From Myxococcota bacterium (GTDB lineage Bacteria > Myxococcota_A > Polyangia > HGW-17): a stretch of DNA of 64,000 bases. A model generated the notes under the pieces. It saw only the letters and a program-made list of their open reading frames with translations. It had not been told where the DNA came from and did not search any database. Shown piece by piece: positions 1 to 64,000 of this stretch. Within the stretch, counting starts at the first letter, position 1. Each line of letters opens with the position of its first letter. A program made the position numbers and the translations under genes. The stretch covers positions 44,106 through 108,105 of the forward strand of contig JAHJMN010000131.1 in the NCBI GenBank assembly GCA_018821305.1, written 5' to 3'.

Positions 1-9
1 ACTTTTAAA

Positions 10-315
10 TTGCCAGTAAAGCCAACGTCCTTGATTTTCGCCATAAAAACACTGGATAATGGATTGCATATAAAAGTAAATTCGGTTTTCAATAACCCTG
101 CGGGCTCAGTAATTGCTTTAAAGTTATTTGAGACAACTGTGGCAAAAGCTTCATCTTCAGGAAAAATTGGAGAAATACTGAAATTGATTAAAATGAAGTC
201 TGAGGGGAATATCTTTGCGGCATCAGCGGATTTATCCTGGTCACAGATAGGCATTCTTGTATCCATGTTCAAGCTTAAAGTCAGCAATATGAGGGCAAGA
301 GGGCAAAGGAAATGA
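10..315 (+). CDS. hypothetical protein (101 aa)
   Basis: ORF sits at the window edge and has no recognisable motif. Its N-terminus is hydrophobic and amphipathic. Confidence 0.25.
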   Translation: MPVKPTSLIFAIKTLDNGLHIKVNSVFNNPAGSVIALKLFETTVAKASSSGKIGEILKLIKMKSEGNIFAASADLSWSQIGILVSMFKLKVSNMRARGQRK

Positions 316-422
316 TTTTGTGCTTGACTATGAGAGAGATCTCTTTTAATTATAAAAGCGCGTAACTGTATTAAATTATTTCATGATTAACATACTTTCA
401 TATTGATGTAAGGAAGACCGGA

Positions 423-767
423 ATGACACAGCAGAAAAAGCAGACAAGACGTTCAATATCTGTACGTGGAGATATTTATGACAGAGTTCACAAATACTGC
501 CAGGATAACGATACAAGCATGAGTTCCTTCGTGGAAGATAGAATACTCAACTACCTTGATGGTGTTGAGGATCTGCCTCCAAGGACGGAAGTTGAAAAAG
601 TTGTTACGGTTATTGAGAAAACAATCGAAGTACCTCAAGTGTCTGTAGAAGTGAGGGATGAGCCAGTTAATCTGATACCTCCACCGCCACAGATAAAGCG
701 AGATAATTTTAATGATCTTGATGAAAAACAGATTCGGGAGGAAATAAGGCAGCACTTTACCTTCTGA
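423..767 (+). CDS. ribbon-helix-helix (CopG/Arc-like) DNA-binding protein with Pro-rich C-terminal tail
   Basis: N-terminal 'RSISVRGDIYDRVHKYCQDNDTSMSSFVEDRIL' matches the beta-strand plus two-helix RHH pattern. The C-terminus is rich in PPPP and E. Confidence 0.4.
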   Translation: MTQQKKQTRRSISVRGDIYDRVHKYCQDNDTSMSSFVEDRILNYLDGVEDLPPRTEVEKVVTVIEKTIEVPQVSVEVRDEPVNLIPPPPQIKRDNFNDLDEKQIREEIRQHFTF

Positions 768-783
768 AAAGGATGTTTGAATT

Positions 784-1854
784 TTGAAAAATACAATAAT
801 CCCTTTATTGATTTTACTTGGTGCGTTACTAACCAACATTTCCTGTAGTAAAAAAGATCCAGCCGAACTTGAAACAGGACAGTGGGTAGAGCGTAATGAT
901 AAGTGTGCCTTAGAGGCGATCAGAAAAACTAAGGAACAACTTGACGCTAAAATAAAAAAGTCTGAAGAAATTTTAAAGCAGATTCAGGCAGAATTGTTAA
1001 AGGGAAATTGCCCTCTTGCGCAAAATCCTGAGTGTATTCCTGAAGTTGGAGTTCAAGCAATTGCAACTTATATAAGCTCAGCCTCTTCAAGATCTGTATC
1101 AAATTCGAAAGATAGCATCATCGAGGATGAGAATACAGGTAGTATAGTTGATGAGCTTAATCAATTTAGAAAAACCAAAGTTGGTAAAAAATCTGTTGGA
1201 AAAACCAGAGAGAAAAAGGAAGAAAAGCCTGTAGAAGTGAAAAAAGAAGTTATTCCTGTGGATTTGACTGCAGAACTTCTGGAGAAAAAAAGCCTTTGTT
1301 CTATGAAGGTTGATAAAAACTGTCAATTTCAAACCCTTGATAAAATTATTGCTCGTCTTATAATAGTTGCCAATCAAATGAGGAATTACGAGACAGAAAT
1401 CAGGAATGTTCTCAACATTACGGGGGTAAAGCCTGAGAGTGAACGGATATATAGTTTTTATCAAATACTTAAAACAATTGAGAGTACTATTCCTGATCTG
1501 GTAACCCGGGAAATTGCGGCTAAGAAGAATTATAAAACTTATGGAATACGTTATGAAGCAGTAATGCCTTTACGACTTAAAGGCATGCTTATAAATATAA
1601 CCGCTGCAATTCCATCTGCAATAACATCAATGCTTAGGAAATACGGGGCTAATTTAAAATCCAGTGAAAAGATATATGTAACTAATCGAGAGGGTTATAA
1701 ATCCGCATTGAGAGCTCAATCAAGAAAACTTGGTAGAGATAAGCGTATGAATGCTAACCATTGCCTTGATATGAAAGGCTGCTGGAATTTCAGAACCTGC
1801 TTGAACAGGTTTCAATTACCTGGAATTCTTCTTTTTAAAAATATTCCGGAGTAA
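784..1854 (+). CDS. lipoprotein, hypothetical
   Basis: Signal peptide with lipobox (LLTNISC). The body is Lys/Glu-rich and coiled-coil-like, with no recognisable catalytic motif. Confidence 0.5.
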   Translation: MKNTIIPLLILLGALLTNISCSKKDPAELETGQWVERNDKCALEAIRKTKEQLDAKIKKSEEILKQIQAELLKGNCPLAQNPECIPEVGVQAIATYISSASSRSVSNSKDSIIEDENTGSIVDELNQFRKTKVGKKSVGKTREKKEEKPVEVKKEVIPVDLTAELLEKKSLCSMKVDKNCQFQTLDKIIARLIIVANQMRNYETEIRNVLNITGVKPESERIYSFYQILKTIESTIPDLVTREIAAKKNYKTYGIRYEAVMPLRLKGMLINITAAIPSAITSMLRKYGANLKSSEKIYVTNREGYKSALRAQSRKLGRDKRMNANHCLDMKGCWNFRTCLNRFQLPGILLFKNIPE

Positions 1855-1858
1855 TACT

Positions 1859-2617
1859 TTGAATTTTGTAGAAACAAAAAAACAACGAAGGTTTGTGGGC
1901 GAATTTACCAGAGGGATGGAAATCCAGAAAGCGGTTTCAAGACTTCTGAAAGACAATAATATTCGTACTGGTCGAATTAAAATATTTGGTCATCTTGAAA
2001 ATATTATTCTTTCGACTGACTCCGGAAATAAAGCAATGTCAACGCGGAGAATTATTTCAGGAGCTTGTCAATTAATATCCTGTGAAGGGATTATAACTGA
2101 ACTGGGTGGGCAATTCGATCCTCTACTGTACTCGACTGTTGCCGTTGAAGGGGAAACTGGGTTGGCAGTTTATGGCGGTGTTCTGGTAGAAGCCAGGGTT
2201 ATCCAGTGTGATTTTATCCTTGATTCTTTTGATGATTTATTTATTAGAAGAACCATAGACGCATCTTCGAATTCTGCAATATGGAACGAAGTTTTTGCTG
2301 AAACTTCTTCAGATATTGATAATTCTGAATTACCCGGAAAAATGGAAGCGCTGAAAGTTGAGCATATTGAACCAGAAGTGGAAGATGACGATGACGATGA
2401 CGAAACAAACGATCTTCCTGCACCGGGTGATATATTAAATCATTTTAAATTTGGTAAATGTATTGTTCAAAAACTCGACCTGGGTGCCGATATTATTCAG
2501 ATAAAACTGCCCAGCGATCGCACTGCAAGACTTGGAATACAATATTTAACATTCAGTCTTGTGGATGAACATGAAGATGGTGCCAGAGAGTTTGATGTAA
2601 AGGGAAAACGAAGTTGA
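1859..2617 (+). CDS. hypothetical protein, probable TTG start, acidic poly-Asp C-terminal region
   Basis: ORF is 252 aa and lies immediately upstream of, and abutting, the sigma factor gene (stop 2617, next start 2619). It contains a DDDDDDE acidic tract and may be a PCC/DUF296-like fold, at low certainty. Confidence 0.45.
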   Translation: MNFVETKKQRRFVGEFTRGMEIQKAVSRLLKDNNIRTGRIKIFGHLENIILSTDSGNKAMSTRRIISGACQLISCEGIITELGGQFDPLLYSTVAVEGETGLAVYGGVLVEARVIQCDFILDSFDDLFIRRTIDASSNSAIWNEVFAETSSDIDNSELPGKMEALKVEHIEPEVEDDDDDDETNDLPAPGDILNHFKFGKCIVQKLDLGADIIQIKLPSDRTARLGIQYLTFSLVDEHEDGAREFDVKGKRS

Positions 2618-2618
2618 C

Positions 2619-3257
2619 ATGGCAATGAGTTCGTCGGAAGAACTAGTTGAAAAATACACTCCCCTTGTAATGGGTATAGCCCGAGATATCTATCATCAGC
2701 ATAAAGTCCCGGTGGAAATGGATGATCTTTTTGCCTGGGGTATGACTGGCCTCTTAGAATGTGCTCAAAGGTTTGACCCACTAAAAGGCGTAAAATTTTC
2801 GACATTTGCATGGTATCGGATTCGGGGAGCGATATATGACGGAATCCGCGATAGTGGTAGTTTCGGAAGAAGTGGACTCCGGGCGATGGAACACCTTGAT
2901 GAGTATATGTCGATTAAGTCCGAAGCTGGTGACACAGCAGTCTCTATAGAAGATTCATTCCGAGCCCTTGCTCAGGGGATCGCTTCTGCAATGGTTATGA
3001 AAAACATTGATGATTGTGTAGATATTTCTTCTGAAAATCTTTCACCAGAAGAAGATGCTATTGAACAGTCAAATCACAGTCAATTGTTTAAAAATATAGA
3101 TAAATTACCCCCTACAGAAAAATTTGTTATTCAAGAGCATTATTTTAATGGCCGTCCATTGAAGGAAATAGCTGAGTCAAGAAAAAGAAGTAAGAGTTGG
3201 GCTTCTCGTGTACACGCTAAAGCTATTGATATTTTAAAGGAATGTTTTGTTGATTAA
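2619..3257 (+). CDS. RNA polymerase sigma factor, sigma-70 family (FliA/WhiG- or group-3-like)
   Basis: Region-2 motif 'DLFAWGMTGLLECAQRFDPLKGVKFSTFAWYRIRGAIYDGIRD' is present. A region-4 HTH 'LPPTEKFVIQEHYFNGRPLKEIAE' is also present. Length is 212 aa. Confidence 0.8.
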   Translation: MAMSSSEELVEKYTPLVMGIARDIYHQHKVPVEMDDLFAWGMTGLLECAQRFDPLKGVKFSTFAWYRIRGAIYDGIRDSGSFGRSGLRAMEHLDEYMSIKSEAGDTAVSIEDSFRALAQGIASAMVMKNIDDCVDISSENLSPEEDAIEQSNHSQLFKNIDKLPPTEKFVIQEHYFNGRPLKEIAESRKRSKSWASRVHAKAIDILKECFVD

Positions 3258-3259
3258 GA

Positions 3260-4195
3260 TTATCCTACTTCCAGCATTCTATTAATAGAACGCCTGGCTT
3301 TTTCTGCAATTTCGTCTGGTACTGTAATTTTATGCTGCATAAAAAGCAATGAATCCCTCACATGGGATAACCTGGTTTTTTTCATGTTGGAACAGACGGT
3401 GTCTGGGCTTGCCGGAATATAAACTAAATCTGATCTGACACGACGCAGGCGATTGATCATTCCTGCTTCTGTCCCAATTATGACAAATTTTCCTGATGGA
3501 AGACTTTGGACATAGTTAACCATTCCTCCTGTACTTTCAACGGCATCGGCAAGCTTTAATACATCAATTGGAGCTTCAGGGTGAACAATTACAACAGCAT
3601 CAGGAAATTGTCTTTTCTTTTCTTCAATTTCAAAAGGAAGTAATCTGTGATGAACAGGACAGTATCCTGGCCAAATTATTTTATTGTCTGGCCTTTTTCG
3701 CGTTATCCAAGCTCCCAGGTTCATATCCGGAGTAAAAATGATTTTCTGATTCGCAGGTAGAGTTGCAACAATTTTTTCAGCATTAGCTGATGTGCAACAG
3801 TAGTCTGAAAGAGCTTTAATTTCCGCAGAAGAATTCACATATGTTACAACTATAGCATCGGGGTTTTCTTCTTTGAGTTTCTTGAGTTGTTCAGGATTAA
3901 TCATATCAGCCATGGGACAACCTGCGTTTATCTCTGGCAGAAGTACTGTCTTTGTTGGTGACAAGATATACGCTGTTTCTGCCATAAAATGAACACCACA
4001 GAAAACTATTATATCTGCGGAAGTCTTCGCGGCAAGTCTGCTTAATTCCAGGCTGTCACCAAGGTGATCTGCGACAGATTGAACTTCATCAAGTTGATAA
4101 TTATGAACAAGAATTACGGCATTGTATTTTTTTTTCAGTTCAAGAATTTCTTTTGTGAGTTCCTGACGTGACCCAGGTACATTAGAAAGATCCAT
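3260..4195 (-). CDS. nadA: quinolinate synthase NadA
   Basis: Conserved NadA blocks are present (VILVHNYQ, FCGVHFMAETA, TYVNSSAE, IVHPE). The start was refined to the ATG at 4195, which is preceded by GGAGA. The longer ORF-track start (4240) is probably not used. Confidence 0.9.
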   Translation of the reverse strand: MDLSNVPGSRQELTKEILELKKKYNAVILVHNYQLDEVQSVADHLGDSLELSRLAAKTSADIIVFCGVHFMAETAYILSPTKTVLLPEINAGCPMADMINPEQLKKLKEENPDAIVVTYVNSSAEIKALSDYCCTSANAEKIVATLPANQKIIFTPDMNLGAWITRKRPDNKIIWPGYCPVHHRLLPFEIEEKKRQFPDAVVIVHPEAPIDVLKLADAVESTGGMVNYVQSLPSGKFVIIGTEAGMINRLRRVRSDLVYIPASPDTVCSNMKKTRLSHVRDSLLFMQHKITVPDEIAEKARRSINRMLEVG

Positions 4196-4405
4196 AATAA
4201 TTCTCCATAACAACAATTTGCAAAAAACAATTAAAAACAATTGCTTACTGTTACTGCTTTGAGTAAAAATCAGCGAAAAAATTGGAAATTTGGTATTTCA
4301 GGACATTAACTGGATAATAAGTGTGACCCTTCTGGGTATACTTATGAAAGCAGTGATAATATTTTTAATTAAAAGAAATGTACAGAATATTCAGGATACA
4401 GAGGC

Positions 4406-4741
4406 TTATTTTATTCCTGAAGTCTTGAACATGGAAAGAAGAATGTCTTTGTAATACTTAAGAGAGGCTTTTCCTGATTCAGTGATGGTAACCTCAGTTA
4501 GAGGTTTCCGGTTTACAAATTTTTTCTCAACGGAAATAAATTGAGCTTCTTCTAACTTCTTGAGGTGAAAACTGAGGTTTCCCTGTGTTAGACCACTCAT
4601 TTTCAAAAGCTTCATAAAATCAATAGAGTTAGCTTTGAAAAGGTAGCACATTATTGAAAATCTGGCAGGTTCATTTACAACCCTATCCATCTTCTCAATG
4701 TTTTCAAATGGAAACGTAATTTCTTTCTCAGAATTTTTCAT
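4406..4741 (-). CDS. winged-helix transcriptional regulator (MarR/ArsR-like wHTH)
   Basis: The 111-aa product has an HTH-wing pattern 'MKLLKMSGLTQGNLSFHLKKLEEAQFISVEK'. Confidence 0.6.
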   Translation of the reverse strand: MKNSEKEITFPFENIEKMDRVVNEPARFSIMCYLFKANSIDFMKLLKMSGLTQGNLSFHLKKLEEAQFISVEKKFVNRKPLTEVTITESGKASLKYYKDILLSMFKTSGIK

Positions 4742-4968
4742 ATCAAAACCATCCTTTCATTCTGCAGAATTAAATTTATTGCAGTACCTATAATATCGGA
4801 CGATATACAAAATGCTTTAGAAGATAATAACATAAGTTTAAAAATTTATACAACGTAAAACATTTAATGTAAAAAAATTATACTACTTTTTTATCGATTT
4901 GAGAAAAATTGACCAATTAAATTGCTATAATCTGCTTTGTTTTTACAAAGCCATTCGTTGTGTAAATC

Positions 4969-5155
4969 GGAAAAAAAGAATTTATTAAAATTTCTTATAG
5001 GTCATTACAATTTATTAATCACTAAGTAGATCGTGTACTGAAATTCAATTTTTATCAAAATTGAGCATGTTTATGAAAACATGCTATTCGTGCCTGTAAT
5101 TTGCTTCGCGAAGAAATTTATTAAAATTTCTAACAGGCTACTACAATCAATTCAA
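4969..5155. repeat. two ~45-bp AT-rich direct repeats (AATTTATTAAAATTTCT.A.AGG..A.TACAAT) plus a 9-bp-stem hairpin AGCATGTTTATGAAAACATGCT
   Basis: Copies are at about 4975-5020 and 5110-5155, with the hairpin at 5065-5088. They lie in the 590-bp gap between the wHTH regulator and membrane-protein genes. Confidence 0.65.
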
Positions 5156-5329
5156 CAATTTCGTTCTCAAATTTCCGAAGAAAACAATGCCCTTCCATAT
5201 TGATTTGCTAACCAAATCGCCTCGAAAATTCTGAAAAGAACACGTTTCAAAACTGTGACACAATACAGCATGTTCTATGGTTCAATTACCCTGAAACTGC
5301 AAACCCAGTTGATACATAAAAGTGATTGA

Positions 5330-6052
5330 TTAGTCTGAAGCCTTTAAATCCTCCTCATCGATTTTCGTCATGGGGGATTCATCAATATCGCCGGCATCTC
5401 CGCTCATTAATCGTTCCCACGGGTCATCGTCAACATTATAACCAGTGTATTTCGTATACCCATCTTCTCCGAGAGCTTTAAGTAAGTCTTTTGCAAAAGT
5501 TTTGATAATTTCACTACTTTTATCGATTGTTTCCCCTAAATTGGCATTTCCAGTTTCCCATCTATTCTGATTTTCGTACATATCATTACGAGCTTTTTCA
5601 GCAGCTTTTAATGCTTCTTCAAACTTTTCCTTTGAAAGGGAATCTCCAAAATGCTTTTTTAAAAGCATTGAATGCAGTCGGCGCATTTTTTTTACGCTGT
5701 GTGCCTTTTGCTTTTCAAAAAGAGCTTTGTCCTCGTAAAGGGGGCGAGTCGGTTTTCTTCGGGTCCGATCATATTTGGCAATACGCTCAGATCCGGACGT
5801 TCCGGAGAATGCTTTTCTCAGTGATTTAACCTGTGCCGGTGTAATCGGTTTTTTATGAATATGATTGGTATGAATGTGTTTTTCTTGTTGTGTTTCGATC
5901 TTTTTAAGTTTTTTTACAGGAGAATTTAAAAGTACAAAAATAAGAATGAGAAGAGCAATTGAAAGTGTTGAAAATAATAATGAAATGATTAGAGTACGTT
6001 TCTTATTGTATTCAGGCCCATCAATTTGTTTCATTAATCGAATTTCCAACAA
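5330..6052 (-). CDS. single-pass membrane protein, hypothetical
   Basis: One N-terminal TM helix (LIISLLFSTLSIALLILIFVLL) is followed by a Lys-rich charged domain. Confidence 0.45.
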   Translation of the reverse strand: MLEIRLMKQIDGPEYNKKRTLIISLLFSTLSIALLILIFVLLNSPVKKLKKIETQQEKHIHTNHIHKKPITPAQVKSLRKAFSGTSGSERIAKYDRTRRKPTRPLYEDKALFEKQKAHSVKKMRRLHSMLLKKHFGDSLSKEKFEEALKAAEKARNDMYENQNRWETGNANLGETIDKSSEIIKTFAKDLLKALGEDGYTKYTGYNVDDDPWERLMSGDAGDIDESPMTKIDEEDLKASD

Positions 6053-6088
6053 TCTGCAGACTGTTTCAGGAATTATATCGGCAGAGAC

Positions 6089-6991
6089 TTAGTAGAAGTT
6101 TATACCTTCCTGAATTATGCAGTCATGGAATCCACTTGCGATACCAAGTCTTGGATAAGCACTGGATAGAGTAGAACCGGCGACATCAAACCATGCAATC
6201 TGAGGAACATCATCTTCATCGCCGCCACAGCCGCAATCGCATTTGTCATTGAAGGGATTCCAATCGTCATCAATGTAATGTTTGTGGAAAAAGAAACCTC
6301 TATTTGTATGTTGGTGGCAGGTTCCGTCAATTCCATAGACAAATTCGCATTGACCTACTTCATTGACAACATTGTTAAATTTTTGCTGCAGTGAGGTAAG
6401 ACTTACACCTTTTTCATAATAAAAGAAAGTGTCAAAGGCATATAGGGAATTTCCCAGTCGATCTCCACCTACATCGTTAGAGTCTACTCCGGATGAGTTG
6501 ACCCCTTTGCAATAAAGTTTGTCGTGGCTGTAATCACAGTCTCCAAGATCTCCACCAACTCCATGGATGTTTTCACAACCAGGATCGCACCATCCATCGC
6601 CTCTCCATGACTCTGGGCAGTATTCACTTTCACTGTAGCATTCACCCCACACATTGGGTAAATCACAATATGATGCCACCTGTGTTGAGCTTTCAACTCT
6701 GCAGGGGTAAGTGTGCTCAAGAGTTTCACCGCCAAAAGCGCCTCGTCGATAAGCTCTTACGCCGGCACTATGGCATGTGGATTCTCCCGACATACATGTT
6801 TGATATACCCCTGAGCAGTTTTTCCACAGTGGAGCAGTTGTATTACTGCAGGCAGGGTCGTATGCTCCACAGCCACAATCACACCATGAATCGGTGTAAT
6901 AACTTGCGGGGCAAGTCCAGGTTGATGGAACTGTTGCAAACGCTGCTGAAGGAAGAAGCAAAATGGCGATGGAGAGTAAAAATTTCTTCAT
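6089..6991 (-). CDS. secreted cysteine-rich protein with duplicated WCDCGCG motif
   Basis: A signal peptide begins at MKKFLLSIAILLLPSAAFA, preceded by AGGAGG. The mature part has more than 25 Cys and repeats 'WCDCGCGAYDPAC' and 'KCDCGCGGDEDD'. The ORF-track start at 7048 lacks an SD. Confidence 0.55.
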   Translation of the reverse strand: MKKFLLSIAILLLPSAAFATVPSTWTCPASYYTDSWCDCGCGAYDPACSNTTAPLWKNCSGVYQTCMSGESTCHSAGVRAYRRGAFGGETLEHTYPCRVESSTQVASYCDLPNVWGECYSESEYCPESWRGDGWCDPGCENIHGVGGDLGDCDYSHDKLYCKGVNSSGVDSNDVGGDRLGNSLYAFDTFFYYEKGVSLTSLQQKFNNVVNEVGQCEFVYGIDGTCHQHTNRGFFFHKHYIDDDWNPFNDKCDCGCGGDEDDVPQIAWFDVAGSTLSSAYPRLGIASGFHDCIIQEGINFY

Positions 6992-7436
6992 GATGGGGGC
7001 CTCCTGTAACGGCCGATATTCATTCGCAATGATCGTGCCATAAGTCATGTTTTTATAAGTATATGAAAATATATAAAAAAATGAATTTTAAAAAACCATG
7101 AGAAAAAAATAAAAGTGTTTAAACAGTAGACACACTGCAAAACGAATTGCAGTGTATATTTAAAAATGATAATAAGTAATTGTAATAAAAGGCAGAATGC
7201 GGATAATTGTTTAAAATGAAAACTGTGTATAAATTGTACGCCTTTTGTGATGTATGTGTTGAAAAATTATACAAAAAAATTAGTGTTTAGGATTTGTACA
7301 TTGAACGTCAGGGCGAAAGATTTAAATCATTCGGAATAAAGCCGGATAACATACCTTGTTTTCCTCTTTCAAGACATTATCTTTCAATCTGTTCTGGAAC
7401 CAGACTGGAATGAGATTTCAGAATTTGGAGGTTATT

Positions 7437-8360
7437 ATGGAAAGTCGGATAAAAGTGGGTTTCATTGGTCTAGGCAGAATGGGGTTAAATATGGTTTCCA
7501 GAATAATGGAAACTGGAATGGCCGATTTGGTTGTTTACAACAGAAGCCCTGAACCAGTAAAAATAGTTGAGGAGATGGGAGCTACAGGGGCAAGTTCAAT
7601 AGAGGACTTGGTGGAAAAACTGGATTGCAAACAACGAAAAATATGGTTGATGCTTCCAGCAGGGGAAATTACTTCAAAGGTTTTTAATTCGCTTCTGAAA
7701 TTACTCAATAAAGGGGATATTATTATTGATGGCGGAAATTCCAATTTTCATGAAACACTTAAAAGACATGAACAAGCTCGAATTGCTGGTATAAAAATGC
7801 TGGACGCAGGTGTCAGTGGAGGAGTAGTAGCCGCAAAAAGAGGCTATCCGGTGATGGTAGGTGGGGATGAGGAAACTTACAATGAAATTGAAAAGTTAAT
7901 AAAACTATTTTCCCTTGATGGTGGGTACAAACTGGTAGGCGGCCCTGGTGCGGGACATTATGTAAAAATGGTTCATAACGCAATTGAATATGGCATGATG
8001 CAAGCTATTGGTGAGGGTTTTGAACTTCTTGCTGATGGTTCGTATAAAAATCTGGATTTGAAGGAAATCGCAGATCTCTGGAATCATGGGACAATAATAA
8101 GTGGTTTCCTGATGGAAATGGTCGGTAATGCTTTTGCAAAACGTCCTATGCTTGAAGGAATTGAACCCTGGGCAGCAGATTCTGGAGAAGGGCGATGGGC
8201 AAGTATTGAAGCTGTTGAGAATGGTGTTCCTTTTTTAGTTAATACTCTGGCTTTACAGAATCGTTTTTCATCACAAAAAAAGGAAAATGGTCTGGGATTG
8301 AAACTTGTCAGCGCAATGCGCAATGAATTTGGTGCCCATCCCATTCGTGAGAAAACCTGA
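7437..8360 (+). CDS. gnd: 6-phosphogluconate dehydrogenase, short (decarboxylating, YqeC/Gnd-like) form
   Basis: NAD-binding 'VGFIGLGRMGLNM' and the 6PGDH signature 'GAGHYVKMVHNAIEYGMMQAIGEGFELL' are present. It is the first gene of a gnd-pgl-zwf cluster. Confidence 0.85.
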   Translation: MESRIKVGFIGLGRMGLNMVSRIMETGMADLVVYNRSPEPVKIVEEMGATGASSIEDLVEKLDCKQRKIWLMLPAGEITSKVFNSLLKLLNKGDIIIDGGNSNFHETLKRHEQARIAGIKMLDAGVSGGVVAAKRGYPVMVGGDEETYNEIEKLIKLFSLDGGYKLVGGPGAGHYVKMVHNAIEYGMMQAIGEGFELLADGSYKNLDLKEIADLWNHGTIISGFLMEMVGNAFAKRPMLEGIEPWAADSGEGRWASIEAVENGVPFLVNTLALQNRFSSQKKENGLGLKLVSAMRNEFGAHPIREKT

Positions 8361-8384
8361 ATTTATTAGTTCGTTCGTGAAAAA

Positions 8385-9044
8385 ATGAAATGCAATATTA
8401 TTGAATACCCAAATGAGAAAATGTGGGAAATCTTTGGCCATAGATTCAGCAGTCTTTTAAACTCAGAAAGAATTCACAGCATGGCGCTTTGCGGAGGTCG
8501 CATAATAAAACCACTTGCTGAGTCTCTGTGCAGGAAAAAAATCGAAATTAAAAATATGGAAATATTTCTTACGGATGAGAGACTTACAGCGACAATTTCG
8601 GAACTCAATTATGTAAATGTAAAAAATGATTTTATAAATTACGCCAATGATCAAGGATTACTTGAAGACACTGTATTTTATAACCCCTGGAAAAGTGGGA
8701 ATTTTGATTTTGATATGTCCGTTCCGCCGTTGGATCTTGCAATATTAAGTTCCGGTGAAGATGGGCATTTTGCGAGTGTTTTTCCTGGAAGCAATTTTAA
8801 AGTAAATAATAAATACCATAAAGTTATAGATGCCCCAAAACCACCATCGGAAAGAGCAACCCTTTCTGCAGAAATGATATTCAGCAGTAAGCATGTAATG
8901 CTGTTCTTTGTTGGAGAGTCAAAATTGAATGCTTTCAGAAAATTTTCTGATTCTGATTCTGATTATAATTTTCCAGATTTTCCAGTAGGACTTTTCCGAG
9001 ACCATCCGAATTGTACAGTTTTCAGTTCCTGTATAGAGGTTTAA
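8385..9044 (+). CDS. pgl: 6-phosphogluconolactonase
   Basis: Glucosamine-6-P isomerase/6PGL family motifs are present ('MALCGGRI', 'FLTDERL', 'SSGEDGHFASVFPGS'). The gene lies between gnd and zwf. Confidence 0.8.
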   Translation: MKCNIIEYPNEKMWEIFGHRFSSLLNSERIHSMALCGGRIIKPLAESLCRKKIEIKNMEIFLTDERLTATISELNYVNVKNDFINYANDQGLLEDTVFYNPWKSGNFDFDMSVPPLDLAILSSGEDGHFASVFPGSNFKVNNKYHKVIDAPKPPSERATLSAEMIFSSKHVMLFFVGESKLNAFRKFSDSDSDYNFPDFPVGLFRDHPNCTVFSSCIEV

Positions 9045-10466
9045 ATGAACAAAGCCCTGATTTTTCTTTTTGGAGCAACAGGAGATCTCGCTAGAAAAAA
9101 ATTGCTTTTAGCAATTGGGAATCTTTATGCTGAAGGTTACATTTCAAGTGATTCTCAATTAATTTGTATTTCAAGGCGTAATTTTACAACAAAAGAATTT
9201 ATTGATTTTGCAAATATAAATAATAATCCAATAGTTAGTATAGTCAAATATATAAAAATGGATTTTCAAAATCCTGATCCAATAGAACTAATTGATATAA
9301 AAAACAAATTCAGTAAAGAAAACGATAGTTTTGTACAATTAAGTTACCTTGCTGTTTCCCCTGATTATTTTCTTCAAATGGTGGATGTTTTAAAAAAACT
9401 CGACCACGAAGAACACAGGATCGTTTTTGAAAAACCCTTCGGAAAGGATTTATCTCATGCGAAAGAACTTAATGAAAAAGTTCAAGAAAATTTTCCAGAA
9501 GAAAAGATTTTTCGGATAGATCATTATTTAGGGAAAGAGCTTGTCCAGAATATTTTCAATGTGAGATTTGGCAACAGGCTTTTTGAAGCTATATGGTGCA
9601 GGCAATATATTGATTCTATACAAATTACAGTTGCCGAGTCCACCGGTGTTGAAAAACGGGGGTCCTACTATGAAACAGCGGGAGCAACAAAAGATATGTA
9701 TCAGAATCATCTACTGCAAATTCTGTCCCTTGTTTGTATGGAACCGCCCTTGGATATGAATCCCGAATCAATAAGGGATCGTAAAACTGAGTTACTTCGC
9801 CAAATAAGGAAAATTGATAATAAAGACGTGGTATTCAGTCAGTATGATGAAGGATTCATTGATCTTGAACCGGTAAATAGTTATTGTCAGGAAGACAATG
9901 TTTACGAAGGCTCAAAAACCGAAACATACACAGCCACAGCGGTTTTTGTTGATAATGAACGATGGATGGGAGTACCAATATTTTTGCGAACCGGAAAACG
10001 GTTGGCAACAAGAGTAGCGGAAATTAATATTATCCTTAAAAAGCCAGAATCGAAGGTTCTGCATTCTCTCCTGGGAGAAGGAAATGAAAATATAATTACG
10101 ATTCGAATTCAACCAAGTGAAGGAATTTCCGTCAGTTTTATGGTGAAAGAGCCAGGTCCGGAAATGAAACTTGAAAAAGGACATATAAGTTTCTGCTATC
10201 CATGCCTATTTGCATTTAATACCATGGAAGCCTATGAACTGGCTTTGCTGGAAGCCCTTAACGGAGATCATACACTTTTTACAAGGTGGGATTTCGTGGA
10301 GACTTCCTGGGAAATTACTCAACAAATACTTTCTTTTCTTCCTGAGCAGATCATGGAGTTTCCGGATTACAAGGCGGGAACAGATGGTCCTGCCCGAGCA
10401 GAAAAACTGATTAGCAGGTATGGACGGAAATGGCTTCCACTTTTACCAACAATAGTTGAATCTTAA
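9045..10466 (+). CDS. zwf: glucose-6-phosphate 1-dehydrogenase
   Basis: 'FGATGDLARKKL' NADP-binding motif and the 'RIDHYLGKE' active-site motif are present. Length is 473 aa. Confidence 0.92.
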   Translation: MNKALIFLFGATGDLARKKLLLAIGNLYAEGYISSDSQLICISRRNFTTKEFIDFANINNNPIVSIVKYIKMDFQNPDPIELIDIKNKFSKENDSFVQLSYLAVSPDYFLQMVDVLKKLDHEEHRIVFEKPFGKDLSHAKELNEKVQENFPEEKIFRIDHYLGKELVQNIFNVRFGNRLFEAIWCRQYIDSIQITVAESTGVEKRGSYYETAGATKDMYQNHLLQILSLVCMEPPLDMNPESIRDRKTELLRQIRKIDNKDVVFSQYDEGFIDLEPVNSYCQEDNVYEGSKTETYTATAVFVDNERWMGVPIFLRTGKRLATRVAEINIILKKPESKVLHSLLGEGNENIITIRIQPSEGISVSFMVKEPGPEMKLEKGHISFCYPCLFAFNTMEAYELALLEALNGDHTLFTRWDFVETSWEITQQILSFLPEQIMEFPDYKAGTDGPARAEKLISRYGRKWLPLLPTIVES

Positions 10467-10470
10467 CAAA

Positions 10471-11649
10471 TCAGGAAATAAGTTCACGGGGTGTGAAGGG
10501 CGAAATTCTGCGGAGAGTTCTGATAATGTCAGGAATTACTGATGCAACATGGCGTACTTCTTCTTCAGTATTATAGATACTTAAACTGAATCGTATTGAC
10601 GCATGGCAAGTTTCAAATGGTTTACCCATTGCTCTTAGTACATGAGATGGTTCAAGGGATCCACTTGAGCAAGCGGAGCCGCTTGATGCAGCGATTCCCA
10701 TTTCACTGAGCATAAGTAAAATAGCTTCACCTTCAATATAACCAAATGAAATATTGGCAGTATTTGGTAAACGTTGGTCTCTATGTCCAATAAATTCTAT
10801 AGCTGGAACGGACTCAGAAATGAGATTTTCAAGAAGATCTCTTAAATATTTAACTCTGACGTTTTCTTCATCCATATTCATTTCAGCCAAATCACATGCT
10901 TTTCCTAAACCTGCGATCATTGCTACTGGCGTTGTTCCAGCTCTCCTTCCACGCTCCTGATGACCTCCAATGATAAATGGTTTAAACATTGTGCCACGTC
11001 TTACGTAAAGAGCGCCAATGCCTTTGGGAGCATGAAGTTTGTGGCCACTTATGGAAAGCATAGTAATTTGATTGTTTTTGAGATCAATTGGGATTTTCCC
11101 GGCAGCCTGAACCGCATCAGTATGAAAGATAACATTCTTTTTTTTCAGTTCTGCGGCAATTTCTTCAACTGGGAAAATTACACCAGTTTCATTGTTTGCC
11201 CACATAAGGGAAACAAGGGCAGTATCAGATCTTACTTTATTGATCACACTTTCCGGAGAAAGAAGCCCGTCGCCATCAACATCGAGCCATGTGATGTCAT
11301 AACCATTTTTTTCAAGGTATTCATAATAGTTAATAATAGCAGGGTGTTCAACTTTACTTGTGATAATGTGTTTTTTTCCCGGTTGAGACAAAACAGCACT
11401 ATTTATTGCTGCATTATCGCTCTCGGTTCCGCAGGATGTAAAAATTATTTCAGAGGGATCTTCTGCTCCCAGAAGATTAGCTACTTGAGATCTTGCTTTA
11501 TCGACAACATCACCAAGAGAACCTCCAAAATCATGCATACTTGAAGAATTACCATAGAGTTCAGAAAAGTAGGGGAGCATTGTTTCCAGAACTTCAGGAG
11601 CAACTCTGGTAGTAGCATTATTATCAAAGTAATAAATTTGATTTTCCAT
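10471..11649 (-). CDS. nifS: cysteine desulfurase NifS/IscS (class I aminotransferase V)
   Basis: PLP-lysine region 'SISGHKLHAPKGIGALYV' and the active-site Cys loop 'SSGSACSSG' are present. It is adjacent to nifU. Confidence 0.9.
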   Translation of the reverse strand: MENQIYYFDNNATTRVAPEVLETMLPYFSELYGNSSSMHDFGGSLGDVVDKARSQVANLLGAEDPSEIIFTSCGTESDNAAINSAVLSQPGKKHIITSKVEHPAIINYYEYLEKNGYDITWLDVDGDGLLSPESVINKVRSDTALVSLMWANNETGVIFPVEEIAAELKKKNVIFHTDAVQAAGKIPIDLKNNQITMLSISGHKLHAPKGIGALYVRRGTMFKPFIIGGHQERGRRAGTTPVAMIAGLGKACDLAEMNMDEENVRVKYLRDLLENLISESVPAIEFIGHRDQRLPNTANISFGYIEGEAILLMLSEMGIAASSGSACSSGSLEPSHVLRAMGKPFETCHASIRFSLSIYNTEEEVRHVASVIPDIIRTLRRISPFTPRELIS

Positions 11650-11653
11650 AAAT

Positions 11654-12541
11654 TTAATCCACGTTTATTACGTTTACGGTTTCTCCAAGGACTTGCTGTA
11701 GTTGATCTTTAATAAAATCTACAGTTATATCGCTATTGGCGCAACCATGACATTTGCCAATTAATCTCACGTAAATGTTTTCACCTTCTACATCAATTAA
11801 ATCAAGACCACCATGGTCAAGGCCAAGGGCAGGTCGGATTTCAGAATCCAGAATTTCTTCGATAATCTTAATCTTTTTATATAGGCTAACTTTGCTTTTG
11901 AGTTCCGGAGAAGTTGTTCCTCCTCGTACATCAACAGTCCGCTGTCTTTCAGGTGTAGTGGATGTTATCTCATTAATTATATCTTCAATTTTATGAAGAC
12001 AACTGCCACATGCTCCACCAGCTTTTGTATAGTTAGTAACCTGTTCCACAGAATTCAGGTGGTTTTCTTTTACAACCTTTTCTATCTGTTTGTCAGTTAC
12101 TCCAAAGCAATGACAAATGATTTTTCCTTCATCCTCATCGTCGTGTACAAATTTTTCACCTCTGAAGTTGGCAACAGCGGCTTCCAGAGCTTCTTTTCCC
12201 ATTACACTGCAATGCATTTTTTCTTCTGGTAGTCCATCAAGGTAATCGGCCAGATCCTGATTTGTCACAGCAAGAGCATCGTCAAGTGTTTTTCCTTTTA
12301 TTATTTCCGTCAGGGCACTTGATGATGCGATAGCACTTCCGCAGCCATAGGTTTGAAAAGAAGCATTGTGGATGACACCTGTCTCCTGATCGACAACCAG
12401 GTAAAGTTTTAACGCATCTCCACAGACCATTGAGCCAACTTCTCCAATTGCGTTTGCATTAGAAAGTTCGCCAACGTTACGGGGGTGCAGGTAGTGATCT
12501 TTTACTTTTTCAGAATATTTCCAGGCCAATTTATCCTCCAA
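11654..12541 (-). CDS. nifU: Fe-S cluster assembly scaffold NifU (three-domain form)
   Basis: An IscU-like N-terminal domain (GDALKLYL, GCGSAIASS), a central Cys-rich ferredoxin-like segment (CHCFGV...GGACGSC) and a C-terminal NifU/Nfu domain (CHGCA) are present. Confidence 0.85.
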   Translation of the reverse strand: MEDKLAWKYSEKVKDHYLHPRNVGELSNANAIGEVGSMVCGDALKLYLVVDQETGVIHNASFQTYGCGSAIASSSALTEIIKGKTLDDALAVTNQDLADYLDGLPEEKMHCSVMGKEALEAAVANFRGEKFVHDDEDEGKIICHCFGVTDKQIEKVVKENHLNSVEQVTNYTKAGGACGSCLHKIEDIINEITSTTPERQRTVDVRGGTTSPELKSKVSLYKKIKIIEEILDSEIRPALGLDHGGLDLIDVEGENIYVRLIGKCHGCANSDITVDFIKDQLQQVLGETVNVINVD

Positions 12542-12715
12542 CCAAAGATGAAAAGTCTTTGTTCCAGAGACAAATTAATGCGAAAAAAGATTGTGTCAAT
12601 GAAACAGAGTTCCTTAAAGTGAAAAAATATGGAGATTTCGGAATCCATAATTTGTGATAATTTGTATCTATATGAAAAAATTTATCTATTAGGATTAGTT
12701 GCTAAGAGAGCATAA

Positions 12716-13723
12716 TCAGATTCCATCGTGTTTTAGTTCTCTTGCGAGGATATCTTTAAGTGCATTTTCGGCTTTTTCTTCCTGAAAAATACCACTGTAT
12801 ACAGCACCAGTTATTGGCATATCAGTGTCATAAAGCTTCGATAGTTCAAATGTACTTCTCGATGTGGCAACTCCTTCAGCTACCTGAGTCATTCCTGAAA
12901 GAATTGATTTGACCGGTTCACCCTTCCCAAGACGATATCCAACTTGTCTGTTTCGACTAAGATTTCCAGTACATGTTAAAATGAGATCTCCAAGTCCACT
13001 TAGTCCACTGAAAGTAGGACCGCTGGCCCCCATTTCAAGTCCAAGTCGTGCAATTTCACTTAACCCACGGGTAATCATTGCTGCTCGGGTGTTAAGACCA
13101 AGACCCATGCCGTCAATTGCACCAGCGGCGATTGCCATTACATTTTTAAGGGCGCCACCAAGTTGGACACCGATAATGTCACTCGAAGAGTATAATCGGA
13201 AATAATTTAAGTGAAACAATTTGGCAAGTTTTTCTGAGAGATTAGAACTCATGGAAGCAATGGAAACAGATGTTGGATAACCTCTGACAACTTCTTCTGC
13301 AAAACTAGGCCCACTTAAAACTGCAAAATTTTCATCGACAATTCCGGGAAAAAGTTCTTCAAAAATCTGGGAAATGAGTTTTAGAGAACCTTCTTCGATA
13401 CCTTTTGATGCATTGATAATGATTTTAGAGTCAGAAATTGTTGTGGGAGTTATAGAACTCCAGACTGAACGAATGAATTGAGTTGGGACTGTATTAACGA
13501 TAATCTCCGCATTTTGAAGGACGCTATTCAGACATGGATTTCCGTGGATAGAAGAATTTATTTTAAGCCCATTTAAAAAAAGAGTATTTTCTGAAAGGGA
13601 ATTAATTGATTCAACAACCTCGGTTTCACGAGCCCAAATTTCTACATTATGACCAGCTTCTCCAAGTATGTGAGCAAGAGCTGTTCCCCATGCACCACCA
13701 CCGATTACTGCAGTTTTTATCAT
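12716..13723 (-). CDS. gpsA: NAD(P)H-dependent glycerol-3-phosphate dehydrogenase
   Basis: 'KTAVIGGGAWGTALA' Rossmann motif with GpsA family conservation throughout. The start was refined to MIKTAV. Confidence 0.9.
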   Translation of the reverse strand: MIKTAVIGGGAWGTALAHILGEAGHNVEIWARETEVVESINSLSENTLFLNGLKINSSIHGNPCLNSVLQNAEIIVNTVPTQFIRSVWSSITPTTISDSKIIINASKGIEEGSLKLISQIFEELFPGIVDENFAVLSGPSFAEEVVRGYPTSVSIASMSSNLSEKLAKLFHLNYFRLYSSSDIIGVQLGGALKNVMAIAAGAIDGMGLGLNTRAAMITRGLSEIARLGLEMGASGPTFSGLSGLGDLILTCTGNLSRNRQVGYRLGKGEPVKSILSGMTQVAEGVATSRSTFELSKLYDTDMPITGAVYSGIFQEEKAENALKDILARELKHDGI

Positions 13724-13819
13724 AAAAATATGCCTTTCGAATTTCGAATAATCTAAGATTTTCAAAAGAGGAGTGATCTTAAATTAGATATTTTTTTAAA
13801 TTCTTAAACGAAGGTATTT

Positions 13820-14017
13820 CTATTCGTCATCATCATCGCCAGTGTTAATGGAGGGAAATTTTTTAATATCTGCTCTTGCAATTTTCCAGGCTGTTTGAAC
13901 TATCCAGGAAAGTGAGCGATCCTGACGAGCCGCTTCTGCTTTGATTTCCTCAAGCATATCTACTGGAAAATAAAGACTTTGTTTTCGTTTATCAGTATTC
14001 TTTTTATCGGAATCCAT
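13820..14017 (-). CDS. small ribbon-helix-helix protein (65 aa) with acidic tail
   Basis: 'KQSLYFPVDMLEEIKAEAARQDRSLSWIVQTAWKIA' is a classic RHH/CopG pattern. The C-terminus is DDDDE. Confidence 0.45.
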   Translation of the reverse strand: MDSDKKNTDKRKQSLYFPVDMLEEIKAEAARQDRSLSWIVQTAWKIARADIKKFPSINTGDDDDE

Positions 14018-14150
14018 ATTTTACCTCCATATCCTTACATGTGCGCAAGAGTAATGAATCTGAAACAGAATACAAGTAAAAACTCTTAATAACTATCCTT
14101 TATTGACTTTTTTACTCAAATAGCATATGCCAGAAACAGGAGGTTTTATT

Positions 14151-14507
14151 ATGAAAACATGCGTACCAGTAACAGGAAAAGATCCTGAAAATTCAAATAT
14201 TAATCCACACTTTGGTTCCGCTTCTTTTTATGCTGTTTATGACTCTGAAAAAGATACAATAATTATAGAAGATGCATCAAAAGATGAACACGAGCACGGG
14301 ATGTGTAATCCTGCTCAGACGGTTATGAGCCATGGGGCTGATTCTGTGATTGTCAGTGGTATTGGTTTTAAAGCTATACAAAAACTAAATGCTGCAGGAA
14401 TCAAGGTTTTTCAAGCAGAAACATTTGATTTAATGAATGAAATAAACAAGTTGAAGAATGGTCTTCTGAAAGAGTTTGATAGTGATTCATCCTGCCATGG
14501 CCATTAA
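14151..14507 (+). CDS. NifB/NifX/NafY-family dinitrogenase FeMo-cofactor-binding domain protein
   Basis: About 118 aa with 'ASFYAVYD...SHGADSVIVSGIGFKAIQKLNAAGIKV', typical of the PF02579 domain. The start ATG at 14151 is preceded by GGAGG. Confidence 0.65.
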   Translation: MKTCVPVTGKDPENSNINPHFGSASFYAVYDSEKDTIIIEDASKDEHEHGMCNPAQTVMSHGADSVIVSGIGFKAIQKLNAAGIKVFQAETFDLMNEINKLKNGLLKEFDSDSSCHGH

Positions 14508-14542
14508 TTTTGCTTGTATTGAAAATGTATTTTTCCTAAAAA

Positions 14543-16501
14543 TCAGCAATATTTTTTTATAATTTTAATGAGACCTGAAATTCCAATAGGTTTTATTACA
14601 ACTTCGTTTATTCCCATGTCAGAAAGAGGTTCACCATCAAGTTTTTCCCCATATCCGGTGCATAGAATAACAGGGATATCAGTCCTGATTTTCTTTATTT
14701 CCTTAGAAAATTCAAGACCATTCATTCCAGACATAGTTTGGTCGGTAATAATCAGATCCCAATTATCAGCATTAGTCTTAAAAAAATTCAAAGCACGAAT
14801 AGGATTTGTAAAAGTATTGACTTTATAACCTACTTTTTCAAGAATTTGCCCCCATGTTTTAACAAGATCCAACTCATCATCAAGAAGAATCAGGCGACCC
14901 TGCGAGGTAGATGTGTAAGTTTTAAGTGGAGGAGATGCTTCTGGAAAATACAAGCGAAACTCGGTACCTGTTCCAACTTCGCTATTCACTTCAATTATGC
15001 CTTCATGATTATCAATGATCCCCCAGACAACGCTGAGTCCAAGTCCAGTGCCTGATTCCGCAGTTCTCGTAGTAAAGTATGGTTCAAAGATTCTTTTCAT
15101 AGTTGCATTAGTCATTCCTTTTCCGTTATCTGCAATAGATAAAAGGACATAACTAATGTCATCGTTTGAACGACTGTTTTTCAATGTGCTTTTTGTTATA
15201 TCAATTGAAATTCTTCCTGAAGCATTCCCAATGGCATAACTGGCATTTGAAACCAGATTCAAAATAACCTGTTGAATTTGGGTTTGATCAGCATTGATGT
15301 AGGCAGGATTTGTTGTTGGACGAAGTTCAATTTTTATATTTGAAGGCACCCATATTTTAACAAGATCGAGACAATCTTCAATCAACTCATGTAGATTAAC
15401 AGTAATTTTTTCTTCCCGGTGATGATGCGAAAAAGCCAGGAGTTGACTTATTATATTTCTACCTCGGCGAGCTATTTTTTTTATAGTATTTGCTTGTTCA
15501 CTAATCAAAACATGATCTTCAGGAGATTGGAAAATTAATTCGGTACTTCCTAATATAATTTCAAGGATGTTATTAAAATCATGGGCAATTCCTGCTGTAA
15601 AATTACTGATGGCTTCCATTCTTTGAAAGTGCTGAATGCGTTCATCGATAATCTTTTGAGTGCTTATATCCTCCATAATTGCCATCAATCCGGAAAAAGA
15701 AGAATCAGGATTAGTCATTGGAGTCAGGGAGTATCGGAGGTAAACTTGCTTTCCCCATTTTGTACGGTAACTATGTTCAAAAGTGCCGTTTGTTTTATTT
15801 GTCCAGCATTTAATAAAATCGTCGCTTATACCGGCTTCAACCAGAAGTGGATAGGTAAAAACGTTAATTTTTTTTGTTTCTTCCGCGGAGGGAGAACCAA
15901 GAATTTCCACAAGTTTTTCATTAATATCCAGGATTTTACCATCTGAATCAATGGTAATTATGCCCACTGAAGCGTTTTCGATAAGAGTTCGAAACTTTTT
16001 GTTTTCTTTGAGGATCCTATGATTTCTTGAATGATTCAGAGCCGCAGTTATTAAGGTAGAAATCAATTTGATTCTGTCTTCAAATTCTGGTGTTATAACC
16101 ATATCAGAAATGAGAAAATAGCCGCTTTCAATGGATTTATTGCAAAAATGAAATAATAAAAAATCCGGAAAGTCAGAACATCTGGAAAAACTATGGCACT
16201 TGGCAGGTGTTTTAATTTTATAATGTTCAGGTAGTTGAAGATCCGTTGTTGTTGAAAAAGCCCGGTGGAACAAATGGTTATTGTCAGACGAAATATAAAG
16301 TGCTTTAATATTATTATTAAGTTTGTTAATAATAATTCCCGCACCTTCCAGATCTGGAGTGTTTTTTGAAAAAAGAAGATCTGATATTTCTGTAAGGAAA
16401 TCGTCAGAATAAAAACCCATCATAATAAAAAAACCTGTAGTAATGAAAATACTCTGGTAAATTACCATGGATACAGATAAATTGTCGAGGTCATTTTTCA
16501 C
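14543..16501 (-). CDS. hybrid sensor histidine kinase/response regulator with PAS domain
   Basis: PAS 'SVGIITIDSDGKILDINEKLVEILG' is followed by HisKA 'AHDFNNIL', HATPase_c 'GTGLGLSVV', and a C-terminal receiver 'LILLDDE...IITDQTMSGMNGLE'. Confidence 0.85.
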   Translation of the reverse strand: MKNDLDNLSVSMVIYQSIFITTGFFIMMGFYSDDFLTEISDLLFSKNTPDLEGAGIIINKLNNNIKALYISSDNNHLFHRAFSTTTDLQLPEHYKIKTPAKCHSFSRCSDFPDFLLFHFCNKSIESGYFLISDMVITPEFEDRIKLISTLITAALNHSRNHRILKENKKFRTLIENASVGIITIDSDGKILDINEKLVEILGSPSAEETKKINVFTYPLLVEAGISDDFIKCWTNKTNGTFEHSYRTKWGKQVYLRYSLTPMTNPDSSFSGLMAIMEDISTQKIIDERIQHFQRMEAISNFTAGIAHDFNNILEIILGSTELIFQSPEDHVLISEQANTIKKIARRGRNIISQLLAFSHHHREEKITVNLHELIEDCLDLVKIWVPSNIKIELRPTTNPAYINADQTQIQQVILNLVSNASYAIGNASGRISIDITKSTLKNSRSNDDISYVLLSIADNGKGMTNATMKRIFEPYFTTRTAESGTGLGLSVVWGIIDNHEGIIEVNSEVGTGTEFRLYFPEASPPLKTYTSTSQGRLILLDDELDLVKTWGQILEKVGYKVNTFTNPIRALNFFKTNADNWDLIITDQTMSGMNGLEFSKEIKKIRTDIPVILCTGYGEKLDGEPLSDMGINEVVIKPIGISGLIKIIKKYC

Positions 16502-16563
16502 GCGGGGAAAACTTTTTATAAAGTAATTAGTTCGCTGTTAATATTAAGTAAAACCAGTAGTTT

Positions 16564-18024
16564 ATGGAAAGTAATATGAAATATCTCATTGTTTTAATTC
16601 TGTTTTCAATTTCTTCAAGGGCAATGGCTTCAAATTGCCCACCGGGAACATATTTTGACAAAGATAAGTTGAAATGTGTAGCTCGCCGTTGGGTTGCACC
16701 TAAAAAACTATACAAATTAGTATCTATAACTAACCCATCGCAGCCTGATCTTAACGAATATACCCCGGAAGTTCGTAAACATGTCCTGAGAGGTAATACT
16801 GCCTTTGGAAAAAAACTTTATCAGACCGCTGGCGAACATTACAGAAAAGCTGTCTTGATATCTCCGGATCGCAATCTCTACATAATTGCGGCAGATACAT
16901 TTAAAAGAGCTGGCAATCTAAAGAGTGCTCATGAATGCTATGAGGATTATATTGTAAATTTTCCAAGTGAAAGAAATATCAAAGAAATAAAGGCGCAGTT
17001 TTCACTTTTTGAAGAACTTCTGGAAAACCGTCGAGCCTGTTTGAGTGGAATAACCAAAGATTGTGCTATTCTTGAAAAATGGCTTAAACCCTTGTGTACA
17101 AAGGATTATCCAGGCATGTGTACTTCCCTTGGAGAGGTTCAGGAAAAATCAGGCAGGAATGATGAGGCGCGCAAGTCCTATGAGGTTGGTTGTATAAATC
17201 ACGATGGTCGGGGTTGTTACCTCGTTGCACAAATACTGAACAAAAAACTAAAAGAGAAGTCCGGGGAGAATGAAATATATTTAAAAAAAGCATGCCTTTA
17301 TGGTTTTGCCGTTGCCTGTGCCGACTCAATTAAAATACCAGAAGAAAAAAAGCCGGAAGAAATAAAGACTGTTGTTATTAAACCTATTGAAATTGAAGAT
17401 AAAACTCCGCCACCTCCAAAAACGATTATTAAATATAGAAAAATTATTGAGGGTTTGTTAATCGAAGGGGCAGTGGGTGTGAATGGTAAAATAGGAAAAG
17501 ATCTCTATAACAGGGAGGGCCCAAGTCCGGTTTCTTTCTGCAATCACGACAATGAGGAGTTCTGCGGCGAAAACGCCGGGATAAGTTTTTCAGGCCTCTT
17601 CAGGTTTCACAAATATATTTATGCCGGTGGTAGTATTCACTATGGAGCGTTTAAGAGGCTGGCAGATCAAACGGAAAATTTCATGCTTAATCTGAATCTG
17701 GAAGGTCGTTTATACCAGTTTGCCACCGAAAAACTTGGGTTTTATGGACTTCTTCAGGTAGGCACTATGCACAGAATAGTCAGTGATTCAAGTAACAGCG
17801 AAGATAGTTATATGCATGGTGTAAATATTGGCGTTGGCGGAGGCTTTTCGTTCATGCTCAATTTTTTAGCCATTGGTATTCAGGCCAAATTTTTTCAACC
17901 AGTATGGATAGATAACACTATCGAAGGTTCAATTGCGGGAAATTCAGCGAAATTTACAGCGGAGAGAGCGGAATTCAGGCATTACTTTGTCGGAGTAACA
18001 GTTACTTATTATCTTCCGTTCTGA
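16564..18024 (+). CDS. secreted Cys-pair/Sel1-like repeat protein with possible C-terminal beta-barrel
   Basis: A signal peptide is followed by Cys-pair repeats and a Pro-rich linker (KTPPPPK). The C-terminal half has alternating hydrophobics and ends '...YYLPF' with a terminal aromatic residue. The alternative start MKYLIV is at 16576. Confidence 0.45.
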   Translation: MESNMKYLIVLILFSISSRAMASNCPPGTYFDKDKLKCVARRWVAPKKLYKLVSITNPSQPDLNEYTPEVRKHVLRGNTAFGKKLYQTAGEHYRKAVLISPDRNLYIIAADTFKRAGNLKSAHECYEDYIVNFPSERNIKEIKAQFSLFEELLENRRACLSGITKDCAILEKWLKPLCTKDYPGMCTSLGEVQEKSGRNDEARKSYEVGCINHDGRGCYLVAQILNKKLKEKSGENEIYLKKACLYGFAVACADSIKIPEEKKPEEIKTVVIKPIEIEDKTPPPPKTIIKYRKIIEGLLIEGAVGVNGKIGKDLYNREGPSPVSFCNHDNEEFCGENAGISFSGLFRFHKYIYAGGSIHYGAFKRLADQTENFMLNLNLEGRLYQFATEKLGFYGLLQVGTMHRIVSDSSNSEDSYMHGVNIGVGGGFSFMLNFLAIGIQAKFFQPVWIDNTIEGSIAGNSAKFTAERAEFRHYFVGVTVTYYLPF

Positions 18025-19066
18025 CTTCAGTCCAGGCACAGATCCATGGTTTATGAGATGCTGGATATTTTACCAATTTTTCCGTTTCGTTCCATATACA
18101 TGGAGTCATTCCGTGACAAAGAGAAGAAGTTTTCAAGGTGGATGGGCTCAAACATACGAAATGCCAAATTCCCTTTGAATTCAGAATATAGCCGTTAGAT
18201 TTTGTGTCATATTTCGCAATTATATTATGTTGAATAAACCGGAGTTCTTTTATCTCTTCCTTATTCGGATCAGGGGAAAGCAATGAAGGATCCATTCGTA
18301 AACTGATATTTGCATTGAAAACTACGGGGGAAATTTTGAGATTTTGAGGGACCGAAGTAAGTGGCGGAACAAAAAAAGTGTTTGTTATTACAGAACCATT
18401 AGAACGGGAACCTCGGATGAAAACATAAACATATGGCTCATAATTGGCAATAACATCAATAGCATAAAGCATATACACATAATTGTTGCAAGAGGAAGTA
18501 TAAATGAGTTTTCCGGCTCCTTCAAAAAGAGTTGTCCATTTTCCATTTACTGGCTTGTAAAAACCATATCCCTCGGAAGGACCGAAAAACTCTTCAGGAA
18601 TTATCGCAAGATCGACTTTGCCATCGGTATTAAAATCAAGAAACATAGGGGGATCGGGAAATGAATAATTCTTATTAAGGTCGGTTGAAAAAGATAACTT
18701 AAATGTCTCTGTCTTGTTTTCCTTAATTTTATCACTCAGGTTTTCTTTGAAATTATTTACAATTTTTTCAGTGTAGGGTACCAGATAGGTTTTAATGTTC
18801 TCATCTGGTTTATTGCGTTTAAAAGATGACTTTGCTGATGCAACAAAAGTGTTTATTCCAGAATTATCAAAAGGAAGTTTTAGATTATTTTTTCCAGGTT
18901 TTTCTGGAAGAGTGGGAGTGTTTGGATCTTCTTTATTGCAAGAAAATATAGTAAACGGGATAAATAAAAAGCTCAGAAAAAAAATCCAGTAGATAGCTTT
19001 CTTGTTAAAAAATTCAGTTGTTTTAGAAACAATATTTAAATGTAATAAAATATTATTGTATTTCAT
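18002..19066 (-). CDS. lipoprotein, hypothetical
   Basis: Hydrophobic segment with lipobox (TIFSC). Start/stop overlap (19063-19066) with the upstream phosphoesterase gene suggests translational coupling. Confidence 0.45.
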   Translation of the reverse strand: MKYNNILLHLNIVSKTTEFFNKKAIYWIFFLSFLFIPFTIFSCNKEDPNTPTLPEKPGKNNLKLPFDNSGINTFVASAKSSFKRNKPDENIKTYLVPYTEKIVNNFKENLSDKIKENKTETFKLSFSTDLNKNYSFPDPPMFLDFNTDGKVDLAIIPEEFFGPSEGYGFYKPVNGKWTTLFEGAGKLIYTSSCNNYVYMLYAIDVIANYEPYVYVFIRGSRSNGSVITNTFFVPPLTSVPQNLKISPVVFNANISLRMDPSLLSPDPNKEEIKELRFIQHNIIAKYDTKSNGYILNSKGIWHFVCLSPSTLKTSSLCHGMTPCIWNETEKLVKYPASHKPWICAWTEVRTEDNK

Positions 19067-20253
19067 TTGTCCTTACTGCTTTTAAGGGTAATAAGTACAA
19101 TTTCCGGGGGGTTTAAAAATCGAATTGGAGGTCCCCAGAAACCCGCACCTGATGTTGTATATACAAGTAGATTCCCGGATTTTGTCAATCCATGTCCGAG
19201 AGATGGGAAAAAATAAGTTAAAATTGTGAGAGGGAAGAACTGTCCACCATGTGTATGTCCTGATAACATAAGGTTGTAATCAGCCTTTTTTGCATCGTCT
19301 GAAACACTGGGTCGATGAGCAATCAGGATTCGATAATCTGACAGGCCAGACCCAACCAGAGCTCTGACAGGGTTGCGGGTTCTTTTTGTTTTTCCACCGG
19401 ACCAGCGGAATTCATCAGTGATTCCCGCGAGAACAAGTTTTTTACCGGATTTTTCAAAACTCTTAAAACTTTCCGTCAGTACATTTATTCCAAGGGATTC
19501 AAGGCGATGTCCCCAGGAGGAAAAATTCCAGTACAATTCATGATTTCCAGGAGAAAAAAAGACAGGCTTTTTAAGTTTCATAAGTGGTTTAAGATGAGGA
19601 AAAACCTTATTGATGGGGCCATCCACCATATCTCCAGCAATAACAACGAAATCATGGTCAATACTATTAATGACTCGGACAATCTTTTCCACGGATGATC
19701 TTTTAAGGGTTGGACCGATATGCATGTCCGAAATCAGGATTATTTTCAAACCGGAAAATTCCTCAGGTAGTCGAGAATCAATAATTTCAACTTTTTTAAG
19801 ATGTGGAGTTGAAAATGCCTGAATCAATCCTGTGACTAACCACAGGATTGATAAAAAAAAGATAATATAAACACTTGTCGGTAACAGAGTATTGATTTTT
19901 CTCGCTGGAAATATTTTTCGCTGAAATAGTTTTTCAGTTATAAAATTGATGGTTTTCCATAAAATAAGCAAAAAATCCCTGATAAAAGACAGGAAAGCAA
20001 TAAAAAGAAGGAAGATCATGAAGGTGTAAAAAGCAGTCATGAATACTTCAATGTGATCATACCGATAAAAACGATCAAACCGCCTTAGTATCCAAATTAT
20101 AAAAAGAAGACACAAAAGTAAAAGCCAGAGAAGTTTTTTGATTCGTGGCTTAAGGGGAAGAAGTCCAATAGTCCTGCTTCCAAGATAATAAACAAAAATT
20201 CCATAAACTAGCGTGCTTATAGTAATAAAAATGATGTATTTATATAGTGGCAT
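19063..20253 (-). CDS. membrane-anchored metallophosphoesterase (calcineurin-like)
   Basis: N-terminal TM helices are followed by motifs 'ISDMHIG', 'IAGDMVDG', 'GNHE' and 'SGHTHGGQ'. The start was refined to MPLYKY (GAGGTG SD); the ORF-track start at 20328 is probably too long. Confidence 0.8.
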   Translation of the reverse strand: MPLYKYIIFITISTLVYGIFVYYLGSRTIGLLPLKPRIKKLLWLLLLCLLFIIWILRRFDRFYRYDHIEVFMTAFYTFMIFLLFIAFLSFIRDFLLILWKTINFITEKLFQRKIFPARKINTLLPTSVYIIFFLSILWLVTGLIQAFSTPHLKKVEIIDSRLPEEFSGLKIILISDMHIGPTLKRSSVEKIVRVINSIDHDFVVIAGDMVDGPINKVFPHLKPLMKLKKPVFFSPGNHELYWNFSSWGHRLESLGINVLTESFKSFEKSGKKLVLAGITDEFRWSGGKTKRTRNPVRALVGSGLSDYRILIAHRPSVSDDAKKADYNLMLSGHTHGGQFFPLTILTYFFPSLGHGLTKSGNLLVYTTSGAGFWGPPIRFLNPPEIVLITLKSSKDK

Positions 20254-20351
20254 TAATAGCACCTCAATGATAAAATATAGGCATTGATTACGATTAGTAA
20301 ATGGATTCGGGATTCCGAAATATCCCATCCAGTTATATGAGGAGGTAAAAA

Positions 20352-21821
20352 ATGAAAAATTTGATTTTATTGGCTATTATAGCAATGATATTATGTGGTT
20401 GCGATGATGATGTTGTTGATAAAACAGTGTGTTCCGATGGAGTTGCTCAAGGGATAGAAGACTGTGATGGGAGTGATTTAAAAAATTCAAATTGTGAGGA
20501 TTTGGGTTTTTATTATGGAATTCTTTCCTGTAAAGAAGATTGTACCTTTGATACATCACAGTGTTCTGGATTTTGTGGTGATGGAATTCGTGACGACATT
20601 GAAGAGTGCGATGGTGAGGATCATGTGGAAACTTGCACCAGCCTTGGACTTGGAAGTGGAAATCTGATTTGTACTCAAGGATGTCTGTGGGACACGTCTG
20701 GTTGTGAAATACAATTTGCTTGCGGAGATGGTTTTGTCACCGGCAATGAAGAATGTGATGGCAGTAATTTTGATGAAGAAACCTGTGCAAGTCTGGGATT
20801 TGCCGGAGGCGATCTTGGCTGCACGGCAGAATGCCAGCTTGATACTTCCGGTTGTGAAACCCCAAGTAATTGCGGTGATGAAGTGATTGACACTGGTGAA
20901 GAATGTGATGGCAGTAATTTAGGGGGAGAAACCTGTGAAACACAAGGATATTCAGGAGGTACACTCAATTGTACGACCCTATGCAGTTTTGATTTCAGTG
21001 CATGCGGGAATTCCGAAATTGAAATAGTATGTGGTCGATGGAATTCCGACAGGCAGGACATGAGCGAAGGAACCTGGTCAGGATCTGTTGCAACATGCAA
21101 TGCCGGTGACATCAGCAGTAATGGCAGAGCAAATGCTTTAAAACTTGTAAATCTTTATCGCTGGATTGCGGATCTTCCAGCAGTGACGACTGATTCTACA
21201 CTGGATGCCAAAGCTCAGGAATGTGCTCTTATGATGACGGCAAACGGTCAATTGAATCACTCTCCTCCAGGTAGTTGGGATTGTTACACATCTGATGGTG
21301 CTCAGGCTGCTGGTTCATCTAACCTGGCTGGAACATCGGGGGTTGGTGCAGTTGATCTTTATATGGCGGATCCAGGCAATCCAACAACAATTGGGCATCG
21401 AAGGTGGATTCTTTCCAATAGTTTTGGGCCCACAGGACTGGGTTCGACAAATTCTTATTCATGTATGTGGGCATTTGGTTCTTCAAATGCCGGTAAAAGC
21501 TGGACAGCCTGGCCATCACCGGGTGTTTTTCCTTTTCAAGCGGTGACAGCATCATGGACGGGGATTGATTCCACCGGATGGACACTTCAGAGTGATAGTA
21601 TAAATCTTAATAATGCTCAGGTAACTATAACAATGGATGGAATAACTAATCGTCCTGTAAATATAACACAACTCGGGAGTGGATATGGATCCACTTATGC
21701 AATTTCTATGATTCCGCAGGGCTGGACCACTCAGGCTGGACATGTTTATACAGTAAGTGTTACTGGTATAACCCCTGAAATAACTTATGATGTGGAAGTA
21801 ACTGACTGTGCAGGATATTGA
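20352..21821 (+). CDS. lipoprotein with tandem Myxococcus-type cysteine-rich repeats fused to a CAP (SCP/PR-1) domain
   Basis: Lipobox (ILCGC). Five repeats of the 'CGDG...EECDGS..........C..GC..D.S.C' type (TIGR02232-like). The C-terminal half carries CAP-like 'GHRRWILSNSFGPTGLG' and 'NHSPPGSWDCY'. A strong SD GAGGAGG precedes the start. Confidence 0.7.
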   Translation: MKNLILLAIIAMILCGCDDDVVDKTVCSDGVAQGIEDCDGSDLKNSNCEDLGFYYGILSCKEDCTFDTSQCSGFCGDGIRDDIEECDGEDHVETCTSLGLGSGNLICTQGCLWDTSGCEIQFACGDGFVTGNEECDGSNFDEETCASLGFAGGDLGCTAECQLDTSGCETPSNCGDEVIDTGEECDGSNLGGETCETQGYSGGTLNCTTLCSFDFSACGNSEIEIVCGRWNSDRQDMSEGTWSGSVATCNAGDISSNGRANALKLVNLYRWIADLPAVTTDSTLDAKAQECALMMTANGQLNHSPPGSWDCYTSDGAQAAGSSNLAGTSGVGAVDLYMADPGNPTTIGHRRWILSNSFGPTGLGSTNSYSCMWAFGSSNAGKSWTAWPSPGVFPFQAVTASWTGIDSTGWTLQSDSINLNNAQVTITMDGITNRPVNITQLGSGYGSTYAISMIPQGWTTQAGHVYTVSVTGITPEITYDVEVTDCAGY

Positions 21822-21841
21822 TCCCTCAGAGAATTTTGTTT

Positions 21842-23851
21842 TCAACGACCAGGAGTGAGGGTCCATGCATAGCTGACTTTTGCTACTCCACCTTGAGGTT
21901 GAGGGAATTTCCAGACGGAGATTCGTGAACAAATACATCTACCAACTTCTGGCATTGAGAGATTTTCAATTATATTACAAGAAGAGCCTCTGCCCAGGAT
22001 GGTAATAAAAAATTCAACACGAATTGTTCCGCTTAAATTTTCATTAGACATCAGTGATTTTTGATAGCAATGATGGACTTCATTACGATGTGCCATAATT
22101 GCGCTTCGGACTTCCATAGGATCAAGTTTTCCGAAAACTTCTGCTCGTCCGGGACGGATTTTGATAGGTCGTTTTGCAACGTTATCTAAACTTTTAAACT
22201 TTGGTCCAATCGGTCCACCAGGGCCATCAAAAATTCCACCGAATCCTGGATTACCATTCCCAATAATACCAAGATTTCCAGGGGTTTGGTCTCCACCGAA
22301 ACCACCACGGCGCATAGGGTTGAAATCTGCTCCTTCGGCATCGGGATCGGCATCTCCCAGTAAATCATCGAAGTTCTCAGATTCCTGCCCAAATACAGTG
22401 TTTGAAGCAGTAAGAGATGCAGTAAATACATTGACTGTGTTTGAGAGAACGTTGGCAACGCCAGTTGATTGAGATGAAGTTACTTTCTGGACACCGCTAC
22501 TTGGAGAACCATCAGTTTTTGAGTGGTTTCGAGGATCTGGAGTAGTCGATGAATTGTTTTTATTATTGTAGGTAACTTGATGAATTATTTTTTTATCATC
22601 AGGCTTAATAACAGTTTTCAGTTTTTCCGGAACAATTGATGTGCGTTGAGGCATTTTTATTAAAGTCTGAACTACGAGTTCCTGTTGTTCAACGTTTTCG
22701 GAAAACAAAGGATCATCTTTAAGATGCGAAAAATATAGAGCGCATATGCCTGCAAAAGTCAAAGATATGAATGCCATAAGGGCAAAAAGATTTCCTTCGA
22801 ATTTGACAGGATATTTAACATTCTGACGATTGAGTCCTCGTATTAAAAAATTAAAATTTCCATAATTTATTTTTATGCGGCTATCGGAAGGGATTGTGTA
22901 TTCATATGTGTTTGAAAACTCAGATGAGAGTCTTGCAATTCCTTCGGAAGCCAATTCCGAAAGCATAAATTTTTCACCACTGGCATCCTGAACTGTTCCT
23001 TCCATGAATGGAGAAAATTGAAGTCGGAAGCCACCAAGCGTTGAACGCATAATGAGCGGAAAACAAGGATCTGGAAGTTGATTTGAAGGACAGTGAAAAG
23101 AAGCTTTGGGATCCTCACCAATTGTGTAACCATTTTGAGTTTGTCTTCTTCTGTATAGGCTGGCAAATGCGCCACCGAGGAGGATCATTCCTGTCAGTGC
23201 AAGTAAAATCCCCGCTATTTCTGCACCTGCATCTCCACGCACAGCAGGAACAAATTTGTCTGAAAGACCACGGTTTTTCGCTATTTCCCTTATAATAGAG
23301 TTAAACTCATTTTGCTGATTTACTATATTAATTGCATGCCAACCTAGAAAAATTCCACCTGCAATCAGTAGTACACCGATGGAAATTGCCACAATGGAAA
23401 ACACTGGTTTCTTTTCTTTATTGATGTGATCCGTGAGAACCTCTGTACCTATGGCATCATCACCCATGAAACCTGTAACAAGAAGGTCTTGCGGGTTGAT
23501 TTTTTCAGGATTTATCTTTTCTAAGACACTGGGCGATTTGATAAATATTATTGTATTTCCAATTGTGATCTCGTCTCCATTTGAGATTATTGATTTTGTA
23601 ATTTTTTTATTATTCAGAAAAGTTCCTCCTGGGCCTGCTGCATCTGTCAGAATAATTTCACCGGTTTCGGACACTGTTATTGTTGAATGGACAATTGCAA
23701 GGGTCGGATCTTCAATCCTTAGTTCTGAGGTTTCTCCGCGACCGACCCTTATTGTTTGCCCGGCAAGAGTTTTTTGCATGCGGAATACTGTTTTTCCTGA
23801 ACTTTCTCTTGTGTAGATTTTGAAAGTGATTTCGTTTAAAGGGTTATTCAT
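21842..23851 (-). CDS. FHA-domain membrane protein with Gly-rich region and TonB_C/AgmX-like C-terminal domain
   Basis: N-terminal FHA ('VGRGETSELRIEDPTLAIVHSTITVSETGEIILTDAAGPGGTFLNNKKI'). Three or more TM helices. Gly-rich tract 'RRGGFGGDQTPGNLGIIGNGNPGFGG'. The C-terminus 'GTIRVEFFI...GGVAKVSYAWTL' resembles the TonB C-terminal fold. Confidence 0.7.
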   Translation of the reverse strand: MNNPLNEITFKIYTRESSGKTVFRMQKTLAGQTIRVGRGETSELRIEDPTLAIVHSTITVSETGEIILTDAAGPGGTFLNNKKITKSIISNGDEITIGNTIIFIKSPSVLEKINPEKINPQDLLVTGFMGDDAIGTEVLTDHINKEKKPVFSIVAISIGVLLIAGGIFLGWHAINIVNQQNEFNSIIREIAKNRGLSDKFVPAVRGDAGAEIAGILLALTGMILLGGAFASLYRRRQTQNGYTIGEDPKASFHCPSNQLPDPCFPLIMRSTLGGFRLQFSPFMEGTVQDASGEKFMLSELASEGIARLSSEFSNTYEYTIPSDSRIKINYGNFNFLIRGLNRQNVKYPVKFEGNLFALMAFISLTFAGICALYFSHLKDDPLFSENVEQQELVVQTLIKMPQRTSIVPEKLKTVIKPDDKKIIHQVTYNNKNNSSTTPDPRNHSKTDGSPSSGVQKVTSSQSTGVANVLSNTVNVFTASLTASNTVFGQESENFDDLLGDADPDAEGADFNPMRRGGFGGDQTPGNLGIIGNGNPGFGGIFDGPGGPIGPKFKSLDNVAKRPIKIRPGRAEVFGKLDPMEVRSAIMAHRNEVHHCYQKSLMSNENLSGTIRVEFFITILGRGSSCNIIENLSMPEVGRCICSRISVWKFPQPQGGVAKVSYAWTLTPGR

Positions 23852-24100
23852 AGTGTCCTCCCTTATCCCACCGCAAAAATGGGGATTTATGGTAAAGTTA
23901 TTTCCATATTGTTGAAGTTATAGTTTTTTTTAAACTGTTTAAAAACGTTCAGTCATGTTATTTTACGGTGACGTTGAAATTTTCTATTCAATGATTTTCA
24001 AAAAATAAAAAAAAATAAGATTTCGGAATTAAAACTCTTGAATTGTAAGAGGCAGGTAACTAAAATAGACAATATTAATTTCTAACCGTGGAGGTAGACC

Positions 24101-24367
24101 ATGAAAAAATTTTTTGCTTCAAGCGTATTGGTTATTGCTCTTTTAATTCCTGTTACGGCATCCGCAAAGGTATGTTTTCATTGTAGTGGGAAAAAACCTG
24201 TTAAGTATGTTTGTGCGGCCAAGGACACATTTACTGCTCGAAAGAATGCCAGGAAGCTTGGTTGCAAGATAACTGGTTATGTCGGTAGTTGTAAGTGCGG
24301 TGCTAATGTATCCCACAAGATCGATTTCGAAACAGTACCTTATTGGATGAGCCTCCTTGTTAAATAA
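24101..24367 (+). CDS. small secreted cysteine-rich protein (88 aa)
   Basis: Sec signal 'MKKFFASSVLVIALLIPVTASA'. The mature part has eight Cys in a basic peptide (CFHCSGKK...CKCGANV). A GGAGG SD is present. Confidence 0.5.
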   Translation: MKKFFASSVLVIALLIPVTASAKVCFHCSGKKPVKYVCAAKDTFTARKNARKLGCKITGYVGSCKCGANVSHKIDFETVPYWMSLLVK

Positions 24368-24548
24368 TCCTCAAAATTTATTAAAAAAATAGTCTTTTGT
24401 TATTCTGAAATTAAAAAATCCAGTATATAAATTCACCAGATTAACCATGCGATGGTACTGAATCCATGGGCAACAATAACTTTAATTACAAACACGATTC
24501 AGTGTATCTTTTCACTAAAAACAGTTCTATTAAAACGGAGATTATTTT

Positions 24549-25214
24549 ATGCCACACAAGAAAAAAATAGTAATCTATTCAATTCTTACTGTTTTTATAA
24601 TTTCAACTGCTGTTCTATCCGGAACCGTTTTCTGGCTTGCTCATAAATTTAAGAATGTTCAACACAAGTCATGGAAAGCATGCAGGAAGTTATCCATGCA
24701 GCATATACTTTTCGAAAAAGCCCGTGAAAAAGCCCGTTCTGAAAATAAGAAATTGGTTGTAATCGGTAATCCCACCGGTGGATGGGTGAACAGGATTGTC
24801 CCAATTTATGGTTGTGGTGATATTTGCATTGATATTGCCGGTTGCAGCCCCTGTCCTGAATCAACAATTATTTACAAAATGGACGCTATAGAAGCTCTTA
24901 AAAAGATTCCAGATAACAGTGCTGTAGTCTTTGAATCGGAAGTTTTTGAATATGTTGGTGATATGCAAAATGCTATCCATGAACTTGACCGAATCACTGG
25001 AAAGGATCATTCACGGATTTTTGCTGTACATACTATAAGTATATCTCACTGGGACTATCATATTGAAGGACGCAAACCAACTCCTCCATGTAAAAATACT
25101 ATTAGAAGCAGAAAAGAGGGGCGAAAAAAATATGCCAAAACCGGAGAAGGAATGGCAAAGCGGATTATTTACCGATTTCCACCCCGGGATCGCTATGAAT
25201 GGTCGGATCTATAA
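24549..25214 (+). CDS. membrane-anchored hypothetical protein
   Basis: One N-terminal TM (IVIYSILTVFIISTAVLSGTVFWLA). A Cys cluster 'YGCGDICIDIAGCSPCPE' follows. Confidence 0.45.
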   Translation: MPHKKKIVIYSILTVFIISTAVLSGTVFWLAHKFKNVQHKSWKACRKLSMQHILFEKAREKARSENKKLVVIGNPTGGWVNRIVPIYGCGDICIDIAGCSPCPESTIIYKMDAIEALKKIPDNSAVVFESEVFEYVGDMQNAIHELDRITGKDHSRIFAVHTISISHWDYHIEGRKPTPPCKNTIRSRKEGRKKYAKTGEGMAKRIIYRFPPRDRYEWSDL

Positions 25215-25371
25215 TAATACCGCGTCCTCTACCTGGGGTCTCTGTTAAAAAATTTCAGGCATTCAGGTAAACAAAAGTGGACATGTAAAAAAACTCTTTT
25301 TCAAAACAGTGCAAATAAGAGTAAAAACTTTTTTCAGAGGGTCGAAATAGAGTTATGTGGAGGTTTAACCC

Positions 25372-25782
25372 ATGAAATTCCAGGTTTCTGAACCCGTTAA
25401 TTACACAATTTTTCTTGAGGGGCCTTTTGGTCCGTTACCTGTTTTTATAAAAGAACTGACTCATTATGGCATTACCATGGCTTCGTCCTCGAGAATCGAA
25501 GTAGGGGATAATGTAAAATTAATATGGAAATCCATGGGGCACGTTCTGCATGAAACTATCGGGACTGCGGTGGATAAGGATGACAAAACCAGAAGCATGA
25601 AAATACTCTTCAATCCAAGAAATTCGGAATTTGAGAAATGGATTGAGTATTGTACCGAAAAAGGACTAATGAACGGATTTGCTCCCGTAGACAGCAAATC
25701 ACATATTCTCCTTGATTGGTCAGATGGACTCTTCAGAAATCTTTCCGTGAACCAGTCACAAACGGTAAAATTTTACGAATAA
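25372..25782 (+). CDS. hypothetical cytoplasmic protein (136 aa)
   Basis: Clean ORF with an SD-like GGAGG upstream. No confident domain is recognisable; a PilZ-like fold was considered but not supported. Confidence 0.4.
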   Translation: MKFQVSEPVNYTIFLEGPFGPLPVFIKELTHYGITMASSSRIEVGDNVKLIWKSMGHVLHETIGTAVDKDDKTRSMKILFNPRNSEFEKWIEYCTEKGLMNGFAPVDSKSHILLDWSDGLFRNLSVNQSQTVKFYE

Positions 25783-25786
25783 ATTT

Positions 25787-28312
25787 TCAAGGGACGAAAT
25801 TCATTGATGACGGTATGTTCCCGCCCCCGGGGAAAGAAATCCCAGCAATGCCATCAGAAATTGAGTTCGAAATGTAGTTAACCGTGATTTTTCCTGAAGA
25901 AAACAGAACAAGTTGGGCATGAAGAGTGTTTGAGACACTGTTATATTCACGACATCTCCAGGTAAAAGCCCAATAGTCTCCTTGGATTGCGTCAGTTCCT
26001 TCATGAATCAGAAATTCATCTCCGTAGGAAATTCTTGTGAGATCGTCCCACATTACTGCGATAACCGGATATGTGAACAGATTGATATCGCTTTCGAAGG
26101 GAATAGAATCTGGTATCTGAGTAAATGATAAAAACCCATTGGAACTGATGTATACTCTGTTGTAGTTGAAGCCGAAGTATGTAAAATCAAAGGGTAAACT
26201 CGAATCATAAATAAAATCGTCCGCAACAGCAAAAGAGTCTGTTGGAATACCAGTTGCAAAAAGTGTTGCATCCTGTGTCACGGATACATCATATGTAAAT
26301 AAGCCAAGGGGCTCGTACGTAATTTGCATTCCAGCAAGGTCTACAGGGCTTGAATCCTGAGTGAACTGCTCCCAATAACCATGTTTTTCAACGCATACTT
26401 CGTTCAGAATGCAGTCACTGTCGAGACAATCACTAAGTCCATCTCCGTCGTTATCCATAGAATCTGAGCAGTTTTGTTCCGTGGAACAAAACGGAAGAAT
26501 GCCAAAGCAGTCAGGATCATCACAGTCAGTTAATCCATCGAGATCATTATCCAGAGTATCGCCGCAGGAAGTTGTCTCCGATGACAGGATTTTCATTATT
26601 TTTAATTTAAATTGGTAAGGATTTTCAGCGATCCAGGCAGGATTTGTTTTTTCAGCAATTATGTAAACAGGAATTCCAGCGGAAAGAAAAGATACTGTCT
26701 CCACACTTTCGTTGTCCTGATTATATGAGAATACAGAAGTGGCATCTTCACAGTCATAGGCCAGATAAAGGTTGATGTGAAATGATAAATCATCTAGAAA
26801 TATCAAATATGTAGCATCTTCAGAAGGAGTGAAGGAGTAAAAGATGTCGATACTGGAGTCCGTATAAATTCCTGCCTGAAATGAATCTGTGTGTCCTTGA
26901 AAAAAATCTTCAATAATACCTTCAGATGCCTCAATTGCCTCGTTGCAGTTGTCTCCTCCGGTAATTGAGTGACAACGATACATTGTGGAAGAAGAATTAT
27001 CATTGATACAAACAGTAGCGGCGGGACATATTTCACTTGTTGAATTTGCGCTGCACTCACTGTCAGGGGTCAGAAGATTTGCTTTATTGATCTGAATCTC
27101 CCAGGGCGACGTGTAGACATTAGACCAGCTTTCTACCGCAAGATAAATCCAACCAGTTGTAGATGGGTAAAATATTATCGTATCTGATGCAGAATCCAGA
27201 CAATTTCCTGAACATTCTTCAAGAACTGCCATTTGGAGAGGATGTTCGCCTTCAGATGAAATCACTAAAATGTCAAGAGGATTAGTCCAGATTGCAAACC
27301 AGCCCTGAGAACCGGAAGTAGAAGGGGGACAATTTGTTCCTGTCAGTGTTGAATCACCAGTAAAATCAATATTGAAATTGCTTCCACTCCAGGTTGATGG
27401 ATAGTTATTTATGTAGAGTGGATTTGAACAATCAGCGCCCGATCCTTGAGGAAAGCAGGAAAAGTCAGAAGGATTACAGATATTTGGGGTTCCACAATCG
27501 TGATAAGTGATCCACTTGAAGCATCCCGTTTCTACCTCGGAGCATATTTGTACCTTTTCATTCAAGCAGCGGAGATTTTCATCGTCAAGATTGCATTCGG
27601 TAACGCAGGGAGTTTCGCACATGGCATTATCTGCGACATTAATGCACTGAAAATCACCACAGCTTTCAAAAGTCCAACCAAAACAATCACTTGGTTCGTT
27701 ATGAATGCAAGTCTTTACAGAAAGATTATCATCGGAACATTCTGTTTGTCCCTCATTTTCACATGGGTATTGACAACCGGAAGCACAGACAGCGTTGCCA
27801 TAACCATCATCAATGCAGATAGAACTCAGGAAACTGCAGTTTTCATGGACAAGCCATTCATTGCAACCAGCGGTGGATGAGCAAACATATACTGTATTAT
27901 CAGTACAAATTTTTTCCCCTTCGATACACTCATCAGGACAAAGACCTTCGCATTGAGAAATATCAAATCGACAGGAAGGATGACATTTCAATGTACCTGA
28001 TTCGTAACCAAAATTTGTACAGTCATTGCCTGCAGGCAAAAATACATCGCATTCCTCGTTGTTTTCAATTATGCCGTTTCCACAATTAGTTGAATAAGGG
28101 GAACACTGAGAATAGTTTATTGTGCAATCATCGTTACAGACTAGAGTGCCTGAATCAAAACCCGCATCCTGACAGTCAGAATAACGGAAAATAGCACCGT
28201 CACATTGTTCCCCGGGGTCGAGAAAACCATTTCCACACAGCTCTTTGGTTCCGGATTTTCCCTCACAGGAGATTAAAGCAAGCGTTAAAATATAAATAAT
28301 AAATAACTTCAT
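25787..28312 (-). CDS. large secreted lipoprotein (841 aa) with N-terminal Myxococcus-type Cys-rich repeats and an EGF-like Cys-rich region
   Basis: Lipobox (LISC). Two 'CGNG..D.GE.CDG' repeats are followed by more than 60 further Cys. The C-terminal roughly 400 aa are Cys-poor and beta-rich. Confidence 0.6.
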   Translation of the reverse strand: MKLFIIYILTLALISCEGKSGTKELCGNGFLDPGEQCDGAIFRYSDCQDAGFDSGTLVCNDDCTINYSQCSPYSTNCGNGIIENNEECDVFLPAGNDCTNFGYESGTLKCHPSCRFDISQCEGLCPDECIEGEKICTDNTVYVCSSTAGCNEWLVHENCSFLSSICIDDGYGNAVCASGCQYPCENEGQTECSDDNLSVKTCIHNEPSDCFGWTFESCGDFQCINVADNAMCETPCVTECNLDDENLRCLNEKVQICSEVETGCFKWITYHDCGTPNICNPSDFSCFPQGSGADCSNPLYINNYPSTWSGSNFNIDFTGDSTLTGTNCPPSTSGSQGWFAIWTNPLDILVISSEGEHPLQMAVLEECSGNCLDSASDTIIFYPSTTGWIYLAVESWSNVYTSPWEIQINKANLLTPDSECSANSTSEICPAATVCINDNSSSTMYRCHSITGGDNCNEAIEASEGIIEDFFQGHTDSFQAGIYTDSSIDIFYSFTPSEDATYLIFLDDLSFHINLYLAYDCEDATSVFSYNQDNESVETVSFLSAGIPVYIIAEKTNPAWIAENPYQFKLKIMKILSSETTSCGDTLDNDLDGLTDCDDPDCFGILPFCSTEQNCSDSMDNDGDGLSDCLDSDCILNEVCVEKHGYWEQFTQDSSPVDLAGMQITYEPLGLFTYDVSVTQDATLFATGIPTDSFAVADDFIYDSSLPFDFTYFGFNYNRVYISSNGFLSFTQIPDSIPFESDINLFTYPVIAVMWDDLTRISYGDEFLIHEGTDAIQGDYWAFTWRCREYNSVSNTLHAQLVLFSSGKITVNYISNSISDGIAGISFPGGGNIPSSMNFVP

Positions 28313-28575
28313 TTTTTCATCCGGAGGCAGATGTCACCAATGGATCAGGTTATATAACGGGACAAACTTGTTGCCATCTCCATAGTTTCATATAGTTTAC
28401 TGTAATGTTTCTGGCAAACAAATAGTAATACGAAATAAAAAACCATACCACAGTATTGAATTTTGATCCCATAAAGTGCATTGTCCCTGTTTGCCTGGAT
28501 AAAGAGAAAAACTCTCAGGCAAGGTCAATTTCTATTGTATTAGAGTAAGTATTTATATTCAATGGAGAAATTAAA

Positions 28576-29058
28576 ATGATTTCAACAAGTCCAAAGACAG
28601 TATTTCTTGGACTGGGTTCTAATATTGAACCAAGAAAGTCTTATCTCGACTCTGCGATAGCAAAATTAAAACTTCTTGAGAATGTTATCGATGTCACATG
28701 CAGTAGGATATATGAGACAAAACCCCTGGGAAACAGTTTAAATAATTATCTTAATATGGCGGTTAAATTATCAGTTAAAGATTTGGAACCGCTGGGTTTT
28801 TTACGTGATATTAATTCAATAGAAGTAAGTTTGGGTAGGATAAGGAAAGAAAAATGGGGAGATCGGACAATTGATATAGATATTTTAATGTGGGATACAG
28901 AAATTATTCGCGAAAAGGATCTTACGGTACCTCATCCGGAAATGACCAAGAGGTTGTTTGTACTGGATCCACTGATGGATCTTGATCCCCATTGGGTTCA
29001 TCCCGTTGAGAAAAGAACAATATCTGAAATATGGAAAAATATTAAAGGTGAAAAATGA
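28576..29058 (+). CDS. folK: 2-amino-4-hydroxy-6-hydroxymethyldihydropteridine pyrophosphokinase (HPPK)
   Basis: Motifs 'VFLGLGSN', 'IYETKPLG', 'WGDRTIDIDIL' and 'LTVPHPEM' are present. It overlaps nadE by 4 nt. Confidence 0.85.
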   Translation: MISTSPKTVFLGLGSNIEPRKSYLDSAIAKLKLLENVIDVTCSRIYETKPLGNSLNNYLNMAVKLSVKDLEPLGFLRDINSIEVSLGRIRKEKWGDRTIDIDILMWDTEIIREKDLTVPHPEMTKRLFVLDPLMDLDPHWVHPVEKRTISEIWKNIKGEK

Positions 29059-30803
29059 GAATTACCGCTGCCCTTCACTCTTTTGATCCGTGGCCTGGTG
29101 AAGTTGTAGAAAATAAAAATAAAATTATTAATAAGATCGATGAATACCGACACAAAGCAGATATTCTGGTTTTTCCGGAAATGTCACTTCCCGGTTATTG
29201 TATCGGAGATTTACATAAAGATTCTGAATTTATAAATCTTCAGGAAAATGCTCTCAAAGAAATAATTAATGCATCTGAAGGAATTACAGTAATTCTTGGG
29301 CTCACAACTCTCGATTTTTCGGGTAAAAAAATGTCTGACGGAACCACTGCCAGATACAATGGTTTTGCCGTTATTTCTAACGGACGCTTGATTAGAATGG
29401 GCAAGAAGACTCTTCTGGTAGACGAAGGTGTTTTAGAAGATTCGAGATATTTTCTACTTGGAAAAAAAGAAGAAATAGAACCTGTTGAAGTAAACATCAG
29501 GGGACAGAAAATACTACTTGGAATAATGATTTGTCAGGATATGTGGGACGACTACTCCGAAGTGAAGGTTGCAGATATTCTGTCGAAAAAAGGAGCTGAT
29601 TTCCTTATTGTTCTAAACTCGAGCCCTTTTTATGTCGGAAAACTGGAAAAACGGATTCAGACAGCACTTCGTAGAGTGTCTGAGACATCTCTTCCATTAC
29701 TTTATGTTAATACAACAGGTATTCAGGATATTGGAAAAAATATTGTCATCTTTGATGGAAGAAGTTTTGCAATTACCCAATCCGGGGTGAAAGTTCAGGA
29801 AGGTTTTCTGACGGAGACTCTTGTCACAACTCTGGAAACAAATGAGAGAATAACTGAATTACCGTTTTGGAAGGCCCAGAACGATGGAATCTCAGTGTTG
29901 GCGGATTCTCTAATTTATACATTAAGGGAGTTTTTTCGCAGAACTAAAGTTTTCACAAGAGCTGTAATTGGCCTGAGTGGCGGTATAGACAGTGCTCTTG
30001 ATGCGCTTTTGATTTCAAAAGCACTTGGAAACAATTCCCTGATTTGTGTAAATATGCCCTCGAAATTTAACAGTGATATAACCAGGAATATAGCGGGAAA
30101 GATCGCTGATGCTTTGGGAGCAGAATATTATATCCATCCAATTCAGGAAATTGTGGATCTCAAAAAGAAGTTACTTGAGCAGAGTCTCGGAGTAGTGTCT
30201 GGATTAACAATAGAAAACCTGCAGGCCAGAGCAAGGGGCAGTATTCTTATGGAATACAGTCAGGAAAAGGCTGCAATGGTTATTGGGAACGGTAATAAGA
30301 CCGAATTTCAGCGAGGATATGCAACGCTTTATGGTGATATTCTTGGAGCAATTATGCCCCTTGGGGATGTTAACAAGTTACTTGTGTTTGCTCTGGCTGC
30401 TTATCTTGATCCGGAAAACAGAATTCTTCCCAGGGAGCTTTTTGAAATAGTGCCCTCAGCAGAACTGAGTGAAGCACATAATATAGCAGAAGGGAAGGGG
30501 GATCCTTTTGATTATTATGTGGAAAGCCCAATCGGGGTGGAAATAGTTGAAAATGCCAGAAGTCCCGAATTGCTGAAACAACTATTTCTTGAGCGAAGTC
30601 TGGATTCAGTACTCTGGATACCTGATCGCCATGGAAGGACAGTGTATGAAAAATTTACACCTGAGGGTTTTTTCATATATGCACAATCAGTTGTACGAGC
30701 CATTCGTAAATCCTATTTCAAACGTGTCCAAGCTCCTCCTATTCCTGTAGTGAGCCCTCGGGCATTTGGTATGGACTATCGGGAAAGTTTGTTTCTGCCG
30801 TGA
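29055..30803 (+). CDS. nadE: glutamine-dependent NAD+ synthetase (CN-hydrolase + NAD synthase domains)
   Basis: The N-terminal nitrilase-like domain has the catalytic 'FPEMSLPGY' and 'MICQDMW'. The C-terminal PP-loop is 'GLSGGIDSAL'. Length is 582 aa. Confidence 0.9.
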   Translation: MRITAALHSFDPWPGEVVENKNKIINKIDEYRHKADILVFPEMSLPGYCIGDLHKDSEFINLQENALKEIINASEGITVILGLTTLDFSGKKMSDGTTARYNGFAVISNGRLIRMGKKTLLVDEGVLEDSRYFLLGKKEEIEPVEVNIRGQKILLGIMICQDMWDDYSEVKVADILSKKGADFLIVLNSSPFYVGKLEKRIQTALRRVSETSLPLLYVNTTGIQDIGKNIVIFDGRSFAITQSGVKVQEGFLTETLVTTLETNERITELPFWKAQNDGISVLADSLIYTLREFFRRTKVFTRAVIGLSGGIDSALDALLISKALGNNSLICVNMPSKFNSDITRNIAGKIADALGAEYYIHPIQEIVDLKKKLLEQSLGVVSGLTIENLQARARGSILMEYSQEKAAMVIGNGNKTEFQRGYATLYGDILGAIMPLGDVNKLLVFALAAYLDPENRILPRELFEIVPSAELSEAHNIAEGKGDPFDYYVESPIGVEIVENARSPELLKQLFLERSLDSVLWIPDRHGRTVYEKFTPEGFFIYAQSVVRAIRKSYFKRVQAPPIPVVSPRAFGMDYRESLFLP

Positions 30804-30918
30804 AAAAGATTTAAAAAGGTTAGAAATTTTTCTAAATTTGAGTAATTTTAAACTAAAACTGAAAGCGTTCTGGATGGAAAAAGCAAGAACCGGGCTTAAA
30901 AGTTTTCAGGATAAATAA

Positions 30919-33900
30919 TTGATGTATGAACTCGGAATGAATCACCAGTATGACTATATCCTGTTTCTTGCGGGCTTTTTCTTTATCATAAGTTCATTTT
31001 TTCTGCGATCCATGGTTTCTAACAGATTCAAAGAGAGACTATGGACAGTTTTTTCCTATGCCCTGTTTTTTCACGGTATTTTTCTTCTTCTGAAAATGGT
31101 TCAGGTATCAAACCAGGTTAACTGGTTAAAATATCCCGGCTTTTTTTCATCTCTTATCGGCTGGTTTTTTATTCTTGAATTCAACATTAGGTACATCAGG
31201 GGGTCGCCGGGACAAGGGTTTATCAGGTATGCTTCTATTGCGGGAATTCTACCCGTTGCGGGGTTTTTACACAGTTATGAAATGGCATTTACCATCATGT
31301 CGCTTATGGGAAGCATTTTACTGTGTATCAGTTGTTTTTTTGTAATTACAAAACCCCGACTTAAAATATTAAAAACCCGTGACTACATTTATGTCTTTTT
31401 CGCATGTTTATCTGTTTTGCTGGCCGTAATCAGTAGTCTTCCAGAAGCTTCATTTTTTCCAAATCGGATAATCAATGAATACAGGGTGTGGCGATTTTTA
31501 AAATTCCCTCCTGCGGTTTTTGAAGCTTTTACCGGTTCGGTGTGCATTTATTTTGGGATACTTCTGAGAAATCATCTTAAAAGAAAACGTTTTAAAAACG
31601 TTGATATTTCAAAATCTTTTCGATGGGATTCCCTCGTTGTTTTTATGTTGCTCGTCACAATGGGACTTGGCTTTTATGCCACAAAATCCGTAAATGAGAA
31701 AACAGATAAAACCCTCAGGGAGGATTTCATTAAAAGAGCAAGTACAGCAGCAGCGGCCATGAATCCTGAGCGAGTTAAAAAACTCCGAGGGCTTTTATCA
31801 GATGAAAATGACATAAATTTTTTGCGTCTTAAAAGCCAACTTGCCAGCGTAAGGAAAGTAAACAGTGATTCACGCTTTGTGTATATATGCGGAAAACGCG
31901 GTAAAAACATTGTTTTCCTTCTTGATTCAGAAACTGCGACTTCAAAAGATTATTCTCCACCGGGACAGGTTTATTCCGAAGCGAGTGTTCAACTCAGGAG
32001 GACTTTTAAGACGGGAAAAGCTGTTGTTGAAGGGCCTGTGAAAGATCGCTGGGGAACCTGGGTAAGCAGTTTTATTCCCATTAAAGATGCCGATGGCAGT
32101 GTTTTAGCTGTGCTTGGAATGGATGTTAATGCAGATCGCTGGTCCGCTTATCTTTCCCGCAGTAGATTTGTTGTAATACTTGTTATAATGCTTCTTAATA
32201 CTTTGATTCTGTTTCTATATTTTGCTTATCAGAAAAAACTGGAATCAAGTTGGGAAGAAATTGAAAAAGCAAGACTCTCAGAAAGATACAACGCTATACT
32301 TTTAAGTCTCAGTTCACGCTATTTTTCCAATTTAAAAAAAGGTGTGCATTCCTGGCTTGAGAAAACAGGGGAGGTTCTGGGGTCAAATATCATTGGTCTA
32401 TGGCGGCTTAAGTCCGGAAGATTGGTTTGCAAATATAAAATTGAAAATGAAGTGTTTCAAAAGGAAGTAACTTCAAGACAGTTGAGCCTTGAGGATACAA
32501 AAAATTTGAATAGAGCTTTTAAAAAGGAATTTATTTACATAGAAACCATTGATTCTCAGGACGGATACAATATTCTGAAGTCCCCTTGTTTTTCACGATT
32601 TCAAAACAGCACCCTTATACTTTGTGCTCTGGCTGAAGATGGTCAAGCGAATACAATGATTTCGATTATATTGCCGGGAACAGCAAAAGTTTCCAAAGAA
32701 TTGAGGTCATTTCTTCACGGGGTAATGAATTCACTAAATCTGTTTTTAGAAAAGTATACTCGTCTGGAGACTCAGGCGAAACTTCGCAAAGGCGATAAAC
32801 TCCTTAATATGATACTCGAATCCATGCCAAATCCGGTATTTTATAAGGATGTTGCGGGAAAATACGTGAAATGTAACCGGGAGTTTGCGGAATATGTAGG
32901 AAGATCTAAAAACTGGATAATCGGAAAAACTGTATTTGATGTAATAACCCCGGAATTTGCGGAAAAATACACGGATTCAGATAGATTGCTTATAGATAAA
33001 GGTGGAACACAGATTTATGAATCCCGTTTTCTTCGTAATCAGAAGGAAATGAGAGATGTTATATTTTATAAACGTGCTCTAACCGATGACCAGAGCCGGA
33101 TTCAAGGAATTATCGGAGTAATTATTGATATTACTGACCGCAAGAAGATGGAGATTGCTTTAGCTGAAAGTGAGCAGAAGTATCGTACTTTAGTGGAAAA
33201 CAGTTCCGATATTATTTACTCGCTGGAACTTGATGGAACTCTTTCTTATATCTCAAACGGTGTCCTTCGTTATGGTTATACGGTTGAAGAAATAATCGGC
33301 AAGAATATTGCCCTGTTTCTTCATAAAGATGATGTTGAAAAAACACTGAATTCATTTGCTGCGGGCGTAATTTCCAATGATCTTAAAGTCATTACTTTCA
33401 GAATAATCAGCAAGTCCGGATCCATACATTACATGGAGGAATACGGCTCGTTTATGTGTGATGACAATGGAAATATCCGCCAGATTATAGGTATTCTCAG
33501 GGATATAACCGAACGAATTGAAACAGAAAATAGTATACTTGCAGAAAAAGAGAAAACCGAAGCAATGAATCGGGAGTTACAGAAATCTATTATGATTTCC
33601 AATGAACTGGCTCTCCGGGCTCAGGAAGCGAATATTGCTAAAAGTGCTTTTCTCGCAAATATGAGTCATGAAATAAGAACGCCAATGAACGGAATTATAG
33701 GAATGACTCAATTGCTGATAAATACAAACCTTACTCCTCAGCAGAAAGAATATGCATCTATTGTTATTAAGAGCTCGGAATCACTCTTGAGCATAATCAA
33801 TGATATACTTGATTTTTCTAAAATCGAAGCGGGTAAAATTAGTCTGGAAAATGTTTATTTCAATGTTGAAAATACCCTGGAAGAACTTATGGAAATCCTG

Positions 33901-35106
33901 TCACTGAAGGCATGGGAAAAAGGTCTTGAAGTTGTTTACAGTGTTGATAATGCGCTCAAATGGAAGGTTTCCGGTGATGAAGGTCGTTTTCGTCAGGTAC
34001 TTACAAATCTCGTAGGAAATGCCGTTAAATTCACGGAAAAAGGATGGATTTCTCTTGATGTTAAAGTCATTTCGGAAACCCCATCTTCGGTTGAACTTGA
34101 GTTTACTGTTTCAGATACCGGGATTGGTATTCCACCGCAAGAAATTGACCGATTGTTTAAACCTTTCACACAGATAGATGCCTCAACAACTCGAAAATAT
34201 GGTGGAACAGGACTTGGATTGAGTATTACATCTCATCTCCTGAAACTGATGGATGGGTCAATCAATGTGGAATCCACGGAGGGTCAAGGAAGTCGTTTTA
34301 TTTTCAAACTATCATTTTTAAAAGGCGAACAAATAGAGGATGGGACAGGATTTGCAGGAAGGATTCTGGTTATTGAAAAATCAGGACTGTCTGGAAAAAT
34401 GCTTGAAAAGTTGCTTTTATCCATGGGTTTTGAAGTACAGGTTGTTTCAAAAATTGAAGATGCAAAGGATCTTGAACCTTCAGCGTTCAGGAAAATATTT
34501 ATTGATGTAAATATGCTGGAAGACTCAGTTGTTAATAAACTCATTTCTACTTCCAAACCCTCGGGAGTCTATATTCTATCCCGTCCAGGTGAGAAAATTC
34601 CTCATAATTTTGCTTTAAGAACTCTTTCCCGCCCTGTTAAACGCAGCGAAATTGTGAAAGTATTCATGGAATCCGTAAGACTCAGATTATCCAGTCTCAA
34701 ACAAATGACACCGCCCCGAGTAATCAGTTCTGCGAAAATTCTTGTAGTGGAAGACAATATTATAAATCAGAAGGTAGCTGTTAAATTTCTTGAAAAACTC
34801 GGTTGCAGTGTAGATGTGGCATTTACCGGAAACGAAGCAATCAGAGCACTGGAACTCAAACCTTATGATATTGTTTTTATGGATGTTCAGATGCCGGAAC
34901 TTGATGGTCTTGAGGCAACGAGAATAATTCGGAGCCGTGAAAGAAATAATGGCGATGCCCACATAATTATTATTGCCATGACGGCCCATGCCATGAAGGG
35001 CGACAGGGAAAAATGTCTGGAAGCAGGCATGGATGACTATATTTCAAAGCCTGTAAAACCCGATGTGATGGAAGAAATTATTACAAAGTATTTCATTGGA
35101 AGTTGA
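30919..35106 (+). CDS. large hybrid sensor histidine kinase (multi-TM sensor, PAS domains, HisKA-HATPase, two receiver domains)
   Basis: About eight N-terminal TM helices and a periplasmic-like sensor. PAS motifs 'PNPVFYKDVAGKYVKCNREFAEYVG' and 'SSDIIYSLELDGTLSYIS'. HisKA 'ANMSHEIRTPMNGIIGMTQLL', HATPase 'GTGLGLSI'. The C-terminal receiver is 'ILVVEDNIINQ...IVFMDVQMPELDG'. Confidence 0.85.
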   Translation: MMYELGMNHQYDYILFLAGFFFIISSFFLRSMVSNRFKERLWTVFSYALFFHGIFLLLKMVQVSNQVNWLKYPGFFSSLIGWFFILEFNIRYIRGSPGQGFIRYASIAGILPVAGFLHSYEMAFTIMSLMGSILLCISCFFVITKPRLKILKTRDYIYVFFACLSVLLAVISSLPEASFFPNRIINEYRVWRFLKFPPAVFEAFTGSVCIYFGILLRNHLKRKRFKNVDISKSFRWDSLVVFMLLVTMGLGFYATKSVNEKTDKTLREDFIKRASTAAAAMNPERVKKLRGLLSDENDINFLRLKSQLASVRKVNSDSRFVYICGKRGKNIVFLLDSETATSKDYSPPGQVYSEASVQLRRTFKTGKAVVEGPVKDRWGTWVSSFIPIKDADGSVLAVLGMDVNADRWSAYLSRSRFVVILVIMLLNTLILFLYFAYQKKLESSWEEIEKARLSERYNAILLSLSSRYFSNLKKGVHSWLEKTGEVLGSNIIGLWRLKSGRLVCKYKIENEVFQKEVTSRQLSLEDTKNLNRAFKKEFIYIETIDSQDGYNILKSPCFSRFQNSTLILCALAEDGQANTMISIILPGTAKVSKELRSFLHGVMNSLNLFLEKYTRLETQAKLRKGDKLLNMILESMPNPVFYKDVAGKYVKCNREFAEYVGRSKNWIIGKTVFDVITPEFAEKYTDSDRLLIDKGGTQIYESRFLRNQKEMRDVIFYKRALTDDQSRIQGIIGVIIDITDRKKMEIALAESEQKYRTLVENSSDIIYSLELDGTLSYISNGVLRYGYTVEEIIGKNIALFLHKDDVEKTLNSFAAGVISNDLKVITFRIISKSGSIHYMEEYGSFMCDDNGNIRQIIGILRDITERIETENSILAEKEKTEAMNRELQKSIMISNELALRAQEANIAKSAFLANMSHEIRTPMNGIIGMTQLLINTNLTPQQKEYASIVIKSSESLLSIINDILDFSKIEAGKISLENVYFNVENTLEELMEILSLKAWEKGLEVVYSVDNALKWKVSGDEGRFRQVLTNLVGNAVKFTEKGWISLDVKVISETPSSVELEFTVSDTGIGIPPQEIDRLFKPFTQIDASTTRKYGGTGLGLSITSHLLKLMDGSINVESTEGQGSRFIFKLSFLKGEQIEDGTGFAGRILVIEKSGLSGKMLEKLLLSMGFEVQVVSKIEDAKDLEPSAFRKIFIDVNMLEDSVVNKLISTSKPSGVYILSRPGEKIPHNFALRTLSRPVKRSEIVKVFMESVRLRLSSLKQMTPPRVISSAKILVVEDNIINQKVAVKFLEKLGCSVDVAFTGNEAIRALELKPYDIVFMDVQMPELDGLEATRIIRSRERNNGDAHIIIIAMTAHAMKGDREKCLEAGMDDYISKPVKPDVMEEIITKYFIGS

Positions 35107-35270
35107 ACATAAGGATTTTATTACAGAGGAGCCTGTTAGAGATTTTAATAAATTTCTTCGCGAAGCGAATTACAGGACACGAACTATTTACAAGATACAA
35201 CCTCAGGTTAAAGCCCCTGATTGTACTGTTACTGTTACTGCTACTGATTACCTGTGCCCTGATTGTTTTT

Positions 35271-35455
35271 AACAGGGAATCAGGAAAACAGGGAATCAGG
35301 AAAACAGGGAATCAGGAAAACAGGGAATCAGGAAAACAGGAAAACAGGAAAACAGGGAATCAGGAAAACAGAATCAGGAAATCAGGGAATCAGGGAATCA
35401 GGGAATCAGGGAATCAGGGAATCAGGGAATCAGGGAATCAGGAAAACAGAATCAG
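35271..35455. repeat. compound microsatellite: (CAGGGAATCAGGAAAA)~5 then (ATCAGGGA)~8
   Basis: Direct reading shows 16-bp and then 8-bp perfect tandem units between the convergent 3' ends of the hybrid-kinase and Sel1 genes. The repeat generates spurious ORFs 35103..35477 and 35263..35586. Confidence 0.9.
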
Positions 35456-35534
35456 GAGCAGCGGGAGTTTACTTTGAAGGGAAGTGTTTTTGTGGCATCA
35501 AAACGAGTGACTATCTTATTACTAAGGACAGTAA

Positions 35535-36983
35535 CTATTTACAAGCGGGATTTGTGGGATCAATAAGGCATCCTTTTTTAATGTAATTTTTCGCCGCGGT
35601 TTCATTTTTATAAAAATATGGGCCGCTTATCCGGTGGGCTTTTGCAGCGGCAAAACAGCTCGGGGCATGACCAAGGGTACAGAAAGACTTGATTTTCATA
35701 GCAAAAGTAGAATCAATTGTGAAAAGCTTTTTCTCAATACCAACATCCAGGAGAGCGGCACAGGCATCCGCATGATTGTTTTTGCATGACGCCATTGCAA
35801 GAGAAACGCCGGTTTTTTCGTCTCCGTCGGTGGCGGTTTTTGTAATATACATAATTCCAAGAGCTCCACAAGCCTGCCCATTTGTGGGGTACTTCTGGTT
35901 CTGGTAACTATAATGACGGTAACGATAATATCGGTATCTATTGTAATTGTTAGATTTATAGCATTTTGAATAGAGCAACTTAGCTGCGGACGCAGGATCT
36001 GCTTTCATCCCGATACCGGTGGCCATTGCCTGAGCATAGTGAACACAGCCATTCTCACTGCCCATGAAGCAACTGCGCCGGAAAATATCAGTTCCTTTAT
36101 CTTTATCTCCAGTTTGAGTAAATGAAATACCCAGTTCAATGCATGCATCATCCTCTCCCTTGATGCAGTTATCTTTGAGTATCCGATGGGCCTCGTCGCG
36201 ATTTTTAGTTCCAAACCACGCCCCCGTAAGAGCTTTTGCCTGGAATATACATGCTCGTCGGTAACCGGTTTGACATAGAGTTTTAAGGGAATCATAGTAG
36301 GAGATGGAGGATTTGAAACTCGTCAATCCCGATAATATCAGTCGAAAACTGTTAAGACATCCCGTATGATGACCATAGCGACAGGAAAGCAAATAATACT
36401 CTATGCTTTCAGACATTTGTCTTCTTCGTTCTCGCAGCGTAGCCGCCATTTCACAACTGAGAGCACTTTTTGCACGACAACCGGCGGTATATATTCCCTC
36501 AAGGGTCGCAGTGTCAAGTCGGAGAAATCCAATCCGGTGGATATTATTTCTCAACTCATCACACCACTGCCGATTTCCCTTACGACAAAGGTCATAACTG
36601 TAGTTGAAAAAATCACGAAATTGGTCCTGAGAAAGTCCACGTGAGAGTTCGGTAGTATACAGGAGTTCGCATCCCCATGAGATTTTCTTTGAACATATGT
36701 TTTCAGTGATATTTATAAGATGAGTTCGTTTTTCATAATCGGTATTAAGGGGGATAATATCAGTAAGAATAGATTTCAGGCTATCACAGGCTTGTTGATT
36801 ACCTTTAAGGCATTCGGAACTGTAAATATCAAGGCTACGGGAATTGTTTTCTTTTTCATATTTTTGAGCACATGCGATGGAAGCGGAATTGGCGCAATCC
36901 ACTGTTTTAGGCTGTGTGCCATCAGAGTTCTTAGAGCATGAAATAAAAATAAAAAGCAGCCCGACTGAAAGAAATCTATACAT
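35535..36983 (-). CDS. Sel1-like repeat (Helicobacter cysteine-rich protein-like) lipoprotein
   Basis: Lipobox (FIFISC). Many repeats with paired Cys about 36 aa apart, such as 'QACGALGIMYITK...DACAAL', are typical of Sel1/Hcp beta-lactamase-like repeats. Confidence 0.75.
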   Translation of the reverse strand: MYRFLSVGLLFIFISCSKNSDGTQPKTVDCANSASIACAQKYEKENNSRSLDIYSSECLKGNQQACDSLKSILTDIIPLNTDYEKRTHLINITENICSKKISWGCELLYTTELSRGLSQDQFRDFFNYSYDLCRKGNRQWCDELRNNIHRIGFLRLDTATLEGIYTAGCRAKSALSCEMAATLRERRRQMSESIEYYLLSCRYGHHTGCLNSFRLILSGLTSFKSSISYYDSLKTLCQTGYRRACIFQAKALTGAWFGTKNRDEAHRILKDNCIKGEDDACIELGISFTQTGDKDKGTDIFRRSCFMGSENGCVHYAQAMATGIGMKADPASAAKLLYSKCYKSNNYNRYRYYRYRHYSYQNQKYPTNGQACGALGIMYITKTATDGDEKTGVSLAMASCKNNHADACAALLDVGIEKKLFTIDSTFAMKIKSFCTLGHAPSCFAAAKAHRISGPYFYKNETAAKNYIKKGCLIDPTNPACK

Positions 36984-37147
36984 TTAAAACCCCTTCCGAG
37001 GATATGATCCTGAATTTATTATCTACTGCTCTCGTTGTAAAGTACAAAACCTGACTTTATAAATTTGTATTGATTAAAGTGAACCTGTCGCTGATTATTA
37101 TTTTGTATCATCAATTTATTATCCTTGGATTTGAGTAAATGTTTCTG

Positions 37148-37300
37148 ATCCTGATTTTTTTAGCAGGGATTCAGGAAGTCAGGAAAACAGGGAACAGGAG
37201 TCAGGGCGTAAACATTCAATATCAATAAATAATTACAAAAAGACACTGCTTTTAACTCACTTTCCAGATTTCGATCCTTATTATTCAAAAGCGGTTCTGG
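37148..37300. repeat. dispersed CAGG-rich element copy, in the divergent promoter region between the Sel1 gene and pfk
   Basis: 'CCTGATTTTTTTAGCAGGGATTCAGGAAGTCAGGAAAACAGGGAACAGGAGTCAGGGCGTAAACATTCAATATCAATAAATAATTACAAAAAG...TTTCCAGATTTCGATCC'. Confidence 0.75.
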
Positions 37301-37385
37301 TTGCCAAAACCAAGATCTAAAATAATCGTGTAAATAATTTTCAAAGTGGTAATATACGGCGAACTTTTTGAGGAGGTACTTTACC

Positions 37386-38591
37386 ATGAGAGCAATCGGA
37401 ATCATAACCAGCGGCGGCGATTGTGCCGGTCTTAACGCAGTAGTAAAAGGCGTAGGTCTTACCTGTGCTCACTACGGCATTAAAGCAATGATTATCCCTA
37501 ACGGCTATGCCGGATTATACAATCTTATTGAGTTTGATACCCTTACGGAACTCAGCCTTCAGAGGCTCGAAGATGTAAATGTTTCCCTTGCAGGCAGTGA
37601 AGCGGGTCACAGTCGCGTTAAAATTTCAAAAATTTCAGATCCGAATAAATATGGACGTATTAAAGCTGGTCTCGAAAAATTCGGAATTGACGGCTTAATC
37701 ATAAGCGGTGGGGATGACACGGGGTCCGTTATTGTAGACCTTAATAATAACGGTATTAAATGTATTCATGCCCCCAAAACAATGGATCTTGATCTCAACT
37801 CATATTCCGTTGGTGGCGATTCAACCATAAACCGTATTTCAGATATGGTTCGGGATCTCAAAACTACCGGTAGAACTCATAATCGTATTATGGTTATTGA
37901 AGTTTTCGGCCGCTATGCTGGGCACACGGCTTTCCGTGGCGGTATTGCATCCGGAGCCGCAGCGATTCTGATACCTGAAATTCCAGTGGATTTCGACCAG
38001 TTGTATCAGCATATGAAGCGCGTTTATTGGCGCCGTGTAATTGACAGTGATGTCCATGCGGGAACATACTCCATCGTTGTTGCTGAAGGCATGAAAAACG
38101 CTGATGGGACTGAACTTTATGATGAAACTGCCGGAGTGGATAGTTTTGGTCATAAAAAACTCGCGGGAGCGGGGAGATTTGTTGTTCAGGAACTCCAGCG
38201 TCGGGTGAAAGAAGATCCTGACACTGCAGGCCTTATGAAGGAAGCTGGAATGTACGTTGAAGGACTTTATGAAATTCCTGAAATCCGTCAGGTTCAGCCG
38301 GGACACCTTGTTCGAAGCGGTGGTTCAAGTGCATATGACGTCAATTTCGGCCTCTGTGCCGGAATGGGCAGTGTTGAACTTCTTCGCAACGGATTCACCG
38401 GAGTCAGTGTTGTAGAGGTTAAAGGAACCCAAATCCGTTGGCAGAAAACGGAAGATCTCATTAAACAACGTCATGTTGATCTCGACGAAGTGAAATTCTT
38501 TGAAAATCTTGATATCTGCTTCGGCCGCAAACCCACGGAAGTAAGCCCGGAATTCAAAGAAGTCATCGGAAAAGTCGATCGCATTTACTGA
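37386..38591 (+). CDS. pfk: 6-phosphofructokinase (PPi-dependent or ATP-dependent, PfkA family)
   Basis: 'IGIITSGGDCAGLNAV', 'ISGGDDTG' and 'MVIEVFGRYAGHTA' are present. GAGGAGG lies 9 nt upstream of the ATG at 37386. Confidence 0.88.
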   Translation: MRAIGIITSGGDCAGLNAVVKGVGLTCAHYGIKAMIIPNGYAGLYNLIEFDTLTELSLQRLEDVNVSLAGSEAGHSRVKISKISDPNKYGRIKAGLEKFGIDGLIISGGDDTGSVIVDLNNNGIKCIHAPKTMDLDLNSYSVGGDSTINRISDMVRDLKTTGRTHNRIMVIEVFGRYAGHTAFRGGIASGAAAILIPEIPVDFDQLYQHMKRVYWRRVIDSDVHAGTYSIVVAEGMKNADGTELYDETAGVDSFGHKKLAGAGRFVVQELQRRVKEDPDTAGLMKEAGMYVEGLYEIPEIRQVQPGHLVRSGGSSAYDVNFGLCAGMGSVELLRNGFTGVSVVEVKGTQIRWQKTEDLIKQRHVDLDEVKFFENLDICFGRKPTEVSPEFKEVIGKVDRIY

Positions 38592-38639
38592 TCGTTTTTC
38601 ATTCCCGAATCTTTCGTGAATTAAATTTCAGGGTATAAA

Positions 38640-39113
38640 ATGGCTAAATCAAAAAAGAAGCAGTCCACCATCAGTGGTAAACTGATTTGCAATAATCGCC
38701 GGGCGTTTTTTGATTATGAAATTGTCGAGCGAATGGAAGCAGGCATTTCCCTCGTTGGAAGTGAAGTCAAGTCCATCCGGGGTGGAAAAGTTTCCATTGC
38801 CGATGCTTATTGCGAAGTAGAGGGTGGAGAATTATGGCTTATTAATGCCAATATTACGGAATATCCCTGGGCCAATCAGTTCAATCATACTCCCCGTCGA
38901 AAACGAAAACTGCTTATGCACCGGTACGAAATTATCCGTCTTGGTGTAAAAGTAGTCGAAAAAGGCCTCACTTTGATTCCTCTGAATATGTACATCAGTG
39001 AAAAAGGAAAAATCAAAGTGGAAATTGCTCTTGTAAAAGGCAAAAAACTGCACGATAAAAGAGAGAGTATAAAAGAAAAGGACGAACGGAGACTTCGACG
39101 ATATATCGATTGA
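38640..39113 (+). CDS. smpB: SsrA-binding protein SmpB
   Basis: 'ICNNRRAFFDYEI...GISLVGSEVKSIRGGKVSIADAYC' and a basic C-terminal tail are present. Length is 157 aa. Confidence 0.9.
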   Translation: MAKSKKKQSTISGKLICNNRRAFFDYEIVERMEAGISLVGSEVKSIRGGKVSIADAYCEVEGGELWLINANITEYPWANQFNHTPRRKRKLLMHRYEIIRLGVKVVEKGLTLIPLNMYISEKGKIKVEIALVKGKKLHDKRESIKEKDERRLRRYID

Positions 39114-39129
39114 CCACGGTGAGGTTTAT

Positions 39130-39636
39130 ATGATTTTTCTTGCGGCAAAACTTGTGGATATTCTTGAAAAACGTGCCGATGAGCTGGCAAAACGCTGGGC
39201 CCGTCTTGTTATCGAACATGAAATGACACCGGGGTATGCTGTAACTGATGAAGTCGAACTTTGTAACCGCGCCCGCAACGTGTACGCCAGTTTAGGAAAA
39301 TTTCTTGACCAATCATTTTCCGCTACGGATGCCCGGGCCAAATATTACGATCTTGGAAAACGACGATACCGGGAGGGTTTTGGTATTGTTGAGCTTATGG
39401 TGGCCCTCAGCCTTGAGAAAATTGTACTGTGGGAAGCTGTGCAGGAGGAAGGACTTACAACATCTTTCGATCTTCAGGGAGCTTTGGAACTACTGGCGGA
39501 AGTAAGTCGCTTTTTCGATAAAGCCCTCATATGGTCGATGATGGGTTATGAAGATGAGAAAGCGGCAGGAAACCGCAAAATTGGAGAACGGCGCCCCACG
39601 GGACGCTGGTTTGCAGTTAAGCCTTCGAAAGATTAG
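39130..39636 (+). CDS. hypothetical helical protein, probably co-transcribed with smpB
   Basis: 168 aa, all-alpha. Faint resemblance to RsbR-N/sensor-globin-like domains, unverified. Confidence 0.45.
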   Translation: MIFLAAKLVDILEKRADELAKRWARLVIEHEMTPGYAVTDEVELCNRARNVYASLGKFLDQSFSATDARAKYYDLGKRRYREGFGIVELMVALSLEKIVLWEAVQEEGLTTSFDLQGALELLAEVSRFFDKALIWSMMGYEDEKAAGNRKIGERRPTGRWFAVKPSKD

Positions 39637-39863
39637 TGCCTTTCGCTATAATATTTTGCCCTTGAATTTACACTGTGATAATATCTTCGCGTCGTTTTGA
39701 TTTCATACGATCATGAGCCGGCGTTAAAAGATTTGATTCTGGATTCAATCATTTGAACGAAACGCCAGAATGCGAAGTTAAGAAAACGTTCTGATTGGTT
39801 CACTGGTGAAGCTTTGGTTTGCTTAGAATTTGAATTTATTACAGATATGAAGAAGGTGAATTA

Positions 39864-40778
39864 ATGAAAATCACTTTCCGTGGTGTAAGAGGCAGTATCC
39901 CGGTACCGGGAAGTCTCACCCGTTTGTGGGGTGGAAATACTTCCTGCATAAGTATTGAAGGCGCTGGAGAAGACCTCATTATTCTCGACGCCGGTACAGG
40001 GATCCGCACCATCGGCACTCGTCTCATGGATGAGAAAAAGTATAAAAATATACATATTTTCATTACTCATGCCCACTGGGATCATATTCAGGGCTTGCCG
40101 TTTTTTGAGCCTCTTTATTCAAGCAATTTTACAATTCATTTCTACTCCGCTATCCGTAAGGATTTCCACTGTCGAGACATCATCAGCAAAGTGATGAAAC
40201 CTCCGTATTTCCCGTATACAATTGATGACTGGAAAGCAGTTGTTCATTTTCACGACATCATACCGGGAACAGATGTTCAGATTCCCGGTTGCCGAATTTC
40301 ATCTGCAAAGCTTAATCATCCATGGGATGCCACAGCTTTTCGCATTACAGCGGCGGATAAGTCGTGCGTTTATGTTACGGACACAGCGCCTTTTGACCAT
40401 ATGATTCTATCCTGGGATTTCGTTGGTCGTGCCCCGGATCTGACATCAATGCCCCTCACTGATGAAGCTCCTGATCTTGCCCGTATGAAATCAGATCTCG
40501 TAAATCTCTGCCGAAATTCGGATATGGTCATTTATGACACAATGTTTTTAGACAGTGACTATAACAGAAATCCCCACTGGGGGCATTCCACCCCATCTCA
40601 TGCCATTGAAATATGCAAGGAAGCAAATGTAAACCAATTGGTGCTTTTTCACCATTCTCCTGACCGCAGTGATGAAGCTCTTGATATTATTAAAAAGGAT
40701 TTCGCTGCCTATCCGGATCTCAAAGTATTTGTGGCTCGGGAACTTCTGACCCTTGATCTGAATAAGGAGGGCAAATGA
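39864..40778 (+). CDS. MBL-fold metallo-hydrolase
   Basis: 'FITHAHWDHIQGLPFF' (HxHxDH) after an N-terminal 'ITFRGVRGSIPVPG...LDAGTG' beta-lactamase fold. Confidence 0.75.
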   Translation: MKITFRGVRGSIPVPGSLTRLWGGNTSCISIEGAGEDLIILDAGTGIRTIGTRLMDEKKYKNIHIFITHAHWDHIQGLPFFEPLYSSNFTIHFYSAIRKDFHCRDIISKVMKPPYFPYTIDDWKAVVHFHDIIPGTDVQIPGCRISSAKLNHPWDATAFRITAADKSCVYVTDTAPFDHMILSWDFVGRAPDLTSMPLTDEAPDLARMKSDLVNLCRNSDMVIYDTMFLDSDYNRNPHWGHSTPSHAIEICKEANVNQLVLFHHSPDRSDEALDIIKKDFAAYPDLKVFVARELLTLDLNKEGK

Positions 40779-41623
40779 AAGTTTCATTTCACGGAGTCCG
40801 CGGATTCCTGCCCGTTCCCGGGGATGACACCGTAATCTATGGCGGCAATACCCTGTGCATGAGTATCACCGCCGATTCCGGAGCATTAATCGCGATTGAC
40901 GCTGGTACAGGAATATCCGCCTGGAGTCGTACTTTACTCGGTGGCGATCTCGGTCGTGGTCGCGGCAATGTCGATATTATAATCACCCACAGTCATTACG
41001 ATCATACCCAGGGTTTTCTGTTTTTCATTCCCGCCCTTATTCCGGGAAATTCCCTGCGGATTTACGGCCCCGTTTGCAGCGGAAAAGATATCCGTCAGAT
41101 GCTCGAAGATCAGGTTCATCCGCTGGTTTCTCCTATGCAGACGCTGTCTAATTTTGCTTCAACCATGGCTTTTCACACAATTGAAACCCGTGAAGAATTG
41201 AAGCTCCATGATATATCCTTCCGGTTCCTTCCTTTAAAGCACGAAACGGAAAACAGTCTCGCAGTGGTTTTCTCCGATGGCAAAACCCGTGCAGGGTGCA
41301 TTTCCGACGTATTTCACAATCCTCATTCAATTACTTCCGCTTCGGAATTCTTTGCGGGATGCGATCTTCTGGTACATGACGCAACGGATACCAGTGTGGA
41401 TTATATAAGTTCAAAAAGGGATTTTTCCCGGGACGGTTTTACCGCCGTTGAAGTCGCCGGTCGTGCTCAGGTTACAAAACTTGTGCTTACCCACTTTCAT
41501 CATTCCCTCACGGACGCGGATCTCGAAGTTATGCTCCGCCGTTGCCGCTCATTCGCTCTTGACCGTGGTTTTAAAAACCTCGAAATAGACCTCGCAAGAG
41601 AAAACCACTCCATCTGTTTCTAG
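40775..41623 (+). CDS. MBL-fold metallo-hydrolase (tandem paralogue)
   Basis: 'IITHSHYDHTQGFLFF'. The N-terminus 'MKVSFHGVRGFLPVPG' parallels the upstream gene. It overlaps that gene's stop by 4 nt. Confidence 0.7.
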   Translation: MKVSFHGVRGFLPVPGDDTVIYGGNTLCMSITADSGALIAIDAGTGISAWSRTLLGGDLGRGRGNVDIIITHSHYDHTQGFLFFIPALIPGNSLRIYGPVCSGKDIRQMLEDQVHPLVSPMQTLSNFASTMAFHTIETREELKLHDISFRFLPLKHETENSLAVVFSDGKTRAGCISDVFHNPHSITSASEFFAGCDLLVHDATDTSVDYISSKRDFSRDGFTAVEVAGRAQVTKLVLTHFHHSLTDADLEVMLRRCRSFALDRGFKNLEIDLARENHSICF

Positions 41624-41731
41624 ATTTTTTTCTATAATCTAAATACACAGGAGGAACGGATCAAATGCTTGCTTGCTCGCTCAAGAAATGGCAGCATAAC
41701 TGTCAATTATAACAGGACCACCACAAAGCGT

Positions 41732-41992
41732 CTAACTGCCCATGCCGTCGTTATCTTTACCAAAGTTTTTCAGACCCTTGGTATTAACTTCTTTCGCTCC
41801 AGCCTTCATGGCATTTGGTGAAACGTTGGTTTCACCAGCGAGAGCATTCGCAGAAGCTCCGAAGAGCTTACGAATGTCGTCACCGAAGAGTGTAATTACA
41901 CCGATAGCAGCAATGGCGATAAGAGCTACGATGATAATGTACTCGGTCATTCCCTGACCTTTTTTGTTTTTCAAATTTTTTACCAGATTCAT
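41732..41992 (-). CDS. flp: Flp family type IVb pilin
   Basis: Leader 'MNLVKNLKNKKGQG' is followed by 'MTEYIIIVALIAIAAIGVITLF' (G/xxxxEY class-III signal plus hydrophobic helix). AAGGAG lies upstream of the ATG at 41992. Confidence 0.7.
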   Translation of the reverse strand: MNLVKNLKNKKGQGMTEYIIIVALIAIAAIGVITLFGDDIRKLFGASANALAGETNVSPNAMKAGAKEVNTKGLKNFGKDNDGMGS

Positions 41993-42239
41993 GACGATTC
42001 TCCTTTGTGCGGATTTGAGAGGAATAACCACTAATTAGTTTTATATCCGAACAGGAGTAGCTTTACTATCGGCCTGATGACCGATTAGACTGCTTGCAGA
42101 GTAAAACGATAGTAAAACTATTAATTACAAATAGATAGGGATTCTGGGAAACAGGGTCAGGCAAAATACTTCTAAATCCTTTAGTGACATAAATTGAAAA
42201 GGTGGCTATACTTTGTTTTCAGCGAAAGGGTGTTTATCC

Positions 42240-45200
42240 ATGAAAAAACAATTCGGATTCCAGATATTTGTGTCCCTGTTTTTATCTCTGCTTCTTTCCA
42301 GTGGGTGTGACGACAGCGGTGAAAAAAACGATGAATGTGCTTCCGGATGCCTGATTGAAGGTATTTGCTATCCTGACGGAGTTATAAACCCTTCTAATTC
42401 CTGCCAAATCTGCAATCCTGGTCTATCAGCGGATAACTGGTCTGATCATGAAGGTAGTTGCGACGATGGTTTGTTCTGTACGGTAAACGACATGTGCACT
42501 GCCGGAGTTTGTGAGGGCACCGAACGAATTTGTGATGACGGCATAGCCTGTAACGGCAGTGAAACCTGCGATGAAGAAAATCAGATCTGCACCGTTGGAA
42601 CACCTGAGTGTGACTCCGGGACTTTGTGTAATCTGGAGACAGATACCTGTGTTCAGACCTGCACCGGGTGTGCAATTTCCGGAATCTGCTACGGAAACGG
42701 TCAGATTAACCCCGCCAATCAGTGTCAGATCTGCGATCTGGTTACAAATGCTTCTGACTGGACCAGCCGCGACGGCGAAAGCTGCGACGACGGCCAGTTC
42801 TGCACGGTAAACGATGCATGCAGTGCCGGAGTTTGTGAGGGATCTGCCCGCAGTTGTGATGACGGTATAGCCTGTAACGGCAGTGAAACCTGTAATGAAG
42901 ATACGGACAGTTGCTCTAGTGGAACAGTCACCTGCACCGGCGGTGCCATGTGTGATATTGCTACGGATAGTTGTCTTTTTGCCTGTAATGGCTGCATTAT
43001 AAATGAAATTTGCTACGGTCACGGAAGCATTAACCTTTTAAATACATGCCAGATTTGTGATATGTCTCAGAATTCAGTTGGGTGGACAGATCGCGATGGG
43101 GCAAGCTGTGATGACGGTCTCTTCTGCACGATAAACGACACGTGCTCAAGTGGTGTATGTCAGGGATCTGCCCGTCCATGCGACGATGGTATTTCCTGTA
43201 ACGGAAGCGAAAGTTGCGATGAAACCAGCGATTCGTGCATTGCCGGAGTAACTACCTGCGAAAGTTCCGAGCTTTGTGAATTGACAACGGACAACTGCGT
43301 TCAGATGTGCACCGGGTGTGCAATTTCTGGAATCTGCTACGGAAGCGGTCAGACAAATCCCGCAAATCAGTGTCAGATTTGCGATCCCATTACAAATGAT
43401 TCCACCTGGACCAGCCGCGACGGCGAAAGCTGCGACGATGGCCTTTTCTGCACGGTAAATGATATGTGCGCCTCAGATATATGTGAAGGTACGCCCAGGG
43501 TATGCGATGACGGCATAGCCTGTAACGGCAGTGAAAGTTGTGATGAAGGCTCAGACACCTGCACGACAGGGGTAACAACCTGCGAAAGTTGGGAACTTTG
43601 CGATATGACTGCCGACAGTTGCGTTCAGACGTGCACCGGCTGTGCAATTTCCGGTATGTGCTTTGGAAGCGGCCAGATAAATCCGGCAAATCCCTGTCAG
43701 ATCTGCGATACTGTAGCGGACTCTTTTGCCTGGACCGATCGCATTGGAGAATCCTGTGATGATGGCGTAAACTGCACTGAATCGGATATGTGTGAAGGTG
43801 GCGGCATCTGCATGGGCACTGCTCTGGCTTGCCTGACGGATCGTCCCTGTATGGAAAACACCGGTTGCACTGAAGGATCCGGGTGCGGTGAGGTAATGAA
43901 TCCTGCCTGTGCCATGGATATCCATTGTGCCGATATCTGCACTGAAATCGGTGATACAGCCAAGTATTTTATTTATGAAATTTCTCCCGCAGAATTATCC
44001 ACTTCTGGTGGGGAGCTTGTAACGCTAAAAGGTTTCTTCGGTGATGGTTCAGAAGTGACCATTATCGCTGGGGGCATTTCCGTTCCTGTCCTGAGCGCCA
44101 ATTCAACTACGGTTACCTTCAGTGCTCCTGAGGCAAGCACAGATCTTGATCTCGTAATTACAGGCCCTGGTGGGGCACCGGTTGTGCGAGTTTTCAATGA
44201 ATATAATTACGGAGTTCCATATTATGTAACGTCTTCTTCCATGTCCCTTGTGTATCTTGCACCGGTGGTAACCACTGTTGAGGGGTGTAGTAATATTGGT
44301 TCAGAAGGAGTTACAGTAGATTGTGAAAAAGACGGGGGCATACCCATTCTGGTCACCGGTATGAATTTCGGAAATGATCCATCGAACCTTACAGTTCTTA
44401 TTGGGGATACCGAGTGTCAAGAGTTGGCGTTGGCAGATTATCATACTCGGATTTATTGTAACATTCCTCCTATGCCTGAAGGCGACTGGATTTTCAACGT
44501 AACGGTTATAAGGGATGGCAAGTCCGGAGTTAAGGAAGGTGGTCTGTCCTACGCAGGACCGTATATCGCTGAAGTTTTCTATAATGATGATGTTGACCCC
44601 GCTGGAGGAAGTATGCTGGAACTGCGAGCAGGCAACATAAGTTTACCTCCGGACACATCGGTATGGATCGGGCCAACAGGCACTGAAAATGAGTGTTTAA
44701 TTCTGGGGATCTTTTCCGATACAATACGATGCATAGTTCCTGCCGGGGCTGGAGTTGGTCATGAAATTAGAGTAAAAACTGGCAACCTCTGGTCCGAACC
44801 GGCACCGGTATTTTTAAATTACCGACTGCCGACAATTCAACCGGGCAGCCTGACTCCTGATCCCCTTATTCCCGGCGGTCTGATTCTTCCTTTACCGACA
44901 TATCCTGCTCAGGTTTACTTCCGGGTGGATGATCTTCCGACACTTTATGATACAGTAAATATTACTTATTATGATGGAATTAACTCCAATATCTGTCATT
45001 TCCCCGAGCTCACAGCAAACTCCTTATCCGAACCCATGGTTGGGTGCTGGATATTTGGCAATCTTTCTTCCGATGGTGCTGTCATGGGAGATTCTTATTT
45101 TTCAATCTCCGTTTGGGGTGCAACTGTTAATGGTACAGACATGCTCCAGTTTGGCATTCCGCCCCAGATGGCGACGTTTTCCGGTTGCGTTGATGACGGA

Positions 45201-45719
45201 AGCGGCAATACCGGGTCATGCCCCACGGAAGGTGGCAATACAATTACCGTAACGGGAAGCGACTTTTCCTCATCCATGCAGCTTGCGGTAAACGGAATTA
45301 CGACGGCTTACAATCTGATTTCTTCCAATGAAATCACCTTCACCATGCCCCAAGGCACTGGATATGCCAGTGTTCAAATCATCCTTCCATCGGGGCTGCT
45401 CTCCGCCGCCGCCGCGATTTCATACACCAGACCCGTAATTGATTCTGTACAAGGATGCCCTTTTACAGTTGGAAATACAACACACGGTTGTCCTGTGACT
45501 GGTGGAACAGTAATTACCATAAACGGAAGTGATTTCGGCTCATCCGGAGCAGAAGTGTTAATCGACAAAAATCAATGTACAGGTGTTTTGCATGACGCCC
45601 TGACGCCCCATCGCCGCATTACCTGCATACTGCCTCCGGGCACAGGACTGGAAGTTCCCGTAACCGTAAAAGCCGGAACCTTCACCAGCGATCCCGCCCG
45701 CCTCTCATACTTGCCGTAA
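42240..45719 (+). CDS. giant surface lipoprotein/adhesin with five tandem Cys-rich modules of about 107 aa and C-terminal IPT/TIG domains
   Basis: Lipobox (LLSSGC). Modules 'C.GC.I.GICYG.G.INP.N.CQICD...W..RDG.SCDDG.FCT.ND.C..G.C.G..R.CDDGI.CNGSE.C' recur about every 320 bp from roughly 42340 to 43900. IPT-like blocks 'IYEISPAELSTSGGELVTLKGFFG' and 'ITVTGSDFSSS' follow. Confidence 0.7.
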   Translation: MKKQFGFQIFVSLFLSLLLSSGCDDSGEKNDECASGCLIEGICYPDGVINPSNSCQICNPGLSADNWSDHEGSCDDGLFCTVNDMCTAGVCEGTERICDDGIACNGSETCDEENQICTVGTPECDSGTLCNLETDTCVQTCTGCAISGICYGNGQINPANQCQICDLVTNASDWTSRDGESCDDGQFCTVNDACSAGVCEGSARSCDDGIACNGSETCNEDTDSCSSGTVTCTGGAMCDIATDSCLFACNGCIINEICYGHGSINLLNTCQICDMSQNSVGWTDRDGASCDDGLFCTINDTCSSGVCQGSARPCDDGISCNGSESCDETSDSCIAGVTTCESSELCELTTDNCVQMCTGCAISGICYGSGQTNPANQCQICDPITNDSTWTSRDGESCDDGLFCTVNDMCASDICEGTPRVCDDGIACNGSESCDEGSDTCTTGVTTCESWELCDMTADSCVQTCTGCAISGMCFGSGQINPANPCQICDTVADSFAWTDRIGESCDDGVNCTESDMCEGGGICMGTALACLTDRPCMENTGCTEGSGCGEVMNPACAMDIHCADICTEIGDTAKYFIYEISPAELSTSGGELVTLKGFFGDGSEVTIIAGGISVPVLSANSTTVTFSAPEASTDLDLVITGPGGAPVVRVFNEYNYGVPYYVTSSSMSLVYLAPVVTTVEGCSNIGSEGVTVDCEKDGGIPILVTGMNFGNDPSNLTVLIGDTECQELALADYHTRIYCNIPPMPEGDWIFNVTVIRDGKSGVKEGGLSYAGPYIAEVFYNDDVDPAGGSMLELRAGNISLPPDTSVWIGPTGTENECLILGIFSDTIRCIVPAGAGVGHEIRVKTGNLWSEPAPVFLNYRLPTIQPGSLTPDPLIPGGLILPLPTYPAQVYFRVDDLPTLYDTVNITYYDGINSNICHFPELTANSLSEPMVGCWIFGNLSSDGAVMGDSYFSISVWGATVNGTDMLQFGIPPQMATFSGCVDDGSGNTGSCPTEGGNTITVTGSDFSSSMQLAVNGITTAYNLISSNEITFTMPQGTGYASVQIILPSGLLSAAAAISYTRPVIDSVQGCPFTVGNTTHGCPVTGGTVITINGSDFGSSGAEVLIDKNQCTGVLHDALTPHRRITCILPPGTGLEVPVTVKAGTFTSDPARLSYLP

Positions 45720-45766
45720 GGCACGGTGGAAGCAGGAAAGCAAGCTTGGGTAATTCCATCAACCTG

Positions 45767-45943
45767 AATGACCACACCCCTGAATCCGAATTCGATGTTG
45801 AATGAACGGATCATAAAAGCGTTCGTAGACCGCCTATAGTTAGCCCAGGGTTTTAACCCTGGGATCGGTGCCGGGGTAATCACATAGAAGTAAATGACCA
45901 CACCCGTGAATCCTCATGCGATGTTGAACCCGCAGACCATGAG
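45767..45943. repeat. two ~49-bp direct repeats (AATGACCACACCC.TGAATCC...CGATGTTGAA...) flanking a 77-bp segment containing hairpin CCCAGGGTTTTAACCCTGGG
   Basis: DR1 is at 45767-45815 and DR2 at 45893-45943. A third partial copy 'TCGATGTTGAATCCGCAGACC' lies at 46091-46113. The perfect 8-bp-stem hairpin is at 45844-45863. Confidence 0.8.
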
Positions 45944-45960
45944 CCTGTGCCCAAAGATTG

Positions 45961-46115
45961 CCTGTTCCTGATTACCTGATATTTAACAGGGACTCAGGTA
46001 GTCAGGCAAACAGGATCAGGAACAGGGCGTAAATATTCAATATCAATGGAATATTACAAAGACTGGAAGCAAATATTCACTTTTTAGTTTTCGATGTTGA
46101 ATCCGCAGACCAGCC
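45961..46115. repeat. dispersed CAGG-rich element copy
   Basis: 'CCTGTTCCTGATTACCTGATATTTAACAGGGACTCAGGTAGTCAGGCAAACAGGATCAGGAACAGGGCGTAAATATTCAATATCAATGGAATATTACAAA...GAAGCAAATATTCACTTTTTAGTTTTCGATG' aligns base-for-base with the 46625 copy. Confidence 0.8.
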
Positions 46116-46148
46116 TTTCCCCCTTTCCTGCGCCGCCGTAGTTGACGG

Positions 46149-46480
46149 GTCGGAACCAAAGGTGGAATGAAAAATCAACCGGGTCCGCGCGACATGGCGT
46201 GAGGTGGAATGAAAAATCAACCGGGCCCACGCGACATGGCGTGAGGTGGAATGAAAAATCAACCGGGTCCGCGCAACGCTGCTCGAGGCAAGACGAAAAA
46301 CAACCACTTCCACGCAACGCAGCGCGAAGCCGGACGAAAAATTACCAGGTCCGTGCAAGATGGCGCGAGGCCGGACGAAAAACAACCGCATCCACGCAAG
46401 ATGGCGCGAGGCCGGAAAAAAAATTACCCGGTCCGCGCAATACGGCGTGAGGTGAGATGAAAAATGAGCCGGTTCCGCGC
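46149..46480. repeat. GC-rich 41-42-bp tandem repeat array, about 8 units, consensus GGTGGAATGAAAAATCAACCGGGTCCGCGCGACATGGCGTGA
   Basis: Units 1-3 are near identical and later units diverge, conserving only the 'GAAAAA(T/C)' core and terminal 'GCG(T/C)GAG'. Head-to-tail without spacers. GC is far above the local background. Confidence 0.85.
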
Positions 46481-46542
46481 TATTATTAATATTTCTTTTT
46501 ATCAGATAAAATTTGAAAATAGGATGAACGATCCTTATACTC

Positions 46543-46564
46543 TGCAAGCGGTCTAGACCGCTTC
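46543..46564. repeat. near-perfect palindrome GCAAGCGGTCTAGACCGCTTCC (shared terminal module of the dispersed element)
   Basis: Preceded by 'CGATCCTTATACTCT', as in the copies at 46770 and 61775. It could form an 8-9-bp-stem hairpin and may act as a terminator. Confidence 0.7.
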
Positions 46565-46624
46565 CTGAGTAATACGATTGTGAGTTATTCTAAAGAAAAT
46601 CTTCAGGAGAAAGACCCTGAATGT

Positions 46625-46802
46625 CCTGTTTCTGCTACTGATTTCCTGTGTTCCTGAAATTTTAAACAGGGACTCAGGAAGTCAGGCAAACAGGGACAGG
46701 CGCAGGTCATAAACATGTAATATCAATTTAAAATTACAAAAACTTGAAGCAAATATTCACTTTTTAGATTTCGATCCTTTTACTCCGCAAGCGGTCTAGA
46801 GG
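46625..46802. repeat. dispersed CAGG-rich intergenic element, most complete copy (ends in GCAAGCGGTCTAGA palindrome half)
   Basis: 'CTGCTACTGATTTCCTGTGTTCCTGAAATTTTAAACAGGGACTCAGGAAGTCAGGCAAACAGGGA...ATATCAAT...AATTACAAA...GAAGCAAATATTCACTTTTTAGATTTCGATCCTTTTACTCCGCAAGCGGTCTAGA'. Confidence 0.8.
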
Positions 46803-47518
46803 GAGGGGGAATCCGGGGAATCGGGTTTTCTTTTTCGACTTATGCGGGATCGCTGATTTGCTAAAGCTGTGAAAAAGTCGGCAAAAACTGCTGCTGCTCT
46901 TTCTTCTCCCTTCAAAACAAGTACCGTCGACCACACGGCTTTTATTGCGTTATCCAAATCGGGAATTGTTGCTTTCATCGTAACTGGCTTTGCATCCATT
47001 GCGGCATTACGTTTTTCGAGATTTTCTAAGAAAACATCATTGGAGTTGCGGATAGCATCCACAAAAGGGCCAAAGTTTAAATTTGATATGCGGGGGGCAA
47101 CTTCCGGAGTTGAAAGAAATGCGAGACGTTCATTTAAAATACCAGTTTCACTTATGTAAGATTCCTTGAGGAATCCAAACCCATTGGGATTTATGCGTTC
47201 GAGGATAAAAATGGCATCTTCTCCTTTGTCGCTTCCCGGAAGCATAGCAAAGGATTCAAGATAGCTGCATGCAGCACGAAATGCGTCATCGCGAAGCTCT
47301 TCAAGTTGGGTAAGTTCTTCCGTAAGGGATTTTTCATGTCTTGGAACGAGGGTTGAAATGGTATTGTTTGCCCGTAGTAAAAGTTCGTCTGCTAAAGCTT
47401 TAATTGAAGGATCTTCGGGCCAGGTACTGAGACAGTTTTTTGCGGCATTTAAAGAAACTTGTGCTTTTTCAACGGAATTGAGTATAGAAACTGCTAATTT
47501 AAACATAGTTAAATCCAT
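46796..47518 (-). CDS. hypothetical protein, downstream of phoU
   Basis: 240-aa helical ORF whose stop codon lies inside a dispersed-repeat copy. Confidence 0.45.
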   Translation of the reverse strand: MDLTMFKLAVSILNSVEKAQVSLNAAKNCLSTWPEDPSIKALADELLLRANNTISTLVPRHEKSLTEELTQLEELRDDAFRAACSYLESFAMLPGSDKGEDAIFILERINPNGFGFLKESYISETGILNERLAFLSTPEVAPRISNLNFGPFVDAIRNSNDVFLENLEKRNAAMDAKPVTMKATIPDLDNAIKAVWSTVLVLKGEERAAAVFADFFTALANQRSRISRKRKPDSPDSPSL

Positions 47519-47697
47519 TCTGGCTGCTTGGAGCCTGTAAAATTATTATTGTTTATTGTAAATAATGAGCGCTCGAAAGTGACGTTATTTGGTCACATAA
47601 GATTATCCGCTGGTATGAATAACGGTTGCGAAAAAATCTTAATTTTTTTTCAAGTGATTGATTATTAATAATAATAAATGCGGAATTTTGAAGAGGG

Positions 47698-48369
47698 TCA
47701 GGTTTTCTGGCCGTGTTTGCCTATGTGACGGACTATGGAGCCTTCTACCATGTAGATGACATCTTCAGCGATGTTGACGGCGAGATCTCCCATTCGTTCG
47801 AGGTTTCGTGAAATTCCCATCATGTGAATATAACTATCGAGATTTTCGGGGTTTTTAAGGATGCTTGATTCAACGAGGGAGTACATTTCACGGTTCATGG
47901 TATCGAGTTTGTCATCCATCTCGCGCACCGATTGAGCCTTATCCGCATCGGAAGTACTGAGGGCATCAAAACAGCCCTTGAGCATATTCCGGGCGCAGGT
48001 GGCCATGGCGTTAAAGTCATAAGGTATTTCCAGAAGATCATGTGTTGCGAGATGTACTGCTTTTTCACCTATGTTGGCGGCGAGATCCCCGATGCGTTCA
48101 AGATCGTTATTCATTTTAAGAATTGCAATCACCATACGCAGATCTCCGGCCACGGGTTGATAAAGAGCCAGAATTTTGAGACATTCTTCCTCGAGTTCCA
48201 CTTCCATCTGGTCAATCTGATTATCGTTTTCAATAACGAGTTTTGCAAGGCCCTGATTACGCTTTCCCACGGCTTCCACGGCCCGGGAGAGACTTTCCTC
48301 CACCATGCTTTCCAGAGTGTAGAGTTTTTTGATGAGTTTTTCTGTTTCTTTTCTGAGTCGAATAGTCAT
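47698..48369 (-). CDS. phoU: phosphate transport system regulator PhoU
   Basis: Duplicated PhoU motifs 'NNDLERIGDLAANI' and 'SRNLERMGDLAVNIAE'. Confidence 0.88.
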   Translation of the reverse strand: MTIRLRKETEKLIKKLYTLESMVEESLSRAVEAVGKRNQGLAKLVIENDNQIDQMEVELEEECLKILALYQPVAGDLRMVIAILKMNNDLERIGDLAANIGEKAVHLATHDLLEIPYDFNAMATCARNMLKGCFDALSTSDADKAQSVREMDDKLDTMNREMYSLVESSILKNPENLDSYIHMMGISRNLERMGDLAVNIAEDVIYMVEGSIVRHIGKHGQKT

Positions 48370-48378
48370 TTGAGCCTC

Positions 48379-49200
48379 TTAACTGAAATGTCCCGTAATA
48401 TATTCTTCTGTTTTCTTTTCTTTTGGATTGGTAAAAATATCCGGAGTAAAGCCGTATTCCACAATGTATCCCTTGTAGAAAAAAGCCGTAAAATCACTGA
48501 TTCGCGCCGCCTGCTGCATGTTATGCGTAACGATGGCAATGGTGTAGTTGCCCCGCAGGGAGTCGATAAGATCTTCAATAGCACTCGTGGCGACGGGATC
48601 GATCGCCGATGTGGGTTCATCCATTAACAGCACGTCAGGTTCCACGGCAATGGCCCGGGCAATGCACAGACGCTGCTGCTGGCCACCGGACAGGGCAAGG
48701 GCGCTTTTCCCGAGAACATCCTTTACTTCATCCCACAAAGCTGCCTGTCGAAGGGCTTTTTCCACACGTTCGCGCAACTCTTTTCGTGAAACTCGGAAGT
48801 GAAGTTTCAATCCATAAGCTACATTATCGAAAACCGTCATGGGAAAAGGCGTGGGTTTCTGGAATATCATTCCTACCCGTCGGCGAAGTTCAATGAGGTC
48901 GACTTTTTCTGTGAGGATATCCTGTTTGCCGAAAACCACTCGACCTTCTGCCCGCTGATCCCGATAAAGTTCAAAAATCCGGTTGTAAATTCTGATATGA
49001 GTGGATTTGCCGCACCCCGAAGGTCCTATGATGGCTGTAACGGCCTTTTCTTTGATTTCCAGATTGTTATCGAAAAGCACCTGCTGATTGCCATAGAAAA
49101 AGTTAAGCTTTTCCGTGTAAATAGCGGGAATGGCGTTTTCCAGATTCTGTCTGGTGGTAGTCTTGAATGCTTTTGAATCGGTCTTTGTCTCAACCATCAT
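48379..49200 (-). CDS. pstB: phosphate ABC transporter ATP-binding protein
   Basis: Walker A 'GPSGCGKST', signature 'LSGGQQQRLCIARAIAV', Walker B 'LLMDEPTSAID'. Confidence 0.92.
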   Translation of the reverse strand: MMVETKTDSKAFKTTTRQNLENAIPAIYTEKLNFFYGNQQVLFDNNLEIKEKAVTAIIGPSGCGKSTHIRIYNRIFELYRDQRAEGRVVFGKQDILTEKVDLIELRRRVGMIFQKPTPFPMTVFDNVAYGLKLHFRVSRKELRERVEKALRQAALWDEVKDVLGKSALALSGGQQQRLCIARAIAVEPDVLLMDEPTSAIDPVATSAIEDLIDSLRGNYTIAIVTHNMQQAARISDFTAFFYKGYIVEYGFTPDIFTNPKEKKTEEYITGHFS

Positions 49201-49212
49201 GAGCTCACTTTG

Positions 49213-50064
49213 TTATTTTTTGTTCATCCGGTCGGCGAAAGTAATTCTTGTGATAATTGTTATAATAAGAACGGCCCCCATTACGAGTAAAGATGCACCC
49301 CAGGCGATTTTAACAAGGTCATCGTAGGGTTGTGGTGCGTAATTATAGATTGTCATCGTGAGGTTCGCCGTTTCTTTATTGAGATCCGACGGCCAGAACT
49401 GACTGAATCGCGCCGTGAAAATAAGAGGTGCCGTTTCTCCACTCACCCGGGCAAGGGAAAGGATAATACCCGTAATGAGCCCGGATTTTGCCGCCCGGAA
49501 AAGAATCTGAATTGTAGCTTTCCACCGCGGGGTTCCTAGGGCCAGAGCGCTTTCCCGCAGGTGGTCCGGAACCATACGCAACATGTCTTCGGTAGTGCGG
49601 GCAATAACGGGAATCATGATGATACTGAGGGCAATGGCTCCGGCATAGCCGCTCCCGTGCTTGATTCGAACGATTATTACAGCGTATATGAAAATGCCGA
49701 TTATGATGGACGGCACACCCATCAGGATGTTGACTCCGAAGCGGATAACTGATCCCAGTTTTGTGTGTCGGCCCCACTCACTGAGGTAAACTCCTGCAGC
49801 TACTCCCGTAGGAATTCCGATAAGGGCCGCGACGCCGGTTATCATCAGGGTTCCGTAAATCGCATTGCGCACTCCACCGCCGGGTACCCCCGCAGGTCTC
49901 ATATCCCTGGTAAAGAAGTTCCAGTTTATTACACTGGCTCCCTTTAAAAACACATCTTTTATTATTATAAAAAGTATGAAAAGGCCGAAAATTGCCGTGG
50001 CAATGGCCATCACCATGAGAAGTTTTTCTTTTAAGCGCCGGATTGAATGAGATCGAGGTATCAT
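49213..50064 (-). CDS. pstA: phosphate ABC transporter permease PstA
   Basis: Six-TM permease with the EAA-like loop 'ESALALGTPRWKATIQILF'. Confidence 0.88.
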   Translation of the reverse strand: MIPRSHSIRRLKEKLLMVMAIATAIFGLFILFIIIKDVFLKGASVINWNFFTRDMRPAGVPGGGVRNAIYGTLMITGVAALIGIPTGVAAGVYLSEWGRHTKLGSVIRFGVNILMGVPSIIIGIFIYAVIIVRIKHGSGYAGAIALSIIMIPVIARTTEDMLRMVPDHLRESALALGTPRWKATIQILFRAAKSGLITGIILSLARVSGETAPLIFTARFSQFWPSDLNKETANLTMTIYNYAPQPYDDLVKIAWGASLLVMGAVLIITIITRITFADRMNKK

Positions 50065-50990
50065 TTCAGTACCCCCGATTTACGACCGAGATGCCGGATC
50101 CACCAGTTGGACGCCACCTGCAGCACAATTGTAATTGCAAAAAGAATAAGGGCAAGTTCCAGAAGAACACCGTAAAACAGGGGTTGATCCGCCGCCTCTC
50201 CGAAGTCATTGGCTAAAGTGGAAGCAATGGTGTTACCTTCCCGGAAAATCTGAGTTGTGAAATTATGACCATTGCCGATAACAAAGGTAACAGCCATGGT
50301 TTCCCCTACGGCACGGCCGAGGCCGAGGAATGTGGCGCCCACAAGCCCCCGTAATGATGCGGGAAGCATGATGTTTTTTGTTACTTCCCACCTTGTGGCG
50401 CCCATTCCGAAACCTGATTCCCTTAGAACATCAGGAACCATGCGAAAAACATCTCTCATTACCGATGTGATGTAGGGAACAATCATTATCGCTAGAATTA
50501 CGCCGGCGGTGAAGACACCCTGACCACCGATGACCTTACCTCCGAAGATAAAACTGTGCCCTGTGATTCTCTGAAGATTTGGAATGACATGCTTTGCTAA
50601 AAATGGAGCAAGTACGAAAAGACCCCACATACCATAGACAATGCTTGGAATTGCCGCGAGAAGCTCAATGGCAAATCCCACGGGAATACTTATGTATGGC
50701 GGCGCATATTCCACTAAAAAGAGGGCGATCATTATGCTCAGGGGAAGGGCAATAAGCAGGGCGATAAAAGTACTTACTAAAGTGCCGAAAACTGAACTGA
50801 TTGCTCCGAATTCTCCCTTTACGGGATTCCAGTCACTGGAAAAGAAAAACCCGAAACCGAATTTTGAAAACGAAATGAGGGACGCATTAAAAAGAATGAT
50901 TAAGATGCCCGCAAGTATGATCAGAATAGCACACCCCGCAAGGGCAGTTATTCCATGAAATAAACGGTCACCATTACTGCGCCAGGGCAT
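50061..50990 (-). CDS. pstC: phosphate ABC transporter permease PstC
   Basis: TM permease with the EAA-like loop 'ESGFGMGATRWEVTKNIMLP'. It overlaps the pstA start by 4 nt. Confidence 0.88.
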   Translation of the reverse strand: MPWRSNGDRLFHGITALAGCAILIILAGILIILFNASLISFSKFGFGFFFSSDWNPVKGEFGAISSVFGTLVSTFIALLIALPLSIMIALFLVEYAPPYISIPVGFAIELLAAIPSIVYGMWGLFVLAPFLAKHVIPNLQRITGHSFIFGGKVIGGQGVFTAGVILAIMIVPYITSVMRDVFRMVPDVLRESGFGMGATRWEVTKNIMLPASLRGLVGATFLGLGRAVGETMAVTFVIGNGHNFTTQIFREGNTIASTLANDFGEAADQPLFYGVLLELALILFAITIVLQVASNWWIRHLGRKSGVLK

Positions 50991-51010
50991 TACACAAGCC
51001 TTTCATCCAG

Positions 51011-51133
51011 TTACTGTCCTGAAATACAAAAAATCAAATTTTTAGCCGATTTTTTTGCTCAGGACAGTAAGAGCAAGTTGCTCAATTTATTGTAGTGTCC
51101 TGTTATGACTTTTAATAAATCCTAACAGGACAC
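51011..51133. promoter_or_regulatory. pstS-pstC intercistronic stem-loops (12-bp and 11-bp perfect inverted repeats)
   Basis: TTACTGTCCTGA (51011-51022) pairs with TCAGGACAGTAA (51058-51069). GTGTCCTGTTA (51096-51106) pairs with TAACAGGACAC (51123-51133). Confidence 0.7.
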
Positions 51134-51147
51134 AAACTACTTATTCG

Positions 51148-52182
51148 CTAAAAGACTTTTTTTCCACCAACGGTGATGTTCTTCCACTGTTTTTCCACAA
51201 GCTCAACCACTTTGGGAGGCATGGGAACATAGTGAAGTTTTAAAGCGGAGGCATTACCGTTTTTATAACACCAGCGGAAATATTCCGTGATGCCCTTGGC
51301 TTTTGCCGCGGAGGACTGCTCTTTATGAATAAGGATGAATGTAGCCCCTGTGATAGGCCAGGACTGATCACCAGGCTGATCCGTTAAAACCACGGCAAAT
51401 CCTGGAGTTTTTTCCCAGTCCGCGTTTGCTGCGGCAGCACTGAAAGATTCGGAGGAAGGACTTACAAATTTACCGGCCTTGTTTTTTAACTGTGTAAACG
51501 GAATATTATTCTGCAGAGAATATGCATATTCCACATAGCCGATGGCTCCTTCGATTTTTTTAATATTGGCTGCAACACCTTCGTTACCTTTGCCGCCAAT
51601 ACCGCAGGGCCACTTTACAGCTTTACCGGTGCCCACATCCTTTTTCCAGTCCGCATCAGCTTTGGAGAGGTAGTTTGTGAAAATCCAGGTTGTTCCGGAG
51701 CCGTCAGCACGGTGAACGATACTGATTTCTTTATCCGGGAGTTTGAGATCGCCGTTTGCGGCTACGAGGGCCGGGTCATTCCATTTTTTTATTTTACAAC
51801 GAAAAATGGAGGACAGTAGTTCCGGGGTAAGTTTGAGTTTACCGGATTCAATTCCGGGAACATTGAAGGCAACTACAACGCCGCCCATGAGCATGGGAAA
51901 CTGCATGAGGCCGTTTTTATCGAGATCTGCTGCTTTCATGGGACTGTCCGAAGCACCGAAATCAACAGTCTTCTTTTTAATCTGAGCAACGCCGGCACCG
52001 CTGCCGACACTCTGATAGTTAATCTGGATGCCTGTAGCGGTATGATATGCATACGCCCACTTGGAGTAAGCCGGGAACGGGAAGGAAGCTCCGGCTCCTG
52101 AAAGATTCTGTTTGTCGGACTTCTTTTCACCGCCGCAAGCAGCAACCATAAGAGATATAAGTAAAATCAATGTTTTTTTCAT
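51148..52182 (-). CDS. pstS: phosphate-binding protein PstS (lipoprotein)
   Basis: Lipobox (LMVAAC). 'GAGASFPFPAYSKWA' and 'SGTT' phosphate-binding motifs. Confidence 0.88.
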   Translation of the reverse strand: MKKTLILLISLMVAACGGEKKSDKQNLSGAGASFPFPAYSKWAYAYHTATGIQINYQSVGSGAGVAQIKKKTVDFGASDSPMKAADLDKNGLMQFPMLMGGVVVAFNVPGIESGKLKLTPELLSSIFRCKIKKWNDPALVAANGDLKLPDKEISIVHRADGSGTTWIFTNYLSKADADWKKDVGTGKAVKWPCGIGGKGNEGVAANIKKIEGAIGYVEYAYSLQNNIPFTQLKNKAGKFVSPSSESFSAAAANADWEKTPGFAVVLTDQPGDQSWPITGATFILIHKEQSSAAKAKGITEYFRWCYKNGNASALKLHYVPMPPKVVELVEKQWKNITVGGKKVF

Positions 52183-52195
52183 TATGTATCCTCCG

Positions 52196-52211
52196 GGTCC
52201 TGAGCAGGACC
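52196..52211. promoter_or_regulatory. palindrome GGTCCTGAGCAGGACC in the pstS 5' leader, immediately upstream of the SD
   Basis: Perfect 7-bp arms, with the GGAGG SD at 52189-52193 (minus strand) and the start codon at 52182. Confidence 0.55.
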
Positions 52212-52429
52212 GCAGTATTTGTAAAAGTTCGTGTCCAGAAATTCAATTTTTTCAAAATGGAGCATGTTTAGAAAACCTGCCATTCAGAACACTGTCATCA
52301 TTTTAAGGGTTTCATTCTTAATGCTCTGTGTCCGAGTGTGGTGTAAATTTGAAAAGATCGAATTACAGAACATTAACTAAACAATTAATGTTAGAATTGA
52401 GTTAAAATGAGATTAGTTTTAAGAGAATT

Positions 52430-53656
52430 TTAATATTTGAACATTGTGCTTACGAAGATGGCGGATTTGTCGTTTCCATCACCTTTGTGACCACTGTTGG
52501 ATTCCATCTGATAGTTGAGGGAAAGGGCGAAGTTCTTCTTCGGTTTCCAGCTGATGCCGGCGACAATGCGCGTCCAGGTATCATCTTCATCACGATTGGA
52601 ATCTGTGTACATGGCATAGTTTGCAAAGAAGGCGAACTTCTCCCATTTTACGGCGATGTAAGGGGAAATAACCATGGCGCCTTCGTCACCGTCCATGCCA
52701 TTTTTAATCATCATAGCTTCAAGCATGAAATCAACGAATTTGTGATTGAAAGAAATTGCTCCACCGAAAACGTTGGCTCTGAAATCATCAATATTTCCAA
52801 GACCGTCATCGAATTGATAGCCCTTTGTACCAAAATAGAGGTGAATTCCGAGGCCGTGAAGAGGACTGGCTTTATCCTGAATTGGCTTAACTGTCACGCG
52901 AGCTTCAATGAGATTGTTTGGGAGTTCTTCACCGGGAGCAGGGTCTTTGTAGCCGTTACCGTTGAAAACACCGGCATTAACCGTGACCATTTTATTCATG
53001 AAACTGCCGTTATAAGCAACACCGGTATCAGCACTGTCAAAGAGTTTAAAATGATCCATGGCGGACTTCATTACATATCTGTACCCGAAGATTTCGTCCA
53101 TGGTTCCAACCCATACTCTGGCCTGGGTTCCAAAGAGAATGTACTGCTCCGGTGCAACTTTTGCCTGAAAATATGCATACTTGATATAGGCTAGATTAGG
53201 ATCATTTTTAGCATCTGGGATACTTCCCATATAATAACCGAAATCAAGAGTAGTGCGGGCGGTTAGCCAACTTGCCATTTTTGCTTTTGCGGTTACATAC
53301 ATTCTTGTAACATTGAAAGTACTTTCTTTTATATCATTACCGCCATTTTCTTCATCTCTGAGATCCATATTCCAGTTTCCGTGGAATTCTGCTCCGATTT
53401 TAACGCGGCTGTGTTTTTTGTGCTTTTTTTTCGGGGCATCTTCGCGATTCATGGCTTTGCCGACTTCATCTTTAGGGGCTGCTTTTGTTTCAGTATCAGC
53501 AGGCTTGGGATCGGCTGGTTTAGTTTCCTCTGTAGTTTTAACTTCAGTCTTCGGAGTTTCTGCGCCTTCGGGTTTTGTTGTATCCGGGCTCTGAGCGGAA
53601 GCAACGGATGTGGCAAGAAACGAAATGAATGCAATTTTACTTAAAAACTTTACCAT
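52430..53656 (-). CDS. outer-membrane porin, probably phosphate-selective porin O/P family
   Basis: Sec signal 'MVKFLSKIAFISFLATSVASA'. A Lys/Pro/Thr-rich linker is followed by a beta-strand-rich body ending '...STMFKY' with a C-terminal aromatic. It sits immediately upstream of pstSCAB-phoU. Confidence 0.6.
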   Translation of the reverse strand: MVKFLSKIAFISFLATSVASAQSPDTTKPEGAETPKTEVKTTEETKPADPKPADTETKAAPKDEVGKAMNREDAPKKKHKKHSRVKIGAEFHGNWNMDLRDEENGGNDIKESTFNVTRMYVTAKAKMASWLTARTTLDFGYYMGSIPDAKNDPNLAYIKYAYFQAKVAPEQYILFGTQARVWVGTMDEIFGYRYVMKSAMDHFKLFDSADTGVAYNGSFMNKMVTVNAGVFNGNGYKDPAPGEELPNNLIEARVTVKPIQDKASPLHGLGIHLYFGTKGYQFDDGLGNIDDFRANVFGGAISFNHKFVDFMLEAMMIKNGMDGDEGAMVISPYIAVKWEKFAFFANYAMYTDSNRDEDDTWTRIVAGISWKPKKNFALSLNYQMESNSGHKGDGNDKSAIFVSTMFKY

Positions 53657-53838
53657 GTATCCTCCTTAGGCCGGGAAACAAAGTCCGGCGGTTTTGACCG
53701 TTTTCAGCTTAGAAGGATCGATAAACTTCTAGATTAGACTGAAAACGGTATGGGTAAAAACTGAAGTGAATATTAACCGCAATTGTTAAGACTTGATTAA
53801 CTACCCGTGAGTTATAAATGAAAACTGAAGGAGGGAAA

Positions 53839-56800
53839 TCAGCGGACTACTTTTACGAACTCGGTGCCGTTGCGGCCGAAGGATTCCGGTGCGTACATTT
53901 CATGAGCTTTGAGGGGGGGAACTACGAAATCACCCACGGTAGTGGCTCTCACGATGTAGGAGTGCTCATAAACACCTGCAGGAAGTCGATCGTAGAAGAG
54001 AACGTATCGTTCATCACGCATTTCTTTGTGATCAGGATGTCTTGACCAGTACCAGGACCAGTAATAACCCATGGAACGGCCGGAGTTTTTCACGTTGTCA
54101 CGCAGGGTGCTTGATGCTGATGTCTTAAGCTGCATGTCAACACCTTCAAAACCGGCAGGGAACGGATCATCAATGGCTACGTAGTATTTGCGGTCGGAGA
54201 CAACGACTGTAAGCCTGACTCGAACGTATTTTCCGGCTTTCACTGTCCAACTGCCATCGGCATTTTTCACAACATCGTTTTTGTCTTCAACGGGTTCATA
54301 CTTACGCATAACCGTAAAGCCCTGATCTTCAGGTTTCAGTTTGAGATCCGCAGGAACGTAGGTAAGACCAAGGCGATAATAAAGTTTTCCTTCACCTTTT
54401 TTAGCTAGCACGAGGTCTGCATTTCCCTGTTTTGCAACGTATTCCATGGGAATTCGTTTGTGGGTGATTGCCATGGAGCGGCCTTTGTACTCTTTGGAAC
54501 CGATATATCCTTTACCGAGCCATACCATGGCTTTGTAATTTGGAGTGACGTTTTCATATTTTCTATAATAATATGAAACTGTTTCAAGGGCAAAGGAGTT
54601 GGCAAGAGAACTTTCCCAGGAGCCTTTAATTCGAGATTCCATCAGGGCGCGCATGATTTTCGGAATCATGATATCCTTGGGAGATACTTCCATTAATGCC
54701 CTCATAACGATGGAATCACTCATGGAATTTGAATGCATGAGAAGTTTAAGATCTTCTGCGGTGCTTTCGGCAAAGTGGATGCCCCGGGCGCTTTCCACGG
54801 CGGAATTCTGAATAAGTCTCATGAGTTCTTTGACTTCGTAATTTTCGCCGTGCATACGGTAAATGGAAGCCATGAGGAATGCTTTTGCAAATAAACCAAC
54901 TTTATCGCGGTTTGCAAAGAAATCATTGGTGGAGCGCTTGATTTTGTCATCGGTTACATAATATTTGCTGACCCATTTTTCGTTTCTGAGTTGGGTTAAA
55001 ACCCAGTATCCGAAGAACTTAGTTGTCCAGCTGTAGTAATAATATGTTCGCCAGTTGCGCCAGTAGTAATCGTCCTGTAATAGACGCATTATGTATGTTG
55101 ATGCCTGGGTAAGGCTGTTTTCAGGGACGTTGTATCCTTCTTTTTTCGCCATGTATAAAACCCAGGTGGCATAAACAGATACAAAGGGAGATGTGTAGTA
55201 GTGGCCCGGCCAGTAACTGAATCCACCGGAATAGTTCTGGTAGGTAAGTAACTTATTAATAAGTTGCTGACCCATAGCTGCCTGAGCGTCAAGATCCTTG
55301 ATTTTTGCGATTTTAAACTCTGAAAGAATATCCTTCAGGGTAATGAGGGGAATCAGTCTGGATGCTATGGATTCCGCACAATCATATGGATGATCAACGA
55401 GTTTCAAAACAGCATCCTGAAGACCCGTTAGAGCCGTTGACGAAAGATGAATATCAAGACCACCAAAGTTTTTCATGATATTTTTTGGCGGTTTGATGGG
55501 CTGAGCAATGGCAGTTTCCGTAACACCGTAAGTTGCCGTTGCTTCGGAAGATGAAGGCACGTTGACTTTTACGGGAGGAGGTTCCACGGAGTCTGTTTCT
55601 TCACCGATGAATCCTGAGAATCTGAAGCGTGCCTGCCCCGGCCACAGAGTTTTGACTTTAAAGTAGACTTCTGCGGGTTTGCCGTTCTCTACATCAACGG
55701 TTTTAGTATTTTTATCAAGAAGTTCGAATCCTACGCCTTCAATCTTAACTGTAGCTTTGCCCGTAGAACCCGTCATGTTGTTTACGACTACTGCTGCCTC
55801 AAAGCTGTCACCATAGTTGGCAAATCTTGGCAGTGCAGGCCGGATCATGAATTTGCGGCGGATGGAAACTTTTTCATCACCACGACCGTAGCGCGGTTTG
55901 GCGTCTTTTTCCATGGCCATGGCCATGAATCGATAACTTGTAAGATTTTCGGGCATCTGGATGGTTACTTTTACTTTGCCATCGGGTCCCGTTCGCAGTG
56001 TGGAATTGAAATAGGCTGTGGACGCAAAAAGTTTTCGAACTTTGAAGGTAAGTTTTCCGCCGCTTCTGCCATTTCTGGTTGATCCGGTAGATGCCTCGTC
56101 TACAGAAGCTTCACGTTCTTCTGCCACTTTCATTCTAGCCATTTTGTAGCCACCACCACCTTTGCCATTGCCGTAGGCCGCAGCAGAAGGATAAACACCG
56201 TCGTAAGCTTTATAACTTCTTCTCATCTGAGCCATGGGGCGCATCATTGGTTTGACGGCCAGTTTCTTTTTGGGATCCTTGAGGAGATTCACTCGAATGT
56301 CACTCATTACTGTGCCCGTGCCTCTCCAGGGGTTAAAGGCACTGATTGGATTGGGAAGAGTGTAGCCCAAAAGACTCAGAACGCCTTCATCGACAACGGC
56401 AAGGGCAACTCTGGCCTCAACGGGTTTACCTGATGAATCAGTAGTCTGAATTTCCACATCGACTTTTTCACCGGGTTTGATTACCGGGCGTGAAGGAACC
56501 ACTGCAACATTGATCCTGCGACTTTCAGTGCTGATGGACATGTTGTGGGAACCTGTGGCGTACATTGGTCTTCCTGGATCTGCATCCATTTCCGTTGGTT
56601 TTTCATTGATACGACCACGGACCGCAGCAATGGAAACATTAACGTTAGGAATCATGTATTCTTCTATTTTAAATTTTTCGATATGAGTGCGGGATTTAAG
56701 TTCCACAATCTTATGTGAAATGAAACCTTCCCTTTCAAAACTGATAATTGCAAGACTCTTATCAAAAGGACCTTTGAAGAGAATTTCCGCTTCATCGCCG

Positions 56801-59800
56801 GGTTTGTACTCTTTTTTATTTGCGAGAATTTCGAATTTCCGGTCGTTTTTCTGTCTCCAGTTTTTAACGTTTTTACCATAAACCCATATATAAACATGAG
56901 ATTTGGCTTCACGACCTTTTTCGTCTTTTGAAATGGCTTCAAAGGTGTAGGAACCACCTTCTTTCAGGTTGAAATTGCAATCCACGGGATCAACGGCGGT
57001 GTTAACATTGCATTTTGCCTTTTCGACGATTTTAGATTCCCATTTACTCGTCCAGTATTTTCCGTCTTTAACCATTTTACGGGTCCATTCGGTCTGAACG
57101 GCACGGAGGGATACACTGCGGCCTGCAATGCGGTTACCATCAATGTCTGAGGCTACAATCTTAATTTTAAAATCCTGCTTTTCTTTTACAAGACCACCGG
57201 GCGTTTTTAATCCGATGTAGTAGGAAGCGGGATGAACCGTTACACTGTGTCGACCAGCTATGCTCTGGCGGTTTACATCAAATATCTGAGCTTCAAAGGT
57301 AAATGAACCGGCGCCGGGAAGTTTTTCTTTATCTTTGCCCTGTTCCAGTTGGACTTTAACTTTTGCAGTACCATCCGCTCCGAGTTTTCCGTTACCATTT
57401 TTGATTACTTTAGAATAATCATAGTAACTTCCCCAATAGTCCCATCCGCCCCACCAGGTGGGAACGCCAAAGGAAAATCCCGAGTGTTTTGGAGGACTGA
57501 ACCATGCACGCTGACGACGCAGAGACCACTGAAGTTCAGCACCATTCATGGGAGCTCCAAAAGTGTATTTTCCGGAGATATCAGCTGTATATGTGTCACC
57601 GAAATAATATGGACCGTTTGAACCGGTTACATTAACAATGTGCTCGGGAGCGCGATAGGCGAGAATCTGGAAACCGTAGTAAATTGTACGAGTTCCTTCA
57701 ATATTTGATGAACCGATAAGCTCGCCGTAAAAGTTGTAATAGCCGAGTCTGGCATCAACTTTTGAAGGAAATTCCACATGGAACATTCCTTCGGGATCAA
57801 CTTTTGTCTCACCTTTAAGGACTTCTGCACCCCGGGGATCCGTAATTCGATATTTTATTTTCATATCTTTCCCTTCTACGGGAACTACGGAGCCCTTGGG
57901 ACCATATGAACGCATTCTTAAAATACCAGCGATCTGAACTTTTTCACCAGCTCTGTAGGGATTCCGGTCAGAGAACATCTGGTAGGTAAGGTTTTTCATG
58001 TGAGGGATGTAACTGGACCACCAACTGTATGAACTCAGGTATCCGCCATCCTGACCATAGTGTTCTAAAGCCAGATATGCACTGTCGCGTGTGGCGTTTT
58101 TAGCTACAACAAGATGAGCCCCTGCTTCCCGGCTGGATAAAATGCCCGGGGCAACGATGGAACCATCTTTTGCAGTTTTGCCAGTAAACACTTTTTTAGA
58201 TAAGTATTTGCGGGAGGTTTTATCATAATAACGTTTATAAATATCAATATCAAGCCCGGAAGCGCTTTTGCCGCTTGTAAGTCCTGTGGTCATGACGATG
58301 ATTTTTTCGAGATCATATTTTGCTGTAATACCAATGTCCGTTACCTGAAGAAGAATCCATCGGTAGGGATCACTCCATCGATTGGTTTTCAGATCAGGGC
58401 TGTAAATTTCAGCAAGTACGATACCACCGGAACCACCGAGAACACGTTTAAGATCAACTCTATATTCCTGTTCGACATTTTTACGGGTATTGAGTTTAGC
58501 TTTATATACAACTTTTTTACCTGATAAGCCATCAGTTGGCTGATTGGGTTTGTAGTACTGATAATACCAGTTGCGGAGTTTTTCAACGGCAGTAAATAAA
58601 TTGTTTTCATCTATTTTAAGAAGAGTGATTGTAGCCGGAGTAATGTTATTGATTCCATTGACAATCAGAGCTGTGTTCTGTGTCTTTTCTATGACACCAT
58701 TGCGATAGGCCGGAAGGGAAAGGGCCGGCCATGCATCTTCAAAGATGATTTTACCTTTGAAATCGCTTGCGTATTTCTGAGTCCAGACATCTTCAACGCC
58801 TTTTTTCAGAGTTACGTTATAGTTGGTTGCCGCTTTAAAGTCGCCATAGAAATAAATGTTCTGATAACTGACCTGAATCTTCAGGTTCTCCACTTTGGGA
58901 GTAATGGTGATCATTTTAATCAGGTCTTTATCAGAAGTTTTAAGCTGGTTGTTAAAACCAATTCTTGGGGAATAACCAGGCTTGCAGGGCCCGAAATTCC
59001 ATCCACATCCAATTCCTTTTATGTTCAGGGGAGGATAAGTGGAAAAACTGAAGGAAATCGGTGCGAGAGTAACTAAGGGACCTTCAAGAGATTTGAGACC
59101 TGATTTCAGTGTGAATGTATAATATGTGTTCTTGTCAAGTTCACGAACAGGTTTCAGATAAACAACACGCTTAATTTGTTTGTCATTTCCGATATATGTG
59201 TACTTGTTATGGTTTTTCCATTCTGACTTGGGAACGAGCTTGAGGGCGACATTTCCCTTGCTGCTTGAGAGAGTGGCCATCTGTAAAATGTGATTGGGAT
59301 CCACATCCTGATTGAATTTAAGGGCAATGGGAATAAATGTGGAATGATGACCCCAGGAAGATGGAGTGCGATTATCAATTTTCACTACCGGAGTTGTAAA
59401 AGTAAAAAACTCCGTATCCTTTTTTTCATTTCCGAGAGCACTTTTAACGCCCCGGGGAATGGTAACCCTGTACTGAGTAGCATAGGGAAAGCGCATCGTA
59501 GGCTCAAATGCCAGAACACTTGTTCCCAGCCAGCGGAAACGGCCTTCAATTTTAGGTTCAATTGTAATTGGAAGATCAACGGCCCGTTGCTCTTCAAGAC
59601 TGGTCAGTGGCACCATGGGTTGATTGAAAGCAACGGTCATGGCCCCCATATTCTTAATTTCACCCTTTGGATGAACTCTGAGTACTTTAACATCACCATA
59701 AGTCGGTTTAGCAACAACCGAAGGTGGTGGTGGGAAATCGGACATTTTTTCTGTGGGACGTGGCGGTGGCTCCGGGCCCGCATAAAGGGTGAACTCTTTA

Positions 59801-59976
59801 TCGGCCTTTGTTTCAACCATGATTTCAAGTCCAGTGAACGGATCAATTTTAGTTTCACCGGTTTTAGTTGAAATGCCTTTTTCCGGACCTTTTGTAGTTG
59901 GTTTGCAACTTCCCAAACTTAAAAGAATTGCCGAAAAAAGAACTGCTAAACTTATGAATTTCCTTAGATTTACCAT
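53839..59976 (-). CDS. alpha-2-macroglobulin family lipoprotein (2045 aa), thioester motif degenerate
   Basis: Lipobox (LSLGSC). Size and MG-domain-like beta-rich repeats fit the family. The position equivalent to the 'YPYGCLEQ' thioester reads 'HPYDCAES', so the reactive Gln is replaced by Ser (about nt 55360-55400). Confidence 0.8.
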   Translation of the reverse strand: MVNLRKFISLAVLFSAILLSLGSCKPTTKGPEKGISTKTGETKIDPFTGLEIMVETKADKEFTLYAGPEPPPRPTEKMSDFPPPPSVVAKPTYGDVKVLRVHPKGEIKNMGAMTVAFNQPMVPLTSLEEQRAVDLPITIEPKIEGRFRWLGTSVLAFEPTMRFPYATQYRVTIPRGVKSALGNEKKDTEFFTFTTPVVKIDNRTPSSWGHHSTFIPIALKFNQDVDPNHILQMATLSSSKGNVALKLVPKSEWKNHNKYTYIGNDKQIKRVVYLKPVRELDKNTYYTFTLKSGLKSLEGPLVTLAPISFSFSTYPPLNIKGIGCGWNFGPCKPGYSPRIGFNNQLKTSDKDLIKMITITPKVENLKIQVSYQNIYFYGDFKAATNYNVTLKKGVEDVWTQKYASDFKGKIIFEDAWPALSLPAYRNGVIEKTQNTALIVNGINNITPATITLLKIDENNLFTAVEKLRNWYYQYYKPNQPTDGLSGKKVVYKAKLNTRKNVEQEYRVDLKRVLGGSGGIVLAEIYSPDLKTNRWSDPYRWILLQVTDIGITAKYDLEKIIVMTTGLTSGKSASGLDIDIYKRYYDKTSRKYLSKKVFTGKTAKDGSIVAPGILSSREAGAHLVVAKNATRDSAYLALEHYGQDGGYLSSYSWWSSYIPHMKNLTYQMFSDRNPYRAGEKVQIAGILRMRSYGPKGSVVPVEGKDMKIKYRITDPRGAEVLKGETKVDPEGMFHVEFPSKVDARLGYYNFYGELIGSSNIEGTRTIYYGFQILAYRAPEHIVNVTGSNGPYYFGDTYTADISGKYTFGAPMNGAELQWSLRRQRAWFSPPKHSGFSFGVPTWWGGWDYWGSYYDYSKVIKNGNGKLGADGTAKVKVQLEQGKDKEKLPGAGSFTFEAQIFDVNRQSIAGRHSVTVHPASYYIGLKTPGGLVKEKQDFKIKIVASDIDGNRIAGRSVSLRAVQTEWTRKMVKDGKYWTSKWESKIVEKAKCNVNTAVDPVDCNFNLKEGGSYTFEAISKDEKGREAKSHVYIWVYGKNVKNWRQKNDRKFEILANKKEYKPGDEAEILFKGPFDKSLAIISFEREGFISHKIVELKSRTHIEKFKIEEYMIPNVNVSIAAVRGRINEKPTEMDADPGRPMYATGSHNMSISTESRRINVAVVPSRPVIKPGEKVDVEIQTTDSSGKPVEARVALAVVDEGVLSLLGYTLPNPISAFNPWRGTGTVMSDIRVNLLKDPKKKLAVKPMMRPMAQMRRSYKAYDGVYPSAAAYGNGKGGGGYKMARMKVAEEREASVDEASTGSTRNGRSGGKLTFKVRKLFASTAYFNSTLRTGPDGKVKVTIQMPENLTSYRFMAMAMEKDAKPRYGRGDEKVSIRRKFMIRPALPRFANYGDSFEAAVVVNNMTGSTGKATVKIEGVGFELLDKNTKTVDVENGKPAEVYFKVKTLWPGQARFRFSGFIGEETDSVEPPPVKVNVPSSSEATATYGVTETAIAQPIKPPKNIMKNFGGLDIHLSSTALTGLQDAVLKLVDHPYDCAESIASRLIPLITLKDILSEFKIAKIKDLDAQAAMGQQLINKLLTYQNYSGGFSYWPGHYYTSPFVSVYATWVLYMAKKEGYNVPENSLTQASTYIMRLLQDDYYWRNWRTYYYYSWTTKFFGYWVLTQLRNEKWVSKYYVTDDKIKRSTNDFFANRDKVGLFAKAFLMASIYRMHGENYEVKELMRLIQNSAVESARGIHFAESTAEDLKLLMHSNSMSDSIVMRALMEVSPKDIMIPKIMRALMESRIKGSWESSLANSFALETVSYYYRKYENVTPNYKAMVWLGKGYIGSKEYKGRSMAITHKRIPMEYVAKQGNADLVLAKKGEGKLYYRLGLTYVPADLKLKPEDQGFTVMRKYEPVEDKNDVVKNADGSWTVKAGKYVRVRLTVVVSDRKYYVAIDDPFPAGFEGVDMQLKTSASSTLRDNVKNSGRSMGYYWSWYWSRHPDHKEMRDERYVLFYDRLPAGVYEHSYIVRATTVGDFVVPPLKAHEMYAPESFGRNGTEFVKVVR

Positions 59977-60173
59977 ATTAAACTCCTGTCTGGAAAAAGC
60001 ATTATATCCTCTGAAATTAAATTTTCCATCATAATTCTGTTATTCCCCATACTTGTGAAAAAAAGAAGGGTATACTTTTACCTTTCAATTGTGGTTTTTA
60101 TGCCATGAAATGTGAAAATATTTGTTTTAAAGTTTAAAAACTATAGTATAAATAATAGTCAATCTGAAGAAAG

Positions 60174-61739
60174 GTGAGTTCAATGATTTTTAAATATCTA
60201 TTTTTATTATTAATTTTGGTTATATCCTGCAGTGAGAATTCAAACCCTGATGGGAATAATCAAAATAACAGTAATAATACAAACAACTCAAACAACTCCA
60301 ACAATTCAAATAATATCAATAATCACACGAATAACAACACTCAAGGATTTCAACTTCTTTCTCTTCCAGGAGTGCGCTACGGAATAAATATGGGTCACCG
60401 GAATCAGGGATGGAATGATTCTGAAACAGCTGATATTGCGCAAGCAGCCGGGGCAAACAGCATAAGAGTGAGTTTACCCATGAGTCATCTTGAGACCTGG
60501 GGTTACGAAATTGAAGTTGGGGATGTTCAGCATTATCACGAAATCGGTATGGGACGCCACTTGGTGGCTTTTTTAACAAAACCCATAGCCGAATGTTCCA
60601 CCGCGCCTTCAGGTACTGCTGATTGGGAACTTGTTTATTATATGCCAAGTGGTCTCTATGAACCGATTTGGGATTCAGAAGGGGTAGTCAATCCTGACAA
60701 CTGCTGGGCTAAGTATGTTTTCGATACGGTAAGTGTTTACCATAATTACATAAAAATTTGGGAAATATGGAATGAACCGGACTGGATAAGTGACTGGCAT
60801 ACATCCCTGGACTGGTGGGATTCACCACCTTCAAAGGATGACCTTCCTCGGTTTAACGGAAGTATTTTTAATTACATAAGAATGCTTCGTGTCAGTTATG
60901 AAGTAATCAAACACGTTGATCCCAATGGACTTGTCGCCACTGGAGGTATTGGATATGAGTCATTTGCCGATGCAATAATGAGATACACTGACAATCCTGA
61001 AGATGGCTCTGTGACTGATGATTATCCCCTTCGTGGGAGTAATTGGTTTGATGTTCACTCCCTTCATTATTACCCGATTTTCGGAGGTGGAAATTCCGAT
61101 TCCGGAATCATCGGGTTTGAAAATCAATTGACAGGACATATGGATGTTTTGACGGAAAACAACGCTGGTGAAAAATATATTATTTTCACTGAATCCGGTG
61201 CCCCGCATCTGGTAGTTGGCGATAATCCAGGGGGTGAAGACTATGCTGCAAACTACCTTTTAAAGTTAATGCTCGTCTCCCATAGTCATGGAGTCAGTGG
61301 TATAGACTGGTTTCTTTTGACAGATACTGCTGCAGCGGGTGACAGCACAACTCCGTTTTCATATATGGGACTTTACCTTGATACCGTAGATTTATCAGAA
61401 ACTTCCGAAGCCCAGATAACCCAGGCCGGACGTGCATACAGCGCCCTGAAAACCCTCACAAACGACGCTGTATCGGTTTCCCCCCTCGATGATAATCTCT
61501 TTTTTGGGGATAATTTCCGAGGCGTAATGATTGAATACCCCGATGGTGAAGGTTTTGCTCTGTGGGCAGTTACTGAATCCGACGAAAATGCAGTTTCTAC
61601 GATCACTTTTTCCACGGAATCCAGTCTGGAAGTATACACCATAACTGATCCTGAAAACCCATCAGAAATAATCGAACCCGGCGAAAATATAGAAATTATT
61701 CTCACTTCTACTCCTGTTTTCTTAAAACCAGCACAGTAA
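60174..61739 (+). CDS. glycoside hydrolase, clan GH-A (GH5-like) lipoprotein with Asn-rich linker
   Basis: Lipobox (LVISC). Low-complexity 'NNQNNSNNTNNSNNSNNSNNINNHTNNN'. Catalytic acid/base context 'IWEIWNEPD' and nucleophile context 'IIFTESGA'. Confidence 0.7.
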   Translation: MSSMIFKYLFLLLILVISCSENSNPDGNNQNNSNNTNNSNNSNNSNNINNHTNNNTQGFQLLSLPGVRYGINMGHRNQGWNDSETADIAQAAGANSIRVSLPMSHLETWGYEIEVGDVQHYHEIGMGRHLVAFLTKPIAECSTAPSGTADWELVYYMPSGLYEPIWDSEGVVNPDNCWAKYVFDTVSVYHNYIKIWEIWNEPDWISDWHTSLDWWDSPPSKDDLPRFNGSIFNYIRMLRVSYEVIKHVDPNGLVATGGIGYESFADAIMRYTDNPEDGSVTDDYPLRGSNWFDVHSLHYYPIFGGGNSDSGIIGFENQLTGHMDVLTENNAGEKYIIFTESGAPHLVVGDNPGGEDYAANYLLKLMLVSHSHGVSGIDWFLLTDTAAAGDSTTPFSYMGLYLDTVDLSETSEAQITQAGRAYSALKTLTNDAVSVSPLDDNLFFGDNFRGVMIEYPDGEGFALWAVTESDENAVSTITFSTESSLEVYTITDPENPSEIIEPGENIEIILTSTPVFLKPAQ

Positions 61740-61740
61740 A

Positions 61741-61990
61741 AAAACATTTAGTCTTTTCAAATTTCGATTACTCCGAAAGCGGTCTATACCGCTTGCAGAA
61801 TAAAATGATCGAAATAAGAAAATTGAATCAAAAATTACGTTCTTTTTAATTATTAATTGATATTGAATGGTTACGACCTGTTCCTGAACCTGTTTTCCTG
61901 ACTTCCTGATTCCCTGCTAAAAAATCAGGAAATCAGTAGCAGGAACAGGAAAACAGGGGGCCTGCTGCTGCCCCTGATTTCCTGAATGCC
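61741..61990. repeat. dispersed element copy: palindromic 3' module plus CAGG module in inverted orientation
   Basis: 61765-61800 'TTTCGATTACTCCGAAAGCGGTCTATACCGCTTGCAG'. 61868-61912 'CCTGTTCCTGAACCTGTTTTCCTGACTTCCTGATTCCCTGCTAAAAAATCAGG' is the reverse complement of the 37148 copy. Confidence 0.75.
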
Positions 61991-62084
61991 TGTCTACCTG
62001 TAGTTAATAAATAGTGTTGTATTTATTAATTATTTTACTTGAAAATTCGCTAACCGATCAGCATTGGGTCTAGTTTTGGATTTT

Positions 62085-62729
62085 TCAGAAGTATCGATTC
62101 ATAAAAGCAAGTTCCTGCATAGTAAAACCTGATTCACTGCGACCCATGGCTACAGATGGAAGAAAATTCTGCAAGGGGAGCTCGTAAAAACCAAATCGAC
62201 GGTAGAAATCTGGTTCAATTTCAGAAAATAAAAGAAATTTCATTCGCGGATTTTCCGAAATTAACAGGAGAATCACTGCAGAAAGCAGTTTTGATATCCA
62301 TCCTTCCCTTCGGTTTTCCGGCTTGCAGGCGACAGAAGCAATTCCCACCACATCACGGGAAAAACGAATTGTATTCAAATCCGCCATGATTATTTCTTCA
62401 TTGTTTTCTATCAGGTAACGCTGCCCCGTAAGATGATCCATACTTGATTCATAGGATTTTAGAAAGGCCTCCATGTCGCGATCCTCATTCCATGCATCAT
62501 AGCCGAATCGAAGGATTTCATTCATATCTTCCGGAACTGCTTTTCTTATAAGTCCTACTTTTTTTGAAAGATCGTAAAACCTGTCGGATCTGGAGAAATA
62601 GCAGTTATCATTATTTGAATTTAGAAAACAAAAGACTTCCGACTCTGTTTTAGTATTATTGAAAGTGCCAGCCTCAAGAAAATATTCATTATTCAAAAAA
62701 TATAAGTTCCACATAAAAATACACCTCAA
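62085..62729 (-). CDS. GNAT family N-acetyltransferase (start uncertain)
   Basis: C-terminal half 'IGIASVACKPENRREGWISKLLSAVILL...RRFGFYEL' matches the acetyl-CoA-binding motif A/B arrangement. Confidence 0.5.
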   Translation of the reverse strand: MRCIFMWNLYFLNNEYFLEAGTFNNTKTESEVFCFLNSNNDNCYFSRSDRFYDLSKKVGLIRKAVPEDMNEILRFGYDAWNEDRDMEAFLKSYESSMDHLTGQRYLIENNEEIIMADLNTIRFSRDVVGIASVACKPENRREGWISKLLSAVILLLISENPRMKFLLFSEIEPDFYRRFGFYELPLQNFLPSVAMGRSESGFTMQELAFMNRYF

Positions 62730-62811
62730 TTTTCAGGATATACCATCAGCAATCGTCATTGTCAGGATTTAGATTCTTGAAAAGTAGAACTCCGAGTGGT
62801 AATAAGAAGAA

Positions 62812-63240
62812 ATGAACCGGAATTTTATTTTTCTGATTACAAGTATGATTTTATTTACGGGATTTTCGTGTAAAAGCGGGAAAAAAGGACGCAAGGACTA
62901 TGTTCCTCCGGTGCCTGTTCCGAAGAATCTCAATGAAGAACCAGTAGTTGAAAATGGTCCAATGTACAAAGTGTATGACCGGAGATTTTCATCAGATAAA
63001 AACAGCACTGCGGCAAAAGTACCTGTAAAAAATCTTGTTTATGAAAAAAAGGTTCCTGATGACTTGAAAGACATTCCGGAGAAGAAAGAGGAAAAGAAAG
63101 AAACAAGTGAAAAGAGTTTTTCAGTTATGCACGAAAAACCGGCATATCTTCCTCCAATTCCTCCAAATCCCCGAAAAGAATGCGATACGGACTGCAACTC
63201 ATCCACAACTAACGATGGTCAATTTAATATTATAAAATAG
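62812..63240 (+). CDS. lipoprotein, hypothetical (Pro/Lys-rich)
   Basis: Lipobox (LFTGFSC). The body is Lys/Pro/Glu-rich and disordered-like. Confidence 0.45.
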   Translation: MNRNFIFLITSMILFTGFSCKSGKKGRKDYVPPVPVPKNLNEEPVVENGPMYKVYDRRFSSDKNSTAAKVPVKNLVYEKKVPDDLKDIPEKKEEKKETSEKSFSVMHEKPAYLPPIPPNPRKECDTDCNSSTTNDGQFNIIK

Positions 63241-63248
63241 TGTCTAAC

Positions 63249-64000
63249 TCAGAACGACGATTTAAAGTTCCATACTGGTTTGGCTATGAAATCTATATTA
63301 ACTGTTTCTTCGGTAGCCTTGATGATGTGATCAGACTTTTTATAAGCGAGTGGCGATTCATCCAGAGTATTTGTATCTATACAGGATGAGAAAATCCCTT
63401 TCATGGATTCCCGGTATGCTTTCAGACTTATGACTTCTTTAGCTTTGCCCCGTGAATATTTTCTTCCTGCCCCATGAGGAGCAGAAAAATTCCAGTCAGG
63501 TAACCCTTTACCACTGCCGAAGATGGCACCATCTCGCATATTGAGCGGTATAACAAGTTTTTCGCCTTCATGAGCTGAGATTGCTCCCTTCCTAACGATA
63601 TTATCGTTAAAATTATAATAATTATGGATACTTGATATTGTTTCGAGTTTCTTAATATTCAATTTGAAAAACTCGGAAACAATGATTTCCGCCATAACTT
63701 TTCGGTTATCAAGTGCAAATTCTTGTGTTATTTTCATATCATCAAGATATTCCTGCCCTCCATCGTCAATGTGCATATACTCCATCTGGTGCCATGCACC
63801 GGCACCACGGAACTCTTTACGAATCCATTCCTTTGCTCTGGAAACATGGTAATCGCAGACTTTAAGTCCCAGATTTCGACTTCCTGAATGAATAAGGAGC
63901 CAGATGTTACCTTCCGGGTCTCGATCCAGTTCCAGAAAGTGGTTACCACCTCCAAGGCTGCCTGCGCTGCACATGACGCGCTGATAATCTCCTGGACATA
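63249..64000 (-). CDS. rtcB: RtcB family RNA 3'-phosphate ligase, C-terminal about 250 aa (N-terminus beyond window end)
   Basis: 'SAGSLGGGNHFLE', 'HSGSRNLG' and 'NFSAPHGAGR' RtcB motifs are present. The ORF runs off the window edge. Confidence 0.8.
   Translation of the reverse strand, partial: CPGDYQRVMCSAGSLGGGNHFLELDRDPEGNIWLLIHSGSRNLGLKVCDYHVSRAKEWIRKEFRGAGAWHQMEYMHIDDGGQEYLDDMKITQEFALDNRKVMAEIIVSEFFKLNIKKLETISSIHNYYNFNDNIVRKGAISAHEGEKLVIPLNMRDGAIFGSGKGLPDWNFSAPHGAGRKYSRGKAKEVISLKAYRESMKGIFSSCIDTNTLDESPLAYKKSDHIIKATEETVNIDFIAKPVWNFKSSF

Follow-up and report, generated by a model that had tools for sequence, protein, structure and literature searches.

Cultured bacteria often harbour small dispersed repeats. 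In uncultured lineages such repeats are rarely described and mostly surface as contig breaks. Some REP/BIME copies of Escherichia coli have been shown to stop read-through or to protect mRNA 3' ends. The Correia elements (CREE) of Neisseria are intergenic, about 100-155 nt long and give rise to hairpin RNAs; they have a central IHF-binding region, 26-bp terminal inverted repeats and a TA target duplication, and many of them lie near gene ends. Sponge RNAs of the CsrB/RsmZ type carry many closely spaced CAGGA-type motifs, the CsrB repeat being CAGGA(U/C/A)G and the CsrA SELEX core ARGGA. Elements moved by HUH/Y1 enzymes have subterminal hairpins without terminal inverted repeats or target duplication. 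The pneumococcal BOX repeat (boxA-boxB(n)-boxC) is intergenic and combines variable internal units with extensive secondary structure (Croucher et al., 2011, PMC3049150). It occurs in one species and its closest relative, and its describers judge it to be probably parasitic, with slow present-day movement (PMC3049150). The BrickBuilt MITE of Porphyromonas gingivalis consists of a spacer-less tandem array flanked by leader and tail subunits (Klein et al., 2015, PMC4596501); it has small inverted-repeat ends, a 23-nt unit in every copy and promoter activity (PMC4596501).

Here I examine a repeat family in a stretch of 64,000 nt (the window) whose source is an uncultured organism entered at NCBI as 'Myxococcota bacterium' (locus tags KKF34_ and KKD49_; GC content 40.7%). 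It comes from deep groundwater: SRR2544012, one of the read sets that match the window, appears in a paper on biofilms of the deep terrestrial subsurface (PMC5364579). What was covered is about 66 kb of its genome and, from a sister species, about 25 kb. With moderate confidence I favour the reading that the family belongs with the REP/BIME/BOX repeats: palindromic and modular, non-coding, confined to one lineage and now largely neutral.

The unit is 170-250 nt long, non-coding, and composed of a CCTG/CAGG hairpin, an A/T-rich linker and a hairpin of about 56 nt. In the orientation of the copy at 46.6 kb, the small hairpin TCAGG-N8-CCTGA forms the 5' border in c35, c46 (both listed below) and one copy outside the window, and upstream of it no sequence is common to the copies. 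The long 5' hairpin has a left arm of CCTG, ACTG or TCTG units and a right arm of CAGG units, both at 8-nt spacing, and a TTTTAA-type loop; the number of CCTG/CAGG units is different in each copy and between species. The linker of about 70 nt reads ATTCAATATCAAT-N7-AATTACAAA ... TTCACTTTTTAGATTTCGATCC. The 3' hairpin has a 22-nt core, with the centre GCAAGCGGTCTAGACCGCTTGC and the outer arms ATTTCGAT/ATCGAAAT. Paralogues are 82-90% identical over 88 nt of right arm and linker, which implies that there was no recent burst, and the 28-nt CAGG core is more conserved among them than the opposite arm. The features found in the window are as follows.

35203-35270, plus strand: c35, a 5' module only, with TCAGG-N8-CCTGA followed by a CTG/CCTG left arm and the loop (nhmmer E 4.5e-09).
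35271-35457, plus strand: units CAGGGAAT and AACAGGGAATCAGGAA, forming a microsatellite that has grown out of the CAGG arm of c35 (Tandem Repeats Finder).
37125-37319, plus strand: c37, a full copy whose 3' hairpin is degenerate, lying upstream of PFK in a divergent gap (E 4.7e-46).
42080-42165, no strand assigned: doubtful relic in which an 18-21-nt hairpin-arm piece, AATTACAAA and a few CAGG units do not follow the usual order.
45945-46118, plus strand: c45, a 5' module and linker with the 3' end CCGCAGACC (E 1.9e-44).
46128-46480, no strand assigned: minisatellite of eight 41/42-nt units between c45 and c46b (repeat finder).
46509-46585, plus strand: c46b, a 3' module only, with a complete long hairpin around GCAAGCGGTCTAGACCGCTT.
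46602-46798, plus strand: c46, a full 5' module and linker with a cut 3' hairpin (E 4.6e-51).
61757-61985, minus strand: c61, the most complete copy, in a convergent gap (E 2e-46; 100% identical in contig L083).
61757-61812, minus strand: 3' hairpin of c61.
61813-61880, minus strand: linker of c61.
61881-61985, minus strand: CCTG/CAGG hairpin of c61.

Every copy is intergenic. The preliminary description had counted at least seven occupied gaps; solid copies are found in just four (35107-35534, 36984-37385, 45720-46795 and 61740-62084), of which all except the divergent c37 gap are convergent, and the hairpins start 0-85 nt past stop codons. Between 35 and 66 kb, a span of 31 kb, there are about 10 pieces of the family, and 1-28 kb has none. 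Housekeeping genes surround the copies, among them those for a hybrid histidine kinase, PFK, SmpB, two metallo-beta-lactamase-fold proteins and a Flp pilin, together with an IPT/TIG protein, PhoU-pstBACS, an alpha-2-macroglobulin, a GNAT protein and RtcB. The copy at 61.7 kb (61741-61990), once read as having its modules in inverted order, is a normal full copy that runs along the minus strand. The gap at 45.7-46.8 kb is a nest of modules, in which c45 is bracketed by a 21-nt direct repeat (GATGTTGAAyCCGCAGACCA, at 45918 and 46093) seen for this copy only, the 41-nt minisatellite has no conserved hairpin, and the central CTA of the c46 palindrome is the stop codon of a minus-strand DUF6261 gene (46796-47518).

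Several lines of evidence show that the family is real. An nhmmer profile made from the four full copies recovers those copies at E 1.9e-44 to 4.6e-51, and the same profile matches the partial copy at 35.2 kb at E 4.5e-09. The 28-nt core CAGGGANTCAGGNAGTCAGGNAAACAGG has four exact matches in the window and none in 100 shuffles. A repeat finder joins 37146-37193, 45969-46016 and 46649-46696 with the inverted 61889-61924, with arms of up to 114 nt. The family and its three modules lie essentially where the preliminary description had placed them. The microsatellite, too, which had been reported at 35271-35455 as an expansion of the sub-motif, is returned by Tandem Repeats Finder at 35271-35457, with 21.5 copies of period 8 or 11.9 copies of period 16 (92% matches).

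Could these similarities be an assembly artefact, or plain low-complexity resemblance? I find this hardly credible. Contigs of other assemblies do stop at the arrays: they end exactly at the microsatellite and at 46.6 kb, so the length of the microsatellite and the internal order of 45.7-46.6 kb, each taken from one assembly, are less secure than the rest, and the array at 35271-35457 is of uncertain length since Logan contig L001 ends at 35469. However, breaks of short-read assemblies at copies are what is expected of multicopy DNA, and two independent assemblies (Logan SRR2544012 and GCA_018820545.1) reproduce c37 (in L001) and c61 with 100% identity. Because of this base-for-base agreement, the elements are not artefacts. 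As for low complexity, the palindrome and a 22-nt block of the linker are not low-complexity sequence and still recur where no recurrence is expected, and a sister species has diverged copies. The family also explains why three assemblies are fragmented at the same places.

Copies also occur elsewhere in the genome, at least three further pieces lying 1.8-2.3 kb past the window end. These come from GCA_018820545.1, a second MAG of the same organism, which reaches 2.1 kb beyond that end. The first piece consists of two copies fused tail to tail via a single palindrome (L083, 12880-13185), the second is a half hairpin ending in GCAAGCGGTCTA (GGTCTA, then the break), and the third is a CAGG array at which the contig stops. 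Copy c46 (GGTCTAG/AGGG, the slash marking the break) and the half copy in L083 both stop at most 2 nt from the dyad axis, the CCGCAGACC end of c45 looks like the palindrome minus its central 9 nt, one arm of the tail-to-tail pair is short of 14 nt, and the sister-species copy at the c61 locus is without 88 nt that take in the hairpin. Deletions and breaks are concentrated at or near the centre of the long palindrome. Lesions near the centre are the pattern expected of long palindromes in bacteria, where such sequences are unstable, and the family provides a clear example of it.

Three groups of sequences that had been linked to the family are not solid members of it. Pieces of 18-21 nt are indeed present around the core match reported at 42128-42150, but they score only E 6e-04 to 0.6 against a tiny database and are not among the matches of the nhmmer profile, so that 42080-42165 is listed as a doubtful relic and not as a solid copy. 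The core match reported at 28470-28485 does not belong to the family: the hit (28470-28500) is a 16-nt exact match within a divergent gap, and although the sister species conserves 90% of this gap, it has other bases at the matching positions. The hit is a conserved local hairpin. The palindromes between the pst cistrons do form strong hairpins (z -7.3), as had been claimed, but they form another dispersed family, a smaller one, whose consensus is CCTGTAATT.GCTTCGCGAAGAAATTTATTAAAATTTCTAACAGG and whose copies lie at 4977, 5093, 35127 and 51075; all that it has in common with the family described here is the CCTG/CAGG stem feet.

Beyond this organism and its nearest kin the family was not encountered. 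Among 185,579 species-representative genomes not one matches the core pattern, viral contigs match neither the core nor the palindrome, and distant-mode BLAST returned no plasmid match to c46. Two sets of apparent matches were discarded: 83 viral-contig matches to the A/T-rich linker pattern are all due to chance (nhmmer E >= 0.8), and the sole match to the core in JGI metagenomes is an unrelated low-complexity (TTCCTGNN)n run on a 55%-GC contig. The 80 PFK loci examined from species-representative genomes are mostly distant, and the closest of them (75% identity) are high in GC (61-67%) and element-free. Two low-GC relatives keep the gene order PFK-SmpB-RsbRD_N-MBL-fold, namely GCA_016937155.1 (PFK 83% identical in amino acids) and a JGI contig (77%), and the 21 kb and 14 kb examined from them contain neither the element nor a comparable repeat. 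A sister species, represented by five contigs in SRR32001354 with about 85-91% nucleotide identity in genes (about 88%), does have the family. The earlier suggestion that the family is lineage-specific is thus upheld by the genome, viral and plasmid searches, by the loci of the two relatives and by the sister species.

Comparison with the sister species shows where the family has changed. Around PFK the homology sets in at about 37319, immediately past the 3' end of c37, and the gene upstream is a different one; no counterpart of c37 precedes PFK in that species, and the site is a synteny break, not a clean empty site. By eye, the conserved 67 nt upstream of PFK include TGGTAATAT, an extended -10-like motif, and the PFK promoter is for this reason probably independent of c37. 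At the c61 locus the sister species has a copy in the same orientation from which 88 nt, comprising the 3' hairpin and some of the linker, are missing and in which the opposite arm has expanded into a CAGG array of 24-nt period. Both species have family sequence in the gap upstream of EcsC, arranged differently, and there the sister contig ends in a (GTCAGGGA)n array. Sister-species homologues of the orphan 482-aa protein and of the GNAT protein were not found. The family therefore marks places at which gene order and intergenic DNA differ between the two species.

These comparisons indicate that the family is older than the species split and was present in at least two of the same gaps before it, although occupancy of the same gaps could instead reflect selection and not inheritance. 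The two species are 90% identical over an ordinary gap at 28.3-28.6 kb, and the family changes faster than such intergenic DNA. Over the 88 nt of right arm and linker, the sister copy at the c61 locus shows about 81% identity in each comparison with a window copy, its positional orthologue being no closer than the others; this similar divergence fits an old family with exchange or turnover among its copies.

The hairpins raise the question of whether the copies act as RNA. Whole copies fold far better than shuffles on the sense strand (z -5.6 for c46 and -7.9 for c61), and in all six 5' modules the sense strand is the more stable, in four of them by 8-11 kcal/mol. Such an advantage implies G-U pairs, and since these are inherited among paralogues, the six cases are not six independent events. 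The predicted strand bias is a hint of constraint at the RNA level, not proof of it. Taken with the better-conserved CAGG core, it hints at a strand- or sequence-specific constraint that a purely neutral repeat would not predict.

One form that such constraint might take is a selected cis-acting RNA structure, in which hairpins in 3' and some 5' untranslated regions would block convergent read-through or protect mRNA 3' ends. The convergent orientation of three of the four solid gaps, the start of the hairpins so close behind stop codons and the sense-strand bias would all suit this idea, as would the filling of two gaps in both species and the persistence of the hairpin in the diverged sister copies. 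However, neither hairpin is followed by a U-tract, the 3' hairpin being followed by CCTGAGTAAT or TCGGAGTAAT, and a terminator scan of the copies picks out nothing but the small TCAGG-N8-CCTGA hairpin, whose T-rich tail is weak. The sister c61 locus has lost its 3' hairpin without replacement, and other copies are truncated or fused, while one lies in a divergent gap. Nor does covariation come to its aid: the consensus fold of the six 5' modules has a covariation term of +1.83 and one compensatory pair, which amounts to no support, as the copies are too few and too similar, and the G-U pairs are shared by descent. I therefore regard selection for a cis-acting structure as possible but unlikely.

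The CAGG units themselves suggest another role. Spaced at 8 nt and numbering four per standard copy and more than 20 in the arrays, the CAGG(G)A units might offer a multivalent platform of putative sites for an RNA-binding protein (CsrA/RsmA-like) or a DNA-binding protein. The variants CAGGAAG and CAGGGAA fit both the CsrB repeat and the CsrA SELEX core, the right-arm core is near-invariant in five paralogues in which the left arm varies, and the expanded arrays are purine-rich, unstructured and have arisen independently in two species. It is, however, only in these arrays that the GGA/CAGG motifs are single-stranded; in standard copies they are paired in the stem and not exposed in loops. Rfam gives no match at its gathering threshold and, at E up to 5, only matches to hairpin-type miRNAs that are far sub-threshold, with no CsrB/Rsm among them, and a promoter scan found no promoter-like site common to the copies, which thus have neither a promoter nor a terminator of their own. 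Core spacing differs in the sister orthologue, and for a DNA-binding protein the 8-bp period does not match the helical repeat. A binding platform is accordingly very improbable, and the more specific proposal that CAGG(G)A arrays in mRNA tails are a putative sponge for a CsrA-type protein, titrated by standard copies and expanded arrays alike and tuned by an array length that differs between the sister species, is a longer shot still. If it were true, the sponge would be dispersed over mRNA tails and have no dedicated sRNA gene. Unless CAGG arrays do bind a regulator, the family opens no long-standing question.

Other functional classes were tried and set aside. Inspection by eye rejected a sigma-54 site in the linker and likewise an IHF site, ATCAA-N7-TTA not fitting the IHF consensus WATCAANNNNTTR. 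An integron attC site, a retron msr/msd and a CRISPR array were dropped, there being no integrase, RT or cas gene, and so were Chi sites and uptake sequences; the neighbours are housekeeping genes, and copies occur in both orientations. The array is not coding sequence either, for an 8-nt period keeps no reading frame.

Whether the family is a transposon was a further point of the preliminary description, which had called it MITE-like or REP-like. Small size (170-250 nt), lack of coding capacity and multiple copies (four full ones, partial ones and the three pieces outside) it does share with MITEs. In the strict sense the term nevertheless fails, because the two ends do not pair up as inverted repeats, and a consistent target duplication was not seen: in five copies the first 45 nt score 4-9 against the reverse-complemented last 45 nt, where shuffled sequences average 5.3-6.6 and reach a maximum of 10-12, and flank matches are at most 4-8 nt, differ between copies and have fuzzy boundaries, with no duplication of common length. 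'REP-like' is the apter term, the copies being extragenic, palindromic and mosaic and assemblies breaking at them.

A hairpin at each end, with no terminal inverted repeats and no target duplication seen, is what a non-autonomous transposon moved in single-stranded form by an HUH/Y1 enzyme (a RAYT or an IS200/IS605-type TnpA) encoded elsewhere would display. Such an origin would also suit the dispersal of copies in both orientations, the two copies broken exactly at the palindrome centre and the missing c37 upstream of the sister PFK. Nevertheless, the 5' ends are not accompanied by a conserved tetra- or pentanucleotide (the flanks are AACC, ATCT and GATT), a Pfam scan of 40 window ORFs found no transposase or integrase domain, and hence no Y1 transposase or RAYT among them, the identity among paralogues speaks against a recent burst, and the site of c37 is a synteny break instead of a clean empty site. 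Movement by such an enzyme thus seems quite improbable.

I return, then, to a modular palindromic repeat that is now largely neutral. Differences between copies are of three kinds, namely 8-nt arrays on either arm, lesions near the palindrome centre and one tail-to-tail fusion. The arrays would have arisen by replication slippage, and exchange between copies or turnover may add to the change. The copies would have spread in the past by a mechanism acting in trans, and those of the present day would persist as largely neutral DNA. It is the dispersal of the copies that points to mobility, since a mobilising enzyme, an empty site and a target duplication were not found. A co-transcribed copy would add two strong stem-loops to its transcript, and these could alter 3'-end stability or read-through as a by-product. 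The family may also be of use as a strain marker, as its 8-nt arrays should be polymorphic in length.

How does the family compare with the described systems? With CsrB/RsmZ it shares many closely spaced CAGGA-type motifs, but here the motifs are mostly paired and the copies are truncated and scrambled, with no Rfam match and no promoter or terminator of their own. Like Correia elements the copies are intergenic, hairpin-forming and near gene ends, whereas the terminal inverted repeats and the TA duplication of those elements were looked for in the window family and not found. REP/BIME repeats (REPIN) of Enterobacteria and Pseudomonas are likewise extragenic palindromes in two-orientation mosaics that include tail-to-tail pairs, and they too are species-restricted, non-coding and able to form stem-loops when co-transcribed; they differ in having a unit of about 35 nt where the window unit has 170-250 nt, an internal 8-nt-periodic arm and an A/T-rich linker, and the two share no sequence similarity. 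The closest published parallels are BOX and BrickBuilt. The arrangement of c35 with its 8/16-nt array, and that of c45, the 41-nt array and c46b, recall BrickBuilt, although most window copies are array-free, their ends are not inverted repeats and they have no common promoter-like site. BOX resembles the family, by analogy only, in being modular, intergenic and rich in secondary structure, in its variable number of internal units and in its restriction to one species and the nearest relative. The variable unit is 45 nt in BOX, whereas in the present family it is 8 nt and found in both hairpin arms, and the host is here a deep-groundwater MAG labelled Myxococcota.

Every copy of the modular intergenic hairpin family in the window lies at or after a step in base composition, with the GC content at 36-40% over 1-36000 and 44-48% over 38000-60000, and not one copy falls in the first 28 kb. 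Two copies, c35 and c37, bracket an orphan gene:

35535-36983, minus strand, orphan Cys-rich gene, 482 aa, between c35 and c37

A search of 5.8 billion proteins returned no close homologue of its product besides itself, the sole other match having 23% identity (E 5.9e-8). Since neither the sister species nor either of the two relatives compared was found to have the gene beside PFK, the segment bracketed by c35 and c37 looks, from these sequence comparisons, like a variable islet.

Copy c45 is also bracketed, here by a short direct repeat:

45918-45940 and 46093-46114, also 45795-45815, 21-nt direct repeat GATGTTGAAyCCGCAGACCA

The CCGCAGACC portion of this repeat resembles a form of the family palindrome that has lost the 9 nt at its centre, and so the bracketing pieces, instead of being a target duplication, may represent the 3' ends of earlier copies. 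Repetition of other kinds is found on either side of c45:

42456-43777, at least four tandem repeats of 324 nt (108 aa) each, within an IPT/TIG-domain protein gene (42240-45719)
46128-46480, non-coding minisatellite of eight units, period 41/42 nt, flanked by two family copies

The minisatellite units are 60-94% identical to one another, share no conserved hairpin, and are followed directly by an A/T-rich stretch (46481-46530). The DNA helix makes four turns in a period of 42 bp, which makes an iteron-like role conceivable, if unsupported.

The window also holds a second small dispersed family, with the consensus CCTGTAATT.GCTTCGCGAAGAAATTTATTAAAATTTCTAACAGGC.ACTACAAT, and a further dispersed segment:

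4977-5021 and 5093-5161, second dispersed family
35127-35176 and 51075-51123, second dispersed family, reverse complement
4277-4315 and 51005-51043, further dispersed segment

Together these two elements make up the pair of strong hairpins (z -7.3) in the gap between pstS and pstC. Outside the window, the only metagenome match to the core pattern of the hairpin family is a (TTCCTGNN)n run of 8-nt period in an unrelated organism of 55% GC (metagenome contig ERZ795053 NODE-50600, 430-520). The run lies immediately before the start codon of a gene that, judged by eye, looks like one for cation efflux.

Two other structured-looking segments were compared with known RNAs. The 875-nt gap upstream of PFK in one relative contains a G+C-rich, structured-looking segment of 130 nt (9750-9880 of locus L172), for which an Rfam search at E up to 0.01 returned nothing. 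The other is a small hairpin in the window:

45827-45863, minus strand, small hairpin (CCCAGGGTTTTAACCCTGGG), sub-threshold match to Acido-Lenti-1 RNA

Its likeness to Acido-Lenti-1 RNA, at 23.9 bits (E 0.006) against a gathering score of 37, is probably due to chance.

Follow-up and report, generated by a model that had tools for sequence, protein, structure and literature searches.

The major pilin of the Tad-like Kil pilus of Myxococcus xanthus is KilP (mxan_5121), a protein that carries the G/XXXXE motif and is described as "conserved among the Myxococcales" (PMC12075869). The Kil pilus is extended on contact with prey and is needed for contact-dependent killing, a predation role that has been demonstrated in M. 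xanthus only (PMC12075869). The genes kilA/C/F/D are mxan_3105-3108 and kilH/G/B/K are mxan_4650-4655; kilP is unlinked to them, and the M. xanthus work left open the question of which peptidase matures KilP (PMC12075869).

We analysed a 64-kb stretch of DNA, hereafter the window, from a low-GC Myxococcota MAG. The original prediction had described a flp gene and a divergent lipoprotein gene, with two MBL-fold genes next to flp. This arrangement was borne out, both genes are real, and the MBL-fold genes occupy 39864-40778 and 40775-41623. Our main reading, to which we assign a probability of roughly three in four, is that flp and the lipoprotein gene are two unrelated genes placed back to back, the first encoding a KilP-type pilin with a distant machine and the second a stalked lipoprotein. 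The features considered are as follows.

41732 to 41992, minus strand: flp, assigned to the KilP family, an 86-aa prepilin plus stop (ORF and identical NCBI gene call)
41939 to 41959, minus strand: prepilin cleavage motif, codons G12-Q-G-M-T-E-Y18 (G/XXXXEY), from a motif scan
41993 to 42239, no strand: divergent spacer of 247 bp between flp and the lipoprotein gene, from the sequence
42086 to 42113, minus strand: copy of a genome-specific REP-like element (TACTCYGCAAGCRGTCTA) in the spacer, forming an inverted-repeat pair with 46528-46555
42184 to 42212, plus strand: sigma-70-like hexamer pair GTGACA-17-TATACT, a consensus match only, 28 nt upstream of the lipoprotein ATG
42240 to 42308, plus strand: predicted lipoprotein signal peptide MKKQFGFQIFVSLFLSLLLSSG followed by Cys23 (lipobox SSG-C), from the translation
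42336 to 43631, plus strand: four full 108-aa modules (aa 33-140, 141-248, 249-356 and 357-464), 16 Cys each, in 324-nt units
43632 to 43955, plus strand: fifth module (aa 465-572), first half conserved, second half with other Cys spacing, matching HMM profile positions 1-98 only
43956 to 45719, plus strand: C-terminal region of 587 aa with about six tandem Ig-like (IPT/TIG) domains, plus stop (Pfam TIG, AF2, Foldseek)

The mechanically called flp ORF begins at a GTG (41732-42031, minus strand), but translation really starts from the ATG at 41992, which follows a ribosome-binding site that we judge to be good (AGGAGA, 41998-42003, minus strand). We took a length of ~50-90 aa, a basic leader, the G/XXXXEY motif and an adjoining hydrophobic helix as the marks of a Flp/Fap pilin, and all are present: 86 aa, KKG/QGMTEYIIIVALIAIAAIGVITLF and a hydrophobic helix right after the motif. 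The product reads MNLVKNLKNKKG/QGMTEYIIIVALIAIAAIGVITLF around the predicted cleavage site, which fits G/XXXXEY and gives a predicted leader of 12 aa (MNLVKNLKNKKG) and a mature pilin of 74 aa with the N-terminus QGMTEY. In the motif scan, flp was the sole ORF in the window to combine G-x4-EY with a hydrophobic stretch. The protein scores 27.7 bits against the Pfam profile PF04964 (Flp_Fap), under the curated cut-off of 32.2, with profile positions 2-46 of 46 covered. Because this score is sub-threshold, family membership rests on the homologues, which number 2956; the best 120 of the 2956 are 60-100% identical to the query over 83-100% of its length, and 104 among these 120 bear the PF04964 tag.

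Published kilP primers encode MKAISKKQ... and ...FGQNNAY*. They exactly bound the flp ORF of Myxococcus sp. Y35 (L025, 9983-10237), matching its ends with 0 mismatches. The window Flp is colinear with the product of this primer-bounded gene, at 62% identity over residues 5-81. Judged by these comparisons, the window flp is a member of the KilP family. The name need not carry the function into an uncultured low-GC lineage, and the pilus that it builds might instead be a generic adhesive one of Tad type, serving attachment or biofilm formation. In Burkholderiales, Steroidobacteraceae, Shewanella and further bacteria not known to be predatory, an Flp with this same N-terminus (GQGMTEYIIIVALIA) is encoded at the head of complete tad operons, which together with the restriction of the predation evidence to one species speaks for the generic pilus. 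Proteobacterial Flps nevertheless diverge beyond the alpha1N helix, whereas within the Myxococcota conservation with the experimentally characterised KilP extends over the entire 86-aa protein, including its C-terminal half. We regard a generic pilus as unlikely, at odds of about one against three, and by analogy with M. xanthus the KilP-type pilin may serve predation in its own organism.

The absence of tad/cpa assembly genes around flp, as originally described, holds for the whole window: Pfam found none among the ORFs of 120 aa or more that do not overlap a longer ORF, and tblastn of the window with secretin, T2SSE ATPase, T2SSF, TadG, TadE and A24 peptidase seeds gave no match. The gene is a credible prepilin gene without assembly genes nearby. 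To place this in context, a tblastn survey with six tad seed proteins covered 80 genome loci with flanks that reached 10 kb at most and were shorter on small contigs. Some 30 flp loci of Myxococcaceae, Archangium, Corallococcus and Pyxidicoccus gave 0 matches to the six seeds within flanks of up to 10 kb. Other Myxococcota have flp with A24, or flp-A24-secretin and then the ATPase where the contig is long enough, and full tad operons with flp occur in Burkholderiales and others. Since the surveyed Myxococcaceae, Archangium, Corallococcus and Pyxidicoccus loci lack seed matches and kilP of M. xanthus is itself unlinked, an unlinked flp is normal for the KilP family, and across much of the Myxococcota the major pilin is usually encoded apart from its machine genes. 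The "orphan" status that had been taken for an anomaly thus disappears. A lone flp in a myxobacterial genome is better read as a KilP-type major pilin with its machine elsewhere than as a stray gene or a novel system. The survey also outlines a graded dispersal of the kilP-kilA-kilC-kilF order across the Myxococcota, and some lineages keep kilP linked to a small A24 peptidase gene, which bears on the identity of the KilP-maturing peptidase. In the window's organism, by orthology, an A24 prepilin peptidase would cut the 12-residue leader after Gly12, and the mature 74-residue pilin, with its QGMTEY N-terminus and hydrophobic alpha1N helix, would be polymerised by a distant Kil/Tad-like secretin-ATPase-platform machine. 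A search with a neighbouring lineage's A24 peptidase returned 0 proteins from the window's genome but is uninformative, because it also missed the known peptidase of the related MAG L091 (53% identical to the query).

The original prediction was to fall if a complete tad operon elsewhere, with its own flp, made this copy a paralogue. One half of this was found: the same genome encodes a second Flp (P0123, KKF34_08805) that is 90% identical to the window copy (P0121, KKF34_13310), and both occur in the same three assemblies. The window flp could accordingly be a secondary, redundant recent duplicate, with KKF34_08805 as the working pilin in an ancestral flp-A24 peptidase-BamA locus, a reading compatible with our main one. 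In two related MAGs (L005 and L091) flp lies in a mutually syntenic locus, in the order Aminotran_3, AMP-binding, hypothetical, flp, A24, BamA, EF-G. The window contains none of these neighbours, so its flp is not syntenic with the flp locus of the related MAGs. Its position outside that conserved locus agrees with a redundant copy, as do tandem kilP duplicates elsewhere (e.g. L060, L030, L045, L064 and L087). The window gene is nonetheless intact, has a good ribosome-binding site and encodes a protein identical in three assemblies, and the two copies are roughly equidistant from outgroup sequences. On balance redundancy is possible, with a little under one chance in three.

On the other side of the spacer, the mechanical ORF starts at a TTG (42213-45719, plus strand); from the real ATG at 42240 the gene spans 42240-45719 and encodes 1159 aa, identical to the NCBI protein "IPT/TIG domain-containing protein [Myxococcota bacterium]". 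Its N-terminus consists of MKK, a hydrophobic core and LLSSG-C23, with Ser at position -3 in place of the classical Leu/Val/Ile. A lipobox-like N-terminus is found in 49 of the 62 family members that have at least two full modules. The C-terminal region scores 123.1 bits against Pfam TIG (PF01833; cut-off 20.9) in 4 stretches, and its AF2 model is all-beta with a pLDDT of 86.6. In Foldseek this region best matches the ectodomains of plexin A1/A4 and plexin IPT3-6 (E = 4e-16 to 3e-12). The earlier description of the neighbour as a protein of Cys-rich modules and IPT domains is supported by the modules and the TIG matches, and the lipobox-like N-terminus makes it a probable lipid-anchored protein. 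The protein would be lipid-anchored at its N-terminus, with five disulfide-rich modules forming an extended stalk and about six IPT/Ig domains at the distal end; it is probably surface-exposed and may be adhesive.

The module array has a DNA period of 324 nt across 42336-43955. It had been described as five near-identical units of ~107 aa; the repeat array stands, but it comprises four full modules and one degenerate one, and they are not near-identical. Modules 1-4 share 42-68% of their amino acids with one another, and module 5 is ~30-37% identical to modules 2-4. Among modules 2-4 the DNA is 60-74% identical with a longest exact shared run of 33 nt, and the array escaped Tandem Repeats Finder. 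An alignment of 60 module sequences has 15 invariant columns, 13 of them Cys, and AF2 models module 2 as all-beta hairpins with a pLDDT of 93.7. At E ≤ 1e-3 the module profile matches 10,377 cluster representatives, of which 1,160 remain at E ≤ 1e-30. The superfamily appears to be a very common family of myxobacterial surface proteins, centred on the Myxococcota where the source names an organism, and its modules typically form a stalk beside an N-terminal lipid anchor, with varied C-terminal domains after it. Module 2 has no Pfam match at E ≤ 1, the whole lipoprotein has no NCBIfam repeat match at E ≤ 0.01, and the module has no counterpart among PDB sequences at E ≤ 1 and nothing below E = 1.3 in a Foldseek search of the PDB. 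Dicty_CTDC (PF00526), myxo_disulf_rpt (TIGR02232) and DUF4215 (PF13948) were considered as identities for the module and rejected, none of these models matching at those thresholds; some module homologues do carry PF00526 or PF11617 matches. The result is an abundant 108-aa disulfide-rich stalk module with a confidently predicted fold that has no counterpart in Pfam, NCBIfam or the PDB.

The repeat had been expected to permit recombinational size variation of a surface protein. Counting modules in relatives showed that their number is not fixed: five related proteins with a colinear 585-aa C-terminal region have 2.6, 3.8, 4, 5 and 5.4 modules, a comparison among proteins that share this region and are only 35-49% identical. 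The modules themselves, at the nucleotide identity and longest exact match given above, are too diverged to be a hot substrate for recombination. A contingency-type protein whose size varies through recombination was rejected on the same values and because the lipoprotein is identical in three independent MAG assemblies. Stalk length would evolve through the gain or loss of whole modules rather than be switched rapidly.

The original prediction also took flp and the lipoprotein gene for a co-regulated pair. The pairing is not conserved: flp accompanies 0 of the 3 related lipoprotein loci, whose lipoproteins are only 35-49% identical to that of the window, and the lipoprotein accompanies 0 of 83 flp loci. 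On these counts the pairing is most likely incidental.

Genes that diverge from a 247-bp spacer can be regulated together even where synteny is not conserved. The REP-like element recurs at 46529, 46772 and 61783 as well as outside the window, and none of its copies occurs in the flp loci of relatives. The window holds GTCAGGCAAA at exactly three places, one in the spacer and two in the repeat zone immediately downstream of the lipoprotein gene. Sigma-70-like sites number 2 against 1.6 expected, which is not significant alone. CAGG is indeed present, as the argument for co-regulation from the spacer had it, but this CAGG content is in part a dispersed genome-specific repeat, portions of which recur downstream of the lipoprotein gene.

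A co-regulated surface module, in which pilus and adhesin are driven from the shared spacer, would draw on the divergent orientation, the 247-bp spacer and the placement of GTCAGGCAAA on both sides of the lipoprotein gene. It is improbable given that neither set of loci repeats the pairing, that related MAGs hold flp in a different conserved locus, and that the spacer motifs belong to a dispersed repeat absent from relatives' flp loci. The inverted repeats suggest a further possibility, phase variation by inversion or movement of the lipoprotein gene as a cassette, for a 28-nt inverted repeat that is 86% complementary (42086-42113 and 46528-46555) brackets the gene. The arms are, however, short and imperfect and belong to the dispersed REP-like element, no recombinase gene is adjacent, and the NCBI contig has the same orientation; we consider a cassette very improbable indeed. 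Also highly speculative is a composite proposal in which a duplicated kilP was captured beside the IPT lipoprotein and is co-regulated with it through the CAGG/REP spacer as a lineage-specific pilus-plus-receptor for contact with prey or substrate, and in which, separately, the 16-Cys module is an uncurated domain family without a solved structure that serves as the universal anchor-proximal stalk in the Myxococcota.

Several known systems resemble one or the other of the two genes. Plexin and MET ectodomains contain IPT arrays with the tandem Ig-like fold seen in the C-terminal 587 aa of the lipoprotein; identity to plexin is only 12-17%, global TM is low (the chains are flexible) and there are no sema or PSI domains, so that the resemblance is one of fold, not orthology. 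In the modules, sub-motifs of the form CDDGxxC(T/N)xxDxC recall the Dicty_CTDC, myxo_disulf_rpt and DUF4215 repeats. TraA of M. xanthus (PMC13184517) is similar in architecture, being a myxobacterial surface protein that combines cysteine-rich tandem repeats with a signal for membrane sorting and a distinct recognition domain, but it has a C-terminal MYXO-CTERM tag and a variable recognition domain where the window lipoprotein has a lipobox-like N-terminus and an IPT/Ig head.

The classical Flp/Tad major pilins, Aggregatibacter Flp1 and Caulobacter PilA, have in common with the window Flp the prepilin class (PF04964), the cleavage motif and the hydrophobic helix. Unlike them, the window Flp scores under the Pfam gathering threshold, and whereas their genes head tad/cpa operons, directly upstream of cpaA/tadV, rcpA and tadZABC, the window flp has no such genes within 64 kb. 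Compared with M. xanthus KilP, the window Flp comes from an uncultured low-GC Myxococcota MAG and has two copies in its genome. Both are short Flp prepilins with G/XXXXEY and the C-terminal LFGxSAxALAG...K.LK.FG region, and both are encoded apart from the secretin, ATPase and platform genes.

The window derives from an uncultured Myxococcota bacterium, and the same genes are found on NCBI contig JAHJNQ010000241.1 (GCA_018820545.1). The bacterium also occurs in SRR2544012. The genes surrounding the pilin gene are arranged as follows.

39864-41623, plus strand: two MBL-fold hydrolase genes in tandem with a 4-nt overlap, 5' of the lipoprotein gene
41732-41992, minus strand: flp, encoding an 86-aa Flp prepilin
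6-11 nt 5' of ATG 41992: AGGAGA, the flp ribosome-binding site
42086-42113, minus strand: copy of a REP-like element in the flp-lipoprotein spacer
42240-45719, plus strand: lipoprotein gene, product of 1159 aa

The minus-strand frame 41732-42031 is a mechanical ORF that opens at GTG; the public gene call begins at ATG 41992. The lipoprotein gene starts at ATG 42240, not at TTG 42213, and its product is 100% identical to the NCBI entry 'IPT/TIG domain-containing protein [Myxococcota bacterium]'. Both MBL-fold genes show weak similarity to RNase Z and cyclic-nucleotide phosphodiesterases, and precomputed annotation flags a weak match of the second to the Anti-Pycsar protein Apyc1. The pair is not kept beside flp in relatives.

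The window Flp (P0121, KKF34_13310), which reads MNLVKNLKNKKG/QGMTEYIIIVALIAIAAIGVITLFGDD... across the cleavage point, scores 27.7 bits against Pfam Flp_Fap, under the gathering threshold of 32.2. A protein search returned 2956 homologues; the best 120 of these are 60-100% identical across 83-100% of the query, and those with named sources are mostly Myxococcota (Myxococcaceae, Archangium, Pyxidicoccus and Polyangia). The C-terminal half is also conserved, with the pattern LFGxSAxALAG...K.LK.FG. A 2025 paper (PMC12075869) reported that KilP (mxan_5121) is the major pilin that had long been missing for the Kil Tad-like pilus of M. xanthus; it is 'conserved among the Myxococcales', carries a G/XXXXE motif and is essential for contact-dependent prey killing. 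In the primer table of that paper the kilP forward primer is ATGAAGGCGATCTCGAAGAAGCAGC, which translates as MKAISKKQ; read in reverse complement, the reverse primer TCAGTACGCGTTGTTCTGGCCGAAC gives FGQNNAY and a stop codon. Both primers fit the ends of the Myxococcus sp. Y35 flp ORF (9983-10237 of its fetched locus, L025) with zero mismatches, and the window Flp aligns colinearly with that ORF at 62% identity; on the strength of these two observations the window gene is assigned to the KilP family. The present assembly is not among the supplementary genome tables of PMC12075869.

The original prediction regarded flp as an orphan, with no tad/cpa genes nearby. That absence was borne out, and extends to the full 64 kb: no component was found when Pfam was applied to every window ORF of at least 120 aa (minus those overlapping a longer ORF), or by tblastn with six seeds from Pfam-labelled loci (secretin, FHA-T2SSE ATPase, T2SSF, TadG, TadE and A24 peptidase). 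Nor were there tad genes beyond the right end (~3 kb of new sequence) or the left end (<1 kb), and a pattern search detected no sigma-54 promoter near flp. A search with the A24 peptidase of the related locus L005 gave 16 matches, none from this genome, but it also missed the known peptidase of locus L091, so this negative carries little weight.

The lack of linked tad genes is nonetheless no anomaly, since kilP is unlinked in M. xanthus, where kilA, C, F and D are mxan_3105-3108, kilH, G, B and K are mxan_4650-4655 and kilP is mxan_5121 (PMC12075869), and, within flanks of at most 10 kb, in about 30 related loci. We fetched 80 genome loci carrying relatives of the window Flp and searched all of them with the six seeds. 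The ~30 loci from Myxococcaceae, Archangium, Corallococcus and Pyxidicoccus gave no seed match in flanks of at most 10 kb per side (shorter where the contig was short), and the same was true of L007 from Pyxidicoccus. Other loci have machine genes close to flp.

Machine genes linked to flp/kilP in the fetched loci (L numbers)
L005:10001-10808 and L091:5221-6070: kilP, then a small A24 prepilin peptidase
L005, L009, L012, L013, L019, L024, L057, L068, L091: small A24 peptidase (~185 aa) directly 3' of flp/kilP
L008, L014: A24 gene, then secretin, then contig end
L020, L084: A24, then secretin and FHA-ATPase, the order kilP-kilA-kilC-kilF
L030, L036, L041-L045, L053-L055, L058, L059: complete tad-like operons
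L062, L065, L077-L079, L081, L083, L085-L087: complete tad-like operons, further loci

The flp-A24 loci belong to Myxococcota outside the Myxococcaceae (Polyangia, Haliangium and unclassified MAGs). In Burkholderiales, Steroidobacteraceae, Shewanella and others, a Flp with the KilP-like N-terminus GQGMTEYIIIVALIA stands at the head of a complete operon, confirmed by Pfam in L042. The complete operons, which span Burkholderiales, Steroidobacteraceae, Chitinimonas, Idiomarina and Shewanella, run in the order OmpA-like, TadG, TadE, secretin, FHA-ATPase, T2SSF, and usually have a second Flp-like gene a few kb downstream, most often ending ...SLP. The differing extent to which A24, secretin and FHA-ATPase genes follow kilP suggests that an ancestral operon was dispersed stepwise, and the window resembles the Myxococcaceae in being fully dispersed. 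This picture of operon dispersal and the kilP-A24 linkage in some lineages are two of the three side points in which the remaining value lies, the third being the abundant stalk module of the lipoprotein; the adjacency bears on which peptidase matures KilP, a question left open in the M. xanthus paper (PMC12075869).

The window copy is also a paralogue, part of an outcome that the original prediction had named as counting against it. A second Flp, P0123 (KKF34_08805), is 90% identical to P0121, and each is found in the same three NCBI assemblies, GCA_018820545.1 and two sister assemblies with the entries MBU1381947 and MBU1497848. L005 (GCA_016937155.1) and L091 (GCA_018821745.1), whose Flp proteins are 73-81% identical to the window's over aligned residues, have a common gene order of Aminotran_3, AMP-binding, hypothetical, flp, A24 peptidase, BamA and EF-G. 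None of the Aminotran_3, AMP-binding, A24, BamA or EF-G genes is in the window, indicating that the window flp occupies a different site; P0123 may hold the ancestral locus. An outgroup comparison intended to tell the ancestral from the derived copy found P0121 and P0123 equidistant from the outgroups. Tandem duplicates of kilP-type flp occur in other genomes (L060:9971-10707; L030, L045, L064, L087); the family has thus seen its pilin gene duplicated more than once.

The divergent arrangement of flp and the lipoprotein gene across a shared CAGG-containing spacer had been taken to suggest that the two are co-regulated. We consider a functional pair very unlikely. The pairing is not conserved: no flp-like ORF was present in any frame at three related lipoprotein loci, and neither the modules nor the TIG region had a match at any of 83 flp loci (L005-L087). 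The nearest flp contexts share synteny with one another and are unlike the window. The REP-like element in the spacer, TACTCYGCAAGCRGTCTA, is genome-specific and dispersed in intergenic regions, often as part of the palindrome AAGCGGTCTAGACCGCTT; further copies lie at 46529-46557, 46772-46800, 61773-61798 and L088:13211. It also recurs beyond the window but is absent from the flp loci of relatives. The copies 3' of the lipoprotein gene have the opposite orientation to the one in the spacer. The window has exactly three copies of the decamer GTCAGGCAAA: one in the spacer, at 42156, and two in the repeat zone that follows the lipoprotein gene. These hint weakly that sequence elements are shared around that gene and are not evidence of co-regulation with flp. 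A sigma-70 scan of the spacer did not exceed shuffled expectation. The observations behind the original prediction were mostly right, apart from an overstated repeat identity; KilP biology and the absence of conserved synteny largely explain away its interpretation.

Between the lipoprotein stop and a convergent DUF6261 gene lies a 1.08-kb non-coding stretch packed with repeats (45720-46795).

45748 and 45874: two 55-nt repeats, with three 21-nt repeats in the same stretch
45979-46095 and 46659-46775: two 117-nt repeats, 85% identical
46128-46480: tandem array, eight copies of 41-42 nt, GGA motif in most units

Both 117-nt copies terminate in a sigma-70-like TGGAAG/TTGAAG-17-TAGTTT/TAGATT pair. 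Rfam had no match in the window, this stretch included, and the 41-nt array folded as RNA with weak z-scores of -2.3 (plus strand) and -1.0 (minus strand). Contig JAHJNQ010000241.1 breaks at ~46783. The GC content of the window, low by the standards of Myxococcota to an unusual degree, is 33-42% over 1-38 kb and then steps up to 42-48% over 38-60 kb (2-kb windows). Two other large proteins are encoded.

25787-28312, minus strand: 841-aa Cys-rich repeat protein, NCBIfam NF033662, 50.7 bits
53839-59976, minus strand: bacterial alpha-2-macroglobulin, 2045 aa, with bMG10, A2M, bait region, MG2 and TED domains

The 841-aa protein, a second Cys-rich repeat protein different from the lipoprotein, matches the acidic double-disulfide repeat (NF033662) and, weakly, myxo_disulf_rpt; it has no Pfam match.

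The lipoprotein begins MKKQFGFQIFVSLFLSLLLSSG-C23, a plausible lipoprotein signal despite Ser at position -3. Said to hold five near-identical modules, it has four full 108-aa modules of 16 Cys apiece (residues 33-464), for which eight disulfides per module are predicted, and a fifth whose second half is diverged (465-572). Nor are the modules near-identical: amino acid identity is 59-68% among modules 2-4, 42-44% between module 1 and these, and about 30-37% between module 5 and these. DNA identity among modules 2-4 is 60-74% (62-87% over sub-segments in a repeat search), and the longest stretch that two modules share exactly is 33 nt. The copies have diverged so far that Tandem Repeats Finder, run on 40000-47000, missed the 324-nt array. 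For module 2, AlphaFold2 with a 60-sequence alignment gave a confident model (pLDDT 93.7) that contained only short beta-hairpins. Foldseek found nothing significant in the PDB, the best matches being the Cys-rich part of an Entamoeba Gal/GalNAc lectin (E = 1.3) and then EGF-like arrays; profile searches of PDB sequences and Pfam gave no match at E ≤ 1, and NCBIfam repeat models did not match. The C-terminal 587 aa were modelled as ~6 tandem Ig-like domains (pLDDT 86.6), with plexin ectodomain IPT arrays as the top Foldseek matches and Pfam TIG in four stretches.

Module number varies between related proteins. Five other proteins share a colinear 585-aa C-terminal region with the window lipoprotein. 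In four of them the modules number ~2.6 (P0031), 3.8 (P0002), 4 (P0010) and 5.4 (P0006), and P0063 is N-terminally truncated. Judged from these counts, module number changes over evolutionary time. Within the species the lipoprotein is identical in three assemblies. Within each of the homologue pairs P0007/P0022, P0005/P0030 and P0042/P0054 the longest-contig figure is the same, which suggests that Cys-module lipoprotein genes are often neighbouring paralogues.

Searched against 1.84 billion proteins, a module profile matched 10,377 cluster representatives at E ≤ 1e-3 and, at the stricter cut-off of E ≤ 1e-30, 1,160. At least two full modules are present in 62 of the 120 best whole-protein matches; these carry 2-8, the array usually starting ~60 residues from the N-terminus, and a lipobox-like signal precedes it in 49. 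The regions behind the arrays vary (TIG, Big_9, beta-helix, glycine-rich, proprotein-convertase P, fibrinogen C and other Pfam domains). Together, the signal, the near-N-terminal array and the varied C-terminal regions support the view that the array is an anchor-proximal stalk, built from a very abundant module that has neither a Pfam nor an NCBIfam model. Its nearest described parallel, by analogy, would be TraA of M. xanthus, with its variable domain, cysteine-rich repeats and MYXO-CTERM sorting tag.

Follow-up and report, generated by a model that had tools for sequence, protein, structure and literature searches.

The STRR heptamers of heterocystous cyanobacteria are intergenic arrays of 7-8-bp units that recur at many loci and vary in unit number. 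Tandem repeats of longer unit include those of ToxI in type III toxin-antitoxin systems (about 36-45 nt, with an A-rich segment) and those of sopC in plasmid F (43 bp, with an internal inverted repeat). The Correia (CREE/NEMIS) elements of Neisseria are bacterial MITEs with structured interiors (PMC10969869, PMC3184786, PMC2229807). The REP/BIME mosaics of enterobacteria and pseudomonads combine extragenic palindromes with variable linker motifs (PMC2817692, PMC3333891, PMC3733652). The repeat island described here is probably a head-to-tail pile-up of five non-coding modules of one lineage-specific, palindrome-ended repeat family with MITE-like spread.

The window, i.e., the whole 64-kb stretch of DNA analysed, comes from an uncultured deep-groundwater bacterium of a Myxococcota lineage. 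Its GC content was measured at 40.7%, whereas the first-pass annotation had put the genome at about 38%. The island (45720-46795, 1.1 kb, between converging genes) consists almost wholly of repeats, none of them expected by chance, and occupies the gene-free zone where the adhesin transcript meets the pst-phoU-DUF6261 transcript. No credible gene was found in it. The ORFs over its tandem array (156 aa on the minus strand and 102 aa on the plus strand) and elsewhere in the island had no Pfam match, in agreement with the earlier view that the gap holds no credible coding sequence. The four repeat types named in that annotation (direct repeats with a hairpin, tandem array, CAGG element, and palindrome) were all recovered at the positions it gave (table 1). 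The DUF6261 protein had neither a PADLOC defence-system match nor an NCBIfam match, and a word-based protein search returned the protein itself alone. In the Pfam scan of window ORFs of at least 150 aa, no transposase family and no parA, parB, sopAB, or rep gene were seen, and the genes were otherwise housekeeping. A tRNA-derived attachment site was considered at CGATGTTGAAYCCGCAGACCA, which ends in ACCA, yet no tRNA or tmRNA gene exists in the window. Integron attC sites (GTTGAAT/GTTGAAC) were also rejected, because the motifs lie 126-173 bp apart, too close for cassettes, and there is no integrase gene.

Table 1. Positions of the repeat modules, their parts, and adjoining features in the window
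Feature	Position	Strand	Remark
Copy E, arms only	35203-35468	+	CAGG arm is 21.5 copies of CAGGGAAT (equivalently 11.9 of a 16-mer)
Copy A, upstream of PFK gene	37091-37295	+	right end 37269-37295
Diverged short copy, upstream of flp pilin gene	42060-42170	-	right end 42089-42115, then CTAA
First full 126-bp tandem unit (module M)	45748-45873	+	internal repeat comparison
Perfect hairpin CCCAGGGT-TTTA-ACCCTGGG, 8-bp stem, 4-nt loop	45844-45863	.	one occurrence in window
Partial second 126-bp unit, 3' end is 21-nt motif CGATGTTGAACCCGCAGACCA	45874-45939	+	repeat families
CAGG element copy B	45940-46112	+	nhmmer E = 2.4e-58
41/42-bp tandem array, about 8 units	46127-46480	+	TRF plus unit similarity
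Junction palindrome	46526-46583	.	right end 46526-46552, CTAG 46553-46556, element C left end 46557-46583
CAGG element copy C, best-defined module, 239 bp	46557-46795	+	nhmmer E = 3.7e-62
Terminator-like hairpin, TTCAGGGTCTTTCTCCTGAA then GATTTTCTTT	46602-46621	-	consensus scan only
Right-hand CTAG of element C	46796-46799	.	
DUF6261 gene	46796-47518	-	TAG stop codon sits within right-hand CTAG of element C
Solo right-end piece, upstream of 408-aa gene	53686-53730	-	6 mismatches to consensus; CTAG just before
Copy D, between converging genes, complete end palindrome and extra CAGG arm	61760-62075	-	

At the adhesin side of the island, a 55-nt direct repeat occurs at 45748-45802 and 45874-45928, 126 bp apart and with 80% identity, and a third copy is partial (21 nt, 46092-46112). 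Direct repeats and hairpin are better described together as 1.5 copies of a 126-bp tandem unit. Within the full unit, the 55-nt direct repeat and the perfect hairpin are accompanied by a CGTAG-ACCGCC junction and by a module right end that has diverged (CGATGTTGAATGAACGG...AAGCGTT), while the motif that ends the partial unit may be read as a collapsed end-to-end junction. An Acido-Lenti-1 RNA was considered on the minus strand at the perfect hairpin and discarded; its 23.9 bits fell short of the gathering score of 37, and what matched was little beyond a generic 8-bp hairpin plus GCUAA.

The island holds two CAGG elements, copies B and C. Copy B is composed of a CCTG arm, a loop, and a CAGG arm, which form a long hairpin, followed by an AT-rich stretch with AATATCAAT and then TTTCGATGTTGAATCCGCAGACCA, and its fold has a z score of -3.8. 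The 30-nt CAGG core had four matches, against none in shuffles. An IHF site at AATATCAAT is not claimed, as the TTR half of the consensus is absent from all four copies. A sigma-54 or sigma-70 promoter in the conserved TCACTTTTTAGATTTCGAT was likewise set aside, since the GG/GC elements are not kept between copies and the promoter scan misses this stretch. Copy C has 27-nt inverted ends (85% complementary) and is flanked on either side by CTAG (46553 and 46796). Where copies abut, the two ends make a GCAAGCGGT-CTAG-ACCGCTT palindrome of 55-58 nt, which is not GC-rich and is centred on TCTAGA. Two copies of this palindrome had been reported, and GCAAGCGGTCTAGA was indeed found at 46544 and 46787; the first is a palindrome, but the second is its left half only, as the next bases are GG and not CC. 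Because CTAG lies within the conserved TCTAGA centre, it could be element sequence rather than duplicated target. No compensatory changes were seen in the long CAGG hairpin or in the end palindrome. The hairpin found by the consensus scan inside copy C is a candidate terminator for the DUF6261/pst transcripts.

The tandem array was delimited by TRF at 46160-46480 (7.7 copies), and unit-to-unit similarity extends it back to 46127. Each unit consists of GAAAAA(T)CAACC and then an imperfect inverted repeat, CCGCGC-N6-GCGYG(A)GG. The array is GC-rich (57.9%), as stated before, and its units do number about eight; their period, previously taken as 42 bp, is mixed, with successive spacings of 42, 42, 42, 41, 41, 41, and 41. 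A 14-codon period had been offered as the reason for the open frames across the array. With 41 bp in four of the seven spacings this cannot hold, and the frames stem instead from the depletion of T on the plus strand (A 108, C 95, G 110, and T 41, i.e., 11.6% T). Mutual identity of the units ranges from 61% to 98%. Units 3 to 6 have diverged to 61-83% identity with some pairs broken; units 4 and 6 no longer have an intact inverted repeat. Seven matches to a degenerate 40-nt unit pattern fell in the array and none in shuffles, and the unit is confined to the island in all sequence available. The units abut without spacers, whereas a CRISPR array has unique spacers of similar length. Derivation of the unit from the module left end (ACCNNNTCC) was considered and dropped, as was kinship between the AT-rich tail of module X and the CAGG-element tails; neither similarity was significant.

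The CAGG elements belong to a family that is dispersed, with at least eight full or partial copies at six separate loci between 35 and 62 kb of the window, and all modules of the island stand in one orientation. A four-copy profile recovered full copies at 37.1, 45.9, 46.6, and 61.9 kb (E = 1e-53 to 1e-63) and partial copies at 35.2, 42.1, 46.53, and 53.7 kb. Apart from copy C, their size is about 170-310 bp. The copies are 76-85% identical to one another, which indicates no recent burst, and all of them lie at 35-62 kb with none at 1-35 kb, an odd distribution for an element that transposes freely. The repeats are extragenic and mostly sit at the 3' ends of genes. The common 27-nt right end was found with at most seven mismatches at 37269(+), 42089(-), 46526(+), 46769(+), 53697(-), and 61788(-), and inverted at 46557-46583. 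Left ends are less clear: a possible one for copy A at about 36989-37012, upstream of the start given in table 1, is weak (z about 2), and those of modules other than C and A fit the consensus no better than shuffles. The flanks are CTAG on both sides of copy C, CTAG and ATAG for copy D, and TAAA and TCTG for copy A. The four bases 3' of the right end vary among copies (CTAG, CTAG, ATAG, CTAA, TCTG, and CAAA), as expected of flanking target DNA. In the 64 kb, CTAG occurs 19 times against 232 expected (12-fold depleted); of these 19 sites, one pair encloses copy C and another two coincide with or adjoin other family pieces.

Beyond the window, searches of 72,556 plasmids and 50,697 phages brought up no similar DNA, viral contigs gave no family match, and JGI metagenomes gave no match to a 28-base CAGG-plus-AATATCAAT pattern or to the degenerate 40-nt array unit. 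In the genome collection, the 18-base CAGG core was present at no fewer than 24 loci of unrelated taxa, and the matches listed share only a short CAGG-rich stretch around the core. Two relatives have retained the PFK-smpB synteny and the pst-phoU operon (PFK 83% and 77% identical), and the 56 kb available from them contained no family copy. A promoter-like stretch of PFK, common to one relative, sits downstream of copy A. The family was also absent from the contigs of a sister strain (SRR32001354, nucleotide identity of about 90%) at the two comparable sites. At phoU, similarity to the window ends directly after the stop codon; at PFK, it begins at 37319, 23 bp past copy A. The sister strain is without copy A and the island at these sites, but its gene order has also changed at both points. 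A transposase adjoining PFK in the sister strain was suspected, and the neighbouring proteins proved to be without a transposase domain.

Contig L003 comes from a second assembly of the same organism; it matches the window at 99.7-99.99% identity and carries one more 126-bp unit, a hybrid of the two unit types. The unit number therefore differs between assemblies. Short-read assemblies break within the island, and three short-read contigs end inside family copies. These observations bear on the possibility that the island is an artefact, i.e., a product of metagenome assembly in which repeats led to chimeric joins or were collapsed or expanded, and indeed the breaks, the differing unit number, and the fact that one contig alone spans the whole island all speak for it. 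Against it, an independent NCBI MAG contig has 45720-46657 at 99.7% identity, two other contigs have 46616-46800 at 100%, and the copies at 35.2, 37.1, and 42.1 kb align without gaps to L003. We consider an artefact highly improbable. Within copy C, the overlap between the MAG contigs is only 42 bp, so the join between the adhesin side and the DUF6261 side is seen in the window's own contig only.

The best reading of the island is a hotspot of MITE/BIME-like element insertion and recombination, with minisatellites driven by slippage. A recombination or integration hotspot was one of the interpretations put forward earlier, and it gains from the concatenated modules of a dispersed family, the inverted CTAG-flanked ends of one module, the extra 126-bp unit in L003, the assembly breaks, and the sister-strain similarity that stops at phoU and, at PFK, starts past copy A. 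As we read it, a module would have a left end ACCGCTTCC..., a variable body, and a right end ...TTTCGATCCTTTTACTCYGCAAGCGGT, both ends being clear in copy C only. Three types of body may be distinguished: a CCTG/CAGG hairpin with an AT-rich stretch (B and C), a short body with the perfect hairpin (M0 and M1), and the 41/42-bp array (X). The array unit has no significant similarity to a module end and was found nowhere else in the sequence available, so it is position alone that suggests the array as a module body. The modules may spread like MITEs, with a transposase encoded elsewhere and a preference for the rare CTAG. Each insertion would duplicate CTAG beside a resident copy, later insertions would adjoin it, and the site could grow into an island. 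The 8-bp CAGG, 41/42-bp, and 126-bp units would then expand and contract by replication slippage or unequal crossing-over, and the hairpins are probably only incidental barriers to transcription or RNA decay between the converging operons. The copies are short (below about 500 bp), non-coding, and dispersed, as MITEs are. Nevertheless, clean inverted ends with identical flanks occur in copy C only, which counts against the MITE-like model.

Among the alternatives, extragenic palindromes of the REP/BIME type come closest. Under this assumption, what is repeated would be the 55-nt palindrome itself, multiplied either through a RAYT (Y1 tyrosine transposase) or by recombination; CAGG bodies and array would then play the part of the variable linkers seen in E. 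coli BIMEs. The extragenic position mostly at gene 3' ends, the palindromic ends, the mosaic of conserved and variable motifs, and the tandem clustering of GC-rich hairpin units are all consistent with it. However, all five modules and all 42-bp units face one way, and the alternation that defines a BIME is missing. Moreover, the palindrome is longer than the 20-40 nt of a REP and is not GC-rich, most ends are without the GTAG/CGTC tag (only the junction of the 126-bp unit reads CGTAGACC), the 42-bp hairpin unit is not dispersed, and the window ORFs of at least 150 aa include no transposase family. We regard this alternative as rather unlikely.

A distinctly unlikely explanation is that the island encodes noncoding RNAs, the CAGG hairpins acting as sponges of the CsrA/RsmA type and the array as a processed or protein-binding multi-unit RNA of the plus strand. 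CsrA binds an A(N)GGA core, which is matched by the CAGG(G)A motifs found every 7-8 nt, and copy E has 21.5 such units. The array is also asymmetric between strands in its T content and in its fold (z = -2.06 on the plus strand vs 0.08 on the minus strand), G-T pairs working on the plus strand only. On the other hand, Rfam gave no family at gathering score across the window, and even permissive cut-offs (E of 10 for the island, E of 1 for 35-37.4 kb) brought up no Csr or Rsm RNA. Most GGA motifs of copies B and C are paired within the long hairpin, and no convincing promoter or terminator brackets the array on either side. In the hairpin of the array unit, pairing is kept in 81% of cells without covariation beyond shuffles, so that none of the three hairpins (array unit, CAGG, and end palindrome) covaries, and units 3 to 6 have lost pairs as described. 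Nor is the family a conserved regulator, given that none of the relatives sampled yielded a copy. The earlier suggestion of a cluster of structured small RNAs is not supported by these results.

Very unlikely, too, is a related but bolder reading, in which the array, possibly with the GGA-dense CAGG arms, would be a multi-unit regulatory RNA of the plus strand and the family its mobile carrier. Such an RNA might serve as a protein sponge, or be a precursor from which hairpin units are released by cleavage at the A-rich linkers, and the mobile family would place RNA modules and outward-reading signals by the PFK, flp, and adhesin genes. The first-pass annotation had also raised protein-binding sites in general. 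The least probable explanation takes the array as in-phase sites of this kind, either centromere-like (cf. the 43-bp sopC of plasmid F) or iterons of an integrated replicon; its roughly eight units of 41-42 bp are near four helical turns and each has an internal inverted repeat and an A-tract, but no partner gene lies nearby, no partition or replication gene was found among the ORFs of at least 150 aa in the 64-kb window, the plasmid and phage collections gave nothing similar, and the units have diverged, two of them with a broken inverted repeat.

A profile of this family would be of help in annotating MAGs of its lineage, a deep-groundwater branch of Myxococcota in which short-read assemblies are interrupted by the repeats. 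If CTAG targeting is true, it offers a simple mechanism by which islands form, as CTAG is depleted and each insertion makes a fresh target next to it. As strain markers, useful in a habitat where populations are otherwise hard to distinguish, one could take the 126-bp units, whose number differs between assemblies, and perhaps the 8-bp and 41/42-bp arrays, which may be variable as well. We found no evidence for a new kind of biological system.

In fact, the family shares much with the systems already described. Like Correia elements, it is short (about 240 bp), non-coding, intergenic, and dispersed at high local density, combines an AT-rich interior stretch with the potential to form hairpins, and often lies beside gene starts or ends, where transcription can be altered; copy C also has inverted ends and a short repeat on its flanks. 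Unlike them, neither its ends nor its body match any element in the collections searched, its interior is built of expandable 7-8-bp CCTG/CAGG microsatellite units (up to 21.5 in copy E), its inverted ends are clean in one copy only, and no parent insertion sequence is known. Its apparent target is CTAG, whereas Correia elements use TA. As in REP/BIME mosaics, palindromes and linkers form mosaics and tandem clusters between converging genes, and GC-rich hairpin units stand out from the genome background; the modules differ from them in running head to tail, with a longer (55 nt) and AT-richer palindrome and no RAYT gene seen in the window. The CAGG arms resemble STRR heptamers as intergenic, recurrent arrays of 7-8-bp units in variable number, but here the arrays occur in pairs as hairpin arms, within a larger element whose ends are defined, and the unit sequence (CAGGGAAT / CAGGAAAA) is different. 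The 41/42-bp array is, like ToxI and sopC, a direct tandem repeat of comparable length, with units far more diverged from one another. Unlike ToxI, it has no toxin gene downstream on either strand, no ORF follows it on the plus strand, and the neighbouring DUF6261 protein has no PADLOC match; unlike sopC, it has no partition or initiator genes among the window ORFs of at least 150 aa and no similarity to plasmids or phages. The repeat family is not a new type of system; it is an undescribed family of a familiar kind.

The window carries chromosomal genes of an ordinary kind (nadA, oxidative pentose-phosphate genes, nifS/nifU-like genes and histidine kinases), together with PFK, smpB, a flp pilin gene, a large alpha-2-macroglobulin gene and the pstSCAB-phoU operon. 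Its DNA is also present in the NCBI MAG GCA_018820545.1, where proteins carry the label 'Myxococcota bacterium', and in sequencing run SRR2544012, mentioned in a paper about deep-groundwater biofilms (PMC5364579). We found that the gap between the adhesin gene and the DUF6261 gene is a real repeat island, in which all repeat types listed by the first-pass annotation are present far above chance. The reading we favour is a pile-up of small non-coding repeats, all from one undescribed family specific to this lineage, combined with local minisatellites.

Features of the island, its flanks and the dispersed CAGG family (copies located with a four-copy profile; module limits are putative, from repeat layout, junctions and end matches)
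Feature	Position	Strand	Description
Adhesin gene (IPT/TIG surface protein)	42213-45719	+	1168 aa, cysteine-rich; one flank of island
Island	45720-46795		between two converging genes
DUF6261 gene	46796-47518	-	other flank of island; comes after phoU
Module M0	to about 45828		short; perfect hairpin in body
Module M1	about 45829-45939		short; perfect hairpin in body
Module B	45940-46112		CAGG body
Module X	about 46108-46552		body of 41/42-bp array and AT-rich tail; good right end 46526-46552; followed by CTAG, C, CTAG
Copy C	46557-46795		239 bp; 27-nt inverted ends, 85% complementary
Family copy A	37.1 kb	+	full
Family copy B	45.9 kb	+	full
Family copy C	46.6 kb	+	full
Family copy D	61.9 kb	-	full
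Family copy E	35.2 kb		partial
Family copy	42.1 kb	-	partial
Family copy	46.53 kb		partial
Family copy	53.7 kb	-	partial

The CAGG element of about 170 bp is a single member of a dispersed family, which accounts for most of the island. A full copy consists, in this order, of a CCTG-rich arm, a T-rich loop, a CAGG-rich arm pairing with the CCTG-rich one (fold z = -3.8), an AT-rich stretch that is conserved, CGTAAACATTCAATATCAAT...ATTACAAAAA, and the right end, 27 nt long, TTTCGATCCTTTTACTCYGCAAGCGGT. This end was found at six window sites with at most 7 mismatches, with one inverted occurrence (46557-46583). Because it recurs, once inverted, the previously noted palindrome GCAAGCGGTCTAGACC is explained as right end, CTAG and inverted (left) end; the supposed second palindrome is only half of one. 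All eight copies lie within 35000-62100 (27 kb) and none within 1-35000, despite several long intergenic regions there (e.g., 4241-5329 and 13766-14542). At 35271-35457, after 4.5 copies of TACTGT, a long microsatellite repeats CAGGGAAT 21.5 times (or, counted as the 16-mer AACAGGGAATCAGGAA, 11.9 times). It is the CAGG arm, in expanded form, of a family copy flanked by the gene for a PAS histidine kinase and by a 482-aa gene, and is identical in the second assembly. A possible left end of copy A (36984-37012) adjoins the start codon (36981-36983) of this 482-aa gene on the - strand, for which it provides a ribosome-binding-like GGAAGGGG. Two intergenic regions share an identical 23-nt sequence, TTCGCGAAGAAATTTATTAAAAT, in opposite orientation (5105-5127, +; 35142-35164, -); it has no relation to the CAGG family, and the common stretch reaches about 35 nt including ...TCTAACAGGCT.

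Copy C is the clearest unit of the family and has CTAG on both flanks, the DUF6261 stop codon falling within the right-hand one (46796). This tetranucleotide is strongly depleted in the whole window (19 observed vs about 232 expected from base composition), and 4 of the 19 sites lie at or beside family pieces. M0 and M1 join at a CGTAG-ACCGCC junction, while the M1/B and B/X junctions share one 21-nt motif, CGATGTTGAAYCCGCAGACCA, which looks like the full junction minus 9 central bases; the left ends of modules other than copy C had no statistical support. At 45827-45863 (-), the Rfam motif Acido-Lenti-1 matches the perfect hairpin and GCUAA, but below threshold (23.9 bits vs a gathering score of 37). 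It is possible that these are REP/BIME elements with a RAYT, but all island modules share one orientation instead of alternating, and most ends carry no GTAG/CGTC tag.

The 41/42-bp array has 57.9% GC, against 40.7% for the window, not the background of about 38% assumed earlier. It contains seven full units, 61-98% identical to one another; units 1-2 are near-identical, and the diverged middle units are old. The reported 42-bp period applies to three spacings, the other four being 41 bp. An A-tract and an inverted repeat, the latter imperfect, are present in every unit, and in the proposed hairpin 81% of cells are paired, vs at most 54% with the partner columns slid; covariation did not exceed that of shuffles, and pairs are broken in two units. 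The unit does not recur in the rest of the window, 61 kb of related loci, JGI metagenomes or viral contigs, and its similarity to module ends is not significant. The array is treated here as a minisatellite grown by slippage, and from its position it may belong to a module. Long ORFs across it have no Pfam match and are due to the scarcity of T (41 of 354 nt), not to the 14-codon period proposed before. Compared with shuffles, the + strand folds slightly better (z = -2.06; - strand, z = 0.08). An RNA role of the island would suit some suggestive features, namely GGA motifs at 8-nt intervals, an asymmetry between the strands and G-T pairs functional on the + strand only, but no positive evidence for it was obtained.

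The second assembly of the same organism (L003) is 99.7-99.99% identical to the window and carries one additional 126-bp unit; this unit is a hybrid of both unit types, the product expected of unequal crossing-over. The short-read contigs L001-L004 break off at 46770, 46657, 46616 and 35469, every end inside a family copy. An assembly artefact is mostly excluded, since independent contigs reproduce the island sequence, although its two sides are joined only in the window's own contig and the overlap between the MAG contigs is limited to 42 bp, within copy C. Repeats of about 290 bp inside the adhesin gene (42615-42900 and 43266-43548; 81% identity), encoding cysteine-rich CDDGxxCNGxExC-type repeats, are a likely further source of assembly breaks.

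Synteny is kept in relatives with PFK 83% (L030; PFK-smpB-RsbRD-lactamase) and 77% identical (L032; PFK-smpB-lactamase), and pst-phoU is kept in L035 (same MAG as L030; PhoU 68% identical), with topoisomerase VI genes directly after phoU. No family copy was found in these three loci (56 kb in total). In a sister strain of about 90% nucleotide identity, similarity starts at 37319, 23 bp past copy A, with different upstream genes (L033), and elsewhere extends to 47695, just past the phoU stop, where a different converging gene is next (L034). Therefore, the family is lineage-specific and located where gene order has changed, and for that same reason the sister-strain sites are not clean empty-site comparisons. 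A PFK-promoter-like stretch common to L030 (AAGTGGTAATATACGGCG) lies downstream of copy A, which is thus an addition upstream of the PFK promoter, not the promoter itself. In L032 the region upstream of PFK is unusually long (9127-10000; 874 bp) and has a GC-rich, hairpin-dense stretch (ggtccgggtgtcccgg ... ccagtgtgggccgtttccacactgg ...), in which no Rfam family reached threshold. The DUF6261 gene is absent downstream of phoU in the sister strain and in a more distant relative; its protein had no relative besides itself in a word-based search of 5.8 billion proteins and no PADLOC or NCBIfam match.

No transposase, integrase, partition or replication family was matched among the scanned window ORFs of at least 150 aa, and the window has no tRNA gene. 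A centromere or iteron role, whose partner genes are absent, is very improbable. As an overall explanation, we consider it fairly probable that the island is a hotspot at which elements of a MITE/BIME-like family insert and recombine; the hotspot reading of the first-pass annotation is thus favoured, given the head-to-tail pile-up, the ends and CTAG flanks of copy C and the extra 126-bp unit. A transposase would prefer the rare CTAG as target, and every insertion would duplicate CTAG next to the resident copy, seeding more insertions at one site, which would account for the pile-up. This CTAG-transposition step, based mainly on copy C, is tentative, with somewhat less than an even chance. The internal 8-bp, 41/42-bp and 126-bp repeats would change through slippage or unequal exchange, as is seen in unit number for the 126-bp unit and presumed for the other two. 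The repeat family has not been described so far, yet it is of an already known kind.

Follow-up and report, generated by a model that had tools for sequence, protein, structure and literature searches.

The tandem array between positions 46160 and 46480 of the window, by which the whole analysed stretch of 64 kb of DNA from a Myxococcota metagenome-assembled genome is meant, is best regarded, with moderate confidence, as a lineage-specific bacterial minisatellite (VNTR) that lies in a permissive spacer between convergent genes, where slippage or unequal exchange would have generated and remodelled it, and that probably has no sequence-specific function. The array is composed of eight units arranged head to tail, starting at positions 46160 (u1), 46202 (u2), 46244 (u3), 46286 (u4), 46327 (u5), 46368 (u6), 46409 (u7) and 46450 (u8), of which u1–u3 are 42 bp long, u4–u7 measure 41 bp and u8 is a stub of 31 bp. 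A repeat search returned eight copies with start-to-start spacings of 42, 42, 42, 41, 41, 41 and 41 bp, and Tandem Repeats Finder, applied to the window, delimited positions 46160–46480 as a repeat with a period of 41, 7.7 copies and 76% matches (score 235), together with a sub-array at 46160–46274 with a period of 42, 2.7 copies and 94% matches. A degenerate pattern of the unit matched six times in the window and not at all in 100 shuffles. The sequence-only reading had placed a 42-bp array at 46149–46480; the array itself is real, but the length of 42 bp applies to u1–u3 alone and the register starts at 46160. Its description as GC-rich and free of spacers was borne out, the GC content being 57% in the array and 40.7% in the window, and the units adjoining each other directly both by reading and by the repeat search. 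All eight units carry a tract of five to eight adenines (at 46170, 46212, 46254, 46296, 46337, 46378, 46416 and 46460); these A-tracts are spaced by 41–42 bp, i.e. approximately four helical turns, and are in phase across all units. An imperfect inverted repeat is also present in each unit.

Alignment of the units separates them into two types. The block at 46160–46285 contains the three A-type units of 42 bp, u1–u3 (AGGTGGAATGAAAAATCAACCGGGTCCGCGCGACATGGCGTG), and is followed at 46286–46449 by four B-type units of 41 bp, which form two 82-bp dimers (u4u5 and u6u7); the repeat search found the corresponding higher-order period of 82 bp over u4–u7. The 31-bp stub u8 (46450–46480) is of the A-type, with 26 of its 31 positions equal to those of u1, as counted by eye on the unit alignment. 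Units u1 and u2 share 95% identity and were rightly described at the outset as near identical, a statement that had also covered the third unit; u3, however, is 86% identical to u1, and its last 11 nucleotides, i.e. its 3′ third, resemble u4. The pairs u4/u6, u5/u6 and u5/u7 are 80% identical each, A-type and B-type units share 62–74% identity, and the identities over all units range from 55 to 95%. A UPGMA tree of u1–u7 has the topology ((u3,(u1,u2)),((u4,u6),(u5,u7))). It is clear that the units succeed each other in a block pattern, A-A-A-B-B-B-B-A, with no decay from one end. The conservation gradient that had been proposed is not monotonic, since u8 is again of the A-type, and was abandoned. 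The relationships between the units show an array built by local triplication and by duplication of a dimer, and point to separate one-unit and two-unit events at different places.

The array was compared between assemblies. The 110-kb contig of GCA_018819425.1 is syntenic with the window and 100% identical to its positions 36251–56455 (20.2 kb), except for one insertion of 41 bp, which duplicates the internal unit u6 (46368–46408) exactly and brings the array to nine units. In GCA_018820545.1 the array has eight units and no mismatch; two SNPs were counted in 8.5 kb, and one extra unit was found in an adjacent repeat of 126 bp. This 126-bp tandem repeat, located in the window at 45748–45928, has 1.4 copies there and in GCA_018819425.1 and 2.4 copies in GCA_018820545.1 (locus L086, 7509–7815), and is a second repeat of variable copy number in the gap between the flanking genes. 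The contig of GCA_018820545.1 ends at window position 46657, where copy B of a dispersed element begins, and a Logan contig from run SRR2544012 stops at 46770, inside the same element copy. Between these genomes, which belong to a single uncultured species of Myxococcota and are identical in other respects, the number of units is polymorphic (8, 8 and 9), as counted in assemblies and not in reads, and tandem repeats appear to be essentially the sole difference between the genomes compared. The extra unit is a copy of the internal u6, and growth was therefore internal and not polar. Comparison of unit counts in related assemblies, as suggested with the sequence-only reading, has in this way documented the gain of a unit without the polarity that was expected of it; addition or conversion from one end agrees neither with the only gain observed nor with the unit tree, in which one-unit and two-unit duplications are separate.

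An origin of the array, or of its unit count, as an assembly artefact was weighed on the same comparison and appears extremely unlikely. The sequences compared all come from metagenomes assembled from short reads, the repeats of this gap interrupt other contigs, u1–u3 are near-identical and the nine-unit form contains two identical units, as such an artefact might have it; nevertheless, the same eight units occur in three assemblies with no mismatch inside the array, and GCA_018819425.1 adds an exact extra u6. Furthermore, u3–u8 are diverged enough for unique placement, and the exact duplicate of 82 bp is, by reasoning, shorter than a typical read. The recurrence of the array in three assemblies addresses, at the level of assemblies only, the doubt about its reality that had been voiced from the beginning.

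The array is situated in a repeat-rich gap of 1,076 bp, on which two genes converge with their 3′ ends. The left one (42240–45719, plus strand) encodes a 1159-residue cysteine-rich protein with IPT/TIG domains and ends 440 bp before the array; the right one (46796–47518, minus strand) encodes a 240-residue DUF6261 protein, with PhoU-PstBAC behind it on the same strand. The gene content of the window, including smpB, pfk, the genes for 6-phosphogluconate and glucose-6-phosphate dehydrogenases, NifS/NifU, nadA, NAD synthase, histidine kinases and an A2M-like giant protein, is that of ordinary chromosomal housekeeping DNA. The window showed no rep, parA, parB or cas genes, and the ORFs neighbouring the array gave no match with PADLOC (seven ORFs) or PHROG. 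The DUF6261 protein is assigned by a Pfam match with E = 5e-13. A word-indexed search among 5.8 billion proteins retrieved no homologue except the protein itself, the GTDB genome collection gave no match, and comparison with PDB sequences gave nothing meaningful. Its AlphaFold2 model, computed from the single sequence without an alignment, is all-helical and of low confidence (pLDDT 50.7). Among relatives that possess a similar pst-phoU operon, the closest one lacks the DUF6261 gene.

Several other repeats and hairpins are found in the gap and beyond. Each 126-bp unit contains the hairpin CCCAGGGTTTTAACCCTGGG, which gives a weak, sub-threshold match to Rfam Acido-Lenti-1 at 45827–45863 on the minus strand (23.9 bits, gathering threshold 37). 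Directly upstream of the array, at 45955–46112 (plus strand), copy A of a dispersed element is located; its long hairpin is formed by CCTG/CAGG, and it further comprises a conserved box, an AT-rich spacer of fixed length and the motif CGATGTTGAATCCGCAGACCA. Copy B occupies 46618–46800 (plus strand), its hairpin having a predicted minimum free energy of −43.9 kcal/mol (z −7.4), and further copies are present at 37135–37300 (plus strand) and 61975–61755 (minus strand), which makes four copies in 64 kb. The element is ~150–190 nt long and opens with a long hairpin, the arms of which have an 8-nt periodicity of CCTGnTnn and nnAnCAGG (z −3.9 to −7.4); the conserved box GYCRTAAMCATTCAATATCAAT and a fixed AT-rich spacer of 41–42 nt follow, and after them comes ATTTCGATC, which opens a second hairpin of ~55 nt. 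The contigs of two other assemblies break at copies of this element, which is therefore probably present in many copies throughout the genome; it may belong to the MITE/PATE-like elements or represent a family of small-RNA genes.

A hairpin of ~55 nt lies just downstream of the array at 46524–46585 (plus strand; minimum free energy −21.3 kcal/mol, z −4.1). It is centred on GCAAGCGGTMTAGACCGCTT and has a second copy at 61815–61755 on the minus strand (−23.0 kcal/mol, z −5.2) as well as a half copy at 46772–46800, which overlaps the stop codon of the DUF6261 gene (46796–46798) and runs into the gap. Just past the array (46513–46541, plus strand) stands TTGAAA-17-TATACT, which of all sites in the gap comes closest to a sigma-70 promoter (10 of 12 positions) and points into the hairpin at 46524–46585; in a generic promoter scan, sites were no more frequent than in shuffles. 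At 35224–35457, between the convergent genes at 30919–35106 (plus strand) and 35535–36983 (minus strand), there is a hairpin like that of the dispersed element with its right arm expanded to ~12 copies of the 16-nt unit AACAGGGAATCAGGAA (Tandem Repeats Finder score 283). By our own count this repeat holds ~23 GGA motifs, and on paper it is closer to a CsrA-type sponge than the 42-bp array is.

According to the minisatellite reading, a unit of 41/42 bp would have been amplified at this locus, where its remodelling would still be under way. Units would be gained when strands slip and mispair or when adjacent units recombine unequally, and insertions into a repeat-rich spacer between convergent 3′ ends would be harmless. 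The units, each with an A-tract and a GC-palindrome, would then represent an amplified local sequence and probably no selected binding site or RNA module. The features by which a minisatellite is recognized are present, namely direct repeats of ~10–100 bp without spacers, a count differing between close genomes (at the assembly level) and a non-coding site. The lineage-specific minisatellite is also in keeping with the convergent orientation of the flanking genes, with the presence of further tandem and dispersed repeats in the gap and with the housekeeping surroundings. On the other hand, some observations do not favour a minisatellite devoid of function. Bacteria tend to lose useless DNA; the divergence of 30–38% between A-type and B-type units indicates that the array is not very young, and its persistence hints at some benefit. 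A-tracts recurring every 41–42 bp are, moreover, what would be expected of an organised nucleoprotein array, and the size of the gap likewise argues for some function, although none of these points is decisive.

Among described systems, the mycobacterial interspersed repetitive units (MIRU) come closest; they are direct tandem repeats of 40–100 bp in intergenic regions, with a copy number varying between close strains (PMC5056196). The present array resembles them in being an intergenic tandem repeat without spacers, in its polymorphic count and in the spurious small ORFs that run across it. It differs in that MIRU form one family at 41 loci, often between the genes of an operon, whereas the array unit occupies a single locus in 64 kb, between convergent genes; in addition, there is no sequence similarity between the two, and the units of the array are far more diverged (55–95% identity).

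The distribution of the unit was followed from the window outwards. Neither the unit pattern nor an nhmmer profile found the unit elsewhere in the 64-kb window, where the array is a single locus, and dispersed palindromes of the REP/BIME type were rejected on that ground. The unit pattern had four matches in the JGI metagenomes, all of them single; as they did not form part of tandem arrays, they were attributed to chance. It had no match in viral contigs. By blastn, nothing similar was found in 72,556 plasmids or in phages. Around the PhoU genes of the GTDB collection, the best 80 loci were at most 58% identical, belonged to other phyla and contained no similar arrays. The closest relative in a large protein collection, GCA_016937155.1 (PhoU 68% identical), shows no synteny, and topoisomerase VI genes occupy the place at which the array would be expected. 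As far as can be seen from these sequence collections, the array appears to be confined to one species.

The array is non-coding. Five of the eight units have a length that is not a multiple of three, and the period of 41 bp breaks the reading frame; the long ORFs that traverse the array owe their existence solely to the scarcity of stop codons in the unit. No homologue was found for a 156-residue ORF on the minus strand through the array, and a 102-residue ORF on the plus strand, searched with HMMER against 1.84 billion representatives, matched only an array-internal protein of 81 residues from the same species. A 584-residue unrelated repetitive protein (E = 7e-4, 31% identity to the 102-residue ORF) was set aside as a chance match. 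In an exact-sequence look-up of the ORFs in the array, the ORF of the nine-unit allele alone was on record. The 81-residue protein is annotated at NCBI as a ‘hypothetical protein’, KKF97_18040 (MBU1221707.1), and lies fully inside the nine-unit array (locus L090 of GCA_018819425.1, 10001–10246, corresponding to window positions 46251–46460). It is very basic, and its frame changes with the number of units; KKF97_18040 is almost certainly a spurious gene call. A repeat protein was rejected as an explanation, the frame being broken by the 41-bp period and repeat-protein homologues being absent outside. The possibility that similar arrays occur in coding regions of homologues, named from the outset as one that would overturn the interpretation, was followed up; no such repeat-protein homologues were found, and the non-coding array stands.

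The rejection of a CRISPR, already concluded from the sequence alone, is sound. The array has short direct repeats with a small palindrome in common with CRISPRs, but spacers are absent and no cas genes were seen; no Cas domain was detected in ~45 ORFs with Pfam or in the seven neighbouring ORFs with PADLOC, and Rfam gave no match. The array also lacks leader-polar growth, and its units diverge by up to 45%. Readings of the unit as a DnaA box, an IHF site or a Pho box were likewise dismissed, all of them being poor matches by inspection.

The two ‘cores’ that had been singled out in the unit, GAAAAA and GCGYGAG, were examined against the unit tree. Descriptively, a conserved core does exist, 19 of the 42 columns being invariant in u1–u7, GAAAAA among them. 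Fitch parsimony on the tree, however, required 36 changes, and the 19 invariant columns compare with 17.6 expected at random (P = 0.33; seven units, low power). Substitutions are spread evenly over the unit, and both cores are statistically indistinguishable from chance, at the low power that seven units provide.

This result bears on the proposal that the array is a set of DNA-binding sites, similar to iterons or to a centromere such as sopC, with a dimeric protein seated on each palindrome and the A-tracts bending the DNA into a wrapped complex. In the sopC locus of plasmid F, a unit of 43 bp is directly repeated 12 times, and SopB binds the 16-bp inverted repeat contained in every unit (PMC3177203). 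The same architecture is seen here, i.e. repeats of 41–42 bp, or about four helical turns, which follow each other without spacers and contain an inverted repeat and an in-phase A-tract each. The arms of the palindrome are, however, as variable as the rest of the unit, the inverted repeat showing no higher conservation than its surroundings, and no sub-motif is conserved above chance (seven units, low power). The surroundings do not support binding sites either, being chromosomal housekeeping DNA without the partition and replication genes parA, parB and rep. No DNA-binding gene, those for RHH and wHTH proteins included, was found at less than 10 kb from the array; that for the wHTH protein, at 4406–4741, is 41 kb away. 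The lack of anything similar among the plasmids and the confinement of the unit to one place in 64 kb argue in the same direction. The iteron-like array offered in the sequence-only reading has obtained no positive support, and a plasmid centromere was rejected for want of a par/rep context and of similarity to plasmids. Taken as a whole, binding sites of this kind seem a very unlikely explanation.

Folding was analysed with regard to an RNA made from the array. For the seven full units, RNAalifold predicted on the plus strand a hairpin of 5 bp, CCRYGC-N6-GCGYG, with 0 compensatory pairs, and on the minus strand a version with nine pairs and one compensatory pair (seven paralogous units, low power). 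Single units folded on either strand with z-scores of −2.3 to +0.6, mostly near 0, i.e. no better than shuffles, and the predicted single-unit structures differ between unit types. The same method yielded −3.9, −7.4, −4.1 and −5.2 for the flanking hairpins. When a region of 429 nt was folded as a whole, its z-score against shuffles was −2.5 on the plus strand and −0.8 on the minus strand; the predicted excess of structure on the plus strand is a weak hint, which speaks against a minisatellite without function. No Rfam family matched the window at the gathering threshold. At E ≤ 10, nothing was found over the array proper, and sub-threshold matches of the miRNA type fell on the flanking hairpins; a marginal match to Ysr155/RyfD at 46460–46593 (E = 6.7, 14.9 bits, gathering threshold 42) touches the terminal stub only.

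These predictions can be read in favour of a modular non-coding RNA on the plus strand, which would have the array as its body, start at ~46090 downstream of element copy A and end near the hairpins at 46524–46700. Each unit would provide a small GC hairpin and a single-stranded A-rich stretch, GAAAAAYAAC, close to (AAN)n; the RNA would titrate an RNA-binding protein in the manner of CsrB/RsmZ or CrcZ, and the number of units would set its capacity. Such an RNA is unlikely, though it deserves some weight. The array fills a convergent gap that needs no promoters of its own, the 429-nt region folds better than shuffles on the plus strand in particular, the hairpin CCRYGC-N6-GCGYG is possible in all seven full units, an A5–8 tract occurs in each unit, and a highly conserved 22-mer upstream of the array is shared with element copy B. 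Against this stand the missing Rfam match, the missing compensatory pairs and per-unit folds equal to those of shuffles, as well as larger predicted helices that differ between unit types. A consistent sigma-70 or sigma-54 promoter could not be read upstream of the array, the putative −24 GG being TG in element copy B, and the array has no conservation outside the species.

The known sponges CsrB/RsmZ and CrcZ are not exact tandem arrays; their motifs stand in defined loop contexts, and the RNAs are conserved across genera. The CsrA sponge motif is A(N)GGA, present in many copies and typically in hairpin loops. The array is like these RNAs in that a short motif, A-rich and with some GGA, is reiterated between small hairpins over ~330 nt, and unlike them in having neither defined loop contexts for the motif nor cross-genus conservation. 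GGA occurs in six of the eight units, read by eye, in the contexts GUGGA or CCGGA, which differ from the ANGGA of a CsrA site; in the predicted loops the A-tract is found, and not GGA. A bolder form of the idea would make the array the repeated portion of a modular RNA not described before, either a protein sponge tuned by unit number or a precursor cut at A-rich sites into RNAs of ~41 nt that partner with a protein encoded elsewhere, so that the polymorphism of eight and nine units would be functional variation in dosage; this version we consider decidedly unlikely.

The nine-pair consensus fold of the minus strand has a U-tract directly after it, and each unit on this strand could accordingly be viewed as a weak module resembling an intrinsic terminator, in which a GC hairpin is followed within 2–3 nt by UUGAUUUUUC or UUGUUUUUC. 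The array would then be a stack of leaky terminators behind pst-phoU-DUF6261, shielding the convergent TIG gene from antisense read-through. Its location downstream of DUF6261 on the minus strand would suit this role, and a terminator scan flags u4 on that strand. Only one of the eight units, however, passes a simple terminator rule; the single minus-strand units fold like shuffles (within the range given above), the hairpins vary between units, and two much stronger hairpins between DUF6261 and the array would act first. A terminator stack is, on balance, quite improbable, slightly more so than a set of protein-binding sites.

[quoted passage not shown] These antitoxins are tandem repeats without spacers, with units of 31–62 nt in 1.9–5.6 copies (PMC3401426). 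As an orphan or novel antitoxin of this kind, the array RNA would be cut at the A-rich site into RNAs of ~42 nt neutralising an endoribonuclease encoded elsewhere or by the DUF6261 gene. The array shares with ToxI, CptI and TenpI its non-coding tandem repeats without spacers, a unit of 41–42 nt, i.e. of fitting length, and an A-rich stretch in each unit. It does not share the arrangement of a terminator followed by a toxin gene: neither strand has a free-standing ORF beyond the array, such ORFs as occur downstream overlap real genes and were without a match in PADLOC and PHROG, and the hairpin at 46524–46585 is present with no toxin ORF behind it. Toxin matches near the array were absent with Pfam, PADLOC and PHROG, and no ToxN/AbiQ/CptN/TenpN-like protein was seen. 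The DUF6261 gene is convergent with a plus-strand reading of the array, and its product has the low-confidence helical model mentioned above and no match to a defence family. The 7.7–8.7 units exceed the reported 1.9–5.6, and the divergence between them is far stronger than would be expected of antitoxin repeats fitting a single toxin. An antitoxin of type III is an explanation with very little probability.

With the array regarded as a minisatellite, its locus is a strain-resolving VNTR marker for this uncultured Myxococcota lineage, the practical value of which is modest. It also carries a warning to annotators, as a hypothetical protein has been called inside the array, and to assemblers, as contigs break at the neighbouring repeats. 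Should the array prove to function as a modular RNA or as a nucleoprotein complex of arrayed sites, it would represent a lineage-specific regulator, the dosage of which would evolve by the gain and loss of units.
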